The translations under genes were made by a program, and so were the position numbers. From a virus (taxonomy: Duplodnaviria > Heunggongvirae > Uroviricota > Caudoviricetes), in IMG/VR virus record IMGVR_UViG_3300001533_000890, positions 449-64,448 of that record: DNA of 64,000 nucleotides; one strand, 5' to 3'. Each line of letters opens with the position of its first letter. Position 1 is the first letter of the stretch. Of the stretch, positions 1-64,000 are shown one piece after another. Below the pieces are notes generated by a model. The model was not told the DNA's origin. It was given only the letters and a program-made list of their open reading frames with translations, and made no database searches.

Positions 1-159
1 GATTACGCCACCGATGAAGTAGCGCCGGGTGCAAATGATCCTATGCAAGTGCATACGCTTCTAATCAAAGACCTCCGCGCCGCCGCCGAGACAGACGAAA
101 CAATTGCAACGGCAATTGGAGCTTTACTAACCGCAATTCAAGAACAGCTTGCAAGCTAA
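1..159 (+). CDS. 3' end of a gene truncated by the window start (hypothetical protein C-terminus)
   Basis: Frame 1 is open from position 1 to a TAA at 157-159. It overlaps the annotated 149 start of the next ORF, so the next gene probably starts at ATG 170. Confidence 0.35.
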   Translation, partial: DYATDEVAPGANDPMQVHTLLIKDLRAAAETDETIATAIGALLTAIQEQLAS

Positions 160-2068
160 GGGGCTTCTTATGGGGATTTATCAAAACTTTTTGAGTCACG
201 TGACTGTGATTTCTACTGAGGCTCCAATCCCTAGTCCGAGTCGACAGGGGCTTCAAGAACTTAAGTCACGGCTCCGAGATTTTGATCCCGCCACGCCTGC
301 CGTGGCTGAGCCCAGAGCAGCAATAATTGAGTTGTCGCCTTTTTCCGGGGTTGTGACTGGTGGCCAATTTTATGTGAAAGTTGACACAATTCAATACGGT
401 CCATTTGACCACGATGCCGAAGCGGGCACGCTACAAGCTCTTATTCCTAATGTTGTTGTTACAAATGGACCGCTCACTGCCCAAGCCTTTCAACTTGACT
501 TTTCAGACGAGGCGCGCCACAAAGTAGAGGTTGTTGATCTAAATCTGAGCGGAGACGGCGAAGTTGCCTCGGCGACCATGCCAACGGAGGCGGGAAGTTT
601 AAGTTTTCAAGCACCGGGGGCAGGGACAACCTATAATGGTTTTGATTTTCAATTACAGGTGGGGCCCCCGACAGTAAGTTATTCGGAGCCAGCTTTCACA
701 ATTAATTTCGACCCAGAGGGCGAGACTTCACAGGCAGCTATTGAATATCAAAATGACGTTCTTGTATTTGATGCCCAAGAAGCTGGGGCTAGCAATAATG
801 ATGTTGATTTTGTACTAGAAGCGGCCGAAATTCCGGGAGTAGTTTTTAACGGCGGGGTCTATACTCTACGGTATAATGAAGGTTCCAAAGCTTCCGCAAC
901 TTTCGACACAGAGACAGGAGCAATTACTTTTGAGGCCAAGAATACGGGGGAGGACGAAAACAACGTACAGTTTAACCTGTTAAAAGGAAGCCCGGCCGGT
1001 ATTAGCTACAGTTTGGATACTTTTGATGTCACGTTTTCGGGCGAGGGAGTCACGGCATCTGGCGATAACGGTGACGGAGCTTCTTTGCAGGGCGGGACAG
1101 AAACAGAATATGCAGTTGGCGTCCATGATACAGTCCAAGGCGAACTTACTTACACGGCAAATGAACTGGGGACCGGGGTAAATGATTTGTTTATCTGGTT
1201 ATGGGTCGCTACTTCTGGGGAACCGGGGGTTTCATGGCTGGATTACGCTAATCAATACCGTATTAAAGTGCTACGGGACACGACTACGTTATCCGAGTTA
1301 GCGCAAGTTTTCAACGATACTGTTGCCGCCAACCCTTCGTGGCCACAAGTTACCTGTCAAGTGACAGACGGTTTAGCTACGACTCACGATGACCTGCAAA
1401 CTTTTACCACCCAAGCATTTGATGATAACCCGGCGTGGCCTCAATTTGAGTGTGCTGCATCAGGCACTACCCTTACAGATGCCGATGCTGGTTTAACCGT
1501 GACAAGTATGGGGGGTGCTGACCCCACCCCAGCGGCCCAACTTAAAACTGAGTTTGAGGGTGTCATATCGACAGAGCCAACTTGGCCAGCCTTTGATTGT
1601 GCGGTAAATGGCTCATACCATGAACTTACAGTAACCAGTGAAGGGGGCAGAGATGCCACAACGCACGAATCAATAGAAGCTCTGTTCAATGCCGAGCTTT
1701 CTGCCCACCCCCTCTGGCCACAATTTACAATGAGTCAAACAGGAGGCTCAGATCCTTTGACCTCAGATGACTCTCAAGTTCAAACGAGTTCAGGTGGCAC
1801 AAACACACACGGAATGGGGGCGGTCACGACTCTTCAAGAAGGCCAAACATATAGGCACGGCTGGGATATATTAGCTAGTCTTGACTTAATCCAGGCCCCA
1901 CCCCCGCAAGGGGACTCGCTATCAAAGGAAGACATGCTTCCGGGCAGGCTGCCGAATTCAAGAAATAAGCCCGGAGCATCGCTGTTGAATGTTCTTATTG
2001 ACCAGATTGCAATAGACGAAAATAACACTGAACTCCAAAGCCAGCTACGCAGTATTTTCAACCTCTGA
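149..2068 (+). CDS. Acidic Thr/Gly/Asp-rich protein with four ~45-aa internal repeats (W-P-x-F-x-C motif). Function unknown; a virion or secreted protein is possible.
   Basis: 639-aa ORF; the true start is likely ATG 170, after an AAGGGG ribosome-binding site. The four repeat copies are NPSWPQVTCQVTDG, NPAWPQFECAASG, EPTWPAFDCAVNG and HPLWPQFTMSQTG. Confidence 0.5.
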   Translation: MQAKGLLMGIYQNFLSHVTVISTEAPIPSPSRQGLQELKSRLRDFDPATPAVAEPRAAIIELSPFSGVVTGGQFYVKVDTIQYGPFDHDAEAGTLQALIPNVVVTNGPLTAQAFQLDFSDEARHKVEVVDLNLSGDGEVASATMPTEAGSLSFQAPGAGTTYNGFDFQLQVGPPTVSYSEPAFTINFDPEGETSQAAIEYQNDVLVFDAQEAGASNNDVDFVLEAAEIPGVVFNGGVYTLRYNEGSKASATFDTETGAITFEAKNTGEDENNVQFNLLKGSPAGISYSLDTFDVTFSGEGVTASGDNGDGASLQGGTETEYAVGVHDTVQGELTYTANELGTGVNDLFIWLWVATSGEPGVSWLDYANQYRIKVLRDTTTLSELAQVFNDTVAANPSWPQVTCQVTDGLATTHDDLQTFTTQAFDDNPAWPQFECAASGTTLTDADAGLTVTSMGGADPTPAAQLKTEFEGVISTEPTWPAFDCAVNGSYHELTVTSEGGRDATTHESIEALFNAELSAHPLWPQFTMSQTGGSDPLTSDDSQVQTSSGGTNTHGMGAVTTLQEGQTYRHGWDILASLDLIQAPPPQGDSLSKEDMLPGRLPNSRNKPGASLLNVLIDQIAIDENNTELQSQLRSIFNL

Positions 2069-2082
2069 TAAAGGAGAAAACC

Positions 2083-2268
2083 ATGAAACAATGGTATCTG
2101 AGTCGAACCATTTGGGTAAACGCACTTACACTAGTCACAGGGACAATTGGCTATCTGGCCGCGCACGAGCTAGTAGCCGATAACTCCAGTCTTGTTGCAG
2201 CAATGGTTGCATTGCAAGGCGGCGTCAATATTGTTCTTCGATTCCTCACGGACAAAGCCATTAAGTAG
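2083..2268 (+). CDS. small hydrophobic membrane protein (holin-like candidate)
   Basis: 61 aa preceded by AAAGGAGAAAACC then ATG, with one or two predicted transmembrane segments. Confidence 0.4.
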   Translation: MKQWYLSRTIWVNALTLVTGTIGYLAAHELVADNSSLVAAMVALQGGVNIVLRFLTDKAIK

Positions 2269-2273
2269 TAGCC

Positions 2274-2810
2274 ATGCCAAGTTTTCCACACAAGGTCTGG
2301 GATGGACTCACGACGACAAGATCGTCACTAGACTCGGTACAGCCTCCGGGCTACCGAGACTGGTTGGCGCTTCTTAGCGAACTTCAAGCCACCCAAGAAT
2401 TTGTTCTCAAGCTAGCTAAGAATGTAGAGGTTCTTCCAGACCTTGATGGACAACTTGCGTCTGCAAAAACGCGACTCGATAAACTTCGAGAAACGGCCGA
2501 ACATCTCGCTGTTCCCGAAGATTTACGAGCCGAAGTTCAGGCTCTTGCGGCCAGAGTTGATAAGACAGATGTTAAAGAAAGTCACGAAGCACTGAGGCGA
2601 GGGGTTAAAATGCTCCTCACCCGTCTAAAGGCAATTGAGGCAGGGCATCGTGAACTTAAGAAAGACATCTACTATCAGCTTAAAGTTTTCGCCAATCAAA
2701 TGCGAAATCAGCTTGCAGAGATTGTCACAGAGCAAGAGAAACAAGGTTCACGATTGCAAGGGCAAATCAATGAGTTACAAGCCCTACTTAAAGACCCCGA
2801 CTTAGGATAA
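2274..2810 (+). CDS. coiled-coil protein with N-terminal FPxKVWDGLT motif
   Basis: 178 aa, helical, heptad-rich. Its N-terminal motif is shared with the next gene (FPFEVWDGLTP). Confidence 0.45.
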   Translation: MPSFPHKVWDGLTTTRSSLDSVQPPGYRDWLALLSELQATQEFVLKLAKNVEVLPDLDGQLASAKTRLDKLRETAEHLAVPEDLRAEVQALAARVDKTDVKESHEALRRGVKMLLTRLKAIEAGHRELKKDIYYQLKVFANQMRNQLAEIVTEQEKQGSRLQGQINELQALLKDPDLG

Positions 2811-2814
2811 TACT

Positions 2815-3510
2815 ATGGGCCGAGCAATGCCAAATCCCCGGTTCCCGTTTGAAGTGTGGGATGGTCTTACACCAAGTAACCCCGATCCCAACACAGATAA
2901 AGCACCGGATCCGGAATTTGGCGCTCGTTACCGTGCCGAAATCCGTGCATTAGAAGAGGCATTACTGCCACTTCTTGAGCCATTACAACGGATTGTAAGT
3001 TACGGACCGGGTAATAGTATCCTCGGAGTAACCGATGATGGAACTGAGCTTGAATACAAGGTTATTGTCGGCGGCGACGGGGTAACTGTTAACCATGATG
3101 AGGGCACAATTACAATAAGCGCTGTCGGTGCTGAGGGACTTTTACTCGAAGCTACGGCTGGGGCCGATATTGTTCAAGGTCAACCTGTCCACCTTAATGG
3201 GGGAGGAGAGTTGGTGCCTGCCTTTGCTGCTGACTCACGCTTCCAGGTTATTGGCATTTCTACTGAATCAGTTGTAAGCGGCGAAACATGCAAGTATAAC
3301 CCTGACGGACGTGTTGGCCGGGCTGACTGGACTCCTATTACGGGTTCAACGCTTCTTGAACCTGGCAAACGTTATTACCTGTCACCGGACGACGTCGGTC
3401 AGCTTACGACGGTCGCCCCCGCCGACCCGGGGCAGTTTTTGGTAAAAGTGGGGCGAGCGGCTAGCACCTCGGTGTTAGATATTGAGATTGGTCAGTCCAT
3501 TTTACTCTAA
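2815..3510 (+). CDS. beta-rich structural protein, DUF2190-like (decoration- or fibre-like), paralog A
   Basis: C-terminal ~110 aa reads G.PV.L..GG.L.PA.A......VIGIS.ESV..GE...YYLSPDDVGQLTT.AP...L.IEI..LL, resembling phage DUF2190/beta-tulip decoration proteins. It is a paralog of 3522-4004. Confidence 0.4.
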   Translation: MGRAMPNPRFPFEVWDGLTPSNPDPNTDKAPDPEFGARYRAEIRALEEALLPLLEPLQRIVSYGPGNSILGVTDDGTELEYKVIVGGDGVTVNHDEGTITISAVGAEGLLLEATAGADIVQGQPVHLNGGGELVPAFAADSRFQVIGISTESVVSGETCKYNPDGRVGRADWTPITGSTLLEPGKRYYLSPDDVGQLTTVAPADPGQFLVKVGRAASTSVLDIEIGQSILL

Positions 3511-3521
3511 GGAGGTAACAA

Positions 3522-4004
3522 ATGGCACTACGGAAACCCCTGGTCCTTGTTGATGGTCAACTTCAACGGCTACAATCTGGCGATCTTTTGGATGCGCCTA
3601 TTGCAGCAGTTAATACCATCGTGATGACCAACGCAGATGAGGTAGAGGCACTCGTTAAGTGCGAGCCTGTCTATGTCAGCGCCGCTGGTGAAGTTTCACC
3701 CGCCCAGGCTGACGCCGAGGCTACAACTCGTATCCTTGGTCTTGCCCAGGAAGAGATTGCGGCCGACGGTGAAGGCGCTATTCAGTTTGAGGGTTTGCTT
3801 GAAGCAACCACAGGCGAATGGGATATTGTTACTGGTCTAACCGGCGGTCTGGTTGTGGGTGATGTCTATTACCTTGACCCCGATAACGTTGGTCAGCTTG
3901 TGGGCACGGCCCCCGATACGGCCGGTGATTACGTGACTGAGGTCGGTCACGCGGTTTCAAGCACAGAGCTGCGCATCGAGATTCGACGCCCAGTCCTACT
4001 GTAA
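3522..4004 (+). CDS. DUF2190-like structural protein, paralog B
   Basis: 160 aa. The C-terminus YYLDPDNVGQLVGTAPDTAGDYVTEVGHAVSSTELRIEIRRPVLL aligns with the end of 2815-3510. Preceded by a GGAGG ribosome-binding site. Confidence 0.4.
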   Translation: MALRKPLVLVDGQLQRLQSGDLLDAPIAAVNTIVMTNADEVEALVKCEPVYVSAAGEVSPAQADAEATTRILGLAQEEIAADGEGAIQFEGLLEATTGEWDIVTGLTGGLVVGDVYYLDPDNVGQLVGTAPDTAGDYVTEVGHAVSSTELRIEIRRPVLL

Positions 4005-4067
4005 CTTATTTCGGTGGGGCGGCTTACTGCCGCCCCACCGGCTGTATCATCGAGAATGAGGGAGAAT

Positions 4068-4883
4068 ATGAAACGCTTTCAAACACAGTATGGGAAACTA
4101 ATTGGTACTTTGGTACTTGTGACGGCTCTGGCTGTTGGGCTGGGAATGGGCTTCACCAACCAAACGGCCTCAGAGAGCCAGGCACCCCTGACAGTGAACT
4201 ACACCGCTTTGACAACGGACTACGACTTAACGTCAACAGATGGTCAAGCTACAATTATCATCCACGCGCCTGAGGTGGGCGAAGTTGGAGAATTGGTTCG
4301 GTTTGATGTCTCTGAAAGTGTCGCTGAATCTTTTCGGTGGCTTGTCGTACCAGAAACCGGCGACTTTGAAGTTTATAACGACGGTAAGAATGCTGTCTTC
4401 AGCGCGCGACGGCCCGGGGAGTATATGTTTATTGTTGCTTGTGCGTTTAAGGGTACCGTAGACGTAGCAACCCATGTTATCACAATCCAGGGTCAGGAAC
4501 CGCTACCGCCAGACGATAATAAACCAACGCCCGAAGTACCCGAGCCAGAGGAAGGAAGTTCTTTGGATACTTGGGTAACATATTGGTGCGCAAGTTTACA
4601 GCTTCCTAAACATGAAGCTCGACAGCTTGCAGAAAGTTTTGAAAGTGTGGCAGCTATGATTTCTGCAGATGTTGGTCTTAAGCCCCAGGATATTATCGAG
4701 GCAACAAGCAAAGCAAATCGGGCAGCATTAGGGGATTCTATTGACCAATGGGTGCCGCTTCTTCAACAACTCCAGGGTGCGTTGCAAAAACAGGCAGAGG
4801 AAGGTAACCTGGTAACGGTAGATCAGCATACCGAGGTTTGGCGTCTAGTTGCGACCGGCTTGAATAACTACGCCAGCCTATAA
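4068..4883 (+). CDS. signal-anchored secreted or periplasmic protein
   Basis: Start ATG 4068 follows a GAGGGAG ribosome-binding site. The N-terminus KLIGTLVLVTALAVGLGMGF is a signal peptide or transmembrane anchor. Pro/Glu-rich linker. Confidence 0.45.
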   Translation: MKRFQTQYGKLIGTLVLVTALAVGLGMGFTNQTASESQAPLTVNYTALTTDYDLTSTDGQATIIIHAPEVGEVGELVRFDVSESVAESFRWLVVPETGDFEVYNDGKNAVFSARRPGEYMFIVACAFKGTVDVATHVITIQGQEPLPPDDNKPTPEVPEPEEGSSLDTWVTYWCASLQLPKHEARQLAESFESVAAMISADVGLKPQDIIEATSKANRAALGDSIDQWVPLLQQLQGALQKQAEEGNLVTVDQHTEVWRLVATGLNNYASL

Positions 4884-4898
4884 GTAAAGGAGTTTACT

Positions 4899-5918
4899 AT
4901 GAATCGTCGGGATGCACTTAAATATCTGGCCGCAAGTATTGGAGTCAGTGCTGGTTTTATTTCATCCCGCTTTACAAGCGGGATGCCGACAAATCTTTAC
5001 GGAGACTTGCAGCCAATTTACGGAGGCTGGGTTGATCGTTTTTGGGATCGTGTTGCATTCATCCGTAAAAATCAGTACCCATTCTTGAGCCAACAAAATA
5101 GTCAAATTCGCGGCACCGGAAAAGGGAAGCGAGTTCTACTGTGGGGTGTCTATGAAAAAGTCACTGGTCAGCCGATTATTCCCCACGCCCAAGAAATTGG
5201 AGACTGTGTCGGGCATGCCTCGGCAATGGGTGTTGATGTTTTGACGCCGGTTCAAATTCTTTTACAGGGTAAGAATGAGAGATGGGTTGCAAAGTCCTCG
5301 CCAGAAATAATTTATGCCGGGTCTCGGGTTCAAGTAGGAGGTGGAACAGTACATGGTGACGGCTCTGTTGGGGTGTGGGCAGCCGAGTTTATGCGACAGT
5401 GGGGTGTTCTCCTTCGACAGTCTTACCTCGACGGAGCTTATGACTTTACTAATTATGATGGCACAGTGGCCCGAAGGTTAGGGGCCCCGCGAGCAGGGGT
5501 GCCGATTGAGTTAGAACCACTGTGTAAAGAGCACCCTGTACGTACTAGCGCTCTTGTGCGGTCCTGGGCTGAGTGCCGGGATGCTGTTGCAAATGGCTAC
5601 CCTGTTGTAATGTGCAGCAATATTGGCTTCAAAACAACGCGCGACAGCGAGGGATTTCTTGCACGGAGTCGACGACCTTGGTACCATGCCATGGTAATTA
5701 TCGGAGTTGACGATAAATCAAAAAGATCGGGGGGCTTGATTCAAAATAGCTGGGGGACAAATTGGGTTGAAGGTCCCACCCGTTTGAATCAACCAGAAGG
5801 AAGTTTTTGGTGCGATGCTAATGTAATTGACGCCGCCATGCGACAAGGAGATAGTTTTGCAATGAGCGGTTATCTTGGGTATCCGCGACAGGATATTCCC
5901 GATTACATCATTTGGTAA
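4899..5918 (+). CDS. Tat-signal papain-like cysteine peptidase (candidate exported cell-wall hydrolase or endolysin)
   Basis: Twin-arginine motif MNRRDALKYLAASIGVSAG. Candidate catalytic Cys in QEIGDCVGHASA and His in WYHAMVIIGVDD. Preceded by an AAAGGAG ribosome-binding site. Confidence 0.55.
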   Translation: MNRRDALKYLAASIGVSAGFISSRFTSGMPTNLYGDLQPIYGGWVDRFWDRVAFIRKNQYPFLSQQNSQIRGTGKGKRVLLWGVYEKVTGQPIIPHAQEIGDCVGHASAMGVDVLTPVQILLQGKNERWVAKSSPEIIYAGSRVQVGGGTVHGDGSVGVWAAEFMRQWGVLLRQSYLDGAYDFTNYDGTVARRLGAPRAGVPIELEPLCKEHPVRTSALVRSWAECRDAVANGYPVVMCSNIGFKTTRDSEGFLARSRRPWYHAMVIIGVDDKSKRSGGLIQNSWGTNWVEGPTRLNQPEGSFWCDANVIDAAMRQGDSFAMSGYLGYPRQDIPDYIIW

Positions 5919-5922
5919 TACT

Positions 5923-6531
5923 ATGAAAAAACAAATCCTACAAACAGCCGGGGGTCTTTATGTTGTCTTTGCTATCCTTATGTCGCAGTGCTTTTTCACT
6001 CGTCTTTTCTACTTGGAGAAAGCTTCGCAAAGGACTGAAAGTAAATTGGCTCTTGAAAATTCAGCAGCTAATCACGCTAATACACCGAATACTGGATTGG
6101 AGGGGGCTACCTCCAGCGCCGGAAGACTCGACAGAAACACCAGATACTACTACCGACAAGGAGACGCCCGAAACTACCGACGAGGAGACGCCCGCACCCA
6201 CTCGCCGGAGACGATTTCGGCGTTGGCTCAGGAAGACAGACTAAAGAAGCTTCCTCCTAATTGTTTAATCGTCTGGGTAGCAACCTGGTGCCATAACTGT
6301 AAGGACATGCAGCCGGTAATTCGAGAACTACAGGAGGCAGGATACAGCGTGCATATTCTTGATTACGATGAGTATGCGGCCCTGGCAAAAACCTGGAAAA
6401 TTCAAGCAGTTCCCACCTCAATCGTGTGGAATGATAGAAAAGAAGTTGCCCGCTATATCGGGCCGGTTACAACCGAAGTTGTAACGAGAACCTTGCGCAA
6501 AAACGATGTCCCAAACTATGAGCTGTGGTAA
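5923..6531 (+). CDS. membrane-anchored thioredoxin-fold thiol:disulfide oxidoreductase
   Basis: N-terminal transmembrane segment, RRGDAR repeats, and a thioredoxin active-site-like WVATWCHNC (CxxC) motif. Confidence 0.55.
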   Translation: MKKQILQTAGGLYVVFAILMSQCFFTRLFYLEKASQRTESKLALENSAANHANTPNTGLEGATSSAGRLDRNTRYYYRQGDARNYRRGDARTHSPETISALAQEDRLKKLPPNCLIVWVATWCHNCKDMQPVIRELQEAGYSVHILDYDEYAALAKTWKIQAVPTSIVWNDRKEVARYIGPVTTEVVTRTLRKNDVPNYELW

Positions 6532-6857
6532 TGAACTTATTTGACCTAATGCTACTTGCGATGTCCTTGACTTCATTATCCCTGACAGTAAGTATTTCAG
6601 AAGCAGGTAAACCCCTAAGGCGGCTAGTTTCTAAAGCTGGTACTTGGGCAGAAAAATTGATTCACTGTCCGTATTGTCTGAGTCATTGGCTAGCGGCGGC
6701 AGGGGTTATTTCGCTGTCTCCGAGTTCCTTGCTGCATCAATTTTTAGAAGTTTTTGCCTGCGTGACTTTAACTAGCATCTTTTCAAGGCTTGTTGTTGGG
6801 TTTTTCCTGACTCTTAGTGATCTTGAAAATGAAGGAGGTTACGATGAGAAACTTTAG
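6525..6857 (+). CDS. small membrane protein with CPYC (CxxC) motif
   Basis: 110 aa with 3-4 hydrophobic helices and an HCPYCLSHW motif. Confidence 0.4.
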   Translation: MVMNLFDLMLLAMSLTSLSLTVSISEAGKPLRRLVSKAGTWAEKLIHCPYCLSHWLAAAGVISLSPSSLLHQFLEVFACVTLTSIFSRLVVGFFLTLSDLENEGGYDEKL

Positions 6858-7233
6858 GAGACGTGTACAGCGGGTGGCAGACCGACAACTTCGTAAGGGA
6901 CGCTTGACGCCTGTTGAATATAAACGAGTGCAGGATGCACTACGGGATCCCGTTCTAATGAAGAAGTGGGAGGCAGAGGTTGAACGGCAACTCGTGCCAA
7001 AAACCGAAAGTCGTGAAAGCCGAATTGATTGGCTAGCAATTCGTCAATGGTTTATTGATAACTGGCCCACCATCCTGCGAATTTTACTATCATTGTTGGT
7101 TTTACTTGATACATCGCAGGTTGAGGCATCAGTTGAAGATAACAAGTCTGACGATGTCGAGTCTGACTACACTGAGTCTGACAGCTATTTTAGCGACGAC
7201 TCAAACCAACCTGATACGCTAACAGAGGAGTAA
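6844..7233 (+). CDS. membrane protein with basic N-terminus and acidic C-terminal tail
   Basis: AAGGAGG ribosome-binding site at 6829-6835, then ATG 6844. One transmembrane segment. Asp/Ser/Glu-rich C-terminus. Confidence 0.35.
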   Translation: MRNFRRRVQRVADRQLRKGRLTPVEYKRVQDALRDPVLMKKWEAEVERQLVPKTESRESRIDWLAIRQWFIDNWPTILRILLSLLVLLDTSQVEASVEDNKSDDVESDYTESDSYFSDDSNQPDTLTEE

Positions 7234-7238
7234 TCAAT

Positions 7239-7700
7239 ATGCTACTTACTTGCCCTTTCACCCAATGGCCCAAGTATACTCTGCATGTTCACTTACAGAG
7301 TGGAAAAACATTCAATAAGCGAGGCGATACCACACACCCAATTAACTTGAATATCGATGCAGAAGATATTCAAGCTGTGGTTGGACACGGTTGCGATGCT
7401 AGTGGCTCGGTATGTGTGTCAAAGGTCTGGCAGGATGGAATTTGGACAGCATATAGTCCCGACGACTTGGCAAAGATTTTGTGTCCGAAGAAGATTGAAC
7501 CAGTCACGCCAAAGTCAAAGTCAAAATCAAAGGTAAAGCGGGTCACACGGAAGCCGGAGCCCGTGCCGGAACCCATGCCGGAGTCCATGCCGGAGTCCAT
7601 GCCGGAGCCCACGCCGGAGCCTATGCCGGAGCCCACGCCGGAGCCCACGCCGGAGCCCACGCCGGAGCCCGTGGCAGGCTGCGACGACCAAGCTGAATAA
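7239..7700 (+). CDS. protein with C-terminal (M/T)PE(S/P) tetrapeptide tandem repeats
   Basis: The repeats are encoded by a 12-nt tandem DNA repeat. Lys-rich linker [10 protein letters not shown]. Confidence 0.4.
7553..7672 (+). repeat. 12-nt tandem repeat (ccaYgccggagY), about 9-10 copies, coding
   Basis: Direct reading: ccatgccggagtccatgccggagtccatgccggagcccacgccggagcc... Confidence 0.7.
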
Positions 7701-7722
7701 ACCTAAGTGGTAAGATACCCCC

Positions 7723-9390
7723 ATGATTGAACTAGCAGATGCGTTTCGGGAGGCAGTTGCAGAAGGAATTAGGAGTCGAACATTGACTTCTTGTTCTCGT
7801 TGGTCAACCCACCGGCGGGTCATGGGGGAGCCCTTTCCAGGTGCATACAGCTATGAGCGCCATCCGTGGTGCCAGGGGATTGCAGATTCGGAAGCAGTTT
7901 ATAATACTGCTATGAAAGCCGCCCAAATGGGTGTTACCGAAGTAGCCATCAACCGAGCTTTTTACACAATTGATGTCCTGCGGAAAGATGTTTTGTACGT
8001 GCTGCCAACTTTGAATAATGCGAGCGACTTTGCTAAAGCGCGGTTCAATACGGCGTTACAGCTAAGTCCGTACCTCAAAGGTTTGTTTACTGACACCAAT
8101 ACAATTGGTCTTAAGCAGGCTGGCGGTGTAAACTTGTATATTAGGGGTTCACGCGGCGACTCCAACCTCAAGTCCATACCAGTTTCTACTTTGATCCTTG
8201 ACGAAGTAAATGAAATGGACCAAAAGCAAATCTGGTTGGCACTTGAACGACTATCAGGACATGTACGTAAGGCAGTTTGGGCGATTTCAACACCAACTAT
8301 TCCCAAGTATGGCGTTCATAAGTTGTTTCAACAGGGTACGCAAGAACATTATATGTTCAAGTGTCCTAAGTGTGGTCGATGGACAGAACTTATTTGGCCT
8401 GATTGTGTCGAGATTTGTGGCGAGGGCGTCTCTGATCCGCGTTGTAAAGAGTCATTCCTTAAATGTAAAGAGTGTAAGAACAGGCTCGATCACGAGACTA
8501 AACACGAGTGGCTTACAGTTGATAATTGTCAATGGGAATCAACGGAAAAGGGTTCAACAGAACATCGGAGTTTTTTGATAAATCAACTCTACAGCTACAC
8601 GGTGTCGCCACCTGAAATTGTTACTGCACATTTCCGGGGGCTGGGTGACGAGGCTGCTATGGTTGAATTTCATAACTCCAAACTTGGGATACCCTATATC
8701 CCTGCGGGCGGTCTGGTTACCGACACAGAAATTGAGGAGGCTGTTGCAAATCATACAAAAAATGATCCACGGCCAAAAGTAGGCGGTGAACGTTGTATTT
8801 GTATGGGGGTCGACCAAGGAAAGTTCAACTACGTCGTAGTTGCGGAATTTTTATTCGATCAGTATAGCTCAGATCTGAACGTGGCCGCATTTGAACGAAT
8901 TCTTTGGGAAGGTAAGTTACCGGGAGATTGTTTTGAAGACCTCGACCTTCTAATGCGGGAGTGGCAGGTGTTGGGGTGTGTTATTGATGCTGACCCCCAG
9001 ATAAATGATGCGAGACGGTTTGCCAGGAGATTTCCTGGGTACGTACATCTATGCCGCTACAGACGGGGTGTGACGGGGCGTGAGGTACAAGTATCAGAAG
9101 AAGATGGTGGAGCCCCGGTAGCAACAGTAGACCGAACAAACTGGATGGACGCAACTTTAGGCCGCTATCACAATAGTCGCGTGGCTTTGCCCCGGGATAT
9201 TAGCTTTGAGTTTCGCGAGCATCTAAAGAACGTAGTGCGAACATACGAAAAGGACGACCAAAATAACCCCCGAGCTGTCTATGTAAATACGGGCGCAGAT
9301 CACTTTGTACACGCCCAAACTTACACGGAAATTGCGTTGCCGCTTGCGGCACGAATTGTTACCGGCCGGGATATTGGAACTTTCTTATAA
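7723..9390 (+). CDS. terL: terminase large subunit (GpA-like ATPase/nuclease with internal Cys4 zinc ribbon)
   Basis: 555 aa, immediately upstream of the portal. Walker-B-like LILDEVNEMD. Zinc ribbon CPKCGRW...CKECKN. Confidence 0.55.
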   Translation: MIELADAFREAVAEGIRSRTLTSCSRWSTHRRVMGEPFPGAYSYERHPWCQGIADSEAVYNTAMKAAQMGVTEVAINRAFYTIDVLRKDVLYVLPTLNNASDFAKARFNTALQLSPYLKGLFTDTNTIGLKQAGGVNLYIRGSRGDSNLKSIPVSTLILDEVNEMDQKQIWLALERLSGHVRKAVWAISTPTIPKYGVHKLFQQGTQEHYMFKCPKCGRWTELIWPDCVEICGEGVSDPRCKESFLKCKECKNRLDHETKHEWLTVDNCQWESTEKGSTEHRSFLINQLYSYTVSPPEIVTAHFRGLGDEAAMVEFHNSKLGIPYIPAGGLVTDTEIEEAVANHTKNDPRPKVGGERCICMGVDQGKFNYVVVAEFLFDQYSSDLNVAAFERILWEGKLPGDCFEDLDLLMREWQVLGCVIDADPQINDARRFARRFPGYVHLCRYRRGVTGREVQVSEEDGGAPVATVDRTNWMDATLGRYHNSRVALPRDISFEFREHLKNVVRTYEKDDQNNPRAVYVNTGADHFVHAQTYTEIALPLAARIVTGRDIGTFL

Positions 9391-9403
9391 AGAGGAGTGT
9401 GGC

Positions 9404-11215
9404 GTGGCAAAAGCATTTTCAATTATTGAAGCAAGGCATCCTCGATACTTCAAAGATATGAGTTATTGGCCCATTTGGCGTGAAGTTTATGAGGGCGGCG
9501 AAGATTATGCAATGTCGACCTTGCAAAAGTTTACGGAGCGGGAGTCAGATACCGACTTTAATATACGCCGCTCAATCACGCCTACACCAACGTACGCAAA
9601 AACAGCTATCAATGATATTCGCAACGCTATCTTTCAGCGGATGCGGGATATTACCCGTCGCGGCGGCTCAACAAGTTATTCCAAAGCAATCAGCGGAGAA
9701 GAGGGAGGCGTTGATCTTAAAGGGAGTACGATGAACGGTTTCTTTGGTATTGATGTTCTTACCGACCTTCTGGTGATGGGGAAGGTGGGCGTATATGTTG
9801 ATATGCCACCACTAGCCGGGCCAACACTCGCGGATGTTGGCGGCGCACGCCCGTATCTCTACCGGTACCAAGTTGAAGATATTTTGTCATGGTCAGTTTC
9901 TAAGCCCTATGATCCTAGTGAATTTCAAGCAATCTTACTCCGGGATAAAGGAGTTGATTTCTCTCAGTACGATATGTCTGGAATCCCGCTTCCTTCGGGG
10001 GAGTTTGAACGTTACAGACTGATTTGGGTTGATGAAGATACCGGGTTTGTTAACGTGCAATTTTATGACACAAGCGGTGCCACCATCACACCAGAAGGAT
10101 TTCCGTCCGACGGGACACCAATTACCTTGGGGCTTACACGAATTCCTTTCGTACTGCTTGATATTGGTGACAGTCTTCTGAAAGATGTAGCCAAACACCA
10201 AGCGGCACTTCTTAACCTAACATCAAGTGACGTGGCCTACGCCCTTAAGGCAAACTATCCATTCTATGTTGAACAGCAAGATTTACGTGCGGTTGGGGAC
10301 CATCTTAAGCACCAAGTAAATCCAGATGGTACCGCTATGGCTGGGGGCCAACCAGGCTCGAACAAGGAAATTACTACCGGCCCGACACACGGCCGTATTT
10401 ATGACATTCGCGCCGAAACACCATCTTTTATCCATCCTTCGCCCGAGCCCCTTGAAGCATCCTTGAAGCTTCAAGAGAAGCTTGAAGATGATATTCGGAA
10501 ACTTGTCAACTTGGCTGTGACTAACAAAATCGGAAAGAGGGCCACGTCGGCGGATGCAATGAAGTTGAGTGACCAGGGTCTTGAAGCCGGTCTGTCCTTC
10601 ATTGGGTTGGTACTGGAAAATGCCGAACGACGTGTGGCACATCATTGGGGTGCGTATGAGGAGCGTAATATTGCAAAGCGACAGGTCGCCCTTATCAAGT
10701 ATCCAGAACGCTACAGTCTGAAAACAGACAGTGATCGAATTACCGAGGCCAAAAGCTTATCTGAGCTTATGACGACGGTGCCCGGCAACACTGTCAAGAA
10801 GGAATTAGCCAAGAATATTGTGACGGCCTTGCTAGCAGGGCGGGTCGAGGTTGCAACTTTGGATACAATCTTTGAGGAGATTGACAAGGCAAAATACGTG
10901 ACAAGTGACGTTGAAACAATTATCAAAGCCCGGGATGCTGGGCTAGTAGGCGAACAACTAGCCTCAGTTGCATTAGGGTTCCCTGCCACAGAGTATCTTA
11001 CGGCCCGAGAGGATCATCTGGCCCGAGTTTTACGAGTAAAGGAAGCTCAAACGGCCCCGGGTGATGAATCAAACCTTGCGGCAAGAGGTGTTCCAGACTT
11101 AGATGCGGAGGCCGCGTCCGGGAAAATCGAACGGGCCGAAGCCACAGACACCACACTACGGGACACGTCGGAAAAACCGACACGCGGCTCGGGTCAAGCA
11201 CAGGAGAATAACTAA
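9404..11215 (+). CDS. portal protein (candidate)
   Basis: 603 aa. GTG start 9404 lies 6 nt after an AGAGGAG ribosome-binding site. Assigned by size and synteny after the terminase. Confidence 0.5.
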   Translation: MAKAFSIIEARHPRYFKDMSYWPIWREVYEGGEDYAMSTLQKFTERESDTDFNIRRSITPTPTYAKTAINDIRNAIFQRMRDITRRGGSTSYSKAISGEEGGVDLKGSTMNGFFGIDVLTDLLVMGKVGVYVDMPPLAGPTLADVGGARPYLYRYQVEDILSWSVSKPYDPSEFQAILLRDKGVDFSQYDMSGIPLPSGEFERYRLIWVDEDTGFVNVQFYDTSGATITPEGFPSDGTPITLGLTRIPFVLLDIGDSLLKDVAKHQAALLNLTSSDVAYALKANYPFYVEQQDLRAVGDHLKHQVNPDGTAMAGGQPGSNKEITTGPTHGRIYDIRAETPSFIHPSPEPLEASLKLQEKLEDDIRKLVNLAVTNKIGKRATSADAMKLSDQGLEAGLSFIGLVLENAERRVAHHWGAYEERNIAKRQVALIKYPERYSLKTDSDRITEAKSLSELMTTVPGNTVKKELAKNIVTALLAGRVEVATLDTIFEEIDKAKYVTSDVETIIKARDAGLVGEQLASVALGFPATEYLTAREDHLARVLRVKEAQTAPGDESNLAARGVPDLDAEAASGKIERAEATDTTLRDTSEKPTRGSGQAQENN

Positions 11216-11547
11216 TGCTACCTATTCAAATTGGTCAAGAGTCATACGAAGCAAGAGATGTTCACCACGGCTGCACGGAAGTTGGAACAACAGAAGTTGG
11301 CCTTATTAACCCCGACCTCCATTTTCACACTGGAATTGTAGTTCGGGCACCAGGGGCAGATGACCCAACTCCAAATACTGCGCCGGTTTGGATTGGGCGC
11401 AAGGGCGTGACAGCAAACAATAACGAACAAACAGGAGGTTTTCCCGTGATGCCGGGAGCAGTTTTAACTATCCCAGTTGACCGCCCAGCCGCCCTTTACT
11501 GTATTTCAACGGCCGCTGGCCAGACTCTTGCTTGGATGGGGGTGTAA
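11215..11547 (+). CDS. hypothetical protein (head module)
   Basis: 110-aa ORF with an ATGA overlap onto the portal stop. Confidence 0.35.
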   Translation: MLPIQIGQESYEARDVHHGCTEVGTTEVGLINPDLHFHTGIVVRAPGADDPTPNTAPVWIGRKGVTANNNEQTGGFPVMPGAVLTIPVDRPAALYCISTAAGQTLAWMGV

Positions 11548-11548
11548 A

Positions 11549-12541
11549 ATGCGTTTCAATTACTCCTACAGTCCTGGCAGGGGCAGCAGTTCTGAATTAC
11601 CGCTTGTCCCGGTAACTAAGGTTCTCTATGTTGACCAAAATAGAAGTGATACTTACACCGAGGACGGGTCTCCTTCGCGGCCGTTCAAAACAATTTCGGC
11701 CGCAGTTGCCGTCGCAACCTCCAGCACAACAATTAGGGTGATCCCGGGGACCACTTATGTAGAAGATATTACCCTGCCCGCAAATGTTTCCCTTGAAGGG
11801 TTCGGGGCAAATTACTTGACTTTGGATGGTGACCTGACCGTGTCATCTGGCGGGCAAACAAGTCTTCGGTTCCTCCGGGTTATCGGCACAGGAAACTCGG
11901 TAACAATTGATTCCAACTGCATCCTTTGGGACACCTATTTTAGCTGTGCCACAGTCGTGGGCGGTTCGGCAACAATTCAAAGTTACAATGCACATATCGT
12001 TCCCCCGGCCGGTGTGACCGCCCTTACCATGAACTCGACGGGTAAGTTTCATTCGCTGATTTCGACGATTGCATCGACCGATGATGTTCCAACAATCCAT
12101 CAAACAGCAGGGACTTTGGTCCTGAACACTGTTTTAGTTTCTGGGAGTCGCGTCGGACCAGTTATTTTGTCGGAGGGCGGGACTGTAGCTATCCTCAACA
12201 CACAAGCCCTGAATATGGCGGGCGGGATTGCAATTGATGGCAGCGCAAACTCAGCTACAGGTTCAAATCCAAACTTGATTTCCAGTGTTCTAGCAATTGG
12301 CAATATTGATTTTGCAGCAAAGCCCGTACTGTCAGATGGCGCTCAATTTTTAGGGGTTGGAAGTTTGTTAGGTACAGCAGTAACGCATCGTGCCGCCAGC
12401 CAGATTGATAATGACTCAAGCCTTACGGGTAGCACAGTTAAGGATGCTTTAGACTCTGTTGCATGGGTTCCCGACATGCCCGCTGACGGTGATTGGGTGC
12501 TGCGGGTTTCTGGCGGCGTTGCAACATGGGTATCCGCATAA
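11549..12541 (+). CDS. parallel beta-helix-like repeat protein in the head morphogenesis module
   Basis: Gly/Thr/Val/Asn-rich repeats such as IRVIPGTTYVEDITLPANVSLEGFGANYLTLDGDLTVSSGG are typical of right-handed beta-helix proteins. Confidence 0.4.
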   Translation: MRFNYSYSPGRGSSSELPLVPVTKVLYVDQNRSDTYTEDGSPSRPFKTISAAVAVATSSTTIRVIPGTTYVEDITLPANVSLEGFGANYLTLDGDLTVSSGGQTSLRFLRVIGTGNSVTIDSNCILWDTYFSCATVVGGSATIQSYNAHIVPPAGVTALTMNSTGKFHSLISTIASTDDVPTIHQTAGTLVLNTVLVSGSRVGPVILSEGGTVAILNTQALNMAGGIAIDGSANSATGSNPNLISSVLAIGNIDFAAKPVLSDGAQFLGVGSLLGTAVTHRAASQIDNDSSLTGSTVKDALDSVAWVPDMPADGDWVLRVSGGVATWVSA

Positions 12542-12548
12542 GGAGTGA

Positions 12549-13073
12549 ATGATGTACAGTTTTTACGGCACAATTAGCGAAGCGAATGAATACTTCATGC
12601 ACCGATTGCATGAAAGTGCGTGGTCAGATTCATCTCCCGATGATAGACGCAAAGCACTTATTCGCGCAACTGCTTTAATTGACCGTTTAAACTTTAAGGG
12701 AGAGAAAGCGGCTGTCTATGCTTTAATGCACGCGGACGGCACGGAACGCAGGCCGACACCTGCGGAACGAAGGGAAGCAGAAGTATCGCAGGAGTTGGAA
12801 TTCCCGCGTGGCACGGATACGGAAGTACCTCAGGAAATTAAGATTGCCTGCTGGGAACTTTCGCATGCTTTATTAGACGGAATTGATCCTGACCTTGAAA
12901 TTGATAACCTGGGAGTGGTCAGCCAGGGCATTGTGTCGGTCCGTACAACTTACAGCCGGGAGCAAACTCAAAACGAGCATATCCTGCATGGTATTGTAAG
13001 TGCCTCAGCGTGGAGATACCTACGCCCATTTCTGAGGGACGGCGGCATAATCAAACTTAGTAGGGTTGACTAA
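12549..13073 (+). CDS. hypothetical head-morphogenesis protein
   Basis: 174 aa with an AAGGAG ribosome-binding site, lying between the beta-helix protein and the scaffold. Confidence 0.4.
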   Translation: MMYSFYGTISEANEYFMHRLHESAWSDSSPDDRRKALIRATALIDRLNFKGEKAAVYALMHADGTERRPTPAERREAEVSQELEFPRGTDTEVPQEIKIACWELSHALLDGIDPDLEIDNLGVVSQGIVSVRTTYSREQTQNEHILHGIVSASAWRYLRPFLRDGGIIKLSRVD

Positions 13074-13091
13074 CTGTGTTAGGAGTAAATC

Positions 13092-14042
13092 ATGGCGTCG
13101 AATCTTAATTGGTACAACTTTTTTCTCTCGAACCCTGTTCTAGCCTGCTTTGAGGGCGACGACGGTGGCGACGATGATGGTGGTGGTGGCGACAACGGTG
13201 GTGATAACGGCGGCGATGGCGGCGATGACGATGTTAAGGCAGCCGAGCGTGAAGCTCAGCAAGCCAAAGAGGCAGCCGAAGCTAAGGCTCAGCGGGCGCG
13301 CGAGGCAGCAGAGGAAGCCCGAAAGCGTCGAGAAAAGGCATTTTCTCAAGAGGACCTTAACCGAACTCTTGCAGAAGATCGTCGTAAGCACCAGGAAAAA
13401 TACAAAACCCTGGAAGAAAGCTACAAGCAAATCCTCGCGGACAAAAATCTGCAACGGGAGCAGCGGACGCGGCTAGAAGCTGAGCTTGCCGACCTACAAA
13501 AGTCATTCCGTACTAAAGAGCAACAAGCTGAGTACGAACGAAAGCAAGAGCGTGAGCGATTTAAGTCCGAACTTGAAGGCACCAAAGAGTCCGCCATTCG
13601 GTGGGAGAACCTTTATAAGAAGTCTGTAATTGATCGGTCACTTCAAGACGCTGCGGTCAGTGCAGATGCCTTCAACCCGGGCCAGATTACAGGTTTGCTT
13701 CGTCCTATGACCAAGATGGTTGAAAAAACGGACGAGAATGGCGAACCTATTGATGAATTTTCACCTATGATTGACTTCCCCGATATTGATGAAAAGACGG
13801 GGGAGCAAGTCATTACGTTACGAACCCCTGCTGAGGCTGTTCAGCGTATGAAAGAGTTGCCGGAGCTTTTTGGTAACCTCTTCCGTGCGAATGTTGTGAG
13901 CGGTATTGGCTCTGGTTCCGCCACCGGCGGCGTACAGTCGGGAGAGGGCGGTCGTATTGATCCAACGAAACTGTCACCTGAGCAGTATCGAAAGCTTCGC
14001 AGGGAGAACCCTGAGGCCCTGGGGCTTCGACGACGACCGTAG
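13092..14042 (+). CDS. scaffolding protein
   Basis: Gly/Asp low-complexity N-terminus, long K/E/R-rich coiled coil, immediately upstream of the major capsid gene. Confidence 0.55.
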   Translation: MASNLNWYNFFLSNPVLACFEGDDGGDDDGGGGDNGGDNGGDGGDDDVKAAEREAQQAKEAAEAKAQRAREAAEEARKRREKAFSQEDLNRTLAEDRRKHQEKYKTLEESYKQILADKNLQREQRTRLEAELADLQKSFRTKEQQAEYERKQERERFKSELEGTKESAIRWENLYKKSVIDRSLQDAAVSADAFNPGQITGLLRPMTKMVEKTDENGEPIDEFSPMIDFPDIDEKTGEQVITLRTPAEAVQRMKELPELFGNLFRANVVSGIGSGSATGGVQSGEGGRIDPTKLSPEQYRKLRRENPEALGLRRRP

Positions 14043-14051
14043 GAAAGACAG

Positions 14052-14130
14052 GGGTTTGTCGGTCACCCTTTGTCGGGGACCATTAGTTTGACTGCCCTGA
14101 CAAAGGGCGTAACAACACCAAGACTAGGAG
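14052..14130 (+). promoter_or_regulatory. intergenic stem-loop between scaffold and capsid genes
   Basis: CCCTTTGTC ... GACAAAGGG inverted repeat (9 bp) with a ~25-nt loop. Confidence 0.3.
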
Positions 14131-14137
14131 TAGCGAG

Positions 14138-15562
14138 ATGAATCTACTTTGCAGTGATCCAGTATTGGCATGCTATGTCAATGACAATGATGCTATGACC
14201 CCCGAACTATGGGCACAAGAAGGTCTGGCCATTCTTGAAGAGAATATGGTCATGGCTCAACTGGTCCACCGGGATTTCAGCCTTGACGTCGCTAACTTTG
14301 GCGATGTGGTAAACACCCGGCGACCCGGGACATTCCAAGCAAAACGTAAGACTGATGCCGACGATGTCATCAGCCAAGCGGCTAACACAACGAATGTCCA
14401 GGTTCCGTTGAACCAGCACATTTACGTAACCTTCACCATCAAAGATGGTGAGGCTAGCAAGTCATTCCAAGACTTGGTGGAAATGTTCCTGACCCCCGGG
14501 GCCCAGGAAATTGCTAGCTCGGTTGATCGTATTCTGTGCGGCCAAGCACACCGTTATCTGGCCAACCGCGCTGGTCGCCTTGGTGAGATGACTGGTACTA
14601 ACGCCAAAGCATTCATGCTTGCGGCCCGAGAAAAGATGAACGTCAACAAGGCGTATCCTTCTGGCCGTAACATGATTCTTACACCGAGTTCAGAAACCGA
14701 GTGTTTGAACACTGAACTGTTTGTCAGTGCGGACAAACGAGGCGATGACGGCACAGCTCTGCGTGAGGCTAGTCTAGGCCGCGTGCTGGGCTTCGATACG
14801 TTCATGGACCAGAACATGCTGGGCGTTAGTAAAGAGAGCGTCGACTATGTCGACGGTACTACTACGTCCTCAGTGGCTCGTGGCGTGTCAACTATTCCTG
14901 TTGATATTGCCGGTCACGTTGTGGTTGCCGGAGAGTACGTGTGGCTAGAAGGCGAGGGTCAACCCCACGTAGTGGCATCGGCCACCGACGATGGTACGGA
15001 TACCAGTGAGATTGTTCTTGTTAGCCCGCTGGAAGCGGCCGTTGCTAACGGTGCAGTTGTGACCGTATCAAAGGCTTGTTTTGTTGATAATGCGGCTGGC
15101 TACGCTGCCGGTTATTCAAAAGGAATCCGCCTTGATGACGGTGCTGGTACTTCTTTCCCAGTGCCTCAGCGTGGTCAGTTGCTTGCCTTTGGAACGGGTG
15201 CTGGTCGGCGGGTTTATTCCGTTATTGATGCCGGGGTTGATCCAGACGATGCTAACAAGGTAATCGTTCTACTGGATCGTCCGCTTGAAGTTGGCTTATC
15301 CAACAATGACGAGGCGTACCCCGGTCCAGCCGGATCGTTCAACCTGGCATTCCATCGGAACGCTTTGGCTCTCGTATCACGTCCGCTGGTGCTTCCGAAC
15401 ACCGCCCTTGGTGTCCGGTCGGCCGTTGGAACCTACAACGATGTAACCATGCGTGTTTCCATGCAGTATAACATCAACTCACAGGGTACGGTGGTCACTC
15501 TCGACCTGCTCTGCGGTGTTGCTTTGCTGGATGAGAATCTTGGCTGCGTTATGCTAGGCTAA
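14138..15562 (+). CDS. major capsid protein (candidate)
   Basis: 474 aa, directly after the scaffold and followed by a strong intrinsic terminator. N-terminal DPVLAC motif is shared with the scaffold. Confidence 0.55.
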   Translation: MNLLCSDPVLACYVNDNDAMTPELWAQEGLAILEENMVMAQLVHRDFSLDVANFGDVVNTRRPGTFQAKRKTDADDVISQAANTTNVQVPLNQHIYVTFTIKDGEASKSFQDLVEMFLTPGAQEIASSVDRILCGQAHRYLANRAGRLGEMTGTNAKAFMLAAREKMNVNKAYPSGRNMILTPSSETECLNTELFVSADKRGDDGTALREASLGRVLGFDTFMDQNMLGVSKESVDYVDGTTTSSVARGVSTIPVDIAGHVVVAGEYVWLEGEGQPHVVASATDDGTDTSEIVLVSPLEAAVANGAVVTVSKACFVDNAAGYAAGYSKGIRLDDGAGTSFPVPQRGQLLAFGTGAGRRVYSVIDAGVDPDDANKVIVLLDRPLEVGLSNNDEAYPGPAGSFNLAFHRNALALVSRPLVLPNTALGVRSAVGTYNDVTMRVSMQYNINSQGTVVTLDLLCGVALLDENLGCVMLG

Positions 15563-15572
15563 CCCCTGTTGA

Positions 15573-15600
15573 GCTGGGCGGGCTTCGGCCCGCCCGGCTT
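15573..15600 (+). terminator. rho-independent terminator after the capsid gene
   Basis: GGGCGGGCttcgGCCCGCCC hairpin followed by a T-run. Confidence 0.7.
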
Positions 15601-15615
15601 ACTTTTGGAGATTTT

Positions 15616-15933
15616 ATGATGATTCTTTTCGCAGGGTTTGGCACGGATATGTGGGTCGATTTATTGGCTAATTTTGGCCCGCTTGTTGGCGTTGTACTGT
15701 TTTTTATTTGGCGTGATTGGAAGCGAGAGGACGCCTTGTCAGCGAGGGTAGAGCGACTAGAGCAATACCAGCATGAAACACTACTTAATCTCGTGGAACG
15801 GTCAACAACAGTTTTAGCTCAAAATGCCGAGTGTTTAAGCTGGGTTGCCCGCGTCATGGAACGTCTTTGTAGCCGATGTCCTTTTGTAGAGTCCCGAGAT
15901 ATGCCAGAGGGGGTTCGTGATGGCCACCGGTAA
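15616..15933 (+). CDS. small membrane protein
   Basis: 105 aa, N-terminal hydrophobic helices. Confidence 0.35.
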   Translation: MMILFAGFGTDMWVDLLANFGPLVGVVLFFIWRDWKREDALSARVERLEQYQHETLLNLVERSTTVLAQNAECLSWVARVMERLCSRCPFVESRDMPEGVRDGHR

Positions 15934-16420
15934 CACATGGATGAATAGCTTCATCTGGCGCACGCTTTACAGTCTTAAACGACAGTATGGTGGGCCGGTT
16001 GATGTCTACAAGTTACTATCTGCCGGCACGGACTATAAAACAGGGGTTAAGACTAGTAGTAAATCCGTGGTGTCGATCCGTCGTTGTATTGTCTTACCCG
16101 TGAAAATTCAACGAGAAGCTATCCGATCAATTGCACACCTATCGGCCAACAAAATGTTTTCAATGGGCGGGACATTCGATGCGGGGGTCCGTATATTTGT
16201 AATTGACCGCCGAGATGTTCCTAAAGACTTTGAGATAGCCCAAGATGACTGGCTCGTTTACGACGCACGTCGCTATGAAATCAAAGATCTTCAAGAACTG
16301 GAACAAAGAACAGCTTGGATTATCACCGGTAAGGAAGTCAAAGGATGCAGACCTGAGCAAGTTATCTCGAAACAAGTAGAAAGCTTCATGGACTTGTCCC
16401 ACGGTGAGGGGGATGACTAA
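15917..16420 (+). CDS. hypothetical head-tail joining module protein
   Basis: 167 aa, located between the capsid and tail genes. Confidence 0.4.
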   Translation: MMATGNTWMNSFIWRTLYSLKRQYGGPVDVYKLLSAGTDYKTGVKTSSKSVVSIRRCIVLPVKIQREAIRSIAHLSANKMFSMGGTFDAGVRIFVIDRRDVPKDFEIAQDDWLVYDARRYEIKDLQELEQRTAWIITGKEVKGCRPEQVISKQVESFMDLSHGEGDD

Positions 16421-16905
16421 TGCAAGAAAATATCGCACGTTGGATTACTGCCTCAGTTGCCGACTATTTCAAAGCTAAAGCTGACGGTATTCCGTTGCCT
16501 TTTCTTGTGGAAGGTGTAGATGAACGAACTGGCGAGGACATGACCGAAAGTCATGCTGAACTCCGAGTTAGCGGTCCTTTTGTGAAAGAGGTTAGCAAAA
16601 ATTACTGGCGGGCCCATGTTGACATCAATGTTATGTTGACAAGCTTTATGCAAATGACGCGCGAAAATGCCTACGATCTTAATAGGTGGGGAGGTATTTT
16701 TTTGGCGGCTATGATGGTGCCTATACCAATTTTCAGGTATGGTATTGGAGCAGGGGATGATGAAACTCTAATCGGCTGTTTGACACAGCGAAAAGGTTTT
16801 AGCGAACCGGCAAGATTAATTTCTTTCGGCCAAATAAGCCAGGTTGAACGTGTTCGACAGGCGGTGGTTGACGGTAAGTTTGAAATCTTTGTTAGTACGG
16901 GGTAG
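16420..16905 (+). CDS. hypothetical head-tail joining module protein
   Basis: 161 aa, ATGA overlap with the previous gene. Confidence 0.4.
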   Translation: MQENIARWITASVADYFKAKADGIPLPFLVEGVDERTGEDMTESHAELRVSGPFVKEVSKNYWRAHVDINVMLTSFMQMTRENAYDLNRWGGIFLAAMMVPIPIFRYGIGAGDDETLIGCLTQRKGFSEPARLISFGQISQVERVRQAVVDGKFEIFVSTG

Positions 16906-17026
16906 CAGGCCCTGGGTGGCCATTGAACGGCCGTGATAGTAAGTCGGAACTGCGAGCTAGCAATAGCTGCCGACTGTTTTGGGTACAAACCCTTTTTAGT
17001 TTACCTTTGAGTAACAGGAGGCTGAC

Positions 17027-17779
17027 ATGGCCAGAATTGAATTGAGGCACACTACCATCCGGATGAAAGATGGGCTAGCGGGATCCGCCACAGTTGATAC
17101 AGCCGCCCCAGACGCGGCTGATACAAGTGTAGCGGTGGCAAATGTTGATCTTAACACCGACGTTACAGACCTTGTCCCTATCGGGGCCCGCTTCACGGTA
17201 AGTACCGCATTGAATGATACGGTATATGTTGTGACCGGCAGAACCCCCTCAACAGACGGGCCAACGACTGAGATTGAGTTTTCACCGGCTTGGGGTTCCG
17301 TAACACCGGCAGAGGACGATGTCCTCACCTTCCTGCCGCAGCAGATTGACATTAAGATTGGAGAGGGGAACCTTACTTGGACGGAGAGTAAGGAATATGA
17401 ATACCTTCTTGATCGGGGTGATCTGGACACCGTTCGCGAAATGGATGAACAACCCCTGGACCTGTCATTAAACTTTGTCTACGAACATGTAATGTCAGGC
17501 ACGGGGGAGTCTATTTCTCCGGTTGAAGCTGTGAAAGGAATTGGAGCCGCTGCTGAATGGGTTAACAGTGCCGCTGATCCGTGTGAACCGTACAGCGTAG
17601 ACTTGGAAATTCTACACTGTGTTCCGTGCGGTCCAATTGATGACGAGCGTGTTATCTTCCCAGAGTTTCGATTCGAGAGCCTGGAATATGATCTAGGCGA
17701 AGCGGCAATTGCGGTCTCTGGCCGTTGTAACGTGAGTGAGGCAGTTGTTACTCGCGGCGACTTTGACGACTGTGCTTAG
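17027..17779 (+). CDS. major tail (tube) protein candidate
   Basis: 250 aa with a GGAGG ribosome-binding site, followed by a strong terminator. Lies upstream of the chaperone and tape measure genes. Confidence 0.4.
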   Translation: MARIELRHTTIRMKDGLAGSATVDTAAPDAADTSVAVANVDLNTDVTDLVPIGARFTVSTALNDTVYVVTGRTPSTDGPTTEIEFSPAWGSVTPAEDDVLTFLPQQIDIKIGEGNLTWTESKEYEYLLDRGDLDTVREMDEQPLDLSLNFVYEHVMSGTGESISPVEAVKGIGAAAEWVNSAADPCEPYSVDLEILHCVPCGPIDDERVIFPEFRFESLEYDLGEAAIAVSGRCNVSEAVVTRGDFDDCA

Positions 17780-17794
17780 TCCGTGAGTCTGTTA

Positions 17795-17823
17795 AGGGGC
17801 GGGGAAACCCGCCCCGTTTTTAC
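17795..17823 (+). terminator. rho-independent terminator
   Basis: GGGGCGGGgaaaCCCGCCCC followed by TTTTT. Confidence 0.7.
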
Positions 17824-17843
17824 CTTGTTCTTTTAGAGGGAGA

Positions 17844-18374
17844 ATGATTATGAGAATTGGTGGTGTTGAACTGACTGGTCCGAACGAAGAAATTCTAGTC
17901 CTACCCCGTTTGTCGGGTGATATTGTAATTCGAGCACGGGCGGTTTCTGATATGTCGGACTTTGAAAAACTCGTGCCAGAACCAAAGGCTCCCGGAAAAC
18001 TTACCAAGGATGGTTGGGTGCCGCAGCTTGATGATGAAACTTTTAAGCAACGTATGGAAGCTTACCACACCCAACGTTTTGCTTACATGGTAATTAAGTC
18101 CCTTGCTCCCAGTGAGATTGAATGGGATAAGGTTCGACTTGATAACCCCCAGACATGGAAGCACTGGGACAAGGAGCTTCGTGAGGCAGGGCTGGCTGAG
18201 ACCGAAGTCAACCGAATCACGGTGTGCGTCATGCAGGCAAATTCACTGGATGAACGAAAACTTAAGGAAGCCCGCGAGCTTTTTCTACGTGGGATGGCGG
18301 AGGAAGTAAGCTCGTCCTCTGGCCACCCAACCGAACCGGAGAATATGCCGTCTGGCGAGCTTGCGACCGATTAG
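17844..18374 (+). CDS. tail assembly chaperone candidate (G-like)
   Basis: 176 aa, two genes upstream of the tape measure protein. The -1 frame stays open from 18266 to 18547. Confidence 0.4.
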   Translation: MIMRIGGVELTGPNEEILVLPRLSGDIVIRARAVSDMSDFEKLVPEPKAPGKLTKDGWVPQLDDETFKQRMEAYHTQRFAYMVIKSLAPSEIEWDKVRLDNPQTWKHWDKELREAGLAETEVNRITVCVMQANSLDERKLKEARELFLRGMAEEVSSSSGHPTEPENMPSGELATD

Positions 18375-18546
18375 GTGTTCGCCCGCCCGGGGTGAAAGAG
18401 TCTTGGGATGACTGCACAACCTGGGTACAAGCCTTGATAATTGCTTACGATCAAACAAGGCAACATGAGGAAGTTGAAGAAATAAAAGCATTAGCAGGTA
18501 GCGGCGGGAAAGCAGCACCAGCGGCAAGAAAGGCTCGGCGTAAGTA

Positions 18547-19071
18547 ATGAGATTTACGTACAAGTTTACAGCGCTGGACTTTGATCTTGAGGCGTACCGA
18601 CGATACCTAAATGATTACATGCTCGATTGGCTGAAACAAGCGGGTCGAGAATGGCTTAATGCGACAGTTCTTGCAACTCCAACCTTGATCCCAACCTGGT
18701 CCAGAGCCTCCCGGGCAACCTTTGAAAAGTTAGCCCGGGAGCTAGGGACATCAATTCCTTACGGCCCGTTGAAAAGTCGCAAAAACCGAAAACCCCTGGG
18801 TCTTGCGAGTGGGAGTGGCAGCCGCTTAATTATTGACCCAAAAGGATCTCGGTGGCACTTTCGGTACGAGAACACCCTACGGTATCTTGCGTACAACGAG
18901 TATAATGTTGTGGTACCCGGGGTGGCTCCAAATGTTTTTCACGGGCTTATTCATCCGACACCATACCGTTTCCAAGATAAAGGTCGAAAAGCGTTTGAAG
19001 AGTTTATCCGCTTTACCCGGCTACCAAACCCGCTACAACGACAGTTCCTCCGCCGTGTGAAAGTAAACTAA
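18547..19071 (+). CDS. hypothetical tail protein immediately upstream of the tape measure gene
   Basis: 174 aa, TAATG overlap, ends at the tape measure start. Confidence 0.4.
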   Translation: MRFTYKFTALDFDLEAYRRYLNDYMLDWLKQAGREWLNATVLATPTLIPTWSRASRATFEKLARELGTSIPYGPLKSRKNRKPLGLASGSGSRLIIDPKGSRWHFRYENTLRYLAYNEYNVVVPGVAPNVFHGLIHPTPYRFQDKGRKAFEEFIRFTRLPNPLQRQFLRRVKVN

Positions 19072-22000
19072 TGTCTGAGCAAATTACCCAACAGCTTGGT
19101 TTTGATGCGTCTAAAGCAATCACTGAGTTAGCGCGTCTGCGGGGTGAGCTGAATAACTTTAAGCAATCTCTCCAAAGCACCGCCGGGCATTTACGAAAGT
19201 TTCCCGGGGCCGCTACCCCGGCTATTCAAACACTGCGACAAATAACTACAGATGCAAGACATGCCGCATCGGCATTACAAACTGTTGGTGCAAATGTTAC
19301 CATAGGTCCCCTCCAGGCATCGAGCCAGGCGGCTGGAAAGGCTATGGGAACCCTGTCAACACAAGCAAAAGCGGCGGGAGGGGCAATACAAACTGCCATC
19401 CCTGCGGGTGCTAAAACTTCTACGGTGGCTTTGCGTGACCTTACAGCTTCTCTAAGAGCGTCCGCGACGGGGGCATCCTCTAGCACGAGAGCCGTCGCAG
19501 GTAATTTGGCTCAAGTAAGCTCTTCGGCGGCAAAAACCGCTAAAAGCGGCAAAGAGCTTGCGGGAGAGTGGACGGCATCTTGGGCAACAATGGCCCGGGT
19601 GGTTCAAACACAGATCATTGTGCGTACACTTGGTTCTGTTATCCGGGCCTTGCAAGAAGGTCGAGAAGAAGCAAAGCAATTTTCACTGGCAATTTCAGAG
19701 GCTTTAACTATCGCGGGCGGTAAGTTAGGAGATGCGGAATCATTATCTTCGGAAGTTCTTGAATTGTCCCGTGCAATGGGAGTGGCTCCCCTTGAAATGA
19801 CTGCTGGTCTGTATCAAACACTATCAAACCAAGTAGTGGATGCCACGGATGCAATGCAGTTTAATGCTGAGGCAACAAAACTTGCTATTACAACCCAGAC
19901 TGAGTTATCAACAGTTGTCAATGCACTGTCATCAGTAGTTAATAGTTACAACCTAAGTGTTGGTGAAACTGATAGAGTTTCTAACGTCCTCTTCAAAACA
20001 ATTGAACATGGGCGACTTCGTTTAGAAGCTTTCGGGGATGTAATTGGTCGGGTGTCGCCATTGACGGCTGCTCTTGGAATTCGCTATGAAGAGATGTCGG
20101 CCGCTATTGCAGCAATTACACAAAAAGGTGTGCCCGCGCACACTGCGATCACACAATTAACACAGATTACTCAGAAACTTTTGCGGCCAACAACTGGTCT
20201 TATGAAGTTATACCGCGAGTGGGGTGTTGAAACCGGGGCCCAGGCAATTCAACGTTTTGGTGGGCTGGCCGGGGTTCTTGTAAAGATGCAAGATGCAACG
20301 GCAGGCAATGATACTGAGTTTGCTAATTTGCTTGGAACAGTCCGCGCTGTTGTGGGTGCTTTGAACCTCGCCGAAGGGGGTGCCGAATCATTACAAGCAA
20401 TCTTAGCCGACATGGATTCGGATATAAGTGCTGCTAACCGTGGCTTTGAAGAAATGGAAAACTCGGCAGGACGCCGTGCTGAACGTGCAATGAATGATTT
20501 GCACGTAACAATGACCGAGTTAGGTAAAACAAGTCTGGCGGTGACAACCCCGATGCTTGAAGCCTTCAATAGCCTTACAAAACAAACTCAACTACTGCAG
20601 GCTGCATTTATTGCGGCAGGGTTTGGGGCGGCACTTTTAACTGTCAAACTAATTACGCTGAAAATAGCAACTCTTGCTGCTGCGAAAGCAGCACTAGTAG
20701 CTACTGCAAGTGTTTCTTGGCCCCTTCTAGTCGCGGCTGCATCAGCCTATGCCACCCTAAAGATTATTGAGATGGGCGAGGAAACGCAGCGCGTTATAGA
20801 TGAGCAGATAGGAGCGGCTGAGGAAGCAGAGAAGAAGCTGGTAGAAGTTTCTGACCAAGCAACAGCCGCACGAATCCGTCATATCAAACAGGAAATGGAT
20901 GAGCGTACGGCAATTACCGCTGCTTATATTAAACAAGCTGCGGATGCCTACAATGAGGATGCTGCAAAGTTTGCAGACCGGAGTAAGGTCATTCAAACTG
21001 TTGCAGAGCAGACAATGACGTCGGCTGAAAACTCGCGAAAGAAGCTGATAAAAAGTATCCAAGATGCTGTCGAAGGAGCCGATGGAGCAATAAAAGCGTC
21101 CACCGAAGCAATCCGAAAGTCCCAAGAAGAGGTGGCAGAAACAGTTTTCCAGCATACTCTTAAGGGTCTTAATGAAGTCCAACAAGCACAAGCGCACCTA
21201 AATCGAGCACTAGGTACGGGTGCGCAGGCGCGCCGTGCTCTTGCCGAGGCGGGCGGTAACGAAGAGGAGATGCGAATAGCCCGCGAGTTGGCCCAGTTAG
21301 CTTTAAAACGAACACAAGAAGCCCGCGCACAAGCTGAGCGAGCAGGTCACCATCGTGCCGCTAGTCAAGCTTTAGAACTTGAACTAACTTTACAGCAACA
21401 AATTCAGGATGCTGAGAGCAGGCATATAAGGGAACGGAAGAAGTTGCAATCAACAACCCACCGGGAAGAACTTCACAATCTTAAAGAACTCCAAGAAGAA
21501 GGTAAACAACTCCAAGAAACATTCAAGGAGCTTGTCAGTCCTGTTACCTCTGAGGGTTTACCCAAGCCAACGGCAACGCTTGAGCAGGATATGGAGCAGG
21601 CTCGTGGTGTCTTTAAAGACTTCCTACAAAATGCGCGTGAGCAAGTTGAAAGCGCAAAGTTGTTTGAGGAAATTATTGATCCAACTGAACTGGGTCGGCT
21701 ATTAGTCGAAACCGGCAAGGCTATGTCACAGGCTCAGATTGATTGGAGTAAAGCCCGCGATGATTTAGCAGCGATGATTAAGAGTCGTGAATACTCAGCA
21801 ACAGTTAAATTAATTCTCGACGATGCTGAACTGCGTACGCAGCTAGAAAAAGTTCTAGGGCCCATTGATGAGTTTACAGCGCCGGGTGCCATCTTCGATC
21901 AAATGGATAAAGAAGCACGTGCCGCCGCAGAGAGTGCGAGCGACCTGGGGATAGCAATTGGAGCGGCGGCCGATAAAGCTAGAGGTGCGGCCGGGGCAAT

Positions 22001-23189
22001 TGGTAAGCTACTGTCCGATCAAACATTCTTGGGACCACTTCGTGAGTCCCTGCGAATGATTGATAATCTAGCCCCTACAAGAACCACAGGTGTGACCGAA
22101 CAGAAACGTGAAGTTGCTCAAGGAATGGTTATTGAGATTGAAAAGTTTAGACTCGCGGCACTTAAAAGTGCCAACGCTCTACAAGAGGCTGCGGACGCAG
22201 GACGTGTATTAACTCAAGAAGAAGAAAAAACAGTTGAGGTGGCGGGCCAAGCTTTAGAGCAGCTTAAAGAACGCAAGCTCTTGAGCGAGGCTCAGGTAAT
22301 CGCTGCTGAGGCTGCTACCTCGCAACTTAAAAGTGGCGTTGAAGCCCTTAAAAACATGCAGGGATTAGAAGTCATTCGTCAGGGCGACGTAGACCGGAGT
22401 GCTAGGCTTGAAGAACGTCTTAACGGTATCCGAGCTGCGGCCGAACTAAACGTGGATGCGGCAAGTCGATTGGGTGACGGTACCGATGAGAATACTCGTA
22501 AGACTCGTCTCCTTGAAGAAACCGCTGAGGAAGCAACGCGACGAATTGAAGAAGGTCGTAAAGCTTTTGAAGATTCAAGTCAAGCCGTGAATCCTTTGAA
22601 TACTAGCTTAAAGGAAACGGCCGCTAATACGGGGGAGATGGCTCAAAAGTTTCCCGGAGTTAGAACAGGTTTGGACCAGGCTAAACAAGGGGCTGATGCC
22701 CTTGCAAACGCCCAAAAAACTGGCGTTGCTCAGACTAACCAGTTGTCATCAAGTGTTGGTGGTATTTCGACGGGGTTATCTCAGGCGGTTACTATGGCAA
22801 ACTCCTTGACCGCCGCGATGAATGCGGCAGCCCAAGCTGCTCAACAAGCTGCGGTAGCATCCAGAGCTGCTGCTGCCACCGGGAGCGCTACAGCAGTTCA
22901 TGGTGGTCGATACTTTGCTACTGGTGGACGTGGTACTGACCAAATTCCTGCGATGCTTTCTCGTGGTGAATTTGTTATGAATGCAAAATCAGCACGTCAA
23001 TTTTTCCCGCAGCTACAAGCCATGAACGCCGGAGTACGGCCCACGTATCGCGACCAAGGTGGTCCGGTTACCAATGTCGGTGACATCAATGTATCCGTCA
23101 ACGGTGGCGAGACTTCACAGAAAACTATTCGAGAAATTGCAACCGGTCTTCGTCGCGAGCTACGAAGGGGTACGATTAAATTGAGTTAG
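19071..23189 (+). CDS. tail tape measure protein
   Basis: 1372 aa, Ala/Gln/Glu-rich and helical, with transmembrane-like segments in the middle, at the typical position. Confidence 0.75.
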   Translation: MSEQITQQLGFDASKAITELARLRGELNNFKQSLQSTAGHLRKFPGAATPAIQTLRQITTDARHAASALQTVGANVTIGPLQASSQAAGKAMGTLSTQAKAAGGAIQTAIPAGAKTSTVALRDLTASLRASATGASSSTRAVAGNLAQVSSSAAKTAKSGKELAGEWTASWATMARVVQTQIIVRTLGSVIRALQEGREEAKQFSLAISEALTIAGGKLGDAESLSSEVLELSRAMGVAPLEMTAGLYQTLSNQVVDATDAMQFNAEATKLAITTQTELSTVVNALSSVVNSYNLSVGETDRVSNVLFKTIEHGRLRLEAFGDVIGRVSPLTAALGIRYEEMSAAIAAITQKGVPAHTAITQLTQITQKLLRPTTGLMKLYREWGVETGAQAIQRFGGLAGVLVKMQDATAGNDTEFANLLGTVRAVVGALNLAEGGAESLQAILADMDSDISAANRGFEEMENSAGRRAERAMNDLHVTMTELGKTSLAVTTPMLEAFNSLTKQTQLLQAAFIAAGFGAALLTVKLITLKIATLAAAKAALVATASVSWPLLVAAASAYATLKIIEMGEETQRVIDEQIGAAEEAEKKLVEVSDQATAARIRHIKQEMDERTAITAAYIKQAADAYNEDAAKFADRSKVIQTVAEQTMTSAENSRKKLIKSIQDAVEGADGAIKASTEAIRKSQEEVAETVFQHTLKGLNEVQQAQAHLNRALGTGAQARRALAEAGGNEEEMRIARELAQLALKRTQEARAQAERAGHHRAASQALELELTLQQQIQDAESRHIRERKKLQSTTHREELHNLKELQEEGKQLQETFKELVSPVTSEGLPKPTATLEQDMEQARGVFKDFLQNAREQVESAKLFEEIIDPTELGRLLVETGKAMSQAQIDWSKARDDLAAMIKSREYSATVKLILDDAELRTQLEKVLGPIDEFTAPGAIFDQMDKEARAAAESASDLGIAIGAAADKARGAAGAIGKLLSDQTFLGPLRESLRMIDNLAPTRTTGVTEQKREVAQGMVIEIEKFRLAALKSANALQEAADAGRVLTQEEEKTVEVAGQALEQLKERKLLSEAQVIAAEAATSQLKSGVEALKNMQGLEVIRQGDVDRSARLEERLNGIRAAAELNVDAASRLGDGTDENTRKTRLLEETAEEATRRIEEGRKAFEDSSQAVNPLNTSLKETAANTGEMAQKFPGVRTGLDQAKQGADALANAQKTGVAQTNQLSSSVGGISTGLSQAVTMANSLTAAMNAAAQAAQQAAVASRAAAATGSATAVHGGRYFATGGRGTDQIPAMLSRGEFVMNAKSARQFFPQLQAMNAGVRPTYRDQGGPVTNVGDINVSVNGGETSQKTIREIATGLRRELRRGTIKLS

Positions 23190-23292
23190 GTTAGTGCCAG
23201 TTAGTCGGGTTTCTGCGGAACCTTGTGGGCTTTCCGCTTACCACCTGGCACTGGTGTTTGTAAGGCAAGGCCCACACTTCAAGGAGAAATTC

Positions 23293-23766
23293 ATGGAACT
23301 AGCACTAAAGGGTTGGCACGTTATTCAGCATGTTCGTGACGGGAAAGTTCTTCAAAGCTTTCGGGTTCCAAATGGAATTGTCGACGAAGGTCTAAATGAC
23401 TTATTGGACACCAACTTCAATGATGGCACTCAAAAGCCAGCCTGGTATATTGGTCTTATTGACAACAGCGGCTATACCGGTGTTGCAAATACCGATACCC
23501 TCACAAGTCACCCGGGCTGGTCAGAGGGTACACCCTACTCTGGTAACCGAAAACTGTGGGATGTTGATGCCCCAACTGGACGGGCTATCGCTAACGGGAC
23601 CCCGGCTGAATTTTCCATTACTTCGACGGCTTCAATTCGAGGGATTATGGTCACGAGTGCAGAAACCGGAACAACAGGTGTGTTATGGTCAACCGCCTTA
23701 TTTAGCTCCCCTGTTTCTGTTGAGAGTGGGGATACTTTGAAGATTACATACACAGTCAGTGGGTAG
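23293..23766 (+). CDS. hypothetical tail protein
   Basis: 157 aa with an AAGGAG ribosome-binding site, followed by a terminator. Confidence 0.4.
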   Translation: MELALKGWHVIQHVRDGKVLQSFRVPNGIVDEGLNDLLDTNFNDGTQKPAWYIGLIDNSGYTGVANTDTLTSHPGWSEGTPYSGNRKLWDVDAPTGRAIANGTPAEFSITSTASIRGIMVTSAETGTTGVLWSTALFSSPVSVESGDTLKITYTVSG

Positions 23767-23775
23767 TCTCTCCCT

Positions 23776-23810
23776 CGGGCCCCGGCGTGAGAGCGTCGGG
23801 GCTCTCTTTT
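23776..23810 (+). terminator. rho-independent terminator
   Basis: GCCCCGgcgtgagagcgtCGGGGC followed by TCTCTTTT. Confidence 0.6.
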
Positions 23811-23820
23811 ACTGGAGAAT

Positions 23821-24873
23821 GTGATGGCATTGCTTTGGATTGACGGTTTCGAGAATTACGGTACGACCGTTAGTACAGGTACTTCTGGTCGACCCGCCCC
23901 GACGGGAGTGGTGAGCCGACGCTACGCCATCGCTGACGACAGTTATCTGCGCATCCAAGATGGACGTTTTGATGGCCGAAGTCTTCGACTTTGGTATTCT
24001 AGTAGCGAGTCATTGCGTACACCTTCAATTACGACGGATACAACAATAGTGGTAGGGGCCGCTATAAAACGAATGGGGGCCGATAACCAGTATATTCACC
24101 GGCTTTTCGACGACGATAATTTAGGCATCAATATCTTGCTCCCAGGTGATTCAACAGACCTTATCGTGCGTAACGGTGCAACGGTGCTTGAACGTATTAG
24201 AGCGGATATTCGTATTAATCGGTGGTATTTCGTCGAATTGAAAGTTGTCGCCCACGCAACGACAGGGTCCTATGAAGTCAGAGTAAACGGTTCGACCGTT
24301 GCAAGTGATTCCGGTCTCGACACCACCGCCTCGGGTGGATTAGGGTACTATGACCAAGTGGGCTTCACAACAGTTAACTTATTAGGGTCAGTTCTTCATC
24401 TTGATGACTTGTATATCTGTGATGGGAGTGGCACGCTAAATACCAGCTTCCTGGGCAACAAACGAGTTGTAACAATTCGGCCCAACGATGACTACGCCGC
24501 TACTTTTACAACTGTTGAGCCATCTGGTGACCACTACGCAACAGTTGATGAAGCTGAATGTGACGATGCTACGAGCTATATTGAAGGCGCTACCGGCGAC
24601 AAGGATCTCTTTGAATATGCCGACTTGCCCGCCGACTTCAACAGTATTACCGGTCTCGAAGTCAACACTCAAGTGCGAGAAACTGATGCTACCAGCTTTG
24701 ATATAATCACCGTCGTCCGGTCGGACGGGACTGAGTATCCGGACAGTGGTCAAGCTGTGGGAGACTCTGACTATACATCCCGGCGACAGCTCCTTGAAAC
24801 CGACCCCGATACATCATCTGCGTGGCTCCGGGCTGACGTGAATGCCGCCCAATTTGGTTTGGAGGCAAGCTAA
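23821..24873 (+). CDS. distal tail protein, paralog A
   Basis: 350 aa. The start MALLWIDGFENYG and an internal block LDDLYICDGSGTLNTSFLGNKRVVTIRPNDD are shared with the next gene. Confidence 0.45.
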   Translation: MMALLWIDGFENYGTTVSTGTSGRPAPTGVVSRRYAIADDSYLRIQDGRFDGRSLRLWYSSSESLRTPSITTDTTIVVGAAIKRMGADNQYIHRLFDDDNLGINILLPGDSTDLIVRNGATVLERIRADIRINRWYFVELKVVAHATTGSYEVRVNGSTVASDSGLDTTASGGLGYYDQVGFTTVNLLGSVLHLDDLYICDGSGTLNTSFLGNKRVVTIRPNDDYAATFTTVEPSGDHYATVDEAECDDATSYIEGATGDKDLFEYADLPADFNSITGLEVNTQVRETDATSFDIITVVRSDGTEYPDSGQAVGDSDYTSRRQLLETDPDTSSAWLRADVNAAQFGLEAS

Positions 24874-25925
24874 TGGCTCTATGTTGGATTGATGGTTTTG
24901 ATGCGTATGGCGCGGCGACAACCGAAGTATGTGATTCGGGTCGACTGGGTATGCGGTACCCCCGCATATCTTACGAAGGAACTTACAATAATGCCCACGT
25001 TGTAGTAGGGCGACAGCTAGGGAATGCCTTGCAGCTATCTCAGTATCTCTCGTACTGTGAAACGCCCCCCTGCACAACTGGGGACACAGTTATTATTGGC
25101 ATTGCAGCAAAGCGTGGGCACACCGATCAGTTTCATATTTGTCGCCTGCGAAACGCCGAAAATAGTAGCTTTTACCTTAGAAGTCCAAACGGTGGTACCG
25201 AACTTGAAGCTTATCGCGGGGCCACACTTTTAGGGACTACCAGCGGGGCAAATATTGATGTAGGAGTCTGGAGGTACATCGAACTAAAAGTCCGGTGGGG
25301 CATAAATGCAGGCACTTTTGAAGTAAAGGTTGACGGTACCACACTACTTGCTGAGACTGGGCAGCAAACTGGAGAGATTGGCGAGTCCTACTACGACCGG
25401 GTGGCTCTTCTATCTGGCTTTCGGCATGGAATGCCGAGTGAACCAAATCCTCAATTTGATGACTTTTATATCTGTGATACCTCTGGAAGTGTAAATACTG
25501 ACTTTCTAGGGGACAGAAAAGTTGTGACATTATTCCCGGCGTCAGACGAAAGCGTCAACTTTGAAACGGTGCTACCGGCAGGGGACCACTACGAGGCGGT
25601 AAATGACCAAGCCTTAGACGACAGCAGCTATGTCGAAAGTAGTGTCGTCGACACAAAGGACATATATGCACTCGATGCGCTGCCACCCAACCTCGGGGAT
25701 CCCAACGGTATCCAGGTAGTCACAACTAGTCGCTCAACAGGTCACACCTTCTATGATCTGGTGCCCACTATTAAAACAAATGGCAGCGAGTTTGATCGAG
25801 ATTCAATCAGAACAAATAGTCAGTATCAGGGCTACAATTATCTGGTTGAAATAAATCCAAGTACCGAACTTCCTTGGACTCTTTCTGACTTAGACAATTT
25901 GCAAGCCGGGCTAAAGGTGGGCTAA
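24873..25925 (+). CDS. distal tail protein, paralog B
   Basis: 350 aa. MALCWIDGFDAYG ... FDDFYICDTSGSVNTDFLGDRKVVTLFPASDE. Tandem duplicate of 23821-24873. Confidence 0.45.
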   Translation: MALCWIDGFDAYGAATTEVCDSGRLGMRYPRISYEGTYNNAHVVVGRQLGNALQLSQYLSYCETPPCTTGDTVIIGIAAKRGHTDQFHICRLRNAENSSFYLRSPNGGTELEAYRGATLLGTTSGANIDVGVWRYIELKVRWGINAGTFEVKVDGTTLLAETGQQTGEIGESYYDRVALLSGFRHGMPSEPNPQFDDFYICDTSGSVNTDFLGDRKVVTLFPASDESVNFETVLPAGDHYEAVNDQALDDSSYVESSVVDTKDIYALDALPPNLGDPNGIQVVTTSRSTGHTFYDLVPTIKTNGSEFDRDSIRTNSQYQGYNYLVEINPSTELPWTLSDLDNLQAGLKVG

Positions 25926-27317
25926 ATGCTTCGAGCTACCCAACAATTTGTAGATGTACTCGGCACCGGCGACGGAAAACTTCGAGCTACCCAACAATTT
26001 GTAGATGTACTTGGCTCCGGCGATGCGGGCGCATTACGAGCTTGTCAGCAATACGTGATGGTTCTTGTGCCGGCGCCTTCTACGTTTCGTCTTGAACTTG
26101 AAAGTATGCTATCATTGTCACAAGATGTGAGGATGATCGACCCGCATTTACGGCTTTATCAAACGCTTTCCCTGGACCACAAGGCCCCGGCCGAGTTTCG
26201 ACTTTCCGCAGACAGCGTTCTCGACTTTAGTGGTATTGCGACCCGTGTTTATCTTGAAGACCTGGTAGACGAGCTTGAATTATTCTCGGCCGAGGCACAA
26301 CTATTGGTGCCGCAGGAACACAGTGTTTTTGGCCATACACTGGAACTCACGCAGACTCTTCATTTTGAAGCCGGTCTATTTATGCTGGTAGTTTCAACGC
26401 TGGCTTTAAATGACTCGCTTGTTTTTCGGGGGCCAGTATCCCGTACAGTTAGAAGTAAGCTACGACTCAATGGGGTTATTCCTTACCAGGATCATTTTGC
26501 CAAAGTAGCTTCGACACTAAACTTTCTCCAGGTGGCAGGCAGGTTTTTTCAAGAAGATGTTAGCAGTTTACTAAGTATTGTTGATGAAGTCTTCCGAACG
26601 CTCACCCCCTCACAATTTCTATCGCTAGTACAGTCAGTTGATTTCCAAAGAATACGCGGTTTACTCGAAAGTCTTTTGCTTAACCAAGAACTTGATTTGT
26701 CGATTATTCGGGCGCGTTTAACCGAACACGACATGGCATTAGGGCATGCAATTCTGATGCAACTGCGTGATATTTGTGATACAAAAGCATACCGACCGCT
26801 TACAAGTGAATCAACGATTCCTAATCAACCTAGCCCACCGCCTGAGACTCTTACTGAGGGGCCCGGCACTCCGGCACCTGCCCGAGTTTTACTGGCCTAC
26901 CCAGAGACGGGGGCCGCGTGCAGCACAGTCGCTCTTAGAGCCCCTAACATGGACAATAAAGATCGACAAAACTTTACCAGGATTAATCGAGAGACGGCCG
27001 GTGGTAAACTTACAGTTTTTGCCGACCCCACGTGGCCGAAAAAACACACTTTATTATTGAGTTTCACCGGGCTAAAAATTCAAGATGTCGAGGAATTGAC
27101 CGAATTTTTACTGGTGAGTTTAGGTAAAAAGATTGCCCTTTATGACTGGGAAGGCCGACACTGGGTGGGAATCATTACAACTCCCGGGGACCAAATTGTC
27201 GAAGACGGGCCACAAGGCTTTACGGCGACATTCGAGTTTCAAGGCGAACAAGTTGAGAGGCCAGGTATGGGGGCATGTTTAAGTTTCAGTCAATCAGTAA
27301 ATGTAACAGTGGAGTAG
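25926..27317 (+). CDS. tail protein with a duplicated N-terminal 17-aa segment
   Basis: 463 aa. LRATQQFVDVLGTGDGK appears twice, encoded by a 51-nt tandem repeat. Confidence 0.45.
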   Translation: MLRATQQFVDVLGTGDGKLRATQQFVDVLGSGDAGALRACQQYVMVLVPAPSTFRLELESMLSLSQDVRMIDPHLRLYQTLSLDHKAPAEFRLSADSVLDFSGIATRVYLEDLVDELELFSAEAQLLVPQEHSVFGHTLELTQTLHFEAGLFMLVVSTLALNDSLVFRGPVSRTVRSKLRLNGVIPYQDHFAKVASTLNFLQVAGRFFQEDVSSLLSIVDEVFRTLTPSQFLSLVQSVDFQRIRGLLESLLLNQELDLSIIRARLTEHDMALGHAILMQLRDICDTKAYRPLTSESTIPNQPSPPPETLTEGPGTPAPARVLLAYPETGAACSTVALRAPNMDNKDRQNFTRINRETAGGKLTVFADPTWPKKHTLLLSFTGLKIQDVEELTEFLLVSLGKKIALYDWEGRHWVGIITTPGDQIVEDGPQGFTATFEFQGEQVERPGMGACLSFSQSVNVTVE

Positions 27318-27321
27318 TATC

Positions 27322-27705
27322 ATGTTCCTAATGTCCGCCCCGTACCCAGGAATCCAAACTGCTATTATTTTACCATCTCCGAGGTGGGGTGACTCCACAA
27401 AACTTACAGCTACATTGCAGCTAAGCTACGGAATGGACGGGACCCCTTATACATACGTTAAGTCAAGAGGGGGTCGTAAGAAATACCAATGGGATTTTCG
27501 GCTTGCACGTCATAAGGCCCTGGAATTACGAGCTTTCATCGCCGCCTATCACGCTTCAACCCTCCGAATTATAGATCACCGAGATCGGATCTATACTGGG
27601 GTTCTAGTGGTCAACCCTTTTGAGTATACCGGTAGTGGTCGGGCACGAGGTTTTCCGGGCGGTGAGACAATGGATATTACATTAGAACTTGAAGAGACAG
27701 CCTAA
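27322..27705 (+). CDS. small tail-module protein
   Basis: 127 aa, ATGA overlap into the next large gene. Confidence 0.4.
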   Translation: MFLMSAPYPGIQTAIILPSPRWGDSTKLTATLQLSYGMDGTPYTYVKSRGGRKKYQWDFRLARHKALELRAFIAAYHASTLRIIDHRDRIYTGVLVVNPFEYTGSGRARGFPGGETMDITLELEETA

Positions 27706-30644
27706 TGAAAGAACTTTCAGCAGCTTTGCGAGAAAAACTTCAACAAAAGAACGGTCTTGAACCTGTCATTTTAGTTGAGGTTCAGTGGACCGACGACGGG
27801 CAGCGTTTCTTGTACTCAGACCGTATGTTTGGGGATGCGCTTCCTCAAGTTTTAAGCGTTGATGGGCTAGATCTATCTGTTCAGCTCGATAACGCTGGAG
27901 ACTCCCAACAGGTTTCAATCGTGCTAGATGATGTTGACGGAGCTATTAAGGATTTACTCGACAAGCACGATGTTCATCAACGCCCAATCTGGGTATATCA
28001 AAGTTTTCAGGGCCTTACAACGGCACACCGAATTCCTTTGTTTCGGGGCCAAATTGTAAGTCCGTTAGAATGGGACGAGGGCAGCCGTAGTATTTCGTTC
28101 TCAGCGCTAACCCGGTTAGAAGCAATTGAAGTTGCGTTCTCAATGGAGGAGGGTGACTTTCCAGTGGTTCCGGAAGATGCGCGGGGTGTAACGTGGCCTT
28201 TGGTATTTGGTGAAGTTTGTCACATGCCAACCGTAGAAGTACGGTCACCGATTAAAGGCGTCCTAGAACGTGGTGAAGGCATACATGACTTCACGCTGCC
28301 CAACCGAATAACCCAGGCGCAGTATGTGACCTGCCCCGATATTTCTATCGGCCACAAACTTGTCACTGGCGGGGTTGCAGGTACAGGTAGCCAATTTGCT
28401 AATTTTGTCGAAACGTATGTACCAGACAAGCAGTGTGTGTATGATCGATGGGTTGCAATATGCGAGTTGAGCTATCTTTATGAACAACAACTGTCGTTAG
28501 AAAATGATATTTTGCCAATACGAGGCGGTTCACGTTTTCCGCAAGGCCGTGAAGTAACAATAAATATTAATGGCGCGTACTTTACTGGCAGTTTTAGCGG
28601 TGATGATTTTCATGTTACCAGTCGTAAGCATCCAAAACGGGATGATATTGAACTGATTGAACCCCAAAAACCTCGTACACAAGCAATCCGACCCGTGGCG
28701 TCAAAACAACATGAAGGTTGGACACGCTTCAAGGACCTAACATGGCGGGTCCGGGCAGACGAAGATTGTGACGCGGACCCGGTGACGCGAAATCAACTTA
28801 CAGGCGGGGCCGAAGAGGCCAGGCAACTTTATCACGATATGCCCAAGGCTTCTTTTGTGTGGCTACCCGCTGGGTCAGACGTGTATCTCGAAGAAGAATC
28901 TGAAATTCTGCACGTCATCAGCCTTCTTCCCGGGGTGGTAAATCAAGTTGCAGCATACCGTAAGATGCCTAGTGGGCCCTCTTTACTAATGGAGGTTCCG
29001 TCAGAGTATTACACCGTGCATGAAACGGACTATGGGAGTTATGAGGTACTTGAGTTACATCTAACGAAGAAACTCAGTCAGTTTGACGAAACTTGGGAGG
29101 ATGGGCTCTATGTTTCAGTCACATCAAGTATTGGCCCCAACCCTGTTGACGTCATTGAATGGCTTGTCGGCAAATATACATCACTCACAATTGATTCAGC
29201 ATCATTTAGCCACGTGCGAACTCGCATGGAAAATTATCCAGTAAATTTCTGGGTAGATCAACGTAAGGGCGTTCTTGAATTAATCCAAGAGATTGTTTAT
29301 CAGATCCGATGCGCCAGTTATATCCGGGACAATATACTGTACCTCCGGTACCTGTCGGAAGAACCCACAAGTGTGCGAACCTTGACCAGCGCAGACATTT
29401 TAACACAGACCCTAAGAATTACACATACGCCTACCGAGGATCTTGAAACCAAGCATGCGATAACTTGGGCACCCGCAGGAGTGGCAACTGAAAGAGGGGC
29501 ACCTGTTGAACGTTCATTGATCCTTAAGTACAATGTTGCTAAGTATGGAACGCGCACAGCTTCCAAGAAATACTACACCCAAAACACCTTTGAAACAATT
29601 CTTAAATCAGCAACTTTCTGGCTTATTAGAAACTCGCAAACTTGGAAACTGTTAGAATTTGAAACAACTATCGCCCACCTGGACTTAGATCTTTTTGACT
29701 GTGTGACAGTGGATATTCCCCAGCTTGCCGGTGTTCCGATTAAGTGTGTAATAACTAAGGCCCAGGTTAATATGGAAAATAACAGCATCCAATTTGAAGC
29801 ATGGACACCACTGCTGGCCGGTACTACTGAAAGTTATCAATGGGCCTGGCCTGCGGATCAAAGTCCTGAGCTATGCTGGCCGCTGCCCGGGGACGAAAAA
29901 TATGCTGACCCCAATCCAGGTGTAAAAGTAACGCCACCATTAGGTCACGTGCTTTCAGGCGGCGGACCATTAACTGGTGCAGTTGTTTCAAGTGGAGATC
30001 CCCATCCATCAGACCTTGACGACGAGTTTCCAGAACTGCTCTGTGAGACATCTGACTTCGAGCATGTCCATGAATCTGAGCCACGATTTAAAGAACTAAA
30101 CGCCGCTGATCGAAGATTTGAACAACCTGCGCGGCTACCTGACCCGCGCATAAATGTTGAATGGCCCGAAGACGAAGAGCCGGAACCTAACGAAGAGCCC
30201 GAGGAACCAGAAGAAGAAGAAGAGGATGAAGACCGAGATGGCGCAGGATGCACCTACGAAGTTAGAGTGATGTATATTAATCCAACCAGCGTAACCAGCG
30301 GAGGCGTTTCAAAGGATGGCTGTAAAGGAGGTCCGTGCTGGTGTGGTGCTCCGGGAAAAGTTTGCACCGGCCCAACATTCTGGAAGACGCATATTTTCAG
30401 CTCAAGATACGCGGCCTCCATGTTTATTCAAGATATTAGGAATATTATTGAGGCCGCGCAGCACCCCAACGCATGTCCCCATGAATGCGGGATTGAGTAT
30501 CCCTATAGTCTTCCATGGGGGGATCCTATTAGAGTAGTTCCAGACCCTGAAAATCCCGATCAAGAATGTGAGTGGTCAGGCGAAGGAGACCCGGATCATC
30601 CGATGGCAGACATGGGTGAAACTTTTAGTCCAATTGTGGAGTAG
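27705..30644 (+). CDS. large tail tip or central fibre protein with acidic linker and Cys-rich C-terminus
   Basis: 979 aa, largest tail gene after the tape measure. EDEEPEPNEEPEEPEEEEEDEDRD stretch. C-terminal Cys cluster CKGGPCWCGAPGKVCTGP. Confidence 0.5.
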   Translation: MKELSAALREKLQQKNGLEPVILVEVQWTDDGQRFLYSDRMFGDALPQVLSVDGLDLSVQLDNAGDSQQVSIVLDDVDGAIKDLLDKHDVHQRPIWVYQSFQGLTTAHRIPLFRGQIVSPLEWDEGSRSISFSALTRLEAIEVAFSMEEGDFPVVPEDARGVTWPLVFGEVCHMPTVEVRSPIKGVLERGEGIHDFTLPNRITQAQYVTCPDISIGHKLVTGGVAGTGSQFANFVETYVPDKQCVYDRWVAICELSYLYEQQLSLENDILPIRGGSRFPQGREVTININGAYFTGSFSGDDFHVTSRKHPKRDDIELIEPQKPRTQAIRPVASKQHEGWTRFKDLTWRVRADEDCDADPVTRNQLTGGAEEARQLYHDMPKASFVWLPAGSDVYLEEESEILHVISLLPGVVNQVAAYRKMPSGPSLLMEVPSEYYTVHETDYGSYEVLELHLTKKLSQFDETWEDGLYVSVTSSIGPNPVDVIEWLVGKYTSLTIDSASFSHVRTRMENYPVNFWVDQRKGVLELIQEIVYQIRCASYIRDNILYLRYLSEEPTSVRTLTSADILTQTLRITHTPTEDLETKHAITWAPAGVATERGAPVERSLILKYNVAKYGTRTASKKYYTQNTFETILKSATFWLIRNSQTWKLLEFETTIAHLDLDLFDCVTVDIPQLAGVPIKCVITKAQVNMENNSIQFEAWTPLLAGTTESYQWAWPADQSPELCWPLPGDEKYADPNPGVKVTPPLGHVLSGGGPLTGAVVSSGDPHPSDLDDEFPELLCETSDFEHVHESEPRFKELNAADRRFEQPARLPDPRINVEWPEDEEPEPNEEPEEPEEEEEDEDRDGAGCTYEVRVMYINPTSVTSGGVSKDGCKGGPCWCGAPGKVCTGPTFWKTHIFSSRYAASMFIQDIRNIIEAAQHPNACPHECGIEYPYSLPWGDPIRVVPDPENPDQECEWSGEGDPDHPMADMGETFSPIVE

Positions 30645-30648
30645 TCCA

Positions 30649-31011
30649 ATGTTAGAAAAACGCTGTCGATACCAGTCAACTATGTTCGACCTCGGAAACT
30701 CAATCTATGTATCCTCGTGCTGCTGTACGGAAAGTCCGCGACGTTTTCAAGTTATCAGTTCCTTCCTCTGTGATAATTGCCCCCATAAGGTAGAACCTAC
30801 CCCAGAGGATATAGAAGAACACAATAGCATGTTTCCGGGTGCCGATGAGCAGCGAAGCGGCGAGGAACAGGAGACTTTGCTTGCTACTTATTGCTTTAAA
30901 TGTCGCTTCTTGGATAAGGACTATCATTTCTGTTCGGCTCGAAAAAGCAAGTTGCCAATAGAAGAGTATGTTGCCATGGCTGCCTGTCACTGTCCGTTTG
31001 ACCTCTGGTAA
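30649..31011 (+). CDS. Cys-rich protein ending in CHCPFDLW
   Basis: 120 aa, 12 Cys, candidate metal-binding protein. Confidence 0.45.
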   Translation: MLEKRCRYQSTMFDLGNSIYVSSCCCTESPRRFQVISSFLCDNCPHKVEPTPEDIEEHNSMFPGADEQRSGEEQETLLATYCFKCRFLDKDYHFCSARKSKLPIEEYVAMAACHCPFDLW

Positions 31012-31015
31012 TAAA

Positions 31016-31720
31016 ATGCGCTGCCAAAAACTAAGAACAATTGTCCGAACTGCCCGTGACGGTGCCAAGACCCACTTGTTACAGTGCGCAAACCAACAAG
31101 CAAAGACCTACGGCAAGGAAGTGCCCCAATCAACGTGCGATGGCTGCGTATTACATTGCCCATTCTCCAAAGCGGCCGGGTGCCACGGCAAGAAGTTGAA
31201 GACCCAGCCAGTTAAGGACGGGTCGGAGATAGTGTATCCAGTTGCCGTTGATGTTCAATTAGAAGGTTACACAAAACTCGATGATTACACCTACCAATCT
31301 GACTGGGGGGAGTGCCCCGCTAGAGCCTTCTACAATGAAGTAAGCCACGGTGGGGACTTGATTATCCGGGCTTATTGTGCCGTGACGAATAAAGTCACGT
31401 CATTTAAGAAGTGTCAAGCTTGCAAGGAAGGTGTACCACCGGCAGCGGCCCCCTCAAAAGAAGCACTAAATGCACCATCTCTCGCCGCAAGAGCGTGGTC
31501 GTACACAAAAGCCATGGGACGCTGGCTAAAAAGTGGAGGTCGCGTTCGGTCAAAAGTAGCAGTAGATGAAATTTACAACAACCATTGCAAACACTGTGAT
31601 TGGTTTGACAGTAAGGAACAAGCCTGCCGAGGTTGCGGATGTGTAGTTAGTACCAACAGTATGGCTATTTTCAACAAGATAAAAATGGCCACCGAACACT
31701 GTCCTAAGAATCTTTGGTAG
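31016..31720 (+). CDS. Cys-rich protein ending in EHCPKNLW (paralog of 30649-31011)
   Basis: 234 aa, many CxxC pairs, shared C-terminal HCPxxLW motif. Confidence 0.45.
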   Translation: MRCQKLRTIVRTARDGAKTHLLQCANQQAKTYGKEVPQSTCDGCVLHCPFSKAAGCHGKKLKTQPVKDGSEIVYPVAVDVQLEGYTKLDDYTYQSDWGECPARAFYNEVSHGGDLIIRAYCAVTNKVTSFKKCQACKEGVPPAAAPSKEALNAPSLAARAWSYTKAMGRWLKSGGRVRSKVAVDEIYNNHCKHCDWFDSKEQACRGCGCVVSTNSMAIFNKIKMATEHCPKNLW

Positions 31721-31729
31721 GAGACCCCA

Positions 31730-32284
31730 ATGGGTTTTGACTGGATTAATGATCTGATTCAAGCGCTGTTTAGTTTCATTCCAAGGCCGCTTATTATCCG
31801 GGCCACCCACGGCGGTGTTAAATGGCGTTGGGGCAGTCATGTCATTGAACTAAAGCCAGGCGTAACAATTTGGTGGCCCTTAACAACCGAAGTTTGTACG
31901 CTTGTTACCGCGAGGCAAACTTACAACTCTCCTACTCAAGCTCTTATGACAAAGGATAAGCGGGAGGTCGTCGCTGGCGGCGTCATTGTGTATAGCATCA
32001 AAGACGTTTTACAGGCCATTGGCAAGCGAAATTGGGACGTTGATACAACTGTCAACGACATGACCCAAGCCGCGATAGTCGAGGTAGTTACTAAACACAC
32101 ACTCGACGACCTTCTCGCTAATTTATGTGGGGACATTGCTACGAGTTTGACGCGAACATGTCGAAAAGAGCTTCGACAATTTGGCGTGTATGTTCACCGG
32201 GCGGCGGTGACAGATTTTTCTACTTGCCGAGCGTACAACATGATGGGGTCAACGTCATACGCCCCCGTTGACGAGGAGGAATAG
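31730..32284 (+). CDS. hypothetical protein
   Basis: 184-aa ORF at the end of the + strand block. Confidence 0.4.
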   Translation: MGFDWINDLIQALFSFIPRPLIIRATHGGVKWRWGSHVIELKPGVTIWWPLTTEVCTLVTARQTYNSPTQALMTKDKREVVAGGVIVYSIKDVLQAIGKRNWDVDTTVNDMTQAAIVEVVTKHTLDDLLANLCGDIATSLTRTCRKELRQFGVYVHRAAVTDFSTCRAYNMMGSTSYAPVDEEE

Positions 32285-32425
32285 TATGGGCTGCTGCATT
32301 AGTCGACGAGTACACCATAAAAAGACCGCGAAGCCTTCGGGCCCGCCGCTAAAGTGTCGCACGCAACAATCTATGCAACCCCGGGCGGGGCGACGACGTG
32401 ATAGACGTGCCCAAGGGCACCTACG

Positions 32426-33043
32426 CTAGCGGCCGAATGATGTAAGTAAGGCTTTATAGAGCTTTGCCTCGGCAAGAGCGTCCGCCAACGCATCATGCGC
32501 CTGTCCAATCTCAATCCCAAATTTCTTGCACATAGCGCCAAGCCCTACATAGTTGAAAGGGATCGGGAGGCCGTGGAACGCGGCGGCATCATTAATGCTG
32601 ATAGCCAACAGCATGGAGTCCCGTGGATGTGGGTGAAAGAATTGTCCGAGTGATTCTAACCCAAGCCAATGTGCAAGAAAACCACGTTCAAATGCCCAGT
32701 TGTGTGCCAAAGGAACAAGCTGCCGACTAAAGGGCAGGGATAGCCGGGTGAACCATTCGTCAAAGAGATCGGCCGCTTTCCAACTATCCGGACACTCTGC
32801 TTGTAGCGTTTCAAGGTCTAGCCCGTGGATACTTTGTGCGTTTTTCTCTGCCCGATGTGGGAAAGATGGCGCAATGTTCATGTAAAAAGGCTGAACATTA
32901 GGTAAAGGTGTAAGTTCGCTGGATAAGGGAACCACGGCAATTTGAATAATCTCGTGGTATCCTGATAGCCGACCCGTTGTCTCTACATCTACTGCCACTA
33001 GCATGTTACCATTTAGAGTGACGAGTCCGTTGGGAGGTGTCAT
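32426..33043 (-). CDS. DnaQ-like DEDDh 3'-5' exonuclease
   Basis: Exo I VAVDVETTG, Exo II HNWAFERGF and Exo III HDALADALAEAKLY motifs. Confidence 0.7.
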   Translation of the reverse strand: MTPPNGLVTLNGNMLVAVDVETTGRLSGYHEIIQIAVVPLSSELTPLPNVQPFYMNIAPSFPHRAEKNAQSIHGLDLETLQAECPDSWKAADLFDEWFTRLSLPFSRQLVPLAHNWAFERGFLAHWLGLESLGQFFHPHPRDSMLLAISINDAAAFHGLPIPFNYVGLGAMCKKFGIEIGQAHDALADALAEAKLYKALLTSFGR

Positions 33044-33285
33044 GTTTGCTCCTTGTTAGCTTGAAGGTCACCACGCAAGCATGAATGTAGCCACCCTTCT
33101 GTTGCTGGGTCGGCAACATCAATGCCGCGTTTAATTAGCCAGGCCGTAAAGGCATCAATGAGCTTATCATTAGGATAATTACCCCCAATTATAATTGGAC
33201 TTGGCGTATCTGAAAGATCAGAAATTAGGTCACAAAGTGCTGCCGCGATAAAACGGCGCACGCCCTCTTTAGCTTGCGCCGACAT
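33040..33285 (-). CDS. hypothetical small protein
   Basis: 81-aa ORF with ATGA overlap. Confidence 0.35.
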   Translation of the reverse strand: MSAQAKEGVRRFIAAALCDLISDLSDTPSPIIIGGNYPNDKLIDAFTAWLIKRGIDVADPATEGWLHSCLRGDLQANKEQT

Positions 33286-33764
33286 TAACTGGCCTCCTTT
33301 GTATCTTGCGAACCATTAATTTTCGCTCGAACGGCAGGGTTTCGGTCAAGATAAGCCTCCACGTCAAAGGGCTTATTAAACTCGCCTAGAAAATCCGAAA
33401 AGCCCGTGTAGTCAGCGGGGCGGTCATCACCTTCTTTGTAAGTTACGACATAATGTCGTAGCATTAGTAAATTGCAGATAGCATGGTCAAGATGGTGTTC
33501 TCCTGACTCCTGGTCAATGTCTTCTCCGAGGAACCACCACTTAATAAAGTGACGAACGGCACAGTCCATTGGAACGGACCACGGCATCCCTTTGGCCCAA
33601 TTAAACTGCGCGTACTTCAAAAGACCGCCCATGAAAACGCGAGCCACGCCCGCTAGCAGGTGGAGCGGTACCTGAGTAAAGGAAACTTTGCCAGCGTTGG
33701 CGCGGGCACCTGAGCCTTTCTCAGTGCTGTTAACATTTCCGACGGCGTACGTAAGTTTATCCAC
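33285..33764 (-). CDS. hypothetical protein, possibly an all-alpha NTP-pyrophosphohydrolase-like fold
   Basis: 159 aa. The acidic cluster GEDIDQESGEHHLDHAICNLLML resembles MazG-like metal-binding helices. This is a weak call. Confidence 0.3.
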   Translation of the reverse strand: MDKLTYAVGNVNSTEKGSGARANAGKVSFTQVPLHLLAGVARVFMGGLLKYAQFNWAKGMPWSVPMDCAVRHFIKWWFLGEDIDQESGEHHLDHAICNLLMLRHYVVTYKEGDDRPADYTGFSDFLGEFNKPFDVEAYLDRNPAVRAKINGSQDTKEAS

Positions 33765-33774
33765 GTTACAACTC

Positions 33775-34392
33775 CTAGTTTAGTACAGGAAGCGAGGTAG
33801 GGGCGAAGTCAAGAAGCAACGACTTAAATATTGGAGTCTCCCGGCGTAATTGTTTCATGTCGAAAGAGTCCCCTGTTGTTACCGGACACACTGTCCGCTG
33901 GATACCAACTGGTTCCGCAGCGGGGGAGGGGGCAGTATGGATAAAGTGTAAAGTGTTAGCAGTGACGCGGGCCGGAGCATCAGGGGCGTAAATAGTTAAG
34001 AACGGGGACTCAACCAATAGTCGAAGCTTTGACCGCGCCAAAGCGGACTCCTGGGAAAAGTCTGTATTCTCAATTAAGCCAAGTGTAGCATTATAGAGCT
34101 GTGCATTGTATCCTGTAGCAGGTTTAAGAAGCGGATCAATTCGCGCCACGGCATGTGTAAGCAATTGAGCAGCACGGCTGAAAACAGTGCGAGTTGCTTC
34201 ACAGTTTCCATGGAACAAAAGGTAAGGGGCTGGGCGGTTAGCTACTAGACAGCTAAGCCAGGCTGCCAAATAGTTCGACCCTAGATAAATACCCGACAAA
34301 GCGCAGGCGGAAGAGTTAGCTACCTTTATATCAAGGGGCTTACCTATGGCCCTTAATAAATGGCCCCATTCAGGACTCATTGTGCATGTCAT
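33775..34392 (-). CDS. degenerate paralog of the C-terminal SF3 helicase region of the primase-helicase (Walker A lost)
   Basis: NYLAAWLSCLVANRPAPYLLFHGNCEATRTVF aligns to DYLTAWISCLLREPFEPLPYLFMYGPQNSGKSIF in 34560-38279. LHFIHTA aligns to LHFVQTA. Confidence 0.45.
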   Translation of the reverse strand: MTCTMSPEWGHLLRAIGKPLDIKVANSSACALSGIYLGSNYLAAWLSCLVANRPAPYLLFHGNCEATRTVFSRAAQLLTHAVARIDPLLKPATGYNAQLYNATLGLIENTDFSQESALARSKLRLLVESPFLTIYAPDAPARVTANTLHFIHTAPSPAAEPVGIQRTVCPVTTGDSFDMKQLRRETPIFKSLLLDFAPTSLPVLN

Positions 34393-34559
34393 TTTCTAAA
34401 TCCTCAATATGGTAAAAGTCTCCCCCGTACTCGTCAACAATATCGTCAAGGTTGTCGGGAATTTCGTCAACTTCTAAACAAGTCAATGTTCGAGCTTGAA
34501 CAATTGAGCTTGCATAGCTGACACTTTGACAGATAGTTATTCGGTACATGGTGTTGCCT

Positions 34560-37500
34560 TTAGGTTGCCTTTAGGTTAATACAGCGGCCTTGGATACCGT
34601 AAGCAGGGGTATTTTCAGGCACCGTGATGTCCGTAAAACTCAAGTTACCGATGTATGTTCGGCCATGGTTAGACAAGCCAATGGGGTACTGCTCTGGCAT
34701 TGATTGTCGTAGGCGACGTTTGCTCCAATTTGCCTGCTCGAAAGCTGTTAGCGTTTCAAAGAACTTTTCGCTAAACTCTTTAAGAGTCACTTTCTCCCCG
34801 GGAACATAGTAACAATTCTCGGCCAGGAATTCTTCAAGAGGGTCCCGGTTTGCATCGGCGGCTTGGGCCTTACCTTCGGTGTCAATAATTGGCAGTCGAA
34901 GTCGGGAACCAGAAGATGGAAGTGAGAGGTCCATTAGCGTTGCCATGAAATGCGGCGCTTCTTCTTCAAGGGACCGCATCAATGCAGGCTTGGGGATTTC
35001 CTGAATCAAAGGGCTTACATACGTTGCTGTAATTCGCGTATCCCCTGGAAAGATTGGACAGTTATCCCTGCTGTTGGCAGTCTGGACAAAGTGTAAGCAG
35101 TTGCGCTGCTGGTAGACCTGCTGAAACTTCGCATGGATGCTAATGAACTGGGAGGTGGTCCATTCTTTGATCTTATTGTACACGCTAGCGCCGGCATGCG
35201 CAATATTGACTTCATCGACAACGCCGAGAACCGCGTTTGCAAGCTCCCCGTTAAAGTCGCCCGGGCTAGTAAGAGCCCGGTCTGCTTTGACAACGCCGCC
35301 CGTCACCAGCAAACTAATGGCTTCGTGAAAGATTGATTTGCCCGAGTTCTGCGGACCATACATAAACAGGTATGGAAGTGGTTCAAACGGCTCCCGCAGG
35401 AGGCATGAAATCCACGCGGTAAGATAATCTTTTCCGTTGAAAATGCCCCAGTCGCGGCACCACGAAGCATTCTGGACTCCGGGGGTTATATGCTCACCGC
35501 AGTGGGTAAGAATCATATCCCAGTGGGGGTGACGCGGCACTTCATCAGACTCAAGCTGGGCGGGCTGATGGACAAGTTGGGGTGCTCCGAGGTTCCATTG
35601 TCTACCCCCTGGGTATTCAGGGTGGAAAGGCTTGCAGACAAGTAACCACTGGTTAATAATAGCACGACCGAGAATCTGCGTCATAGCCAGCCCGGGCGGG
35701 GCCACAAGTGACAAGACACTGGCGACATTTTCTCGTGGGTGCTTAATCCACCCACCCTTTTTAACATTGACGCGCCAGCCCGCATCTGCCGCGCCCGGGG
35801 TGCGGCAAGAACGAACCAACGTATCATAGCGTGTGGCGTCATCTTCTTCGGAGTTTGTCTCTACGACAATGTTGAAGATTTTTACCCACTTGTTCTTCTT
35901 GCTCCCATTCCAGCCATCGAAACCGGTGTCGTTATCTCGTCGCGCCAGCTCAACGACCAAACGGCCGTCGGTGTTTTTTCGCAATCTTACAGCGCGGTCA
36001 GTGTACGTGTTGCCTTCCGGAAGAATGAGCTTTGAACCCAATGCTTCTACCGCAGCCTGTGCTTGGTCAGTTGACTTGAAGTGAAAACCCTTGCTGTTCT
36101 CAAGCTCAGCTCCATTAAAGGCCATGGCGGCACTTTGCAGGTCGGGGCGTTTATTGTATGCAATATGGGTCCAACCTTGACGGTCTTGCTGCCACAAGTC
36201 ATGCTCAACAGTTCCCTGCCCGAAACGAAATGCTAACCATGCTCCATCTGACTTCGGGATGAGAAAACAATTACCTGTCAGAATAAAATCTTCCAAGCAG
36301 AAACAACCCGTACCCGGCACAGTGCAGCAAAATACTTCTTCAACACCCGCTGGTTGAACGCTAACAACTCGCCAAAGTGATTGAGTTTTTCGGTTGCTTT
36401 TAGCTGCCTTAAATCGGTTTCGGTGTTTCTTAAGAAGGAAGAAGTCCTCTTTCAAAGAGGCTCGTTTTATAGTAGTCGTAAATACAGGGGTTTCAGGATT
36501 ATAGCCACTTGTATGGTGCCGCCACGTGACTTGGGTTGTTTCAATGCCTAGAATATGCGCAACATTCCGAAAATGTTCAATTGCTTCCTTATTTGTTGAC
36601 CGAATAACACAGACTCCTTCCTTGGAGACACAGCCATCGGCGGCGAAGTAACCAGCCAACCAGCCATACAGGTATGGCTTGTCGTAACTAAGGGGTACCA
36701 ATGACTTAAAATGATAAGGTAAATTAGTTACGCACACCCCGCCAATAGAATTAGTGATGGGTTGTTGAGGGTGCTCGGCAAAGAACTTCAACAACTCGGC
36801 GTCCTTTTTCCCGAATAAAGGAAGCTCTGATGTTCTGCGGTCTCCTCCATTCGACCCGTCACCCCACACCAGGCCATGTTGAATTCCGACCACACTGGGA
36901 CGGATCTTACCCCGTCGGGCAGGGGTTTGAACAAGTATATCATTAGGCTGCAAAGCCGTAGTAACCTTCTCTACTCTTTGGCCAAAATTCACTTTTGTTT
37001 TACGGTATCCCCACTTTTGGCGGCACACAAACCATCGGTGGTCACCAGTAGCTCGGAAAGTCTTAGTATGCCCGCGCCTATTTTTCAGCGTGATGGCGTA
37101 AGTCTTCTGTGGTCCGTATGACTTAAATGGGGCCTTCGTCCAAGCGCCTCGGCTTGTAACCACTTCGACTACTTTGCCAGCTAGCTCTGAGATAGGTTTA
37201 ACGCCTTCACGGGTGATGACCGGTGTGTCACCCGCAAGACAATTGGGTTGTCCAAGATCGTTGCCAGGCGACAATGTTTCAAAGAAACCCCGCATAGGTT
37301 GGCCGTGAGTTTTCCACTGGTCGTGGACCATCTTCAAGGCCCGGGTGTGCGTTTGCAGAAGGTGGTGATCTGGAATCCAAACGCAACTGGCACCAGTCAG
37401 CTCAAGGTCTGATATGATACGGCGATGGGTCTCGTCAAGGGGTACCTTTGGGTGGGCAGTGGTTAGCTCTGAAAGAGGGTCTTGTGCGTCAACTTCTTCC

Positions 37501-38279
37501 CCTGTATCTGTTACTCCAACAACGCGGACTTTGGTGGCCTTGCCCAAAATGACTTGTACTTGGTCCCTCCAATTGGGGGAAATATCGTCGCGACCCAGGT
37601 GTTCTGTTGCCGCCTTTAGCTGCATGAAGCCGGGCGTGCCAAACATTTTCTGGTGAGCCACCCACATGCAACCGCCGCACACGTCTAGGTGACTGCCAAA
37701 ATCAAACTCAGCATCGGTACTTAGCTTTCCTAAGATGACCCTAGCAATTGCTGCGTGTTCAGTATGGTTCGCTGTACGGGGCCTAGAAGCCTCGTCAAAC
37801 CACACGTAAAGATGAAGGCCCTTACCACCGGTAGACTTGATTACATCGACGTAGGGAAGCTCACAGGCAGCCCTACACACCTTCTCAAGCTGTTCCGGGG
37901 TGACCCCAGTGCCCGGGGCGTGGCTGGTAATTTCATCGAAGTCAAATCCAACAGCCACGGACTCTCTGGCAGTCCAGTTCCACCAAGTTGTGCCGACGCC
38001 CAACCAATGGCGTTCCAAGAGAAATGGTAACTCTCGATCTTTCCAGAATGGTTCGGCCATTGCGTTTTTGGGCCATCGAATATTGAACCACGTTTCGTTA
38101 CCATCTGTCCAGGTATTTCGTTTACCTTCAACCCGCGTGCCGTTACCCGGCGCAACTAAAAGCTGTGTCTCAAGGTGTCGCAGGTTGTCGAGCCATTGCT
38201 TAAAAAATGGAGGGTTGCTGTGCTTTGGCAGGACGTGATTGGTAAAGTATGTCTCAAAAGCATTAAGAATTGTTGCCAT
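34560..38279 (-). CDS. bifunctional AEP primase-polymerase / D5-like SF3 helicase, interrupted by an intein
   Basis: AEP motifs VGFDFDEITSH and STGGKGLHLYVWF. Walker A LFMYGPQNSGKS near the C-terminus. Intein boundaries QPN|CLAGDT and ILTGN|CF. Confidence 0.75.
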   Translation of the reverse strand: MATILNAFETYFTNHVLPKHSNPPFFKQWLDNLRHLETQLLVAPGNGTRVEGKRNTWTDGNETWFNIRWPKNAMAEPFWKDRELPFLLERHWLGVGTTWWNWTARESVAVGFDFDEITSHAPGTGVTPEQLEKVCRAACELPYVDVIKSTGGKGLHLYVWFDEASRPRTANHTEHAAIARVILGKLSTDAEFDFGSHLDVCGGCMWVAHQKMFGTPGFMQLKAATEHLGRDDISPNWRDQVQVILGKATKVRVVGVTDTGEEVDAQDPLSELTTAHPKVPLDETHRRIISDLELTGASCVWIPDHHLLQTHTRALKMVHDQWKTHGQPMRGFFETLSPGNDLGQPNCLAGDTPVITREGVKPISELAGKVVEVVTSRGAWTKAPFKSYGPQKTYAITLKNRRGHTKTFRATGDHRWFVCRQKWGYRKTKVNFGQRVEKVTTALQPNDILVQTPARRGKIRPSVVGIQHGLVWGDGSNGGDRRTSELPLFGKKDAELLKFFAEHPQQPITNSIGGVCVTNLPYHFKSLVPLSYDKPYLYGWLAGYFAADGCVSKEGVCVIRSTNKEAIEHFRNVAHILGIETTQVTWRHHTSGYNPETPVFTTTIKRASLKEDFFLLKKHRNRFKAAKSNRKTQSLWRVVSVQPAGVEEVFCCTVPGTGCFCLEDFILTGNCFLIPKSDGAWLAFRFGQGTVEHDLWQQDRQGWTHIAYNKRPDLQSAAMAFNGAELENSKGFHFKSTDQAQAAVEALGSKLILPEGNTYTDRAVRLRKNTDGRLVVELARRDNDTGFDGWNGSKKNKWVKIFNIVVETNSEEDDATRYDTLVRSCRTPGAADAGWRVNVKKGGWIKHPRENVASVLSLVAPPGLAMTQILGRAIINQWLLVCKPFHPEYPGGRQWNLGAPQLVHQPAQLESDEVPRHPHWDMILTHCGEHITPGVQNASWCRDWGIFNGKDYLTAWISCLLREPFEPLPYLFMYGPQNSGKSIFHEAISLLVTGGVVKADRALTSPGDFNGELANAVLGVVDEVNIAHAGASVYNKIKEWTTSQFISIHAKFQQVYQQRNCLHFVQTANSRDNCPIFPGDTRITATYVSPLIQEIPKPALMRSLEEEAPHFMATLMDLSLPSSGSRLRLPIIDTEGKAQAADANRDPLEEFLAENCYYVPGEKVTLKEFSEKFFETLTAFEQANWSKRRLRQSMPEQYPIGLSNHGRTYIGNLSFTDITVPENTPAYGIQGRCINLKAT
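36270..37241 (-). mobile_element. intein (324 aa) with LAGLIDADG homing endonuclease in the primase-helicase
   Basis: Begins CLAGDTPV. Contains LAGYFAADGCV (LAGLIDADG-type block). Ends with Asn followed by a +1 Cys (TGN|C). Confidence 0.75.
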
Positions 38280-38289
38280 GTGGTCCTCT

Positions 38290-38800
38290 ATGCCAAGGAA
38301 TGAATCAGTAGCGGTAGGTATACTGTGCAGTTAGCGTGCCAATCTCTATTATTATGGTAGCTCAATCCGGATAATATGCTCAGGAATTAAGCGGGGCAGG
38401 GCTGATACCCCGTAATGTGTGTTGTCGGCAGGCTTGGAAACAACACACATATTGGGGGATACGTCAACACTGTTCCTTGCCGCAAAGTCTTACTATATCT
38501 ATACTTAAGTTAAGAGTGTTGACGAGTTGATTAAGAGTTAAGGGTAAGAGAAGCTAGAGAGAAGTTAATTAAAAAGTACAGTAGGGGTAAATAGGGCCAG
38601 TCAACCCGTCAACACTCAACCTTTGCCCTAACTTCTTGCGGCTAAACAAGTTACGTCGACCTCACCACCCCAAAGGTGGTGTTGCGACACTGTTTTTAAT
38701 CAACCCTTCGCGCGCCCCCTAATAGGGGTGTCAACACTACCACTACCTCTTTATAAGGATTGACAAACGACGTGCCGATTCGCAGCACGCTGCCGCTTTT
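38290..38800. promoter_or_regulatory. iteron-rich divergent intergenic region (candidate origin of replication and/or parS, plus divergent promoters)
   Basis: Four copies of cGTCAACACTc (one inverted). 9-bp inverted repeat GTGTGTTGT(14 nt)ACAACACAC. CACCACC/GGTGGTG hairpin. AT-rich TTAATTAAAAAG. Lies between the primase-helicase and ParB starts. Confidence 0.45.
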
Positions 38801-38809
38801 CCACTTTAA

Positions 38810-39796
38810 ATGAGCAGATTTGTGAAAATGAGCTACCATAAGTATAGCATGCAATTGCAGGTTCTTTCACTTGACCGGGTTCGCCCGCCCAGCTTTTTAC
38901 TCCGCCCAGTTCGTACTGACTCGGTAGAGTTCTTAGAAATGCTGGATTCAATCCGGGATAATGGACTTTGGCAGCCAATCCTAGTCCGCTCCGTGGGCGA
39001 TTACTTTGAAATCGTAGAGGGCAACTACCGATACACCTGCTGTAAACAGCTTCGCTACACAGAAATCCCCGCCGTAGTTCGCGTTCTCAGTGACTCCGAA
39101 GTTTTGGTCGCTCAATTACAGGCAAATGGTATTCGGCCCGAGACAACACCGGTCGAGTTTGGCGAGCGGTTGGCACGGCTTTTGCACCTTAATCCTGACA
39201 TAACTATTTCGCGACTGTCTATCTTGATTAGGAAGAGTCCAACATGGATTCGCAAAATTCTCAGCCTTCGGCGTTTACACGCAGACTGTCAACCCCTGGT
39301 GAAAGCTGGACAAATTCCACTCGAATCGGCCCACACGCTATCACGGCTGCCGCATGCAAGTCAGCCAGCTTACTTGGACCTGGCGGCAACACTCCCAGTC
39401 AGGGAGTTCAAGCCTCTGATACACGCCGAAATTAAACGGCTGAGAGAAAATTGTCAGGGTCGCTATATTGAGAACCACCCGGTCAACCAAGAGAAACCTG
39501 TTCCGTATCTTCGGAAAGTTACAGACATAAAGGCTGAATACAGAAACCCCCAAGTCGCTGGCCCGGTGTTGATTAAAACAAACGCCAAAACAGTAATGGA
39601 CGGCTGGAAAGCTTGTTTGGCATGGATTTTGCACCTTGATCCGGATGGTCTTGCAGCCCAAGAAAAGATGATCGTTGCCCGTCGCGGTCAACAGCAACGT
39701 GCTGAGGAACGACGGAGAGCAGAGCGTCAGCAGCTACGAAAGCTAAGACAGGCTGAGGCTGATTTTCAACCCCCTAATCCGAGGACCGATTTATGA
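38810..39796 (+). CDS. ParB/Srx-domain protein (ParB-like nuclease or partition protein)
   Basis: ParB N-terminal domain LQVLSLDRVRPP...QPILVRSVGDYFEIVEGNYRYTCCKQL. Start may be an internal ATG at 38828 or 38849. Confidence 0.6.
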   Translation: MSRFVKMSYHKYSMQLQVLSLDRVRPPSFLLRPVRTDSVEFLEMLDSIRDNGLWQPILVRSVGDYFEIVEGNYRYTCCKQLRYTEIPAVVRVLSDSEVLVAQLQANGIRPETTPVEFGERLARLLHLNPDITISRLSILIRKSPTWIRKILSLRRLHADCQPLVKAGQIPLESAHTLSRLPHASQPAYLDLAATLPVREFKPLIHAEIKRLRENCQGRYIENHPVNQEKPVPYLRKVTDIKAEYRNPQVAGPVLIKTNAKTVMDGWKACLAWILHLDPDGLAAQEKMIVARRGQQQRAEERRRAERQQLRKLRQAEADFQPPNPRTDL

Positions 39797-40500
39797 GTAC
39801 AGAGATGATGCCTTTCGATGTTTCCAATCTTCCTATCCCCGCCACAATGTCTGCCGAGGACCTGAACGAGCTGTCCAAGGGTGTTGACCACCTGCAACGT
39901 ATTCAGCTCGTAACCAAGGGCAAGTACGTTGACACTGGAAAGATTTCGCCCGGCCACTACGGGGTGCCGCAGCCGGGCGGGGAAGAGATTCACGACCTGG
40001 GCCCAGAGATTGATGTACTTCCTCTCTGTGTGCGGCCTAAGGCTTTGGATGTTCGAGACCGCGATGCTATCGTAGCCGTCTACGATATGAGTGACCCTAA
40101 GTTTAAGGAAATTCAGGAAACCTCAGCACTTCCCGGAGAGCAGGGTTGTATGTGGGGTCCCTCTTTCCTGCTTGTGGAGCGTAATACCGGGATGCTTTAT
40201 GAGTTGTTCCTGGGTAACAAATCCGGCCGGGCCGAGTCTGGAAAGCTAGTCAAGTTTCTGCCGGTAACAGGGGATGAGGCTCGTGGTCCGTTGCCCTGTA
40301 CTTTGAAAGCACGCTACGCACGACGTGGCCAAATCGGCTGGCACGTGCCTGTTGTTACTCAATGTTCGGAGCCGTTTACTAACGTGCCTTCTAACGAAAA
40401 GCTGCGGGCCGAAATTACCAAGTTTGTCGAAGTCAAGGTTGAAGGTCCTGAAACTGTCTCAACGGACGAAGCAACCACAACCCGACGACGAGCGCGATAG
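39793..40500 (+). CDS. hypothetical protein
   Basis: 235-aa ORF with ATGA overlap onto the ParB stop, followed by a strong terminator. Confidence 0.4.
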   Translation: MSTEMMPFDVSNLPIPATMSAEDLNELSKGVDHLQRIQLVTKGKYVDTGKISPGHYGVPQPGGEEIHDLGPEIDVLPLCVRPKALDVRDRDAIVAVYDMSDPKFKEIQETSALPGEQGCMWGPSFLLVERNTGMLYELFLGNKSGRAESGKLVKFLPVTGDEARGPLPCTLKARYARRGQIGWHVPVVTQCSEPFTNVPSNEKLRAEITKFVEVKVEGPETVSTDEATTTRRRAR

Positions 40501-40514
40501 AGGTTTCGCAACTG

Positions 40515-40548
40515 GGACCGCCCATTGGGCGGTCCCTCTTTTACTTAG
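40515..40548 (+). terminator. rho-independent terminator
   Basis: GGGACCGCCCAttGGGCGGTCCC followed by TCTTTT. Confidence 0.7.
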
Positions 40549-40558
40549 GGTACTTATA

Positions 40559-40999
40559 ATGTTACGTTTTGGACCTGTCACTTGGGCTCGATCTTTGGTA
40601 GCCGGTTTTTGCAACTTTTTCTCTCGACGCCCCACTCAAGTTCCGGGTAAGAAAGAAACTTTCTCGCCCAAAACCAGTATCGACGAACTTAAGCATGCGC
40701 GGGCAAGCTTTCGGATGCTGGAAGCGCAGTCAAAGGCCCAAGCTGCGCAATTTATGATGCGCCAAACTCTACAAGCTTTTCGACCTAGCCGCTCACTACC
40801 CACCCTTATGTACCATGACGGTTTTCGGTGGGTTTGTTCGTACGGTGTAGCTCCGGGAGGAATGGATGAGTTTTTACCGACTTGCACAGGCGGTTCAACT
40901 GGGGTTGAAGCCTACGGAGAGAACCCAGAAGAAGCTTCAAAGAACTTCGATGAAATGTGGCTTGGAACCACGCCCGGGGATAAGACAAATGAAAAGTAA
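40559..40999 (+). CDS. hypothetical protein
   Basis: 146 aa. ATG 40559 immediately follows a TATAAT-like element. Confidence 0.35.
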   Translation: MLRFGPVTWARSLVAGFCNFFSRRPTQVPGKKETFSPKTSIDELKHARASFRMLEAQSKAQAAQFMMRQTLQAFRPSRSLPTLMYHDGFRWVCSYGVAPGGMDEFLPTCTGGSTGVEAYGENPEEASKNFDEMWLGTTPGDKTNEK

Positions 41000-41459
41000 A
41001 CGCCACGCCCTTAGTGAATTTTATTACCGTGGCACCGTTCTAAACATCGTGCCCGGCAGCGTACTTTCAATAATCACAGACGAAGGCCCTGTGGGTGTAT
41101 GCGGGCAGTCAATGTCAATTACCAGCCCACACACAACGATACATTGGTACCCGTCAGAAGATGGATACCGTGCGAGGCCACCACAACCACGCCCTGGCAA
41201 GAATACACGGGAGCGAGTGGTTGTAGTTGGTGATTGGTCTTCCCCAGGTCCAATTAGTTTAGTCGAGCATCGTGACACGCGGGAGGACGGTTGCCAAAGA
41301 GCATCCTTTGTTGATTTAATGAACACGTATTGTCGCGAAGAGGGCGTGCCTGAATGTTTTCATCTTTCTGATGACTTGCGACCGTATCTTGATAGGCTGG
41401 TGTCCAAGCTAAGGCAGCGCGCAGTTGTAACAAAACCCAAAGGCCGGGAGGGTATTTAG
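40989..41459 (+). CDS. hypothetical protein
   Basis: 156-aa ORF from ATG 40989 that overlaps the previous gene's stop. Confidence 0.35.
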   Translation: MKSKRHALSEFYYRGTVLNIVPGSVLSIITDEGPVGVCGQSMSITSPHTTIHWYPSEDGYRARPPQPRPGKNTRERVVVVGDWSSPGPISLVEHRDTREDGCQRASFVDLMNTYCREEGVPECFHLSDDLRPYLDRLVSKLRQRAVVTKPKGREGI

Positions 41460-41987
41460 ATGGCGGGCGCATGTCTCATTGCACAGACAAAACTTAGTTT
41501 GGACGCTTTTTTGCCGCTGGCACGCGACCTTGTTGGGTACAGCGTGGCTCAAGCGGCCGACAGTGTCCCCGTGCCACTGCCACCCATGGCCCATAACCTT
41601 GCTTGCTATTCGTCATTTAAGGACCGAAAAGCATCGCCCTCGGTACGGTTAGCTGAGCCATTCTATGGACTTTTCTCGACAACCTTTCTGGTAGCAACCT
41701 TTGAAAATGATATGGCCGAGGTTCTCGAAACTGCGGGCGGCATGGAATTTGCGATAGTTGATACGGTAGAGCGACGAATCCAGGCCGCAATTATCCATGG
41801 AACACTGGCTCAATGGCGTAGAGCAATTTTAAGGGCTTGCGGCCCTAAAACAAAACTTGAACAGGAAGCCAGGCAGGTTTACACTTTGGTCTTTAATAAA
41901 CTGTGTCAACTAGGTTTACGTGAAATGTTCGATACGTTGAAGGTTGGGGCGCGGCAGGACAGGACACTTTTGTTGGAGTCAAAGTAG
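41460..41987 (+). CDS. hypothetical protein
   Basis: 175 aa ORF. Confidence 0.35.
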   Translation: MAGACLIAQTKLSLDAFLPLARDLVGYSVAQAADSVPVPLPPMAHNLACYSSFKDRKASPSVRLAEPFYGLFSTTFLVATFENDMAEVLETAGGMEFAIVDTVERRIQAAIIHGTLAQWRRAILRACGPKTKLEQEARQVYTLVFNKLCQLGLREMFDTLKVGARQDRTLLLESK

Positions 41988-42178
41988 TGTTTTACATCAC
42001 CGTATTGGCCGGGCGTCGTCCCGCTGTTGTGACCGACGGTCGTGGTCGTGCCAGAAGTTTTCCGAAAGCCAAGAAAGCTTACAATTTTGTCGAAGGCAGA
42101 CCCTATCTACGGGCAATGAAACCACGCGTAGTGGAAAGTCTTAACTCGCAACTAGCTACTTTCAAGGTTGACCTATGA
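41987..42178 (+). CDS. hypothetical small protein
   Basis: 63-aa ORF, ATGA-coupled to the methyltransferase gene. Confidence 0.25.
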   Translation: MFYITVLAGRRPAVVTDGRGRARSFPKAKKAYNFVEGRPYLRAMKPRVVESLNSQLATFKVDL

Positions 42179-42954
42179 ACCAGCCGCCATCGACTCTCGA
42201 TATTTTCCAAGGCGACAACCTCAAAATCTTGTCTCGTTTCGACCGACCATGTTTTGATTTGATTTACATGGATCCGCCTTTTAATACGGGCCGTACTCAA
42301 AAGGCTGCCGAGGGTACGTATGCCGATACTTTTGAGGACTACTCAGCGTTTCTTGAACCACGTCTTAAAGCGGCCTTTGAGCTACTTGATGCGGCGGGGA
42401 CTTTGTGTGTTCATTTGGACTACCGGGAAGTCCACTACGTAAAAGTCTTGCTGGACCGGCTTGTTGGCCGCGAGTGTTTTCTTAACGAAATTATCTGGGC
42501 GTATGACTTTGGTGGTCGGGCAAAGAAGCGCTGGTCTGCCAAACACGACACTCTTTTACTCTATGTAAAGGACGCGAAGGAGTATACATTTCGCTTTGAT
42601 GACATGGAACGCATCCCCTACATGGCCCCCGGGCTGGCGGGTCCGGAAAAAGCTGCGAGGGGGAAAACTCCGACCGACGTGTGGTGGCACACAGTTGTCC
42701 ACACCCGGGGGAAAGAACGTTGCGGCTACCCCACTCAGAAACCAGTCGGCTTGCTTAATCGATTGATAACAGTCCACACACATCCCGGCGACCTTGTGTT
42801 GGATTGTTTTGCCGGGTCTGGCACAACCGGCGAAGCAGCTCTTAAAAACGGACGCAGCGCCGTACTCATTGACTCAAATCCGGACGCGATTAAAGTAATG
42901 ATGCGCCGTCTTGAAGAATATTCTCCTCGCCTCCACCCGGAATCCCATGCCTGA
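42175..42954 (+). CDS. DNA methyltransferase, beta-class (N6-adenine or N4-cytosine)
   Basis: Motif IV LIYMDPPFNTGR occurs before motif I CFAGSGTTGEAALKNGRSAVLIDSNPDA. Confidence 0.7.
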   Translation: MNQPPSTLDIFQGDNLKILSRFDRPCFDLIYMDPPFNTGRTQKAAEGTYADTFEDYSAFLEPRLKAAFELLDAAGTLCVHLDYREVHYVKVLLDRLVGRECFLNEIIWAYDFGGRAKKRWSAKHDTLLLYVKDAKEYTFRFDDMERIPYMAPGLAGPEKAARGKTPTDVWWHTVVHTRGKERCGYPTQKPVGLLNRLITVHTHPGDLVLDCFAGSGTTGEAALKNGRSAVLIDSNPDAIKVMMRRLEEYSPRLHPESHA

Positions 42955-45724
42955 ACTTCAAACACTTAAACTGATAACTGAAACGGCTTCTGGCACACTT
43001 GTTAAGCAGCCCGTCACTATTCGTGTTGTAAGAAACCGGATTGAATTTGTCAAGTCTCCCTTTGGTTTGAAGGATGAGATTAAGGCAATGAAGGGTTCAA
43101 AGTGGCATGGTTTTGAAGACCCGCCACGAAAGATTTGGAGTGTAGCAGACTGCGACCGCAACCGTTTTCAACTCGCCTACATGGCGGGTGAAAATCCTTA
43201 TGAATGGTGGGACCGCCCTCTTATCGAGCATGAGTATGAGCGGCCACTGCGTGAACACCAGAAGTTGATGGCAAACTTCGGCCTTACGTACCATTTTGGT
43301 ATCTTTGCGGCCGAGATGGGATGTATTGCCGGGGATGCAACCGTCCATGTGAATCGCGCGGGCAAGAGTTTTTCAATAACTCTTGCAGAGCTATGTTACA
43401 AGTTTCATGGCGGGGCCACTTACAACGGACCTACAACGCTAAATCGCCCTTCTAAACGAGTCTGGGATACATCTATCGACACCTTTGTACGGGGGTTTCG
43501 GGGCGAAGCGTTTGGTCTAACAAAGATCATTGATGTAGTTTTCCAGGGCCACAAGAAAGTTAAGTTGTTGAGGACTAAATCCGGCAAAGTGCTGCGGCTT
43601 ACTCCTGACCACGAGCTGTGCATCAATGCTTACCGGTATGGCACATTCAAACCTCTCAATGAATTGATGCCCGGGGATTATATCATGGTGGCCGCTCCTG
43701 ATGGATTTGCCCGGCAGTCGCGGGCCGTGCCGCAAACGCCTCCTAGCCGGTTGACAAAAACAACGCAACAAGGTCTGGGGCATTTTATTGACAACGACGG
43801 GTATGTTCGTGTTGGAGGTTTGAAAGGCCACCCCCGCGCCAACCGATCGAATCAGGTGTATGAACACATTCTCGTAGTAGAGGAACTGTTAGGTCGACGG
43901 GTCACAGTAAAAGAGCAGATTCACCATTTGAATCAGCAGCGGTGGGATAATCGGCCGGAGAACTTGGTGGTCTGCACAGCAAGAGAGCATGCAGACTTTC
44001 ATAGTGGTAATAAGGTTCACTTACACAATGGTACTAACTCATCTGCGTTCTGTTTTTGTTTTGACCCAATCGCGTCAATCGAGGATGGTGGCACCGTTGA
44101 TGTATACGACATAAAGTGTGAGGGGCCCTACCACAACTTCATCGCTAATGGTATTGTAGTACACAATTGCGGCAAGACCCTTAGTGCTATAGAGGTTATG
44201 GAACAGTCGGGCTACAATGATTGGATTTGGGTTGGCCCCAAGGCGGGCCTCCGCGCGGTTGAACGTGAGTTTCATAAGTGGGGACTTACTGATGTAAACC
44301 TCGATCTATTTACGTATGAAGCTCTGACCTCTAAGATGAAGAATTGGACACCAGGCGACCTTCCCCCTCACGGTGTCATCTTTGACGAGTCAAGCAGACT
44401 TAAGAATCACCATAGCCAACGGGCCCAGGCCGCGCAGGCATTAGCTGACGGCATCCGGGCCGAGTATGGTCGCGATGGGTTCGTTATTCTAATGACCGGC
44501 ACTCCATCCCCTAAGTCTCCTGTAGATTGGTGGTCCCAGGCTGAGATTGCGTGCCCTGGTTTTCTGCGCGAAGGTGACATGAGGGCTTTTGAACGAAGGC
44601 TGGGCATCTTTGTAGAGAAAGAAACATCTCAAGGCAAGCACCTTCAACGTGTAACATGGTTGGATACAGAAGAAAAGTGTGCTATTTGCGGTGGCCTTGA
44701 GGATGAAGAACAGCATCAATTTGAATACGCCGAGGATTACCACCGATGGAAACCAAGCGTCAATGAAGTTGCGTTACTGCACGAACGCCTGGACGGATTG
44801 GCCCTTGTAATGCACAAGAAGGATTGGCTCGACCTTCCCGAGAAACAATACCGAGTTGTGCAGTGTGAAGTTACACCCACTATTGACCGCGTAGCCAAGG
44901 CTCTGGTTAAACTGGCGCCTAATGCCATGACAGGTTTGACGTGGTTGCGGGAGCTAAGCGATGGATTTCAATATAGAGAAGAGGTTCAGGGGACGGAGCC
45001 CTGCCCCGCATGCGCGAACACAGATACCCCGGGTAAGTTGCCAGTTTGGGTTGATCCAGATGATCCTGACCGAACTTTTGAAATGGTAGACATGCTGGAC
45101 CCTGAGTATGTTTCGACCTTATCAAAAGAACTGCAAACCTGCAAAACATGCGATGGTACATTAGAAGTGCCTCATAAGGTGCGAGTTATTCGAGAGGTTC
45201 CGACGCCTAAAGAGAAGGCCACAATTGAACTGCTAGAAGAGAACGAAGAAACCGGACGCTTGGTTATTTTTGCAGGGTTCACCGGCTCTCTTGATCGGCT
45301 GGGAAAGCTATGCCAAAAGCAGCGCTGGGCAGTGATCCGGGTGGATGGCCGTGGGTGGAAAGTTTGGGATAGCGCTGGCAACCCAATAGTCGTTGAAAAT
45401 CCACTGGATTATTGGGCCGACTTAGAACACAACCCTCGTGTTGTTTTTGTCGCACACCCAAAGTCAGGCGGTATGAGTTTAACTCTCACCGAAGCGTCTA
45501 TGGCGGTATTCTACTCCAATGATTTCTCACCAGAGTCGAGATCCCAGGCGGAAGATCGAATTCATAGAATTGGTGTGGATGAGAACAAAGGTGCCACTAT
45601 TGTTGACCTTATCCATTTACCTACTGATGAGCATGTACGTAGTATTCTCCGTGAGAATCGCAGGCTTGAATTAATGACTCTTGGCGATATTGCCGCAACC
45701 GTTGGCGTGGAGACTGATGAATGA
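42946..45724 (+). CDS. SNF2-family helicase/ATPase with an intein inserted in the Walker A P-loop
   Basis: The exteins AAEMG|...|CGKTLSA rejoin as GCGKT. DExH box VIFDESSRLKNHH. C-terminal helicase domain with a Zn-ribbon. Confidence 0.7.
43322..44167 (+). mobile_element. intein (282 aa) with HNH homing endonuclease, inserted in the helicase P-loop
   Basis: Starts CIAGDATV, ends IVVHN with a +1 Cys. HNH motif EQIHHLNQQRWDNRPENLVVCTAREHADFH. Confidence 0.75.
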
Positions 45725-46218
45725 AGACCCTTATTATGACGGTGGGTTTACCTCGATCAGGTAAAAGTACATGGGCAAGAACGCAGCGACACCCAATAGT
45801 TAATGGGGACTCGATTCGATTGGCATTACATGGGCAGCCCTATGTTTTGGAGGCTGAGCCAATGGTTTCATGTGTTAAGCACCTGATGGTAAAGGCTTTA
45901 CTCCTTGCGGGCCATGACACGGTTATTCTCGACGGTACACACACAACGCAGGCTAACCGTGATAGATGGCTTTCACCTGATTGGGACCGGGTATTTATCA
46001 CGTTTGGGGGCCCCGAGATGTTGGACGTATGCTTAGAGCGTGCCTTGAAAACTTGTATCGGCCGCAAGCATGTTGAAGACCTTACAATGTCTATTCGACG
46101 CATGGCCCGGGGGTACGAACGCCCTACATCTTTTGAGAAGACAGTGGGTATTTATACCCACTCCGAACACCCGGTACAGGGAGAACTTACACCTTTTCCG
46201 GAGATTAGAAATGCCTGA
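45721..46218 (+). CDS. P-loop kinase, polynucleotide-kinase-like
   Basis: Walker A GLPRSGKST, VILDGTH, RDRW. 165 aa, small Pnk or AAA_33-like. Confidence 0.5.
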   Translation: MKTLIMTVGLPRSGKSTWARTQRHPIVNGDSIRLALHGQPYVLEAEPMVSCVKHLMVKALLLAGHDTVILDGTHTTQANRDRWLSPDWDRVFITFGGPEMLDVCLERALKTCIGRKHVEDLTMSIRRMARGYERPTSFEKTVGIYTHSEHPVQGELTPFPEIRNA

Positions 46219-46630
46219 TGATGGACTAATTGTCGCAGTTGACTTTGATGGTACCTGTGTTACACATGAGTTTCCGGCCGTTGGACGATCTATCGGTGCC
46301 GAACCCGTGCTACGTCGCATGCTCAGCGAGGGGGCAAAGTTAATCCTTTGGACAATGAGGAGCGGCAAAGAATTGCGTGATGCAGTTCGCTGGTTTACAG
46401 ACCGTCGTATCCCTCTTTTTGGCGTCAATCAAAATCCGGACCAGCACAACTGGACACAGAGTCCAAAAGCCTATGCACACGTTTACATCGATGACCTGTC
46501 GGTTGGAGTACCGCTTACCCTTGGGCTAAGTGACCGGCCGTACATTGATTGGCCCGCAGTTGAGGCCCTGCTATTCGGGCGGGGTGGCATATTTAACAAA
46601 AGGAGAAGTAATGAATCCTTACAAGATTAA
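46211..46630 (+). CDS. HAD-superfamily phosphatase (polynucleotide 3'-phosphatase-like)
   Basis: HAD motif I VAVDFDGTCV, motif II WTMRSG, motif IV YIDDLSVG. Overlaps the kinase stop. Confidence 0.5.
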   Translation: MPDDGLIVAVDFDGTCVTHEFPAVGRSIGAEPVLRRMLSEGAKLILWTMRSGKELRDAVRWFTDRRIPLFGVNQNPDQHNWTQSPKAYAHVYIDDLSVGVPLTLGLSDRPYIDWPAVEALLFGRGGIFNKRRSNESLQD

Positions 46631-46832
46631 TCGGTGGTGCTACATGGCAGCGATGGGGTGTATTGTGGCAGCAGCAACTCTCGGCCTATCGGCAATTTGG
46701 GTGGATGCTATTTGGAATAGCCCCCTTATGCCCCGTTGTTGGTATTCAATCGGGCTACTATTTGTTACCTCATTTGCTGGCGTCAGTGTAACCTACCTTT
46801 TAACTCCCGAGATGAAGAATGATCGCACGTAA
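46611..46832 (+). CDS. small membrane protein
   Basis: AAAGGAGAAG ribosome-binding site, then ATG. Two hydrophobic helices. Confidence 0.35.
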   Translation: MNPYKINRWCYMAAMGCIVAAATLGLSAIWVDAIWNSPLMPRCWYSIGLLFVTSFAGVSVTYLLTPEMKNDRT

Positions 46833-46919
46833 TGTTGCCACCGAATCCCGGCCCCTGTTGTTGAGTCTTGAAGACTGTATTCATTATTTGGCGACACATT
46901 GTCAGCCTGAAAGGAAGCT

Positions 46920-47111
46920 ATGAAAACGAGTTTACGTGCCCCTGCACTTTTCCTGTCTCTCACACTCCTAGCCGTTACCACTACTGTTATGGCGGCGGTA
47001 GGTTTCTGGGGCGAAGTGACGCAATTCTCGCTACTGGCAACAGGCGCGGGAGGGGCGACAGCAGTTGTGACACTTCTTCGTCTTGGAATACCTCCACGAG
47101 CTAATCAGTAA
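46920..47111 (+). CDS. small membrane protein
   Basis: AAGGAAG ribosome-binding site, then ATG. 63 aa, hydrophobic. Confidence 0.35.
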   Translation: MKTSLRAPALFLSLTLLAVTTTVMAAVGFWGEVTQFSLLATGAGGATAVVTLLRLGIPPRANQ

Positions 47112-47132
47112 CATTTAACCGAGAGAAATGCC

Positions 47133-47474
47133 ATGAACTTTGATTTTATTCCATTGATGATTGTGCTCGCCCTAATTTTGACGGGGTACCTGTGTCGATA
47201 CACTTTGTTATACGCAGTACGCCGGGCGGGGCCACAGTCGGGGTCGGAGTGGCCTGAATTGGACGAGTGTATTCAACTTTTAGCTCGACACCGAGGTACC
47301 TTGCGTTTTGAAGATGACCCTGAGAGCCCGGATATAATCCACGGCTCAATTCGGGTTGGAACCCCGGCGAAGCGACGTGTCGCTCATTTTACGTTTTCGC
47401 GCGACAAGATTCCTTCGGCCGCGAGTTACTCCTTGATTCCACTTTGTGATGCCCTCAAGTTGGAGGGGTATTGA
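47133..47474 (+). CDS. hypothetical membrane-anchored protein
   Basis: 113 aa, N-terminal transmembrane segment. Confidence 0.35.
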   Translation: MNFDFIPLMIVLALILTGYLCRYTLLYAVRRAGPQSGSEWPELDECIQLLARHRGTLRFEDDPESPDIIHGSIRVGTPAKRRVAHFTFSRDKIPSAASYSLIPLCDALKLEGY

Positions 47475-47725
47475 TGCTTTTTCACAACCTTTCTAAGGTA
47501 AACACAATGATTCCTGAGCATGAATTTGACGACCCATTTGAAGAGCCCTTTGACTTTGATGACCTTGATTACGACCCCGCCGACGTTGTTCGTTTTACGG
47601 GCGACGAGTTGCGGGTAATTGGGCGATTGGCACAGAACTTGCTCTCCAATGCTGTTGAAGTGGGCATTAACCCAGACTTGCTTGAGGACATTTACTTGAA
47701 AACCTACTCATTTATTGATGCGTGA
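47471..47725 (+). CDS. small acidic protein
   Basis: 84 aa, Asp/Glu-rich. Confidence 0.3.
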   Translation: MMLFHNLSKVNTMIPEHEFDDPFEEPFDFDDLDYDPADVVRFTGDELRVIGRLAQNLLSNAVEVGINPDLLEDIYLKTYSFIDA

Positions 47726-47736
47726 CCCTTGAAAAC

Positions 47737-47765
47737 CTTGACAAGACCCAAAACACATGGTACAA
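47737..47765 (+). promoter_or_regulatory. sigma70 consensus promoter (TTGACA, 17-nt spacer, TACAAT) driving the tRNA-like ncRNA
   Basis: TTGACAagacccaaaacacatggTACAAT. The predicted transcription start lies about 7 nt downstream, at roughly 47772-47775. Confidence 0.6.
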
Positions 47766-47774
47766 TAGAATATA

Positions 47775-47897
47775 GGACCCCGTGGTGTAATGGTAACACA
47801 CGTTTATGCTTCACCACACCTTGCCTTAACGGGCCGACGGTAAAGCGTTATTGAACTGTTAATTCCGTAATCCAGGTTCGAGTCCTGGCGGGGTCGT
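47775..47897 (+). ncRNA. tRNA-like non-coding RNA (YrlA/Y RNA-like candidate). It has acceptor, D and T arms, but about 70 nt replace the anticodon arm.
   Basis: 5' GACCCCG pairs with 3' CGGGGTC. D-arm GTGTaatggtaACAC. T-arm CCAGGttcgagtCCTGG. No canonical anticodon stem. Internal helix GCTTCACC/GGTAAAGC. Confidence 0.5.
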
Positions 47898-48045
47898 TTG
47901 TCGGGCCGCTTGCAATGGGTTATCGTTTTGGATAAGACCCCATTGCAAACACTTGTCCGCCACCTTACAAACGGGCCGCTTGTGTCGGGTTATTGGTTAA
48001 TATTATCCCGACCCAGTTACTTGCCCGTTGTTCTTTAACTGGAGA
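47898..48045 (+). promoter_or_regulatory. two stem-loops sharing a GGGCCGCTTG direct repeat, in the leader of the Ro60 gene or the 3' part of the ncRNA
   Basis: Hairpins TTGCAATGGG(loop)CCCATTGCAA (47910-47948) and GTCGGG(loop)CCCGAC. Confidence 0.35.
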
Positions 48046-48050
48046 ATAGA

Positions 48051-49655
48051 ATGGCAAACTATGCGAGTCACCTTGTTACGGCAACCCAGCGGGAACCCTT
48101 GTTTGATCGTAAACAGATTAAGAACGATGCTGGAGGTTACGTTTTTAAGGTTGAGCCCTTTCAGGTTCTCCAACGGTTTCTCATTCTAGGCTGTGACGGC
48201 GGAACTTATTACACGGGCGAGGCGCAGATGACTCGCCGCATGGCGAAAGTTTTACAAGAATGCGCCCGACGGTCTGTTGAGTCAACTATCACCACCATAC
48301 TTCAAGCGCTGCCCCGCGCAATTAAGCCAACCCCTGCGGTTTTTTGTCTTGCTTACTTGTCTAGTGGTAAGTGCGGCCCGCAGGCGGCGCGGGCGGCTTT
48401 GGCCGAAGTTAACACGGTTTGTCGCACCGCTTCGCATCTCTTTACGTTCGTGGAGCAAACAACGAAATTCCGGGGCTGGGGACGCGGCCTGCGGAAAGCC
48501 GTGGCGGGCTGGTATACGGCTAAGGACCCACAGTCTTTGATGTATCAGGTTACGAAGTATGGTCAACGAGAGGGCTACACGCATCGTGACCTCCTTCGTT
48601 TGGCACATCCTTACTCCCCTGAGTTGAATGAAGTTTTTCGGTACATTTGCAGCGGAGAGTACACCAAGAATGACACCCTTGGTTCATGGCTATCCGTGAT
48701 TAATAGTCTGTCCGAAGCCACAAGTGCCAAGTCTGTTGCGAAGCATATCCGGGCTTGGCGATTGGTTCGCGAAGTTATTCCAACCAAGTGGCTCAATTCT
48801 TCCTTGGTGTGGGAGGCGCTGCTTGATAGGATGCCATATACAGCCTTGGTTCGCAACCTTGGGAAGATGACCGCTGTTGGGCTACTAACGCCTTTTAGCG
48901 ATGCTTCTAAACTGGTTTGTGAGCGGCTGCGGTCGGCGGGGCAGGCTCTTCATCCTGCTGCATTGTTGCTGGCAAGCACCACCTATCAAAAAGGTCAAGG
49001 CGTCAGGGGCAACTTGTCTTGGAACCCTGACCAGAATATTTGTGAGGCACTTGAGGACGCATTTTACGGCGCTTTCGACACTGTGACACCCGCTGGCAAG
49101 AACTTTATGCTGGCAATCGACGTTTCTGGCTCCATGGGCTGGCGCGGTTTTGACTTCCTGGGTTCTATTGCTGGCACACACCTTAAAGCTTACCAAGCCG
49201 CCGCTGTTATGGCGCTGGCACAGACGCGGTCCGAGCCATGGTGCCTTACGACGGCATTTACTGGCCGGCAGGGTAACAGACGCGCCGGTGGTCTTAAGCT
49301 CGTGGAAAATTTCGGCCGACACTGCCGTTTACAGCCCGCTTTGGATGAGCTTAGGCGAATTCCGGTTGGTCCAACAGACTGCGCACTTCCAATGATTTAC
49401 GCCCGGGAAAATAAATTACCGGTTGACACTTTTGTTGTCTACACTGATAACGAAAGCTGGCAGGGTAAAACGCACCCTTGTCGAGCCCTCGAAGATTATC
49501 GGCAAGCCACGGGTCGCGATGCCAAATTGGTTGTTTGTGCATTGACTGCTACTGAGTATTCGGTAGCTGACCCGGATGATCCCGGAATGCTTGATGTTGT
49601 AGGTTTTGACCCCACTTGCCCATCCGTTATCTCTCGTTTTGCAGGAGAACTTTAA
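48051..49655 (+). CDS. rsr: Ro60/Rsr-like ribonucleoprotein (TROVE domain with C-terminal vWA/MIDAS)
   Basis: 534 aa, the typical Ro60 size. vWA MIDAS motif FMLAIDVSGSMGW near residue 360. An adjacent tRNA-like ncRNA is characteristic of Rsr and Y RNA loci. Confidence 0.65.
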   Translation: MANYASHLVTATQREPLFDRKQIKNDAGGYVFKVEPFQVLQRFLILGCDGGTYYTGEAQMTRRMAKVLQECARRSVESTITTILQALPRAIKPTPAVFCLAYLSSGKCGPQAARAALAEVNTVCRTASHLFTFVEQTTKFRGWGRGLRKAVAGWYTAKDPQSLMYQVTKYGQREGYTHRDLLRLAHPYSPELNEVFRYICSGEYTKNDTLGSWLSVINSLSEATSAKSVAKHIRAWRLVREVIPTKWLNSSLVWEALLDRMPYTALVRNLGKMTAVGLLTPFSDASKLVCERLRSAGQALHPAALLLASTTYQKGQGVRGNLSWNPDQNICEALEDAFYGAFDTVTPAGKNFMLAIDVSGSMGWRGFDFLGSIAGTHLKAYQAAAVMALAQTRSEPWCLTTAFTGRQGNRRAGGLKLVENFGRHCRLQPALDELRRIPVGPTDCALPMIYARENKLPVDTFVVYTDNESWQGKTHPCRALEDYRQATGRDAKLVVCALTATEYSVADPDDPGMLDVVGFDPTCPSVISRFAGEL

Positions 49656-49852
49656 TGTCAACCACTGCACCAGAAATTGGAGACGTCGCCGCCTGTCAAA
49701 GTGGGACCCTTGGAGTGGTTAAGTCAATTCGCATCCAAGGAAACGGGCGAATTCTCTATGAGGGTACAACTGTGGATGGAAGTCGCCCGTGGCAAAGTGT
49801 GCGCCCGGCTCGGGTTGATACTTGGGAGCAGTGGAAAACGCGCCACGCATGA
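49656..49852 (+). CDS. hypothetical small protein
   Basis: 65-aa ORF, TAATG-coupled to rsr and ATGA-coupled to the next gene. Confidence 0.3.
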
Positions 49853-50451
49853 TTTGGTTTATAAGTGACACACACTTTGGGCATGCACGTTTGATGGAGT
49901 CGCCCGAGCGCGCCGGGCGGTTCCCATCTCTTGCTGACCTGGACGCGGCAATTATTGACGGTATTAATCAATACGTCGGCCGCAATGACGTCCTTTATCA
50001 CCTTGGCGACTTTTGTTGGGGTGCCCGTTTGATAGGGCACTATCGGCAGCGCCTTAAAGTACGGACCCTGCACGTTATCCGTGGGAACCACGACCCGGCC
50101 AGTCTTGGGAGGCATTGCTCTACAATGCGTGATATGGCCGTGGTGAAGTTTCGACAGCCGGGGTGGTCGCACTCGATTAAATTTCACCTGTGTCATTTTC
50201 CCATCGTTAATTGGGCGTCGATGCACCGTGGCGGCGGGCATTTGTACGGCCACTGTCACGGCCGGTCGGAAGCTGACTTGAACCGCATCCACCCGGGTCG
50301 TCGCGCCCTCGATGTTAGCGCGGACAATCTTTATCGGTTGTTTGGTAGCTATCGACCAATCAGTTTGGATGATCTAATTGAACGGTGGGACTTGGCAGAA
50401 ACCCGTGATTATTTCCCCGGCCCGTTTGAACACAATAAGGATACACAATGA
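49849..50451 (+). CDS. calcineurin-like metallophosphoesterase (candidate RNA 2',3'-cyclic-phosphate or 3'-phosphate end-healing enzyme)
   Basis: Motifs ISDTHFGH, LGDFCWG, IRGNHD and GHCHGR. Confidence 0.6.
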   Translation: MIWFISDTHFGHARLMESPERAGRFPSLADLDAAIIDGINQYVGRNDVLYHLGDFCWGARLIGHYRQRLKVRTLHVIRGNHDPASLGRHCSTMRDMAVVKFRQPGWSHSIKFHLCHFPIVNWASMHRGGGHLYGHCHGRSEADLNRIHPGRRALDVSADNLYRLFGSYRPISLDDLIERWDLAETRDYFPGPFEHNKDTQ

Positions 50452-51524
50452 GTAATACCCCTGTTGAAATCACCCCTGTCTTAGCTGTTGAACAGCACCC
50501 CAACGCGGACCGTTTGGAATTGGTGCGCGTTATTACCACGCAGTTCATCTCCCAAAAAGGTATTTACCAACAGGGTGATCTTTGTGTCTATTTCCCGCCA
50601 GATGTTATGATTCCTGAAACATTGGCGGAAGAGCTAGGTGTTGCTGCCTACTTAAAGCACTCAATCTACCCCGGCGATTCGTTCAAATCAAAGTGTCGCG
50701 TTGGTGCCATCCGACTTCGTAGCATTGCATCATTTGGTTTCGGACTACCCGTGGATAAAGTGTCCGCGGCGCGGCCGGGTTGTTATGACGATGGAGCAGA
50801 CGTGTCCGAGCTTGTCGGGGCCGTTAAATATCAACCTCCCGAACTAGAAACAATGCGTGGCTCCGACACGGTACGGTCTCCCGAGGCGTTTCACAAGTAC
50901 ACCAGTATCGAACACTATTACCGTAATGCCATCGCGCTGCCAGAAGGCACGCCCGTCCGCGTGACCGAGAAGCTACACGGAACGAACTCCCGAGTCGGCC
51001 TAATCTACGACAACGGTTGGGAGTTCATGTGTGGCACCCACCACCGACGGGTCAAGTCGGAGAATGCTCGCGGACGGAAGTCCATCTACTGGAAGCCCTT
51101 AACTGACGGGATGAAAGCTCTCTTATCGCACCTGTCACAAGAGACAAACAATGTTATTGTCTTTGGCGAGATTTTCGGGCGCAAGGTCCAGCCAATGGAC
51201 TACGGGGCTGGACCGGCCGAGGGTTATCGAGTTTTTGACATTTCAGTAAACGGGGACTACCTGGATTGGCACAGTATTTGCACCTTTTGTAGGAAGTTCG
51301 GCATCCCAGTCGTGCCGCTACTACACTCCGGACCATTTTATACGGGCCTGGTCGATGAATTTGTAAGCGGGCCAACATCTGTTGCCCACTCCGAGAATAT
51401 TGCGTGCAAATTCAAAGGACGAGAGGGGATTGTGATAACCCCCTTGACTGAAACTTATAGTCCCGAACTTTGTGGCCGTTTGATTCTGAAAGCCGTCAGT
51501 CCTGATTACTATGAGGCTATGTAA
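50448..51524 (+). CDS. ATP-dependent RNA ligase (Rnl2-like KxHGxN nucleotidyltransferase) with an N-terminal Trbp111/EMAP-like tRNA-binding OB domain
   Basis: The N-terminus AVEQHPNADRLELVRV...GDLCVYFPPDV resembles the tRNA-binding domain of MetRS C-terminus/Trbp111. Ligase motif I VTEKLHGTNSRVG. Confidence 0.6.
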   Translation: MSNTPVEITPVLAVEQHPNADRLELVRVITTQFISQKGIYQQGDLCVYFPPDVMIPETLAEELGVAAYLKHSIYPGDSFKSKCRVGAIRLRSIASFGFGLPVDKVSAARPGCYDDGADVSELVGAVKYQPPELETMRGSDTVRSPEAFHKYTSIEHYYRNAIALPEGTPVRVTEKLHGTNSRVGLIYDNGWEFMCGTHHRRVKSENARGRKSIYWKPLTDGMKALLSHLSQETNNVIVFGEIFGRKVQPMDYGAGPAEGYRVFDISVNGDYLDWHSICTFCRKFGIPVVPLLHSGPFYTGLVDEFVSGPTSVAHSENIACKFKGREGIVITPLTETYSPELCGRLILKAVSPDYYEAM

Positions 51525-52198
51525 TGAAGCTTAAACCTTTCTTTACCATGTTTGGAGCGAAATGGCGGGCCGCTCCCCGGTATCCCAAGCCTCAGTATAG
51601 CACCATTGTAGAGCCCTTTGCTGGGGCTGCTGGCTACTCCGTGCGGTATGCGGACAGAAACATACGCCTGTACGAACTTAATCCGGCTTTCTATGGTGTA
51701 TGGCACTATCTTATCCATGTTCGGCCCTCAGAAGTGATGCGAATTCCCGTTGATCTTTTCCATGTCGACGAGCTTGTAGGCTGGCCCTAGGAAACAAAGT
51801 GGCTTATAGGTTTATGGTTCAATAAAGGTGCCGCACATCCCTGTAAACAACGCACACGCTGGTCAGATGTAAGCCCAAAATCGCACTGGGGTGAATCAAT
51901 CAGGGCACGTATTGCGGACCAAGTTGAAGCCATTCGACACTGGAAGATTTACAATGCGTCTTATGAAACTGCCCCGCCCGATGTCGCCACTTGGTTCATT
52001 GACCCGCCCTACCAAGAATGGGGCAAAGCTTATCGAACCTCAAAGATTGACTACGAGCAACTTGCAACTTTCTGCAAAACTCGCCAAGGACAAGTAACAG
52101 TTTGTGAGCAACGGGGCGCCAATTGGTTGCCCTTTCAACTATTTGGTGAGGTAAAAGCTAAACGTGGTAAATCCACGGAAGTAACCTGGACCAACTAA
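51524..52198 (+). pseudogene. Dam-like N6-adenine DNA methyltransferase interrupted by an in-frame TAG at 51788-51790 (pseudogene or read-through)
   Basis: Motif I EPFAGAAGYS lies upstream of the TAG. Motif IV FIDPPYQEW lies downstream in the same frame. Confidence 0.55.
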
Positions 52199-52218
52199 TT
52201 AACACCAAGGAGCCCCCC

Positions 52219-53538
52219 ATGTCCAAGCTTTCAGAGAATCAAGTCCGACAAATCAAGCTCTTGCTTGCCGAGGACAAGAAAACTCAGCTCGAGATTGCGA
52301 AGAAGTTTAAGATTAGTCGTTCAATGGTGTCTGATATTGCAACTGGGCGGGCTTATTCTAAAGTCCCGGGGCCAGCCACCCCTCCGAAGATGGCGAAAGG
52401 ACAGCGACGAAAGCTTCTGGACGTGGACCCGACCAATGAACAGGTTCTTGAGTTGGAAGCCGAGGTAACGCATCTCCGTGAGGAACGCAACCATGCTCGG
52501 AGCCAACTTAAGGTTGCGGCCAAAACTCGGGGACTGTATCAAGCAATTACCGCTGAAATGGATAGGGTTGTTAAGCCATTTCGAGCACTTCCAAAAGCAC
52601 GCCCAGCCGCCGCGCGAGCAACAAAGTCCGCTATCACGGAACATCTTGTGCTGCATTTGAGCGACGGTCACCACGACCAAATTATTACGCCCGAGGAGTG
52701 TGGCGGTTTGGAATCTCATGATTTTCCAGTTAGCATGTGTCGCGCAGAACACTTGATCGACACGGTTTTGAAGTGGACCCAAGTTAGCCTCGCGCCACAG
52801 TTTCGCTTCCCTAACTTGACGGTGTTAGCTTACGGCGACCATACAAGTGGAGAAATTCACGGGCATGTAAACCGCTCTTACTTTAAGAATCAGTTCAAGA
52901 ACTGTTTTGCAATTGGACAGCTTCATGCCCTAATGTTTCGGGACCTGGCACCTTATTTTGACAACGTAAACATTGTCTATGTCCCAGGTAACCATGGTCG
53001 TAGGTCGATTAAGAAGGACTACCACGGGGCCCACGACAACTGGGATTACCTGATTGCAAAAACAGCGGAGATGTACTGCCGCGACCTAGAAAACGTTTTC
53101 TTCACGATTCCTGATTCCTTCAGCGCGAACGTTGACATTAATGGAGTAGGCTTCTGCATTTTCCACGGCGATGACGTTCGGTCTTCAATGGGGATCCCTT
53201 GGTACGGTTTAGAGCGGCGGCAACGGCGTTTCATGGCGGTTAACCGAGTACAGTCTGGCCCGCGCGTCCGGTACTATTGTTGCGGACATTTTCACCGCCC
53301 GGGAAGTGTTTCTGAGCTGGACGGTGAGATGATGATTAACGGGCCCTGGGTTGCAACGGACGCATTTGCGTTCAATGCGCTTTCTGTATACTCAGAGCCA
53401 ACGCAGCTTCTACACGGCGTAAACCCGCAATACGGGGTGACTTGGAGGCTGCCCATTAAGCTCCGAACAGACAAGGAAGCCAAAGGTCCCCAGCGGTACA
53501 AGATTGACATTGCCCGAGAGGTTGGCGTATGCCATTAA
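52219..53538 (+). CDS. helix-turn-helix DNA-binding domain fused to a calcineurin-like metallophosphoesterase (Mre11/SbcD-like or phosphatase)
   Basis: N-terminal HTH KKTQLEIAKKFKISRSMVSDIATGRA. Phosphoesterase motifs LSDGHHD, AYGDHTSG, VPGNHGRR and GHFHRPG. Confidence 0.55.
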   Translation: MSKLSENQVRQIKLLLAEDKKTQLEIAKKFKISRSMVSDIATGRAYSKVPGPATPPKMAKGQRRKLLDVDPTNEQVLELEAEVTHLREERNHARSQLKVAAKTRGLYQAITAEMDRVVKPFRALPKARPAAARATKSAITEHLVLHLSDGHHDQIITPEECGGLESHDFPVSMCRAEHLIDTVLKWTQVSLAPQFRFPNLTVLAYGDHTSGEIHGHVNRSYFKNQFKNCFAIGQLHALMFRDLAPYFDNVNIVYVPGNHGRRSIKKDYHGAHDNWDYLIAKTAEMYCRDLENVFFTIPDSFSANVDINGVGFCIFHGDDVRSSMGIPWYGLERRQRRFMAVNRVQSGPRVRYYCCGHFHRPGSVSELDGEMMINGPWVATDAFAFNALSVYSEPTQLLHGVNPQYGVTWRLPIKLRTDKEAKGPQRYKIDIAREVGVCH

Positions 53539-53918
53539 AGACCTGCCCAAAGTGTAAGAAAGGCTGCGGCCCGCGACTTAAAGTTTGCAAGTGTGGCCAC
53601 GTATTTGAAGGCACCAAGGCAACTGGTCGGCGTCGTCGCGGCACCAAGGGTAGTAGTCACGCCCACCCATTGGTGCCCGAGCCGGGGGCGTGGGTGCTTG
53701 ACAGCTATCATGGTCTACCAGAGTTAAGTTGTCCCGAGTCCCTACCCCCGGGAAAGCTTGATGCTGAAACTTTGAAGGAACAGGTTCAGTACGAGGGCCT
53801 CGGTTTTTGTATTTACCACCTTGTGCCGCCAGAAAGAGTAAAGGACCCGAAACTACAAAAGCTCTGGAAAGAGGCCGGGGACGCCATGCGCGGGGTTATC
53901 AATTATCTTTACGATTAG
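53529..53918 (+). CDS. zinc-ribbon protein
   Basis: N-terminal CPKCKKGC...CKCGH motif. Confidence 0.4.
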   Translation: MPLKTCPKCKKGCGPRLKVCKCGHVFEGTKATGRRRRGTKGSSHAHPLVPEPGAWVLDSYHGLPELSCPESLPPGKLDAETLKEQVQYEGLGFCIYHLVPPERVKDPKLQKLWKEAGDAMRGVINYLYD

Positions 53919-53921
53919 GGC

Positions 53922-53950
53922 TTGACTTTCGTCGCTGGTGTGGTATACTT
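53922..53950 (+). promoter_or_regulatory. sigma70-like promoter (TTGACT, 16-nt spacer, TATACT)
   Basis: cTTGACTttcgtcgctggtgtggTATACTtgtag. Confidence 0.45.
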
Positions 53951-53968
53951 GTAGTATTGGAGGGCAAA

Positions 53969-54205
53969 ATGTTGAAAGTTGTCAGAGGCATTGGTCTAGA
54001 CTCACGTGTTAGTACGACAGTATTTTCGCAGGGGTCACCCGTTTTCCACTGGGAGGACCCTGTGGCGCGCCCAGATGCAACCAAGTCTGAGCGTGCTCTT
54101 GTCAAACGTCTTACATGGGAGGGAGGTATCCGTGAAGTATTCGAGCTAGGATTTGCAACGGGCAGGCTGGCCACAGAGGCGCAGCAGGAACTAACACCTA
54201 GTTGA
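53969..54205 (+). CDS. hypothetical small protein
   Basis: 79-aa ORF downstream of the promoter, GGAGGG ribosome-binding site. Confidence 0.25.
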   Translation: MLKVVRGIGLDSRVSTTVFSQGSPVFHWEDPVARPDATKSERALVKRLTWEGGIREVFELGFATGRLATEAQQELTPS

Positions 54206-54294
54206 GGGGAAGGACCCCGCTGGCGGCTAGGAACCAGATGTTCTTTATATCGGTGGTGGAGACTTTGCGAGAAATACTGTCCCTGCCACCACGA

Positions 54295-54367
54295 TGCGCG
54301 GTAGCTCAATTGGTAGAGCGTCCGACTGTTAATCGGATGGTTGCAGGTTCGAGCCCTGCCCGCGCAG
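54295..54367 (+). tRNA. tRNA-Asn (anticodon GTT)
   Basis: Cloverleaf: acceptor TGCGCGG/CCGCGCA, D-arm GCTCaattggtaGAGC, anticodon arm TCCGAcTGTTAaTCGGA, T-arm GCAGGttcgagcCCTGC. 73 nt, no encoded CCA. Confidence 0.85.
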
Positions 54368-54825
54368 TTTTCACTAATCGAGGAGCCATGTTTTGAAAAA
54401 CTTAAGTCCAGAGTTCATTAGCGCCTTCGCTTTGGAGATTTCTCGCCTTTCCAAAGCCATCCGAGCGGTGCAAAAACTCGATTCGTCGCTGCCCAAGAAT
54501 TTCCCCCCGCCGTCTTCTATTAGAAGCAGCCGGAAACCCTTTGATTTGGTTCTTACGTGGGAGCCTTCTTCACGGGCAGAGGTTACCAGGCTCCAGGAAA
54601 GGTTGTGCGCAGCCTACGGAGTTCTGTACCATTCTTGGCGACCAGCTCCAGCCGGGCTACAATACAACGGACGAATTAAACTAAGAGGCAAGGATTCTTT
54701 GAACCTCTCCTTGGTTATCAAAATCCCGGTTCAGGGCCCGTAGCTCTGCGCCTGCCGGGGAGAGAGCCTTACTGCATCATAAGCGTCGAAAAGGCTGACG
54801 CCCCCGGTTTTTACAGAAAGGCAGA

Positions 54826-55212
54826 ATGAAACCCATCTCTTGCCACCGCGCCGACATCTCGCTATCGCGGCCCTCAACATATGAAATGACTATCAACCTC
54901 AGGTTGAAATCTTTTGCGAAGATTGACACTGAACGCCTCAGGTCTTGTCTCCAAACGGTTTTAACCGACGAGGTCAGACACTTTGAAGCTCAGTTATTTT
55001 TCCACGGGCTTCAACAGTGTATGGCCGAGGCTTTTAGCCATGCCCGTGACGCGGCAATGCAGGAGCTTTATGGGGACGCGAGGGTGCCGTATTCGGATGG
55101 TTCGGGGTGGGTATCTCGCTGGTGCCTAGAGTCCGAGAAGCTAAATAGTAACCCGCTGCCTTATCGTGACGGGGCACCGATTGTTACCCTTCACGAGGTT
55201 CCTAATGCCTAA
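54826..55212 (+). CDS. hypothetical protein
   Basis: 128 aa ORF. Confidence 0.3.
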   Translation: MKPISCHRADISLSRPSTYEMTINLRLKSFAKIDTERLRSCLQTVLTDEVRHFEAQLFFHGLQQCMAEAFSHARDAAMQELYGDARVPYSDGSGWVSRWCLESEKLNSNPLPYRDGAPIVTLHEVPNA

Positions 55213-55996
55213 GTATCCGGCCCTGGCTGATTACTCTGCGGTAAGAGTTCCTATACCAGTTGTCTACTTTGACTCGTTGTTTAATTGTCGCGGGGTTTTT
55301 ACGCCCCAGTCGTGCTTAGAGTTGGCCGAAAGTATCCGGAAGCACGGGCTAAAAATCCCCGTCATGTTACAACCTGGTACAGATGTTCCGAATCTTCCGG
55401 AGGGGTTCGAGTTTCGGATTGTCGCGGGACACCGACGTTTTACGGCGGCTAAGTATCTTTTATCTTGGACCACGATCCCGGCAATTGTGATTGAAGGGCT
55501 TACGGAGCAGGACGCGAGGCTCCTTAATTTGCTCGAAAATCTCGAACGCAAAAATCTCTCACTTATTCAACAGGCAAAGGCCCTGCATCAAAGTTTCCCC
55601 CCAACCACCCCTGTTACAACAATTGCGAAAGCAATAAATCGTTCAAAGGGTTGGGTACACATACGCTGGCGATTGTTCGACTTGCCCGACGAAGTTGTCC
55701 AGCGAGTTGAGACTGGTGTCCTTGGTGAGCGAGACTTGCAGTTTATCTACCCCAAAACAACAAAAGAGCAGAAGGCACTCGCGGCCGAAATCGAAACCGC
55801 CAAGTTAAACGGCATGAGCGGTAATCGTTTCCACACCATGAAGGGCCACAGGAAGGTTACTAGGTCGTACCGTGACATAAACAAGATGATAACACGCCTG
55901 GTGGCCGAAGGTCGCTATCCTGACCCCTTTCAAGCTCTGCTATGGGCCTCGGGCCAGATTTCTGACGACGCCCTGTTACAGGGCCCGGAAGTTTGA
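55205..55996 (+). CDS. ParB/Srx-domain protein, second copy (ParB-like nuclease)
   Basis: LAESIRKHGLKIPVMLQP...FRIVAGHRRFTAAKYL, with a C-terminal HTH-like region. Confidence 0.55.
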   Translation: MPKYPALADYSAVRVPIPVVYFDSLFNCRGVFTPQSCLELAESIRKHGLKIPVMLQPGTDVPNLPEGFEFRIVAGHRRFTAAKYLLSWTTIPAIVIEGLTEQDARLLNLLENLERKNLSLIQQAKALHQSFPPTTPVTTIAKAINRSKGWVHIRWRLFDLPDEVVQRVETGVLGERDLQFIYPKTTKEQKALAAEIETAKLNGMSGNRFHTMKGHRKVTRSYRDINKMITRLVAEGRYPDPFQALLWASGQISDDALLQGPEV

Positions 55997-56424
55997 CCGC
56001 TTTGGCACAGAACTTGCACTATTCTTACTACATGAGAACTACTATGAAACCTGAACTAACGGCGATTCAACAACGACTCTTGGCGGAGCACCAAGAAGAG
56101 GGATGTATTAATGTACGGGCCCTTGACCCGGGTGTTCGGATTTCCTTTGACACAGAAAACGAGCAGTTTGAGCTGGAAGTTGGCACCCCTAAACTGGGGG
56201 TAGTTTTGCTAGCCAGCGACAAGCGATTTTTTCAAAGGGAGAAAGCCGTTGTACGCGGCAGCATCGACCTGCAGGAGCGTGTCTTGTTGCCCTCCATTAT
56301 TGGACATGGTACCTGCGTCGTTTTCCATGTCCAAGATGTAGGCGTTGTCCGGACTCGTCCAATCTTGGGGGCCACGGTTCGGGGCAAGGGCGACAGCTAC
56401 GAATATCAGATGTGGCGGGGTTAA
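55993..56424 (+). CDS. hypothetical protein
   Basis: 143-aa ORF, ATGA overlap onto the ParB-like stop. Confidence 0.35.
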   Translation: MTALAQNLHYSYYMRTTMKPELTAIQQRLLAEHQEEGCINVRALDPGVRISFDTENEQFELEVGTPKLGVVLLASDKRFFQREKAVVRGSIDLQERVLLPSIIGHGTCVVFHVQDVGVVRTRPILGATVRGKGDSYEYQMWRG

Positions 56425-56633
56425 TCATGCAAAATGTTTTCAGGTTAAGCAAGGATTGTTACCTTGAACATAGTGAAAGCATCGGGCTTACACTGTGCTA
56501 CACAGAGCACTCATCGGACCACTGGCACCAAGATAGCGAAACGGAAGTAGACGTTGATTTTGACACGTTGTCGGAGCTGATTGGGTGGTTATCCAAAAGA
56601 TACCCGGCACTGAGCCTGGAAGCAGCCCCTTGA
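56412..56633 (+). CDS. hypothetical small protein
   Basis: 73 aa ORF. Confidence 0.3.
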   Translation: MAGLIMQNVFRLSKDCYLEHSESIGLTLCYTEHSSDHWHQDSETEVDVDFDTLSELIGWLSKRYPALSLEAAP

Positions 56634-56692
56634 AAAGGCGAAAAGTCTAAAGCATTTTCTTGAATCAGGCATCCAAATTATCAAAGGACACG

Positions 56693-59212
56693 ATGAAGAA
56701 TTGCTTCCTTGATACCGAAACTTGCGGCTTTCACGGCCTCCCTACGTTGGTGCAGTATGCCATTGACGACGGCCCGATAACGTTATTTGACCCGTGGCTA
56801 CGACCGGCTAGGGAAAGCGTCGAGCTGATTGAAAGATTGATGGAGCATTGTTTTGTTGGCTTTAATTGCAGCTTTGACATGTTTCATCTTTGCAAACTGT
56901 ACACTATCTGGCGGCTGCTACCGCCTGACTTGCTGCCAGTTAATGATGTCAACCTGGTGGCCCGTAAAGAACCAGAAGGCCGAGACGGTCCGTGTGTTAA
57001 ACCGGCATCATGTGTGGATATTTTACTACACTCTAGGAAGGGTGAGTATCAATGTCTAATGAATCGGGATGACGTTAGAATCCGGAAAGTTCCAACCATT
57101 CTTGCCGGGGCCTTAGCCCAGGAGCTTGAAAAGCGTGTGGAATTGGACGGGATTTTATTTGCAAAACGCAGCGACCCCAATCTTCCAAAGTGGCAAGTTT
57201 ATGACAGACGAAACAATGACGGCGAAGTTGACCCCAGCTTCAAAGACGTTGTTCTGAAATTCAATCCTGGCGGTGGTCTAAAGTTTCTCGCAGAGCATGT
57301 TTTAGGCTATACGCCACGGTTTCATTTCAAAGACATTGCCCATGCTAGTAAACCCTACGAGCTTGGTTACGTGCCATTTGCACTTGGCGTGTCGAAACCA
57401 GAAACGGACTGGGAAGTCTTTGATAAAGTTGGTAAGTCGCTAGGTCGAACTTGGCCTGCACACATTATTCAGCATGTCAAGCATTGGGCAGAAGATAAAG
57501 ACGCGCGAGAATACGCGACCGACGATGTTGTCTATACACGGGAACTATGGGAGCACTTTGGGCAGCCCCAACCTGACGTAGACAGCTCGTTAGCTTGCAT
57601 GGTTGCAGCGGTCCGTTGGCACGGGTTTATCATTGATGAAGGACAAACTCAGGAGCTTCTAGCAAAGGCCAGGAGTGTTTTAGAGCGGTCCCCCGTTAAT
57701 GTTAACAAACCGCCTCAAGTAAGGAAGTACATTCGTGATTGCATGGATGACACTGAATCGCTTCTTATTGACGACTCAACCAAGAAGAGCAACCTTGAAC
57801 AAATTCGCGACAAGATGGTAGTGACCGAGGCAGGGGAGCTTTGTATAAAGTGTATGGGCGCTGGCTGTCTAAGATGCCGTGGCAAGGGCACTCTCGATGA
57901 AGGACCAATGCTTGCGTCGGAGCGCGCTGATGAAGTTCTGAAAATTAAGTTTGCATCGAAAGAAGTTGAGCTTCATAGCAAGTTGATTAAAGCGGGCAGG
58001 TTTCATGCCAGTTTTAATGTCATTGGTACACTATCATCGCGCATGTCCGGGGGCGATGGCTTAAATGCTCAAGGCATCAAGCACTCAACGGAGGTGCGCC
58101 AAATGTTCCCGCTGGCGTGGCCTGGTATGGTATTATGTGGCGGCGACTTTGACTCCTTTGAAGTGACGTTGGCGGACGCCGTTTTCAAGGACCCCGCCCT
58201 GCGAAGAGATTTGCTAAGTGGCAAGAAGTTACATGCCGTTATGGGCACAGCTCTATACCCTGGAAAGACTTACGAAGAAATTGTCGCATCTTCCGGCACT
58301 GACTTTGATATGTATGTTAGGGGTAAGCAGGCTGTTTTTGCGTTGCTTTACGGGGGCGACCATAATACAATTCACAGCAAACTTGCCATTCCTCTTGTTA
58401 CTGCTGAGGAAGCATTTACAAAGTTCCAACGAATGTACCCCGGAATTAAAGCATCCCGGGAGGAGGTTTTTAATCGTTTTCAAGCACTGCGGCAAGCGGG
58501 AGGAATTGGGACGGCTGTTAGCTGGCACGACCCGGATGACTACGCAGAAACCTTCTTGGGTTTTCGTCGTTACTTTACGCTCGAAAACAGAATAACAAAA
58601 GAACTGTTTAATCTTGCCCGAAATCTTCCGAAACACTGGCGGCAGCTTGACATTAAAGTAGTCCGCCGCGACCGGGTTCAGCAAATTGGCGGGGCTGTAT
58701 CTTCGGCATTGTACGGCGCGGCCTTTCAACTTCAAGCCGCAAACACCCGGGCAGCGAACAATCACTTAATTCAAAGCCCCGGTGCTGAAATTACTAAAGA
58801 TGTACAAGCATGTATCTGGACTCTTCAACCTTCCGGAGTGTCCGAGTGGGTTGTCGCGCCTATGAATGTACACGATGAAATTATGGCCGTAACCCACCCC
58901 GACTACGTAGATGAAGTAGCCAAGGTTGTTATCGACGCGGTAGAGCGATACCGCGACCGAGTACCTTTGATCGGTATGAAGTGGGCGAAGTCCATGAAAA
59001 ACTGGGCCGAGAAAGGCGCTGGCTCTGAGGTTATTCACATTAAACCCCCTGAGGACCAAGATGAACAACGACCGAAAGACATGGCTGATGACATTGACGA
59101 ATCCACAGTTGATGGCTTTGGCGTCACAGAACAATATTGCGACCTGGAACAAGCTGCCCAGGAAGAAGCTGATCTCGACGTTATGCTCAATCAATGGGGC
59201 CTTGGCACATGA
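56693..59212 (+). CDS. family A DNA polymerase (PolI-like) with 3'-5' exonuclease domain
   Basis: Exo I FLDTETCG. Pol motif B RGKQAVFALLYGG. Motif C NVHDEIMAV. Start ATG 56693 after an AAAGGA ribosome-binding site. Confidence 0.8.
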   Translation: MKNCFLDTETCGFHGLPTLVQYAIDDGPITLFDPWLRPARESVELIERLMEHCFVGFNCSFDMFHLCKLYTIWRLLPPDLLPVNDVNLVARKEPEGRDGPCVKPASCVDILLHSRKGEYQCLMNRDDVRIRKVPTILAGALAQELEKRVELDGILFAKRSDPNLPKWQVYDRRNNDGEVDPSFKDVVLKFNPGGGLKFLAEHVLGYTPRFHFKDIAHASKPYELGYVPFALGVSKPETDWEVFDKVGKSLGRTWPAHIIQHVKHWAEDKDAREYATDDVVYTRELWEHFGQPQPDVDSSLACMVAAVRWHGFIIDEGQTQELLAKARSVLERSPVNVNKPPQVRKYIRDCMDDTESLLIDDSTKKSNLEQIRDKMVVTEAGELCIKCMGAGCLRCRGKGTLDEGPMLASERADEVLKIKFASKEVELHSKLIKAGRFHASFNVIGTLSSRMSGGDGLNAQGIKHSTEVRQMFPLAWPGMVLCGGDFDSFEVTLADAVFKDPALRRDLLSGKKLHAVMGTALYPGKTYEEIVASSGTDFDMYVRGKQAVFALLYGGDHNTIHSKLAIPLVTAEEAFTKFQRMYPGIKASREEVFNRFQALRQAGGIGTAVSWHDPDDYAETFLGFRRYFTLENRITKELFNLARNLPKHWRQLDIKVVRRDRVQQIGGAVSSALYGAAFQLQAANTRAANNHLIQSPGAEITKDVQACIWTLQPSGVSEWVVAPMNVHDEIMAVTHPDYVDEVAKVVIDAVERYRDRVPLIGMKWAKSMKNWAEKGAGSEVIHIKPPEDQDEQRPKDMADDIDESTVDGFGVTEQYCDLEQAAQEEADLDVMLNQWGLGT

Positions 59213-59246
59213 AGAAGAGGCCAACTAAACTAGGTACTTCGCAACC

Positions 59247-59268
59247 GAGGGTTACTTAAGTAGCCCTC
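59247..59268. promoter_or_regulatory. near-perfect 22-bp palindrome (GAGGGTTACTTAAGTAGCCCTC)
   Basis: Hairpin downstream of the polymerase gene, followed by a U-rich tract. Terminator or protein-binding site. Confidence 0.4.
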
Positions 59269-59300
59269 TGATTGTGTATTTACTTTGAAAGGGCAAGTAA

Positions 59301-59528
59301 ATGGGAATGACCTACGACGGTGCGATTGACGGCTGTGATTGTGAGTGTTGTCAGCGATGTCGGGCAGTGGGCATTGGGAGTTGCTGTGCCACCTGTCGAC
59401 ACCTTTGCCACAATGACGTCGGCGGGGGATATTGCCCTGTGACGAACCGCCTGTTTGTGGACACGGAGCAATTTTCATGGTGGTGCGCCAGTTGGGAGGC
59501 TGACAGTGAAACGTCCGAGAATACGTGA
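59301..59528 (+). CDS. small Cys-rich zinc-binding protein
   Basis: 75 aa, CDCECCQRC...CCATCRHLC. Confidence 0.35.
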   Translation: MGMTYDGAIDGCDCECCQRCRAVGIGSCCATCRHLCHNDVGGGYCPVTNRLFVDTEQFSWWCASWEADSETSENT

Positions 59529-59904
59529 AGCACATGGACCAGAATGGCGCATTCAGCAGAAGATTATACGTTTCTTGCGGGCGCGGCAGTGGCTAGTTGA
59601 GGTCACCCAGGGAAACCAATATCAAGTTGGAATCCCCGACCTGTACCTGGCCCACAAGAAGTTTGGACAACGGTGGGTCGATGTAAAAAATCCGGCCAGT
59701 TACACCTTTACCAAGGCCCAGAAACGCAAATGGCCTATTTGGGACCGTTTCGGTGTTGGCATTTGGATATTAGTAGCACCAACCGAAGAAGAGTACGACA
59801 AACTCTTTCAGCCCCCAAATTGGAATGAGTATTGGAAACCATCGTGGGACACTGAACCAACTATTGAAGAGCTACTTGATGAACTTACCTTTGAGGATTA
59901 TTAG
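59455..59904 (+). CDS. VRR-NUC-like PD-(D/E)xK nuclease
   Basis: IQQKIIRFLRA...GIPDLYLAHKK...WVDVKNP. The start may be GTG 59506. Confidence 0.45.
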   Translation: MWTRSNFHGGAPVGRLTVKRPRIREAHGPEWRIQQKIIRFLRARQWLVEVTQGNQYQVGIPDLYLAHKKFGQRWVDVKNPASYTFTKAQKRKWPIWDRFGVGIWILVAPTEEEYDKLFQPPNWNEYWKPSWDTEPTIEELLDELTFEDY

Positions 59905-60073
59905 GTTTACCCCTGTAACCAGGACCGAGAATGGGGCTCAAGTTGCATTACAAGCCCAATTTGAAGAAGAAGTTATCGGGGCTTCCCACGCCCACCTGGC
60001 CGCTGGATCGTATCTAATTGACGTCCCTGAAAACACAACGTTACAAGTAACTGTAAATGCCCTCACTAGCTAA
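59825..60073 (+). CDS. hypothetical small protein
   Basis: 82 aa ORF. Confidence 0.25.
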   Translation: MSIGNHRGTLNQLLKSYLMNLPLRIIRFTPVTRTENGAQVALQAQFEEEVIGASHAHLAAGSYLIDVPENTTLQVTVNALTS

Positions 60074-60419
60074 ACACTTTCGACTGGCTAAGCAAGTTGC
60101 TTGCTCCGGGGACAAGAATGGGCGGCGACGTACCTACCGGCTAGGGGCTGTTGGTTGTCGGTCTGACGGGGCCGTGGTGACAGCGAGCAACCTGCCGTGT
60201 CGTACCTGTACGCCGTCGGCCCACGCTGAGGCTCGTGTTTCGCGAAAACTTGATTATGGGTCTACTGTTTTCGTGGTACGAATTTTGCACAGTGGTAAGC
60301 TTGCGATGGCACGACCTTGTCAACGTTGTCAAACCGCAATGCGTCTTAGAGGGGTTAAAAAGTGTTACTACTCAATAAGTGACAACGAATATGGAACTTT
60401 AATTTTTCCCACACTCTAA
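60057..60419 (+). CDS. cytidine/deoxycytidylate-deaminase-fold zinc deaminase
   Basis: Zinc-binding signature CTPSAHAEARV ... PCQRCQTAM (H-A-E and PCxxC). Confidence 0.55.
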   Translation: MPSLAKHFRLAKQVACSGDKNGRRRTYRLGAVGCRSDGAVVTASNLPCRTCTPSAHAEARVSRKLDYGSTVFVVRILHSGKLAMARPCQRCQTAMRLRGVKKCYYSISDNEYGTLIFPTL

Positions 60420-60433
60420 AAGGAGGGTGAGCT

Positions 60434-60595
60434 ATGCCGGTTAAGCGTTGTCAAAAGAACGGAAAACCTGGGTACAAGTGGGGTGATGAGGGATTTTGCT
60501 ATACCTACACTCCAGGTGACGCTAGAAGTCTAGAGCGAGCCAAGAAGAAAGCCGCAGAACAAGGGGCTGCAATTAAAGCCCGTCGGAGTAGCTGA
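60434..60595 (+). CDS. small basic protein (53 aa), not on the ORF track
   Basis: AAGGAGGGTGAGCT followed by ATG. MPVKRCQKNGKPGYKWGDEGFCYTYTPGD... Confidence 0.35.
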   Translation: MPVKRCQKNGKPGYKWGDEGFCYTYTPGDARSLERAKKKAAEQGAAIKARRSS

Positions 60596-60596
60596 A

Positions 60597-61100
60597 ATGA
60601 AAATCCAGACAAATCCAAACGGGTGGTCCTGCCTCCCAACTGCTTTTGCTATGGTGGCAGGAATTTCTGTCACGGAGTTTATAAAAGCGGTCGGCCACGA
60701 TGGAGGCGCTGAGCCTTATGAACTACCGGGAGTTAAAGCAGGTTTCCACGAGCAAGAGTGTATCGAAGTTATTTTATCCTTGGGGTATTCTTGCACACCA
60801 ATTGAGTTTATACCGCGAATCTCAGCCCGGTTAGACGGAACAGACGTGCGCTCAATTTTATTTGGCGCGGAACCCCGGGACAACTGGCGGCGATTTGTTC
60901 GGCACCTGACCCAGGGTCCAGGGGTTATCACGGGCTATTATTGCGGTAAACCACCTGTACGCGGCCATGCGGTGGCTTGGGACTCTAAAGACGGTAAAGT
61001 TTACGATCCGCGTGGTGGCCGTCGTTATTCTCTTGAAAGCGTGCGTGACTATTCTTTTATTCCACGATGTTTCTGGAAGGTGCAAAAGGTGTGTCAATGA
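60597..61100 (+). CDS. papain-like (C39-like) cysteine peptidase
   Basis: QTNPNGWSCLPTAFAMVAGI (Gln and Cys), then GHAVAW (His). Confidence 0.5.
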   Translation: MKIQTNPNGWSCLPTAFAMVAGISVTEFIKAVGHDGGAEPYELPGVKAGFHEQECIEVILSLGYSCTPIEFIPRISARLDGTDVRSILFGAEPRDNWRRFVRHLTQGPGVITGYYCGKPPVRGHAVAWDSKDGKVYDPRGGRRYSLESVRDYSFIPRCFWKVQKVCQ

Positions 61101-61798
61101 GTACAGCAATGGTTAAGCTTCGACCGCATCACCGGGCTGCTCGTCCGATTTACCATGAGTTTTTAGCACAGGTCCCGCCTCCCTTAACTTCCGATGAGTT
61201 GGAATCAATCAGGAATACTTGGCAGACAAATAATGGAGCCGCACGGCAGCAGCTAATTTTGGGGCATCTTGCTATGCTGCGGCATACCGTCGGACGGTAC
61301 ACATACCATTGGCCTGTATGTAGACGGTTTGTCGATGAAATGGTTTCAGCCGGGCTTTTGGCGTTGGTCAGGGCAGCCGCGCGGTTGTCAAAAATTGAGT
61401 GGCCCACGTTGGTGGGAATTTACTTGCTCAATAATGTTTGCGCAGAAATTGAGGACGAAGTTGCCAGGTTACGCGGACTTTGTCCAGCAGCCCCAAGTAC
61501 CAATCGAAGGCGTGTAAATAAAGGAGCCGCCCCCGTTTACGGAGAGGCAGAGTCAAATTTGGCAAGCCAGGTTTTCCTTGGTGGGGCTTATGCAGACCTT
61601 GGCTTTGATGTGGTTGACACGCTTGATACATTATCCCAGCTCCGTAGAGAAGTGCCACAGTTATCGCACCTTCTTGATGTAGATGCTTGGGGTCTTTCTG
61701 ATCGTGCTTTGGCAGACCAGCTAGGTGTTTCACGCCAAACTGTCCAAAGAAATCGTGTGCGGTTACTAACCCGTTATTTTGAACTAGCAGGAGACTAA
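61097..61798 (+). CDS. sigma-70 family (ECF-like) sigma factor
   Basis: Region 2-like ILGHLAMLRHTVGRY. Region 4 HTH LSDRALADQLGVSRQTVQRNRVRLL. Confidence 0.6.
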   Translation: MSTAMVKLRPHHRAARPIYHEFLAQVPPPLTSDELESIRNTWQTNNGAARQQLILGHLAMLRHTVGRYTYHWPVCRRFVDEMVSAGLLALVRAAARLSKIEWPTLVGIYLLNNVCAEIEDEVARLRGLCPAAPSTNRRRVNKGAAPVYGEAESNLASQVFLGGAYADLGFDVVDTLDTLSQLRREVPQLSHLLDVDAWGLSDRALADQLGVSRQTVQRNRVRLLTRYFELAGD

Positions 61799-61799
61799 A

Positions 61800-62294
61800 A
61801 TGAGTAAGTATTATGCAGTCATTTTTCGTACCATCCTCTTTGCGTGCTTAGGAGTTGTCGCCGTTCAGATGGCTAGGTTTGATGCCCGGCTGTCAGGGAT
61901 TGACCGGGAGTACGAACAGCTTGCTGCAATCAGGCAGGCCCAGGAATACGCTCAGCCTATTGTGCAACTTTCGGAGCAACTTGCTGCTGAAAATGCAACG
62001 TTTACACAGGTTATTAACAGGGCTAGAACACTCCTCAGGGACAAGGACTCTGAGCTAGCTGCTAGCCGTGAAGCACTTCAACAGGCAGTGGCGTCCCTTC
62101 GAGAGCAAGCTGAGGATTTTTATGCTGTTCAAGAGCAACTTAAACTTGCCTTAGAGCGTGTCTCACAGCTTCAAGCGGAGGGTACAAAATTACGAGAATT
62201 GCTTCGCGAGCAACAGCGTCTTATTGAGGAATTACGTCAACGGCTAGACGAAACAACTTCCCAGCAACATGACGTTTGTGCGACGGTGCTATGA
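61800..62294 (+). CDS. membrane-anchored coiled-coil protein
   Basis: N-terminal transmembrane segment, then Q/E/L/R-rich heptads. Confidence 0.4.
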   Translation: MSKYYAVIFRTILFACLGVVAVQMARFDARLSGIDREYEQLAAIRQAQEYAQPIVQLSEQLAAENATFTQVINRARTLLRDKDSELAASREALQQAVASLREQAEDFYAVQEQLKLALERVSQLQAEGTKLRELLREQQRLIEELRQRLDETTSQQHDVCATVL

Positions 62295-63082
62295 TCTTGC
62301 CAAGTTATCACAGCCACGGAATCACGGTGTATAACTGTAGTTGTCTTGAGCTACTTCCACAGCTCGTCGTTCGTGCTAGCTTGGTACTGACTGACCCGCC
62401 GTTTGGGATTGGGTATCAAAATCACCACACTCAAGCTCGACGCGATGTCATTACAGGGGACGAGCAGTTTTTTTCTTACGCCGACTGGGCTGCGGAGTCA
62501 TACCGGGTTCTTGAAGAGGACTCGGCCGTGTTTGCTTACACCGGGTGGAGTGAGTATGGGCACCATCGGGACGAGCTAAAGACGGTTGGATTCCGCGCCC
62601 GGGAACCTTTGATTGTACAAAAGCGCCCGGCCGGAGGTAGCCTGTACTCAAGCTTCCAACCGAATAGTGACTGGCTTTTATTTGCCACTAAAGGCAAGTT
62701 TCGTTTTCAACGAACGCAGCTACTAAGAAACAAGCGAGCAGGCACCCGTCCAAATAAAGGAAGCCCACCGGTTGCTGAGTTTAAGACTAGGTTCCCGTCT
62801 TGTTGGTTTGGTCCCGAGTTTCCTTATTCGACTGCCAACCCACAAACACCCGAGGCCAGGGCCCACCCAACTGCAAAAACGGTCGAATTGATGTCTTGGC
62901 TTATTTTGCTAACAACAAAGCCCGGGGATATTGTTATTGATCCTTTTGCGGGCAGCGGACCCGTTTTAGTGGCGGCACTTAGGAAGGGCCGCCGTGCGAT
63001 TGGCATAGAAATTGCACCTACACACTGTGACACAATTATTAAAAGACTCAAAAATGAGGTACGTTATGCTTCCTCGTCGTGA
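62276..63082 (+). CDS. DNA methyltransferase, beta-class (N6A or N4C)
   Basis: Motif IV LVLTDPPFGIGYQ occurs before motif I DPFAGSGPVLVAALRKGRRAIGIEI. Confidence 0.7.
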   Translation: MCDGAMILPSYHSHGITVYNCSCLELLPQLVVRASLVLTDPPFGIGYQNHHTQARRDVITGDEQFFSYADWAAESYRVLEEDSAVFAYTGWSEYGHHRDELKTVGFRAREPLIVQKRPAGGSLYSSFQPNSDWLLFATKGKFRFQRTQLLRNKRAGTRPNKGSPPVAEFKTRFPSCWFGPEFPYSTANPQTPEARAHPTAKTVELMSWLILLTTKPGDIVIDPFAGSGPVLVAALRKGRRAIGIEIAPTHCDTIIKRLKNEVRYASSS

Positions 63083-64000
63083 CTTCTTGATGTTAGCCAA
63101 AACTTACAACCCGGAAAAGCATCAAGTAGGGGGTTTTTATCTTAGCGAAAAGTTGGATGGGACGCGGGTTTTTTGGGATGGTGGCTTGAGCCGTGGGCAG
63201 CCGACGGAGTCTGTACCTTATGCCAATGTACTAGACCCTAAAACGGGGGGCCGAAAGAAAAAAATCAAGCCAATGGCCACGGGGCTGTGGTCCCGTTACG
63301 GAAATCCTATAATCGCGCCTGATTGGTTTCTCAATCAACTTCCAGCCATCCCTTTGGATGGTGAAGTTTGGGCGGGACGTGGAAATTTCCAACTTGCCCG
63401 ATCAATTTGCAGCGGAGATACGGCCGGGGCTGACTGGTATAAGGCTGAGTTTGCCATTTTTGGGTGCCCCCCTATTGACGTTATTTTCAAGGACGGTTCA
63501 ATTCGAGGTCCAAATCAGACTCTCGACCTGCTTTACGCCAACTTTGAATTGTGGGTAAATAAATGCCAACCAGCGGTGTTGGAAGACTTTCTGTGTCTAC
63601 GCGCGTCAAAGAAGGCCGTTCCCTTTGAACAAGAACTTCTAACTTTGAGAGATGCGGTCCCATCTGAGGGGCGTATTTACTTGCACCTGCAGCGAAAGTT
63701 GCCAGAAGATGAAGAGCTAGCCCGGCAAACTGTTAACCGGGAGTTGGATCGTATCCTTGCAGCGGGAGGGGAGGGCGTAGTTCTCAGGGACCCGACAAGC
63801 TCATGGCAGCCAAGTCGGTGTGGCACGTTATTGAAGTATAAGCCATTCAAAGATGCAGAGGGAGTGGTTGTGGGGTATACCTCTGGCCGTGAAACAGCCA
63901 GGGGCTCGAAGTACCGAGGGAAAATCGGCGCTCTCATCCTTGACTACTGTGGTAAGCGCCTTGAGTTGTCTGGGTTAAATGACCCGGAGCGGGAGTTTTT
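63066..64000 (+). CDS. ATP-dependent DNA ligase (3' end truncated by the window)
   Basis: Motif I SEKLDGTRVF. Motif IV EGVVLRD. Motif V LLKYKPF. The frame is open to the end of the window. Confidence 0.65.
   Translation, partial: MLPRRDFLMLAKTYNPEKHQVGGFYLSEKLDGTRVFWDGGLSRGQPTESVPYANVLDPKTGGRKKKIKPMATGLWSRYGNPIIAPDWFLNQLPAIPLDGEVWAGRGNFQLARSICSGDTAGADWYKAEFAIFGCPPIDVIFKDGSIRGPNQTLDLLYANFELWVNKCQPAVLEDFLCLRASKKAVPFEQELLTLRDAVPSEGRIYLHLQRKLPEDEELARQTVNRELDRILAAGGEGVVLRDPTSSWQPSRCGTLLKYKPFKDAEGVVVGYTSGRETARGSKYRGKIGALILDYCGKRLELSGLNDPEREF

What the first reader, a model, noticed from the sequence alone, without database searches (positions are those of the whole stretch)
47737..47960. Consensus sigma70 promoter driving a tRNA-like RNA that lacks an anticodon arm: candidate YrlA-type Y RNA directly upstream of Ro60
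TTGACA, a 17-nt spacer and TACAAT place a transcription start immediately before a 7-bp acceptor stem (GACCCCG/CGGGGTC). Canonical D and T arms follow (GTGT-AATGGTA-ACAC and CCAGG-TTCGAGT-CCTGG). About 70 nt sit where the 17-nt anticodon arm should be, so this is not a decodable tRNA. tRNA-mimicking Y RNAs (YrlA) are known to be encoded next to rsr. The insert contains a GCTTCACC/GGTAAAGC helix that could be the Ro60-binding stem.
Basis: partly seen in the sequence, partly recalled or inferred. Interest (0 to 1): 0.8.

Follow-up and report, generated by a model that had tools for sequence, protein, structure and literature searches.

The report
Ro60-binding Y RNA in tRNA order
Just upstream of a phage Ro60 gene lies a tRNA-Asn-like RNA with a 50-base Ro60-binding hairpin inserted in its anticodon stem, plus two small Y RNA hairpins. 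It is the unpermuted counterpart of the known bacterial YrlA RNAs, a form I did not find described in the papers I could search.

Summary
The interpretation needs correcting. An anticodon arm is present (CG+GAA / CUGUUAA / UUC+CG, anticodon GUU). It is split by a 50-nt insertion (47803-47852) that carries a closed Y-RNA Ro-binding helix (CCUUGCC-loop-GGGCCGA). With the insertion deleted in silico, ARAGORN calls tRNA-Asn(GTT).

Two further stem-loop Y RNAs (47897-47963 and 47966-48031) follow before Ro60 (48051-49655). The host sequence is a tailed phage.

The same architecture occurs more than 100 times, in about 75 of 240 Ro60 loci examined. It is always on the Ro60 strand and often in tandem. 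It occurs in cultured Sorangium, Polyangium and Minicystis. Covariation is strong (about 90% of cells paired, against 64-67% in shuffles). An unbiased scan of all IMG/VR contigs found true elements only beside Ro60.

Canonical YrlA RNAs align end to end with this class only after in-silico circular permutation. So this is a YrlA homologue in native tRNA order, with an open acceptor stem and an anticodon-like loop.

Ro60 binding, tRNA-type processing and function are inferred, not shown. No paper that I could search describes this topology.

The parts
47738..47766 (+). Sigma-70-type promoter: -35 TTGACA (47738-47743), 17-nt spacer, TG (47758-47759), -10 TACAAT (47761-47766). The predicted start is about 47772-47774, 2-4 nt before the acceptor stem.
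   Evidence: 11/12 match plus TG; 6 sites found against 2.6 expected in the region, and this is the best one. Function as a promoter is inferred.
47776..47896 (+). Y RNA in tRNA order: a tRNA-Asn-like cloverleaf with a Ro60-binding hairpin inserted in the anticodon stem. Discriminator is G47896. No CCA is encoded (GUUU follows).
   Evidence: CM R1 scores 103.6 bits. Leave-one-out profile E=4.7e-17. Covariation in 51 homologues and in an unfitted MAFFT alignment.
47776..47782 (+). Acceptor stem 5' strand GACCCCG, pairing with 47889-47895 CGGGGTC.
   Evidence: In one search, helix 1 is 98.9% paired and all 7 pairs show changes on both sides.
47785..47799 (+). D arm GUGU-AAUGGUA-ACAC.
   Evidence: In one search, helix 2 is 99.5% paired.
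47801..47802 (+). Top two pairs of the anticodon stem (C-G and G-C, with 47866-47867). They close the junction from which the insertion emerges.
   Evidence: In one search, helix 3 is 100% paired with six pair types (CG, GC, UA, AU, GU, UG).
47803..47852 (+). The 50-nt insertion. It comprises a UUU linker, a 10-bp connecting stem (47806-47815 with 47839-47848, carrying one conserved-position mismatch), an internal loop, the Ro-type bulged helix, and UAUU (the YUAY/GUUAUC motif).
   Evidence: In one search, helix 4 is 86% paired and all 10 pairs show changes on both sides. The isolated hairpin folds as drawn. Deleting it gives tRNA-Asn(GTT) in ARAGORN.
47819..47837 (+). Candidate Ro60-binding helix in closed (permuted) form: CC-UU-GCCU / UAAC loop / GGGC-[C bulge]-GA. 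It corresponds to the GGUCCGA / UUGACC bulged helix of Y RNAs and to the GNCGAAN0-1G motif of YrlA (here GCCGACG).
   Evidence: GGCCG is invariant in 21 seed sequences. In one search, helix 5 is 96% paired. The motif definition is from Chen 2014. Binding was not tested.
47853..47865 (+). Lower anticodon stem GAA/UUC with the 7-nt loop CUGUUAA (GUU at 47858-47860). Its 3' strand runs straight into the top two pairs.
   Evidence: In one search, 36 of 51 homologues have this 3-bp stem plus 7-nt loop; 33 of 36 have U at loop position 2 and 34 of 36 a purine at position 6.
47872..47888 (+). T arm CCAGG-UUCGAGU-CCUGG.
   Evidence: In one search, helix 7 is 100% paired.
47897..47963 (+). Small stem-loop Y RNA 1 (YrlB-like): GGGCCGCUUG-stem-GGGUUAUC ... 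stem-CACUUGUCC.
   Evidence: Rfam RF01656 (nematode stem-bulge RNA, a Y RNA homologue) scores 31.4 bits, E=1.2e-4, below the gathering score of 38. Fold z=-3.3. It belongs to a family of about 100 hairpins in Ro60 loci whose basal stem covaries.
47966..48031 (+). Small stem-loop Y RNA 2: GGGCCGCUUG-stem-GGGUUAUU ... stem-UACUUGCCC.
   Evidence: RF01656 scores 24.6 bits, E=0.008. Fold z=-3.2.
48051..49655 (+). Ro60 (TROVE plus vWA) gene. GGAG lies 7-10 nt upstream of the ATG.
   Evidence: homologues.
45721..46218 (+). Context: polynucleotide kinase-like protein (AAA_33).
   Evidence: phrog_505, polynucleotide kinase.
49822..51524 (+). Context: metallophosphoesterase (49822-50451) and ATP-dependent RNA ligase with an N-terminal OB fold (50448-51524). 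With the kinase they form an RNA healing-and-sealing set around Ro60.
   Evidence: The linkage is not conserved in five related loci.
54295..54367 (+). Context: the phage's ordinary tRNA-Asn(GTT). Like the Y RNA, it has discriminator G followed by UUU and no encoded CCA.

Best explanation
Window 47776-47896 encodes a Y RNA of the YrlA lineage in native tRNA order. It is a tRNA-Asn-like L-shaped body with an open 7-bp acceptor stem, D arm, T arm and anticodon-like hairpin.

Proposed working, all inferred:
- The strong promoter at 47738-47766 drives one transcript carrying this RNA, two small stem-loop Y RNAs and the Ro60 mRNA.
- RNase P and 3' tRNA-processing enzymes excise the tRNA-like RNA, which also frees the downstream hairpins. 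The host CCA-adding enzyme may add CCA.
- Phage Ro60 binds the GGGCCGA/CCUUGCC helix of all three RNAs.
- As proposed for YrlA, the tRNA-shaped module then stabilises the RNA and tethers Ro60 to a tRNA-recognising partner or nuclease during infection.

Shown here: the sequence anatomy; conservation and covariation of every helix; exclusive linkage to and co-orientation with Ro60; and the circular-permutation relationship to canonical YrlA.
For: Anatomy.

Ro60 next door.

Family size: 51 distinct full-length homologues of at least 69 bits in 160 metagenomic and viral Ro60 loci. A further 49 hits fall in 33 of 80 genomic Ro60 loci, including Sorangium, Polyangium and Minicystis rosea. All are on the Ro60 strand.

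Covariation:
- Model-fitted alignment: 91.3% of cells paired, against 64% in shuffles and 36-44% with partners slid.
- MAFFT alignment not fitted to the structure: 89.4%, against 67% and 35-46%.

Leave-one-out profile: E=4.7e-17.

Ro motif: GGCCG is invariant and pairs with YUUGCC in the Y-RNA geometry with a bulged C. It matches the YrlA GNCGAAN0-1G motif.

Unbiased IMG/VR scan: all 9 pattern matches that lie in true elements are on contigs with an adjacent Ro60. Only 1 of 71 chance matches is.

Homology to YrlA: 14 canonical YrlA RNAs align end to end (profile positions about 4-120 of 122, 48-72 bits) only after in-silico circular permutation. Their native forms give two half matches in swapped order.

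tRNA character:
- ARAGORN calls tRNA-Asn(GTT) once the insertion is deleted.
- Anticodon-loop signatures are kept in 33-34 of 36 homologues.
- CCA is encoded at positions 74-76 in 7 of 51, against 0.8 expected.

Precedent: M. smegmatis YrlA is cut by RNase P and receives CCA, and YrlA and YrlB are processed from one precursor.
Against: - No expression, processing or binding data exist for this RNA or for any member of the class.
- The single-sequence minimum-free-energy fold is not the cloverleaf: -39.5 kcal/mol, against -29.3 for the comparative structure. A competing GUGGUG/CACCAC pairing exists, and the fold z-score is only -1.7. This is common for tRNAs but remains a caveat.
- The window's Ro motif departs from the consensus by one base (GCCGACG against GNCGAAG). 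The two hairpins depart by two (GCCGCUU).
- Whether Ro60 tolerates a helix closed at its outer end is unknown.
- Most loci examined were chosen because they carry Ro60. Only the IMG/VR pattern scan was unbiased, and it sampled exact-consensus members only.
- Two key reviews (Sim & Wolin 2018; Sim et al. 2020) and the supplement of Chen 2014 were not available. A prior description of this topology therefore cannot be excluded.
Confidence: 0.75

Rival explanations
1. It is an interrupted tRNA-Asn gene. The 50-nt hairpin is an intron-like element that is cut out and the halves rejoined, perhaps by the neighbouring kinase, phosphoesterase and RNA ligase, to give a working tRNA-Asn.
For: - Deleting nt 28-77 gives a canonical tRNA-Asn(GTT).
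- Discriminator G and the GUU triplet match the known AsnRS identity elements (my own knowledge).
- Anticodon loops in homologues obey tRNA rules, with U33 and R37, and G37 when position 36 is G.
- CCA is encoded in 7 of 51.
- RNA healing-and-sealing genes flank Ro60 in the window.
Against: - The insertion lies inside a stem strand (between 28 and 29), not at 37/38.
- It has neither a bulge-helix-bulge motif nor a group I core, and it is too short for group I.
- It carries the invariant Ro-binding motif and covaries as a structured RNA.
- It is always linked to Ro60.
- Canonical YrlA with the same core is a stable, unspliced RNA.
- The repair-gene linkage is not conserved in relatives.
- The phage already has an ordinary tRNA-Asn(GTT).
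Confidence: 0.06
2. It is a canonical YrlA. On that reading the Ro-binding stem is formed by the RNA's 5' and 3' ends and the acceptor stem is closed.
For: It has the same modules (Ro motif, YUAY, V hairpin, T arm, D arm) and lies next to Ro60.
Against: - The module order is D before T.
- The acceptor strands lie at the two ends of the element.
- The Ro helix is closed by a UAAC loop.
- Canonical YrlA matches the class profile only as two swapped halves.
- The promoter sits 9 nt upstream of the acceptor 5' strand.
Confidence: 0.02
3. It is a decayed tRNA pseudogene into which a Y-RNA-like hairpin happened to insert, with no function of its own.
For: tRNA finders do not call it. The single-sequence fold is unremarkable.
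Against: - More than 100 copies occur in distant lineages, with compensatory changes in every helix.
- Tertiary-interaction nucleotides are conserved (U8, A14, G18G19, the TΨC-type loop).
- A strong promoter lies directly upstream.
Confidence: 0.02
4. The RNA is a functional mimic aimed at tRNA-directed enzymes. It could act as a decoy or sensor for host anticodon nucleases or tRNA-modifying enzymes, with Ro60 (and, in this phage, the repair enzymes) recruited to the damaged mimic or to damaged tRNAs.
For: - Authentic-looking anticodon loops are retained in most members.
- An RNA repair cassette surrounds Ro60 in this phage.
- Ro60 and YrlA lie in the rsr-yrlBA-rtcBA RNA repair operon of Salmonella, which responds to damaged tRNAs (the title of PMC7790460).
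Against: - This is purely inferential.
- Anticodon triplets differ widely between members, so no single nuclease specificity is implied.
- Some members lack the loop altogether.
- The repair linkage is not conserved.
Confidence: 0.1

Closest known systems
YrlA (Y RNA-like A) of Salmonella Typhimurium, Mycobacterium smegmatis and mycobacteriophages (Chen et al. 2014, PMC4201824; Wang et al. 2018, bioRxiv 10.1101/312249)
   Same: It is encoded next to Ro60 on the same strand. It has the GNCGAA-type Ro motif, the YUAY/GUUAUC element, a V hairpin, and tRNA-like T and D arms and acceptor stem. The homology is demonstrable: canonical YrlA aligns end to end with this class after circular permutation. 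It is co-encoded with small YrlB-like hairpins.
   Different: The chain topology differs. YrlA has its ends in the Ro stem, a closed acceptor stem-loop and T before D, and is described as lacking an anticodon loop. Here the ends are in a 7-bp acceptor stem, the Ro helix is closed by a loop, D comes before T, and a 7-nt anticodon-like loop is present.
RNase P-cleaved, CCA-tailed M. smegmatis YrlA (Chen et al. 2014)
   Same: The mature particle has an open 7-bp acceptor stem with tRNA-like ends attached to a Ro-binding stem.
   Different: That RNA reaches this state in two pieces, by cleavage of a permuted precursor. The window RNA would be a single chain, with the open ends encoded directly.
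Stem-loop Y RNAs: bacterial YrlB and Yrn2, metazoan Y RNAs, nematode stem-bulge RNAs (Rfam RF01656)
   Same: The two hairpins at 47897-47963 and 47966-48031 have the basal GGGCCG/CUUGYCC bulged helix and the GGGUUAU upper-stem motif. They give sub-threshold matches to RF01656.
   Different: They are shorter than metazoan Y RNAs. They score below Rfam's gathering threshold. The motif reads GCCGCUU rather than the GCCGAAG consensus.
Circularly permuted tRNA genes of red algae and some archaea (cited in Wang et al. 2018)
   Same: These are the same kind of relationship: two gene orders that encode one tRNA-shaped fold.
   Different: Those permuted precursors are processed into ordinary tRNAs. Here both orders appear to be end products that keep a Ro-binding arm.
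tmRNA and the TYMV tRNA-like structure
   Same: These are tRNA mimics with a free acceptor end and an anticodon-domain mimic, features linked to aminoacylation.
   Different: They have no relation to Ro60. ARAGORN finds no tmRNA in the window.

Membership tests
YrlA (Chen et al. 2014) | Encoded within about 4 kb of a Ro60 (TROVE) gene on the same strand | tested here: met
   The element ends 155 nt upstream of the Ro60 ATG on the + strand. The same holds for all homologues.
YrlA (Chen et al. 2014) | GNCGAAN0-1G Ro-recognition motif | tested here: met
   The class consensus GGCCGAAG fits exactly, and GGCCG is invariant. The window has GCCGACG, one mismatch.
YrlA (Chen et al. 2014) | tRNA-like T arm, D arm and acceptor stem, with the nucleotides needed for tRNA tertiary contacts | tested here: met
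   U8, A14, G18G19 and the UUCGAGU T loop are present. The arms are 99-100% paired across 51 sequences.
YrlA (Chen et al. 2014) | Module order Ro 5' strand, V, T, closed acceptor stem-loop, D, Ro 3' strand (a circularly permuted tRNA); no anticodon loop | tested here: not met
   The order here is acceptor 5', D, closed Ro hairpin, anticodon-like hairpin, T, acceptor 3'. Native YrlA matches the class profile only as two swapped halves.
YrlA (Chen et al. 2014) | Bound by Ro60/Rsr in vivo | not testable with these tools
   This needs immunoprecipitation or a gel-shift assay.
Y RNA (general) | Conserved bulged helix: GGYCCGA paired with UUGRCC, with a bulged C | tested here: met
   G47832 G C47834 pair with G47823 C C47825. 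One of C47834/C47835 is bulged. G47836 A47837 pair with U47821 U47822. In one search, helix 5 is 96% paired.
Y RNA (general) | The helix is formed by the RNA's own 5' and 3' ends | tested here: not met
   For the tRNA-order element the helix is closed by a UAAC loop. The feature is met for the two downstream hairpins.
Canonical tRNA (Rfam RF00005) | Continuous cloverleaf with a 5-bp anticodon stem and 7-nt loop, scoring above the tRNA model threshold | tested here: not met
   There is no ARAGORN call and no Rfam hit at the gathering score; the partial match scores 15.7 bits. The stem is interrupted by 50 nt. After in-silico deletion of the insertion the feature is met, as tRNA-Asn.
Canonical tRNA (Rfam RF00005) | Aminoacylation and use in decoding | not testable with these tools
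   The discriminator G and the GUU loop are compatible with AsnRS identity (my own knowledge).
Intron-containing tRNA (group I or bulge-helix-bulge) | Intron in the anticodon loop (usually 37/38), with a group I core or a BHB motif | tested here: not met
   The insertion lies between stem positions 28 and 29. At 50 nt it is too short for group I. No Rfam intron family matched at E<=10. No BHB motif is apparent.
Nematode stem-bulge RNA, RF01656 (for the two hairpins) | Score at or above the Rfam gathering threshold (38 bits) | tested here: not met
   The scores are 31.4 and 24.6 bits. They resemble Y-type stem-loops but are not members of this nematode family.

The most novel reading that the evidence does not exclude
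Members of this class are single-chain RNAs with everything the literature says YrlA lacks for charging: a free 7-bp acceptor end (CCA encoded in some members) and an authentic-looking anticodon loop. The most novel reading not excluded is this: they are real substrates of the tRNA machinery (RNase P, the CCA-adding enzyme, perhaps AsnRS), so that Ro60 is tethered to an aminoacylatable tRNA. Alternatively, the Ro arm may be removed by healing-and-sealing enzymes to release a tRNA. On either version, this tRNA-order form would be the ancestor from which permuted YrlA arose by tandem duplication, since tandem arrays are common in these loci.
Probability: 0.12. Interest if true: 0.85.

Novelty: new variant of a known kind. 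Interest (0 to 1): 0.62.

Why it matters
Bacterial Y RNAs are thought to derive from tRNAs. The only characterised tRNA-like class, YrlA, is circularly permuted, so a dimeric-tRNA origin had to be postulated.

A widespread unpermuted form looks like the simple intermediate that model lacks: a tRNA with a Ro60-binding hairpin in its anticodon stem, often in tandem arrays whose junctions already read in YrlA order. It makes the origin question testable.

It also shows that Ro60 can probably be tethered to an RNA with free tRNA ends and an anticodon loop. That widens the list of candidate effectors to aminoacyl-tRNA synthetases, EF-Tu, anticodon nucleases and repair ligases.

Practically, these elements are missed or mis-called by tRNA finders. 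They occur in culturable Sorangium, Polyangium and Minicystis, where experiments are feasible.

Tried and rejected
- Megablast and blastn of the locus against 50,697 phage records found nothing.
- A single-protein pattern scan of IMG/VR found no relative. A profile built from 36 Ro60 proteins was needed.
- Rfam at gathering thresholds called only the true tRNA-Asn. No Y_RNA or YrlA family matched at E<=10. Only the nematode stem-bulge RNA family matched, and only for the two hairpins. A canonical YrlA in L007 was also not called by Rfam.
- Single-sequence folding does not recover the cloverleaf and is not significant for the tRNA-like part. The structure rests on comparative data.
- ARAGORN in intron mode gives a forced 'tRNA-Pro(ggg) with a 30-nt intron'. 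I reject it as spurious, because it ignores the conserved helices.
- I considered whether the RNA ligase, kinase and phosphoesterase linkage is a conserved part of the system. It is not: MazG, SNF2, RecT and ParB genes flank Ro60 in five relatives.
- Four cultured actinophage Ro60 loci (Mareelih, Sparky, Big4, Yaboi) contain only ordinary tRNAs, so the class is absent there.
- The V/anticodon hairpin could not be aligned as a fixed helix (48-55% paired). It was analysed per sequence instead.
- The supplement of Chen 2014 and two Wolin-lab reviews were not held.
Full report
**What is in the sequence**

The 325-nt gap between ORF 47471-47725 and the 534-aa ORF at 48051-49655 holds no ORF of 50 aa or more. 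The downstream ORF is a Ro60 protein: Pfam TROVE at E=2e-34 and the Ro60 vWA domain at E=5e-52.

The gap opens with the best sigma-70-like site in the region:
- -35 TTGACA at 47738-47743
- a 17-nt spacer
- TG-n-TACAAT ending at 47766, an 11 of 12 match

A D arm (47785-47799) and a T arm (47872-47888) go with it.

ARAGORN and Rfam at curated thresholds call only an ordinary tRNA-Asn at 54295-54367.

A permissive Rfam scan of 47650-48100 gave two matches to RF01656. This is the nematode stem-bulge RNA family, which is homologous to Y RNAs. The matches lie at 47897-47963 (31.4 bits, E=1e-4) and 47966-48031 (24.6 bits, E=0.008).

Both hairpins have a basal GGGCCG...CUUG(U/C)CC helix and a GGGUUAU upper-stem motif. 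Both fold better than shuffles (z=-3.3 and -3.2).

About 100 hairpins of the same design occur in other Ro60 loci: GGGCCGAAG, stem, GGGUUAUC, loop, stem, CACUUGCCC. Their basal pairs covary; for example, G-C changes to A-U in 12 of 38 sequences. These two hairpins are ordinary small Y RNAs of the YrlB type.

**Finding relatives**

The window is a tailed phage. It encodes a terminase, portal, major head protein, tape measure, primase and DNA polymerase. It has no close DNA relative among 50,697 phage records.

Its Ro60 is at most 41% identical to actinophage Ro60s. It reaches 63% identity to metagenomic proteins. With a 36-protein alignment I fetched three sets of Ro60 loci:
- 80 metagenomic loci
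- 80 IMG/VR loci
- 80 genomic loci

**The element is a family**

A motif-plus-pairing script found about 25 elements built like 47776-47895. A covariance model built from 21 of them found many more:
- 51 distinct full-length elements of at least 69 bits in the first 160 loci. Ordinary tRNAs score 60 bits or less. The window element scores 103.6 bits.
- 49 more in 33 of the 80 genomic loci. These include complete chromosomes of Sorangium spp. and Minicystis rosea, Polyangium isolates, and MAGs of Kofleriaceae, Longimicrobium, Gemmatimonadaceae and Thermoguttaceae.

All hits lie on the Ro60 strand, and many are in tandem arrays of two to four. Four cultured actinophage Ro60 loci lack the element.

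Because these loci were chosen for having Ro60, I also scanned all of IMG/VR with an 18-base signature, CTTGCC-N(2-12)-GGCCGA-N(8-14)-GTTATC. The result:
- Nine matches lie inside full-length elements. Seven of them have Ro60 in the stretch held. The other two are contigs already known to carry Ro60 just outside it.
- Of 71 chance matches, only one has Ro60 nearby.

A sequence profile built without the window sequence hits 47778-47893 end to end at E=4.7e-17.

**Structure**

On the 51-sequence alignment, 91.3% of cells form standard pairs. That compares with 64% in shuffles and 36-44% when partners are slid. Per helix:

| Helix | Cells paired |
|---|---|
| Acceptor stem | 98.9% |
| D arm | 99.5% |
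| T arm | 100% |
| 10-bp connecting stem | 86% (all ten pairs change on both sides) |
| Ro-type helix | 96% |
| 2-bp helix closing the central junction | 100% (six pair types) |

The MAFFT alignment, which was not fitted to the model, gives the same picture: 89.4%, against 67% and 35-46%.

One caveat applies. The window's own minimum-free-energy fold differs from this structure (-39.5 against -29.3 kcal/mol) and uses a GUGGUG/CACCAC alternative pairing.

**The anticodon arm is present, but split**

In 36 of 51 members, a 3-bp stem with a 7-nt loop lies directly 5' of the 3' strand of the 2-bp junction helix. Together they make a 5-bp anticodon stem whose 5' strand is interrupted.
- 33 of 36 loops have U at position 2.
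- 34 of 36 have a purine at position 6.
- G occupies that position when the preceding base is G, as in real tRNAs.
- The middle triplets are diverse: GUU eight times, plus UGU, GCA, GAU, UUU, GUA and others.

In the window the stem is C47801 G47802 plus G47853 A A47855, paired with U47863 U C C G47867. The loop is CUGUUAA.

Deleting 47803-47852 in silico gives a sequence that ARAGORN calls tRNA-Asn(GTT). Like the phage's true tRNA-Asn, the element has discriminator G followed by UUU and no encoded CCA.

Across the family:
- CCA is encoded in 7 of 51 elements, against 0.8 expected.
- 24 of 51 have discriminator C, always paired with a G at position -1. This gives an 8-bp, tRNA-His-like stem.

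**The insertion is a Y RNA turned inside out**

The insertion reads: linker (consensus AAAAC), stem strand, CAC-CUUGCC, loop, GGGCCGA(A)G, stem strand, GUUAUC. These are the elements of a stem-loop Y RNA, and of YrlA, in the order 3' strand, loop, 5' strand.

The GGGCC/GA segment pairs with UU/GCC and leaves a bulged C. This reproduces the Ro-contacted helix of Y RNAs and the GNCGAAN0-1G motif of YrlA.

**Relation to YrlA**

Published YrlA runs Ro 5' motif, YUAY, V, T arm, closed acceptor stem-loop, D arm, Ro 3' strand. [quoted passage not shown]

I extracted 14 such canonical RNAs from the same set of loci and scored them against the sequence profile of the new class:
- Native, each gives two half matches in swapped order: profile positions 59-120 first, then 4-54.
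- Cut in the acceptor loop and closed at the Ro stem, each aligns end to end (positions about 4-120 of 122) at 48-72 bits.

The two classes are therefore circular permutations of one RNA.

Tandem arrays of the tRNA-order form already contain the YrlA order across their junctions. This suggests duplication followed by trimming as the route between the two. It fits the dimeric-transcript origin proposed by Sim and Wolin, as cited, and makes it more specific.

A third break point exists in another group of loci (L053-type).

**How it most likely works**

Everything in this section is inferred.
- One transcript from the 47738 promoter carries the tRNA-like Y RNA, the two hairpins and the Ro60 mRNA. 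No terminator-like site lies between them.
- tRNA 5' and 3' processing releases the first RNA and, with it, the hairpins. M. smegmatis YrlA is cut by RNase P and receives CCA, and YrlA and YrlB come from one precursor.
- Ro60 binds the bulged helix of each RNA.
- The tRNA-shaped body stabilises the RNA and recruits a tRNA-recognising partner, as proposed for YrlA.

In this phage, Ro60 sits among a polynucleotide kinase, a phosphoesterase and an OB-fold RNA ligase. This recalls the Salmonella rsr-yrlBA-rtcBA RNA repair operon. The linkage is not conserved in relatives, however, so I treat it as context only.

**Novelty and verdict**

Three full-text literature searches and the YrlA papers that were held describe only the permuted topology. 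Two reviews and one supplement were not available.

I classify the element as a new variant of a known kind: a YrlA-lineage Y RNA in native tRNA order, with an open acceptor stem and an anticodon-like loop. The family and the Ro60 link are right; the architecture, the 'no anticodon arm' claim and the location of the Ro site are wrong, and two more Y RNAs were overlooked.

Noticed in passing
L005:2872-2975 and L006 about 2900-2990: A complete cloverleaf tRNA (Rfam tRNA 46.9 bits at L005:2886-2955, anticodon loop CUUGAAA). Its 5' leader GGGCCGUUGGAU and 3' trailer CCCGUUUUUGCCCAC look like the two strands of a Ro-binding Y stem. This would be yet another topology: a Y stem extending the acceptor stem of a whole tRNA.
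   Followed up: partly
L053:2336-2470 (also L042, L055, L058, L074, L075): A variant with a third break point, placed directly after a TTGACC/TATGCT promoter. It reads 5' CUUGUCGCC-CGG-GCGGGCCGA (a closed Ro hairpin), GGUUAUC, a CUGUUAA hairpin, T arm, closed acceptor hairpin, D arm, connecting-stem strand 3'.
   Followed up: partly
A4 alignment (51 elements), e.g. L085:2367-2487, L017:2130-2251: 24 of 51 elements have discriminator C, and all 24 have G at position -1. This gives an 8-bp, tRNA-His-like acceptor stem regardless of the anticodon-like triplet. 7 of 51 encode CCA at positions 74-76. The window element has neither feature.
   Followed up: partly
window 42911-45724 (+): A 937-aa SNF2-type helicase interrupted by an intein with an HNH endonuclease domain (Intein_splicing, HNH_3, SNF2-rel_dom and Helicase_C hits).
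   Followed up: no
window 45721-46218, 49822-50451, 50448-51524: A polynucleotide kinase-like gene, a metallophosphoesterase and an RNA ligase (PF09414 with the PHA02142 OB fold) surround Ro60. Together they form an RNA healing-and-sealing set in a phage. The linkage is not conserved in five related Ro60 loci.
   Followed up: partly
window 54295-54367 and L161:4284-4355 (Gordonia phage Mareelih): The phage carries an ordinary tRNA-Asn(GTT) 6.4 kb downstream of the Asn-like Y RNA. In Gordonia phage Mareelih an annotated tRNA-Asn(gtt) lies directly downstream of Ro60, followed by a tmRNA and a tRNA array.
   Followed up: no
L022, L026, L091, L105, L143, L184 (canonical YrlA RNAs): The 'V arm' of canonical permuted YrlA RNAs also looks like an anticodon stem-loop, with 7-nt loops such as CUUGUAA, CUGUUAA and CUAUUAA. 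It is closed by the same covarying 2-bp helix. The published 'variable arm' may therefore be an anticodon-arm remnant.
   Followed up: partly
L004:2834-2957 and L030:750-857: Rfam's tRNA model scores two of these Y RNAs above its gathering threshold (42 and 49 bits) as tRNAs with a large insertion. Annotation pipelines may therefore label some members as tRNAs or pseudo-tRNAs.
   Followed up: no
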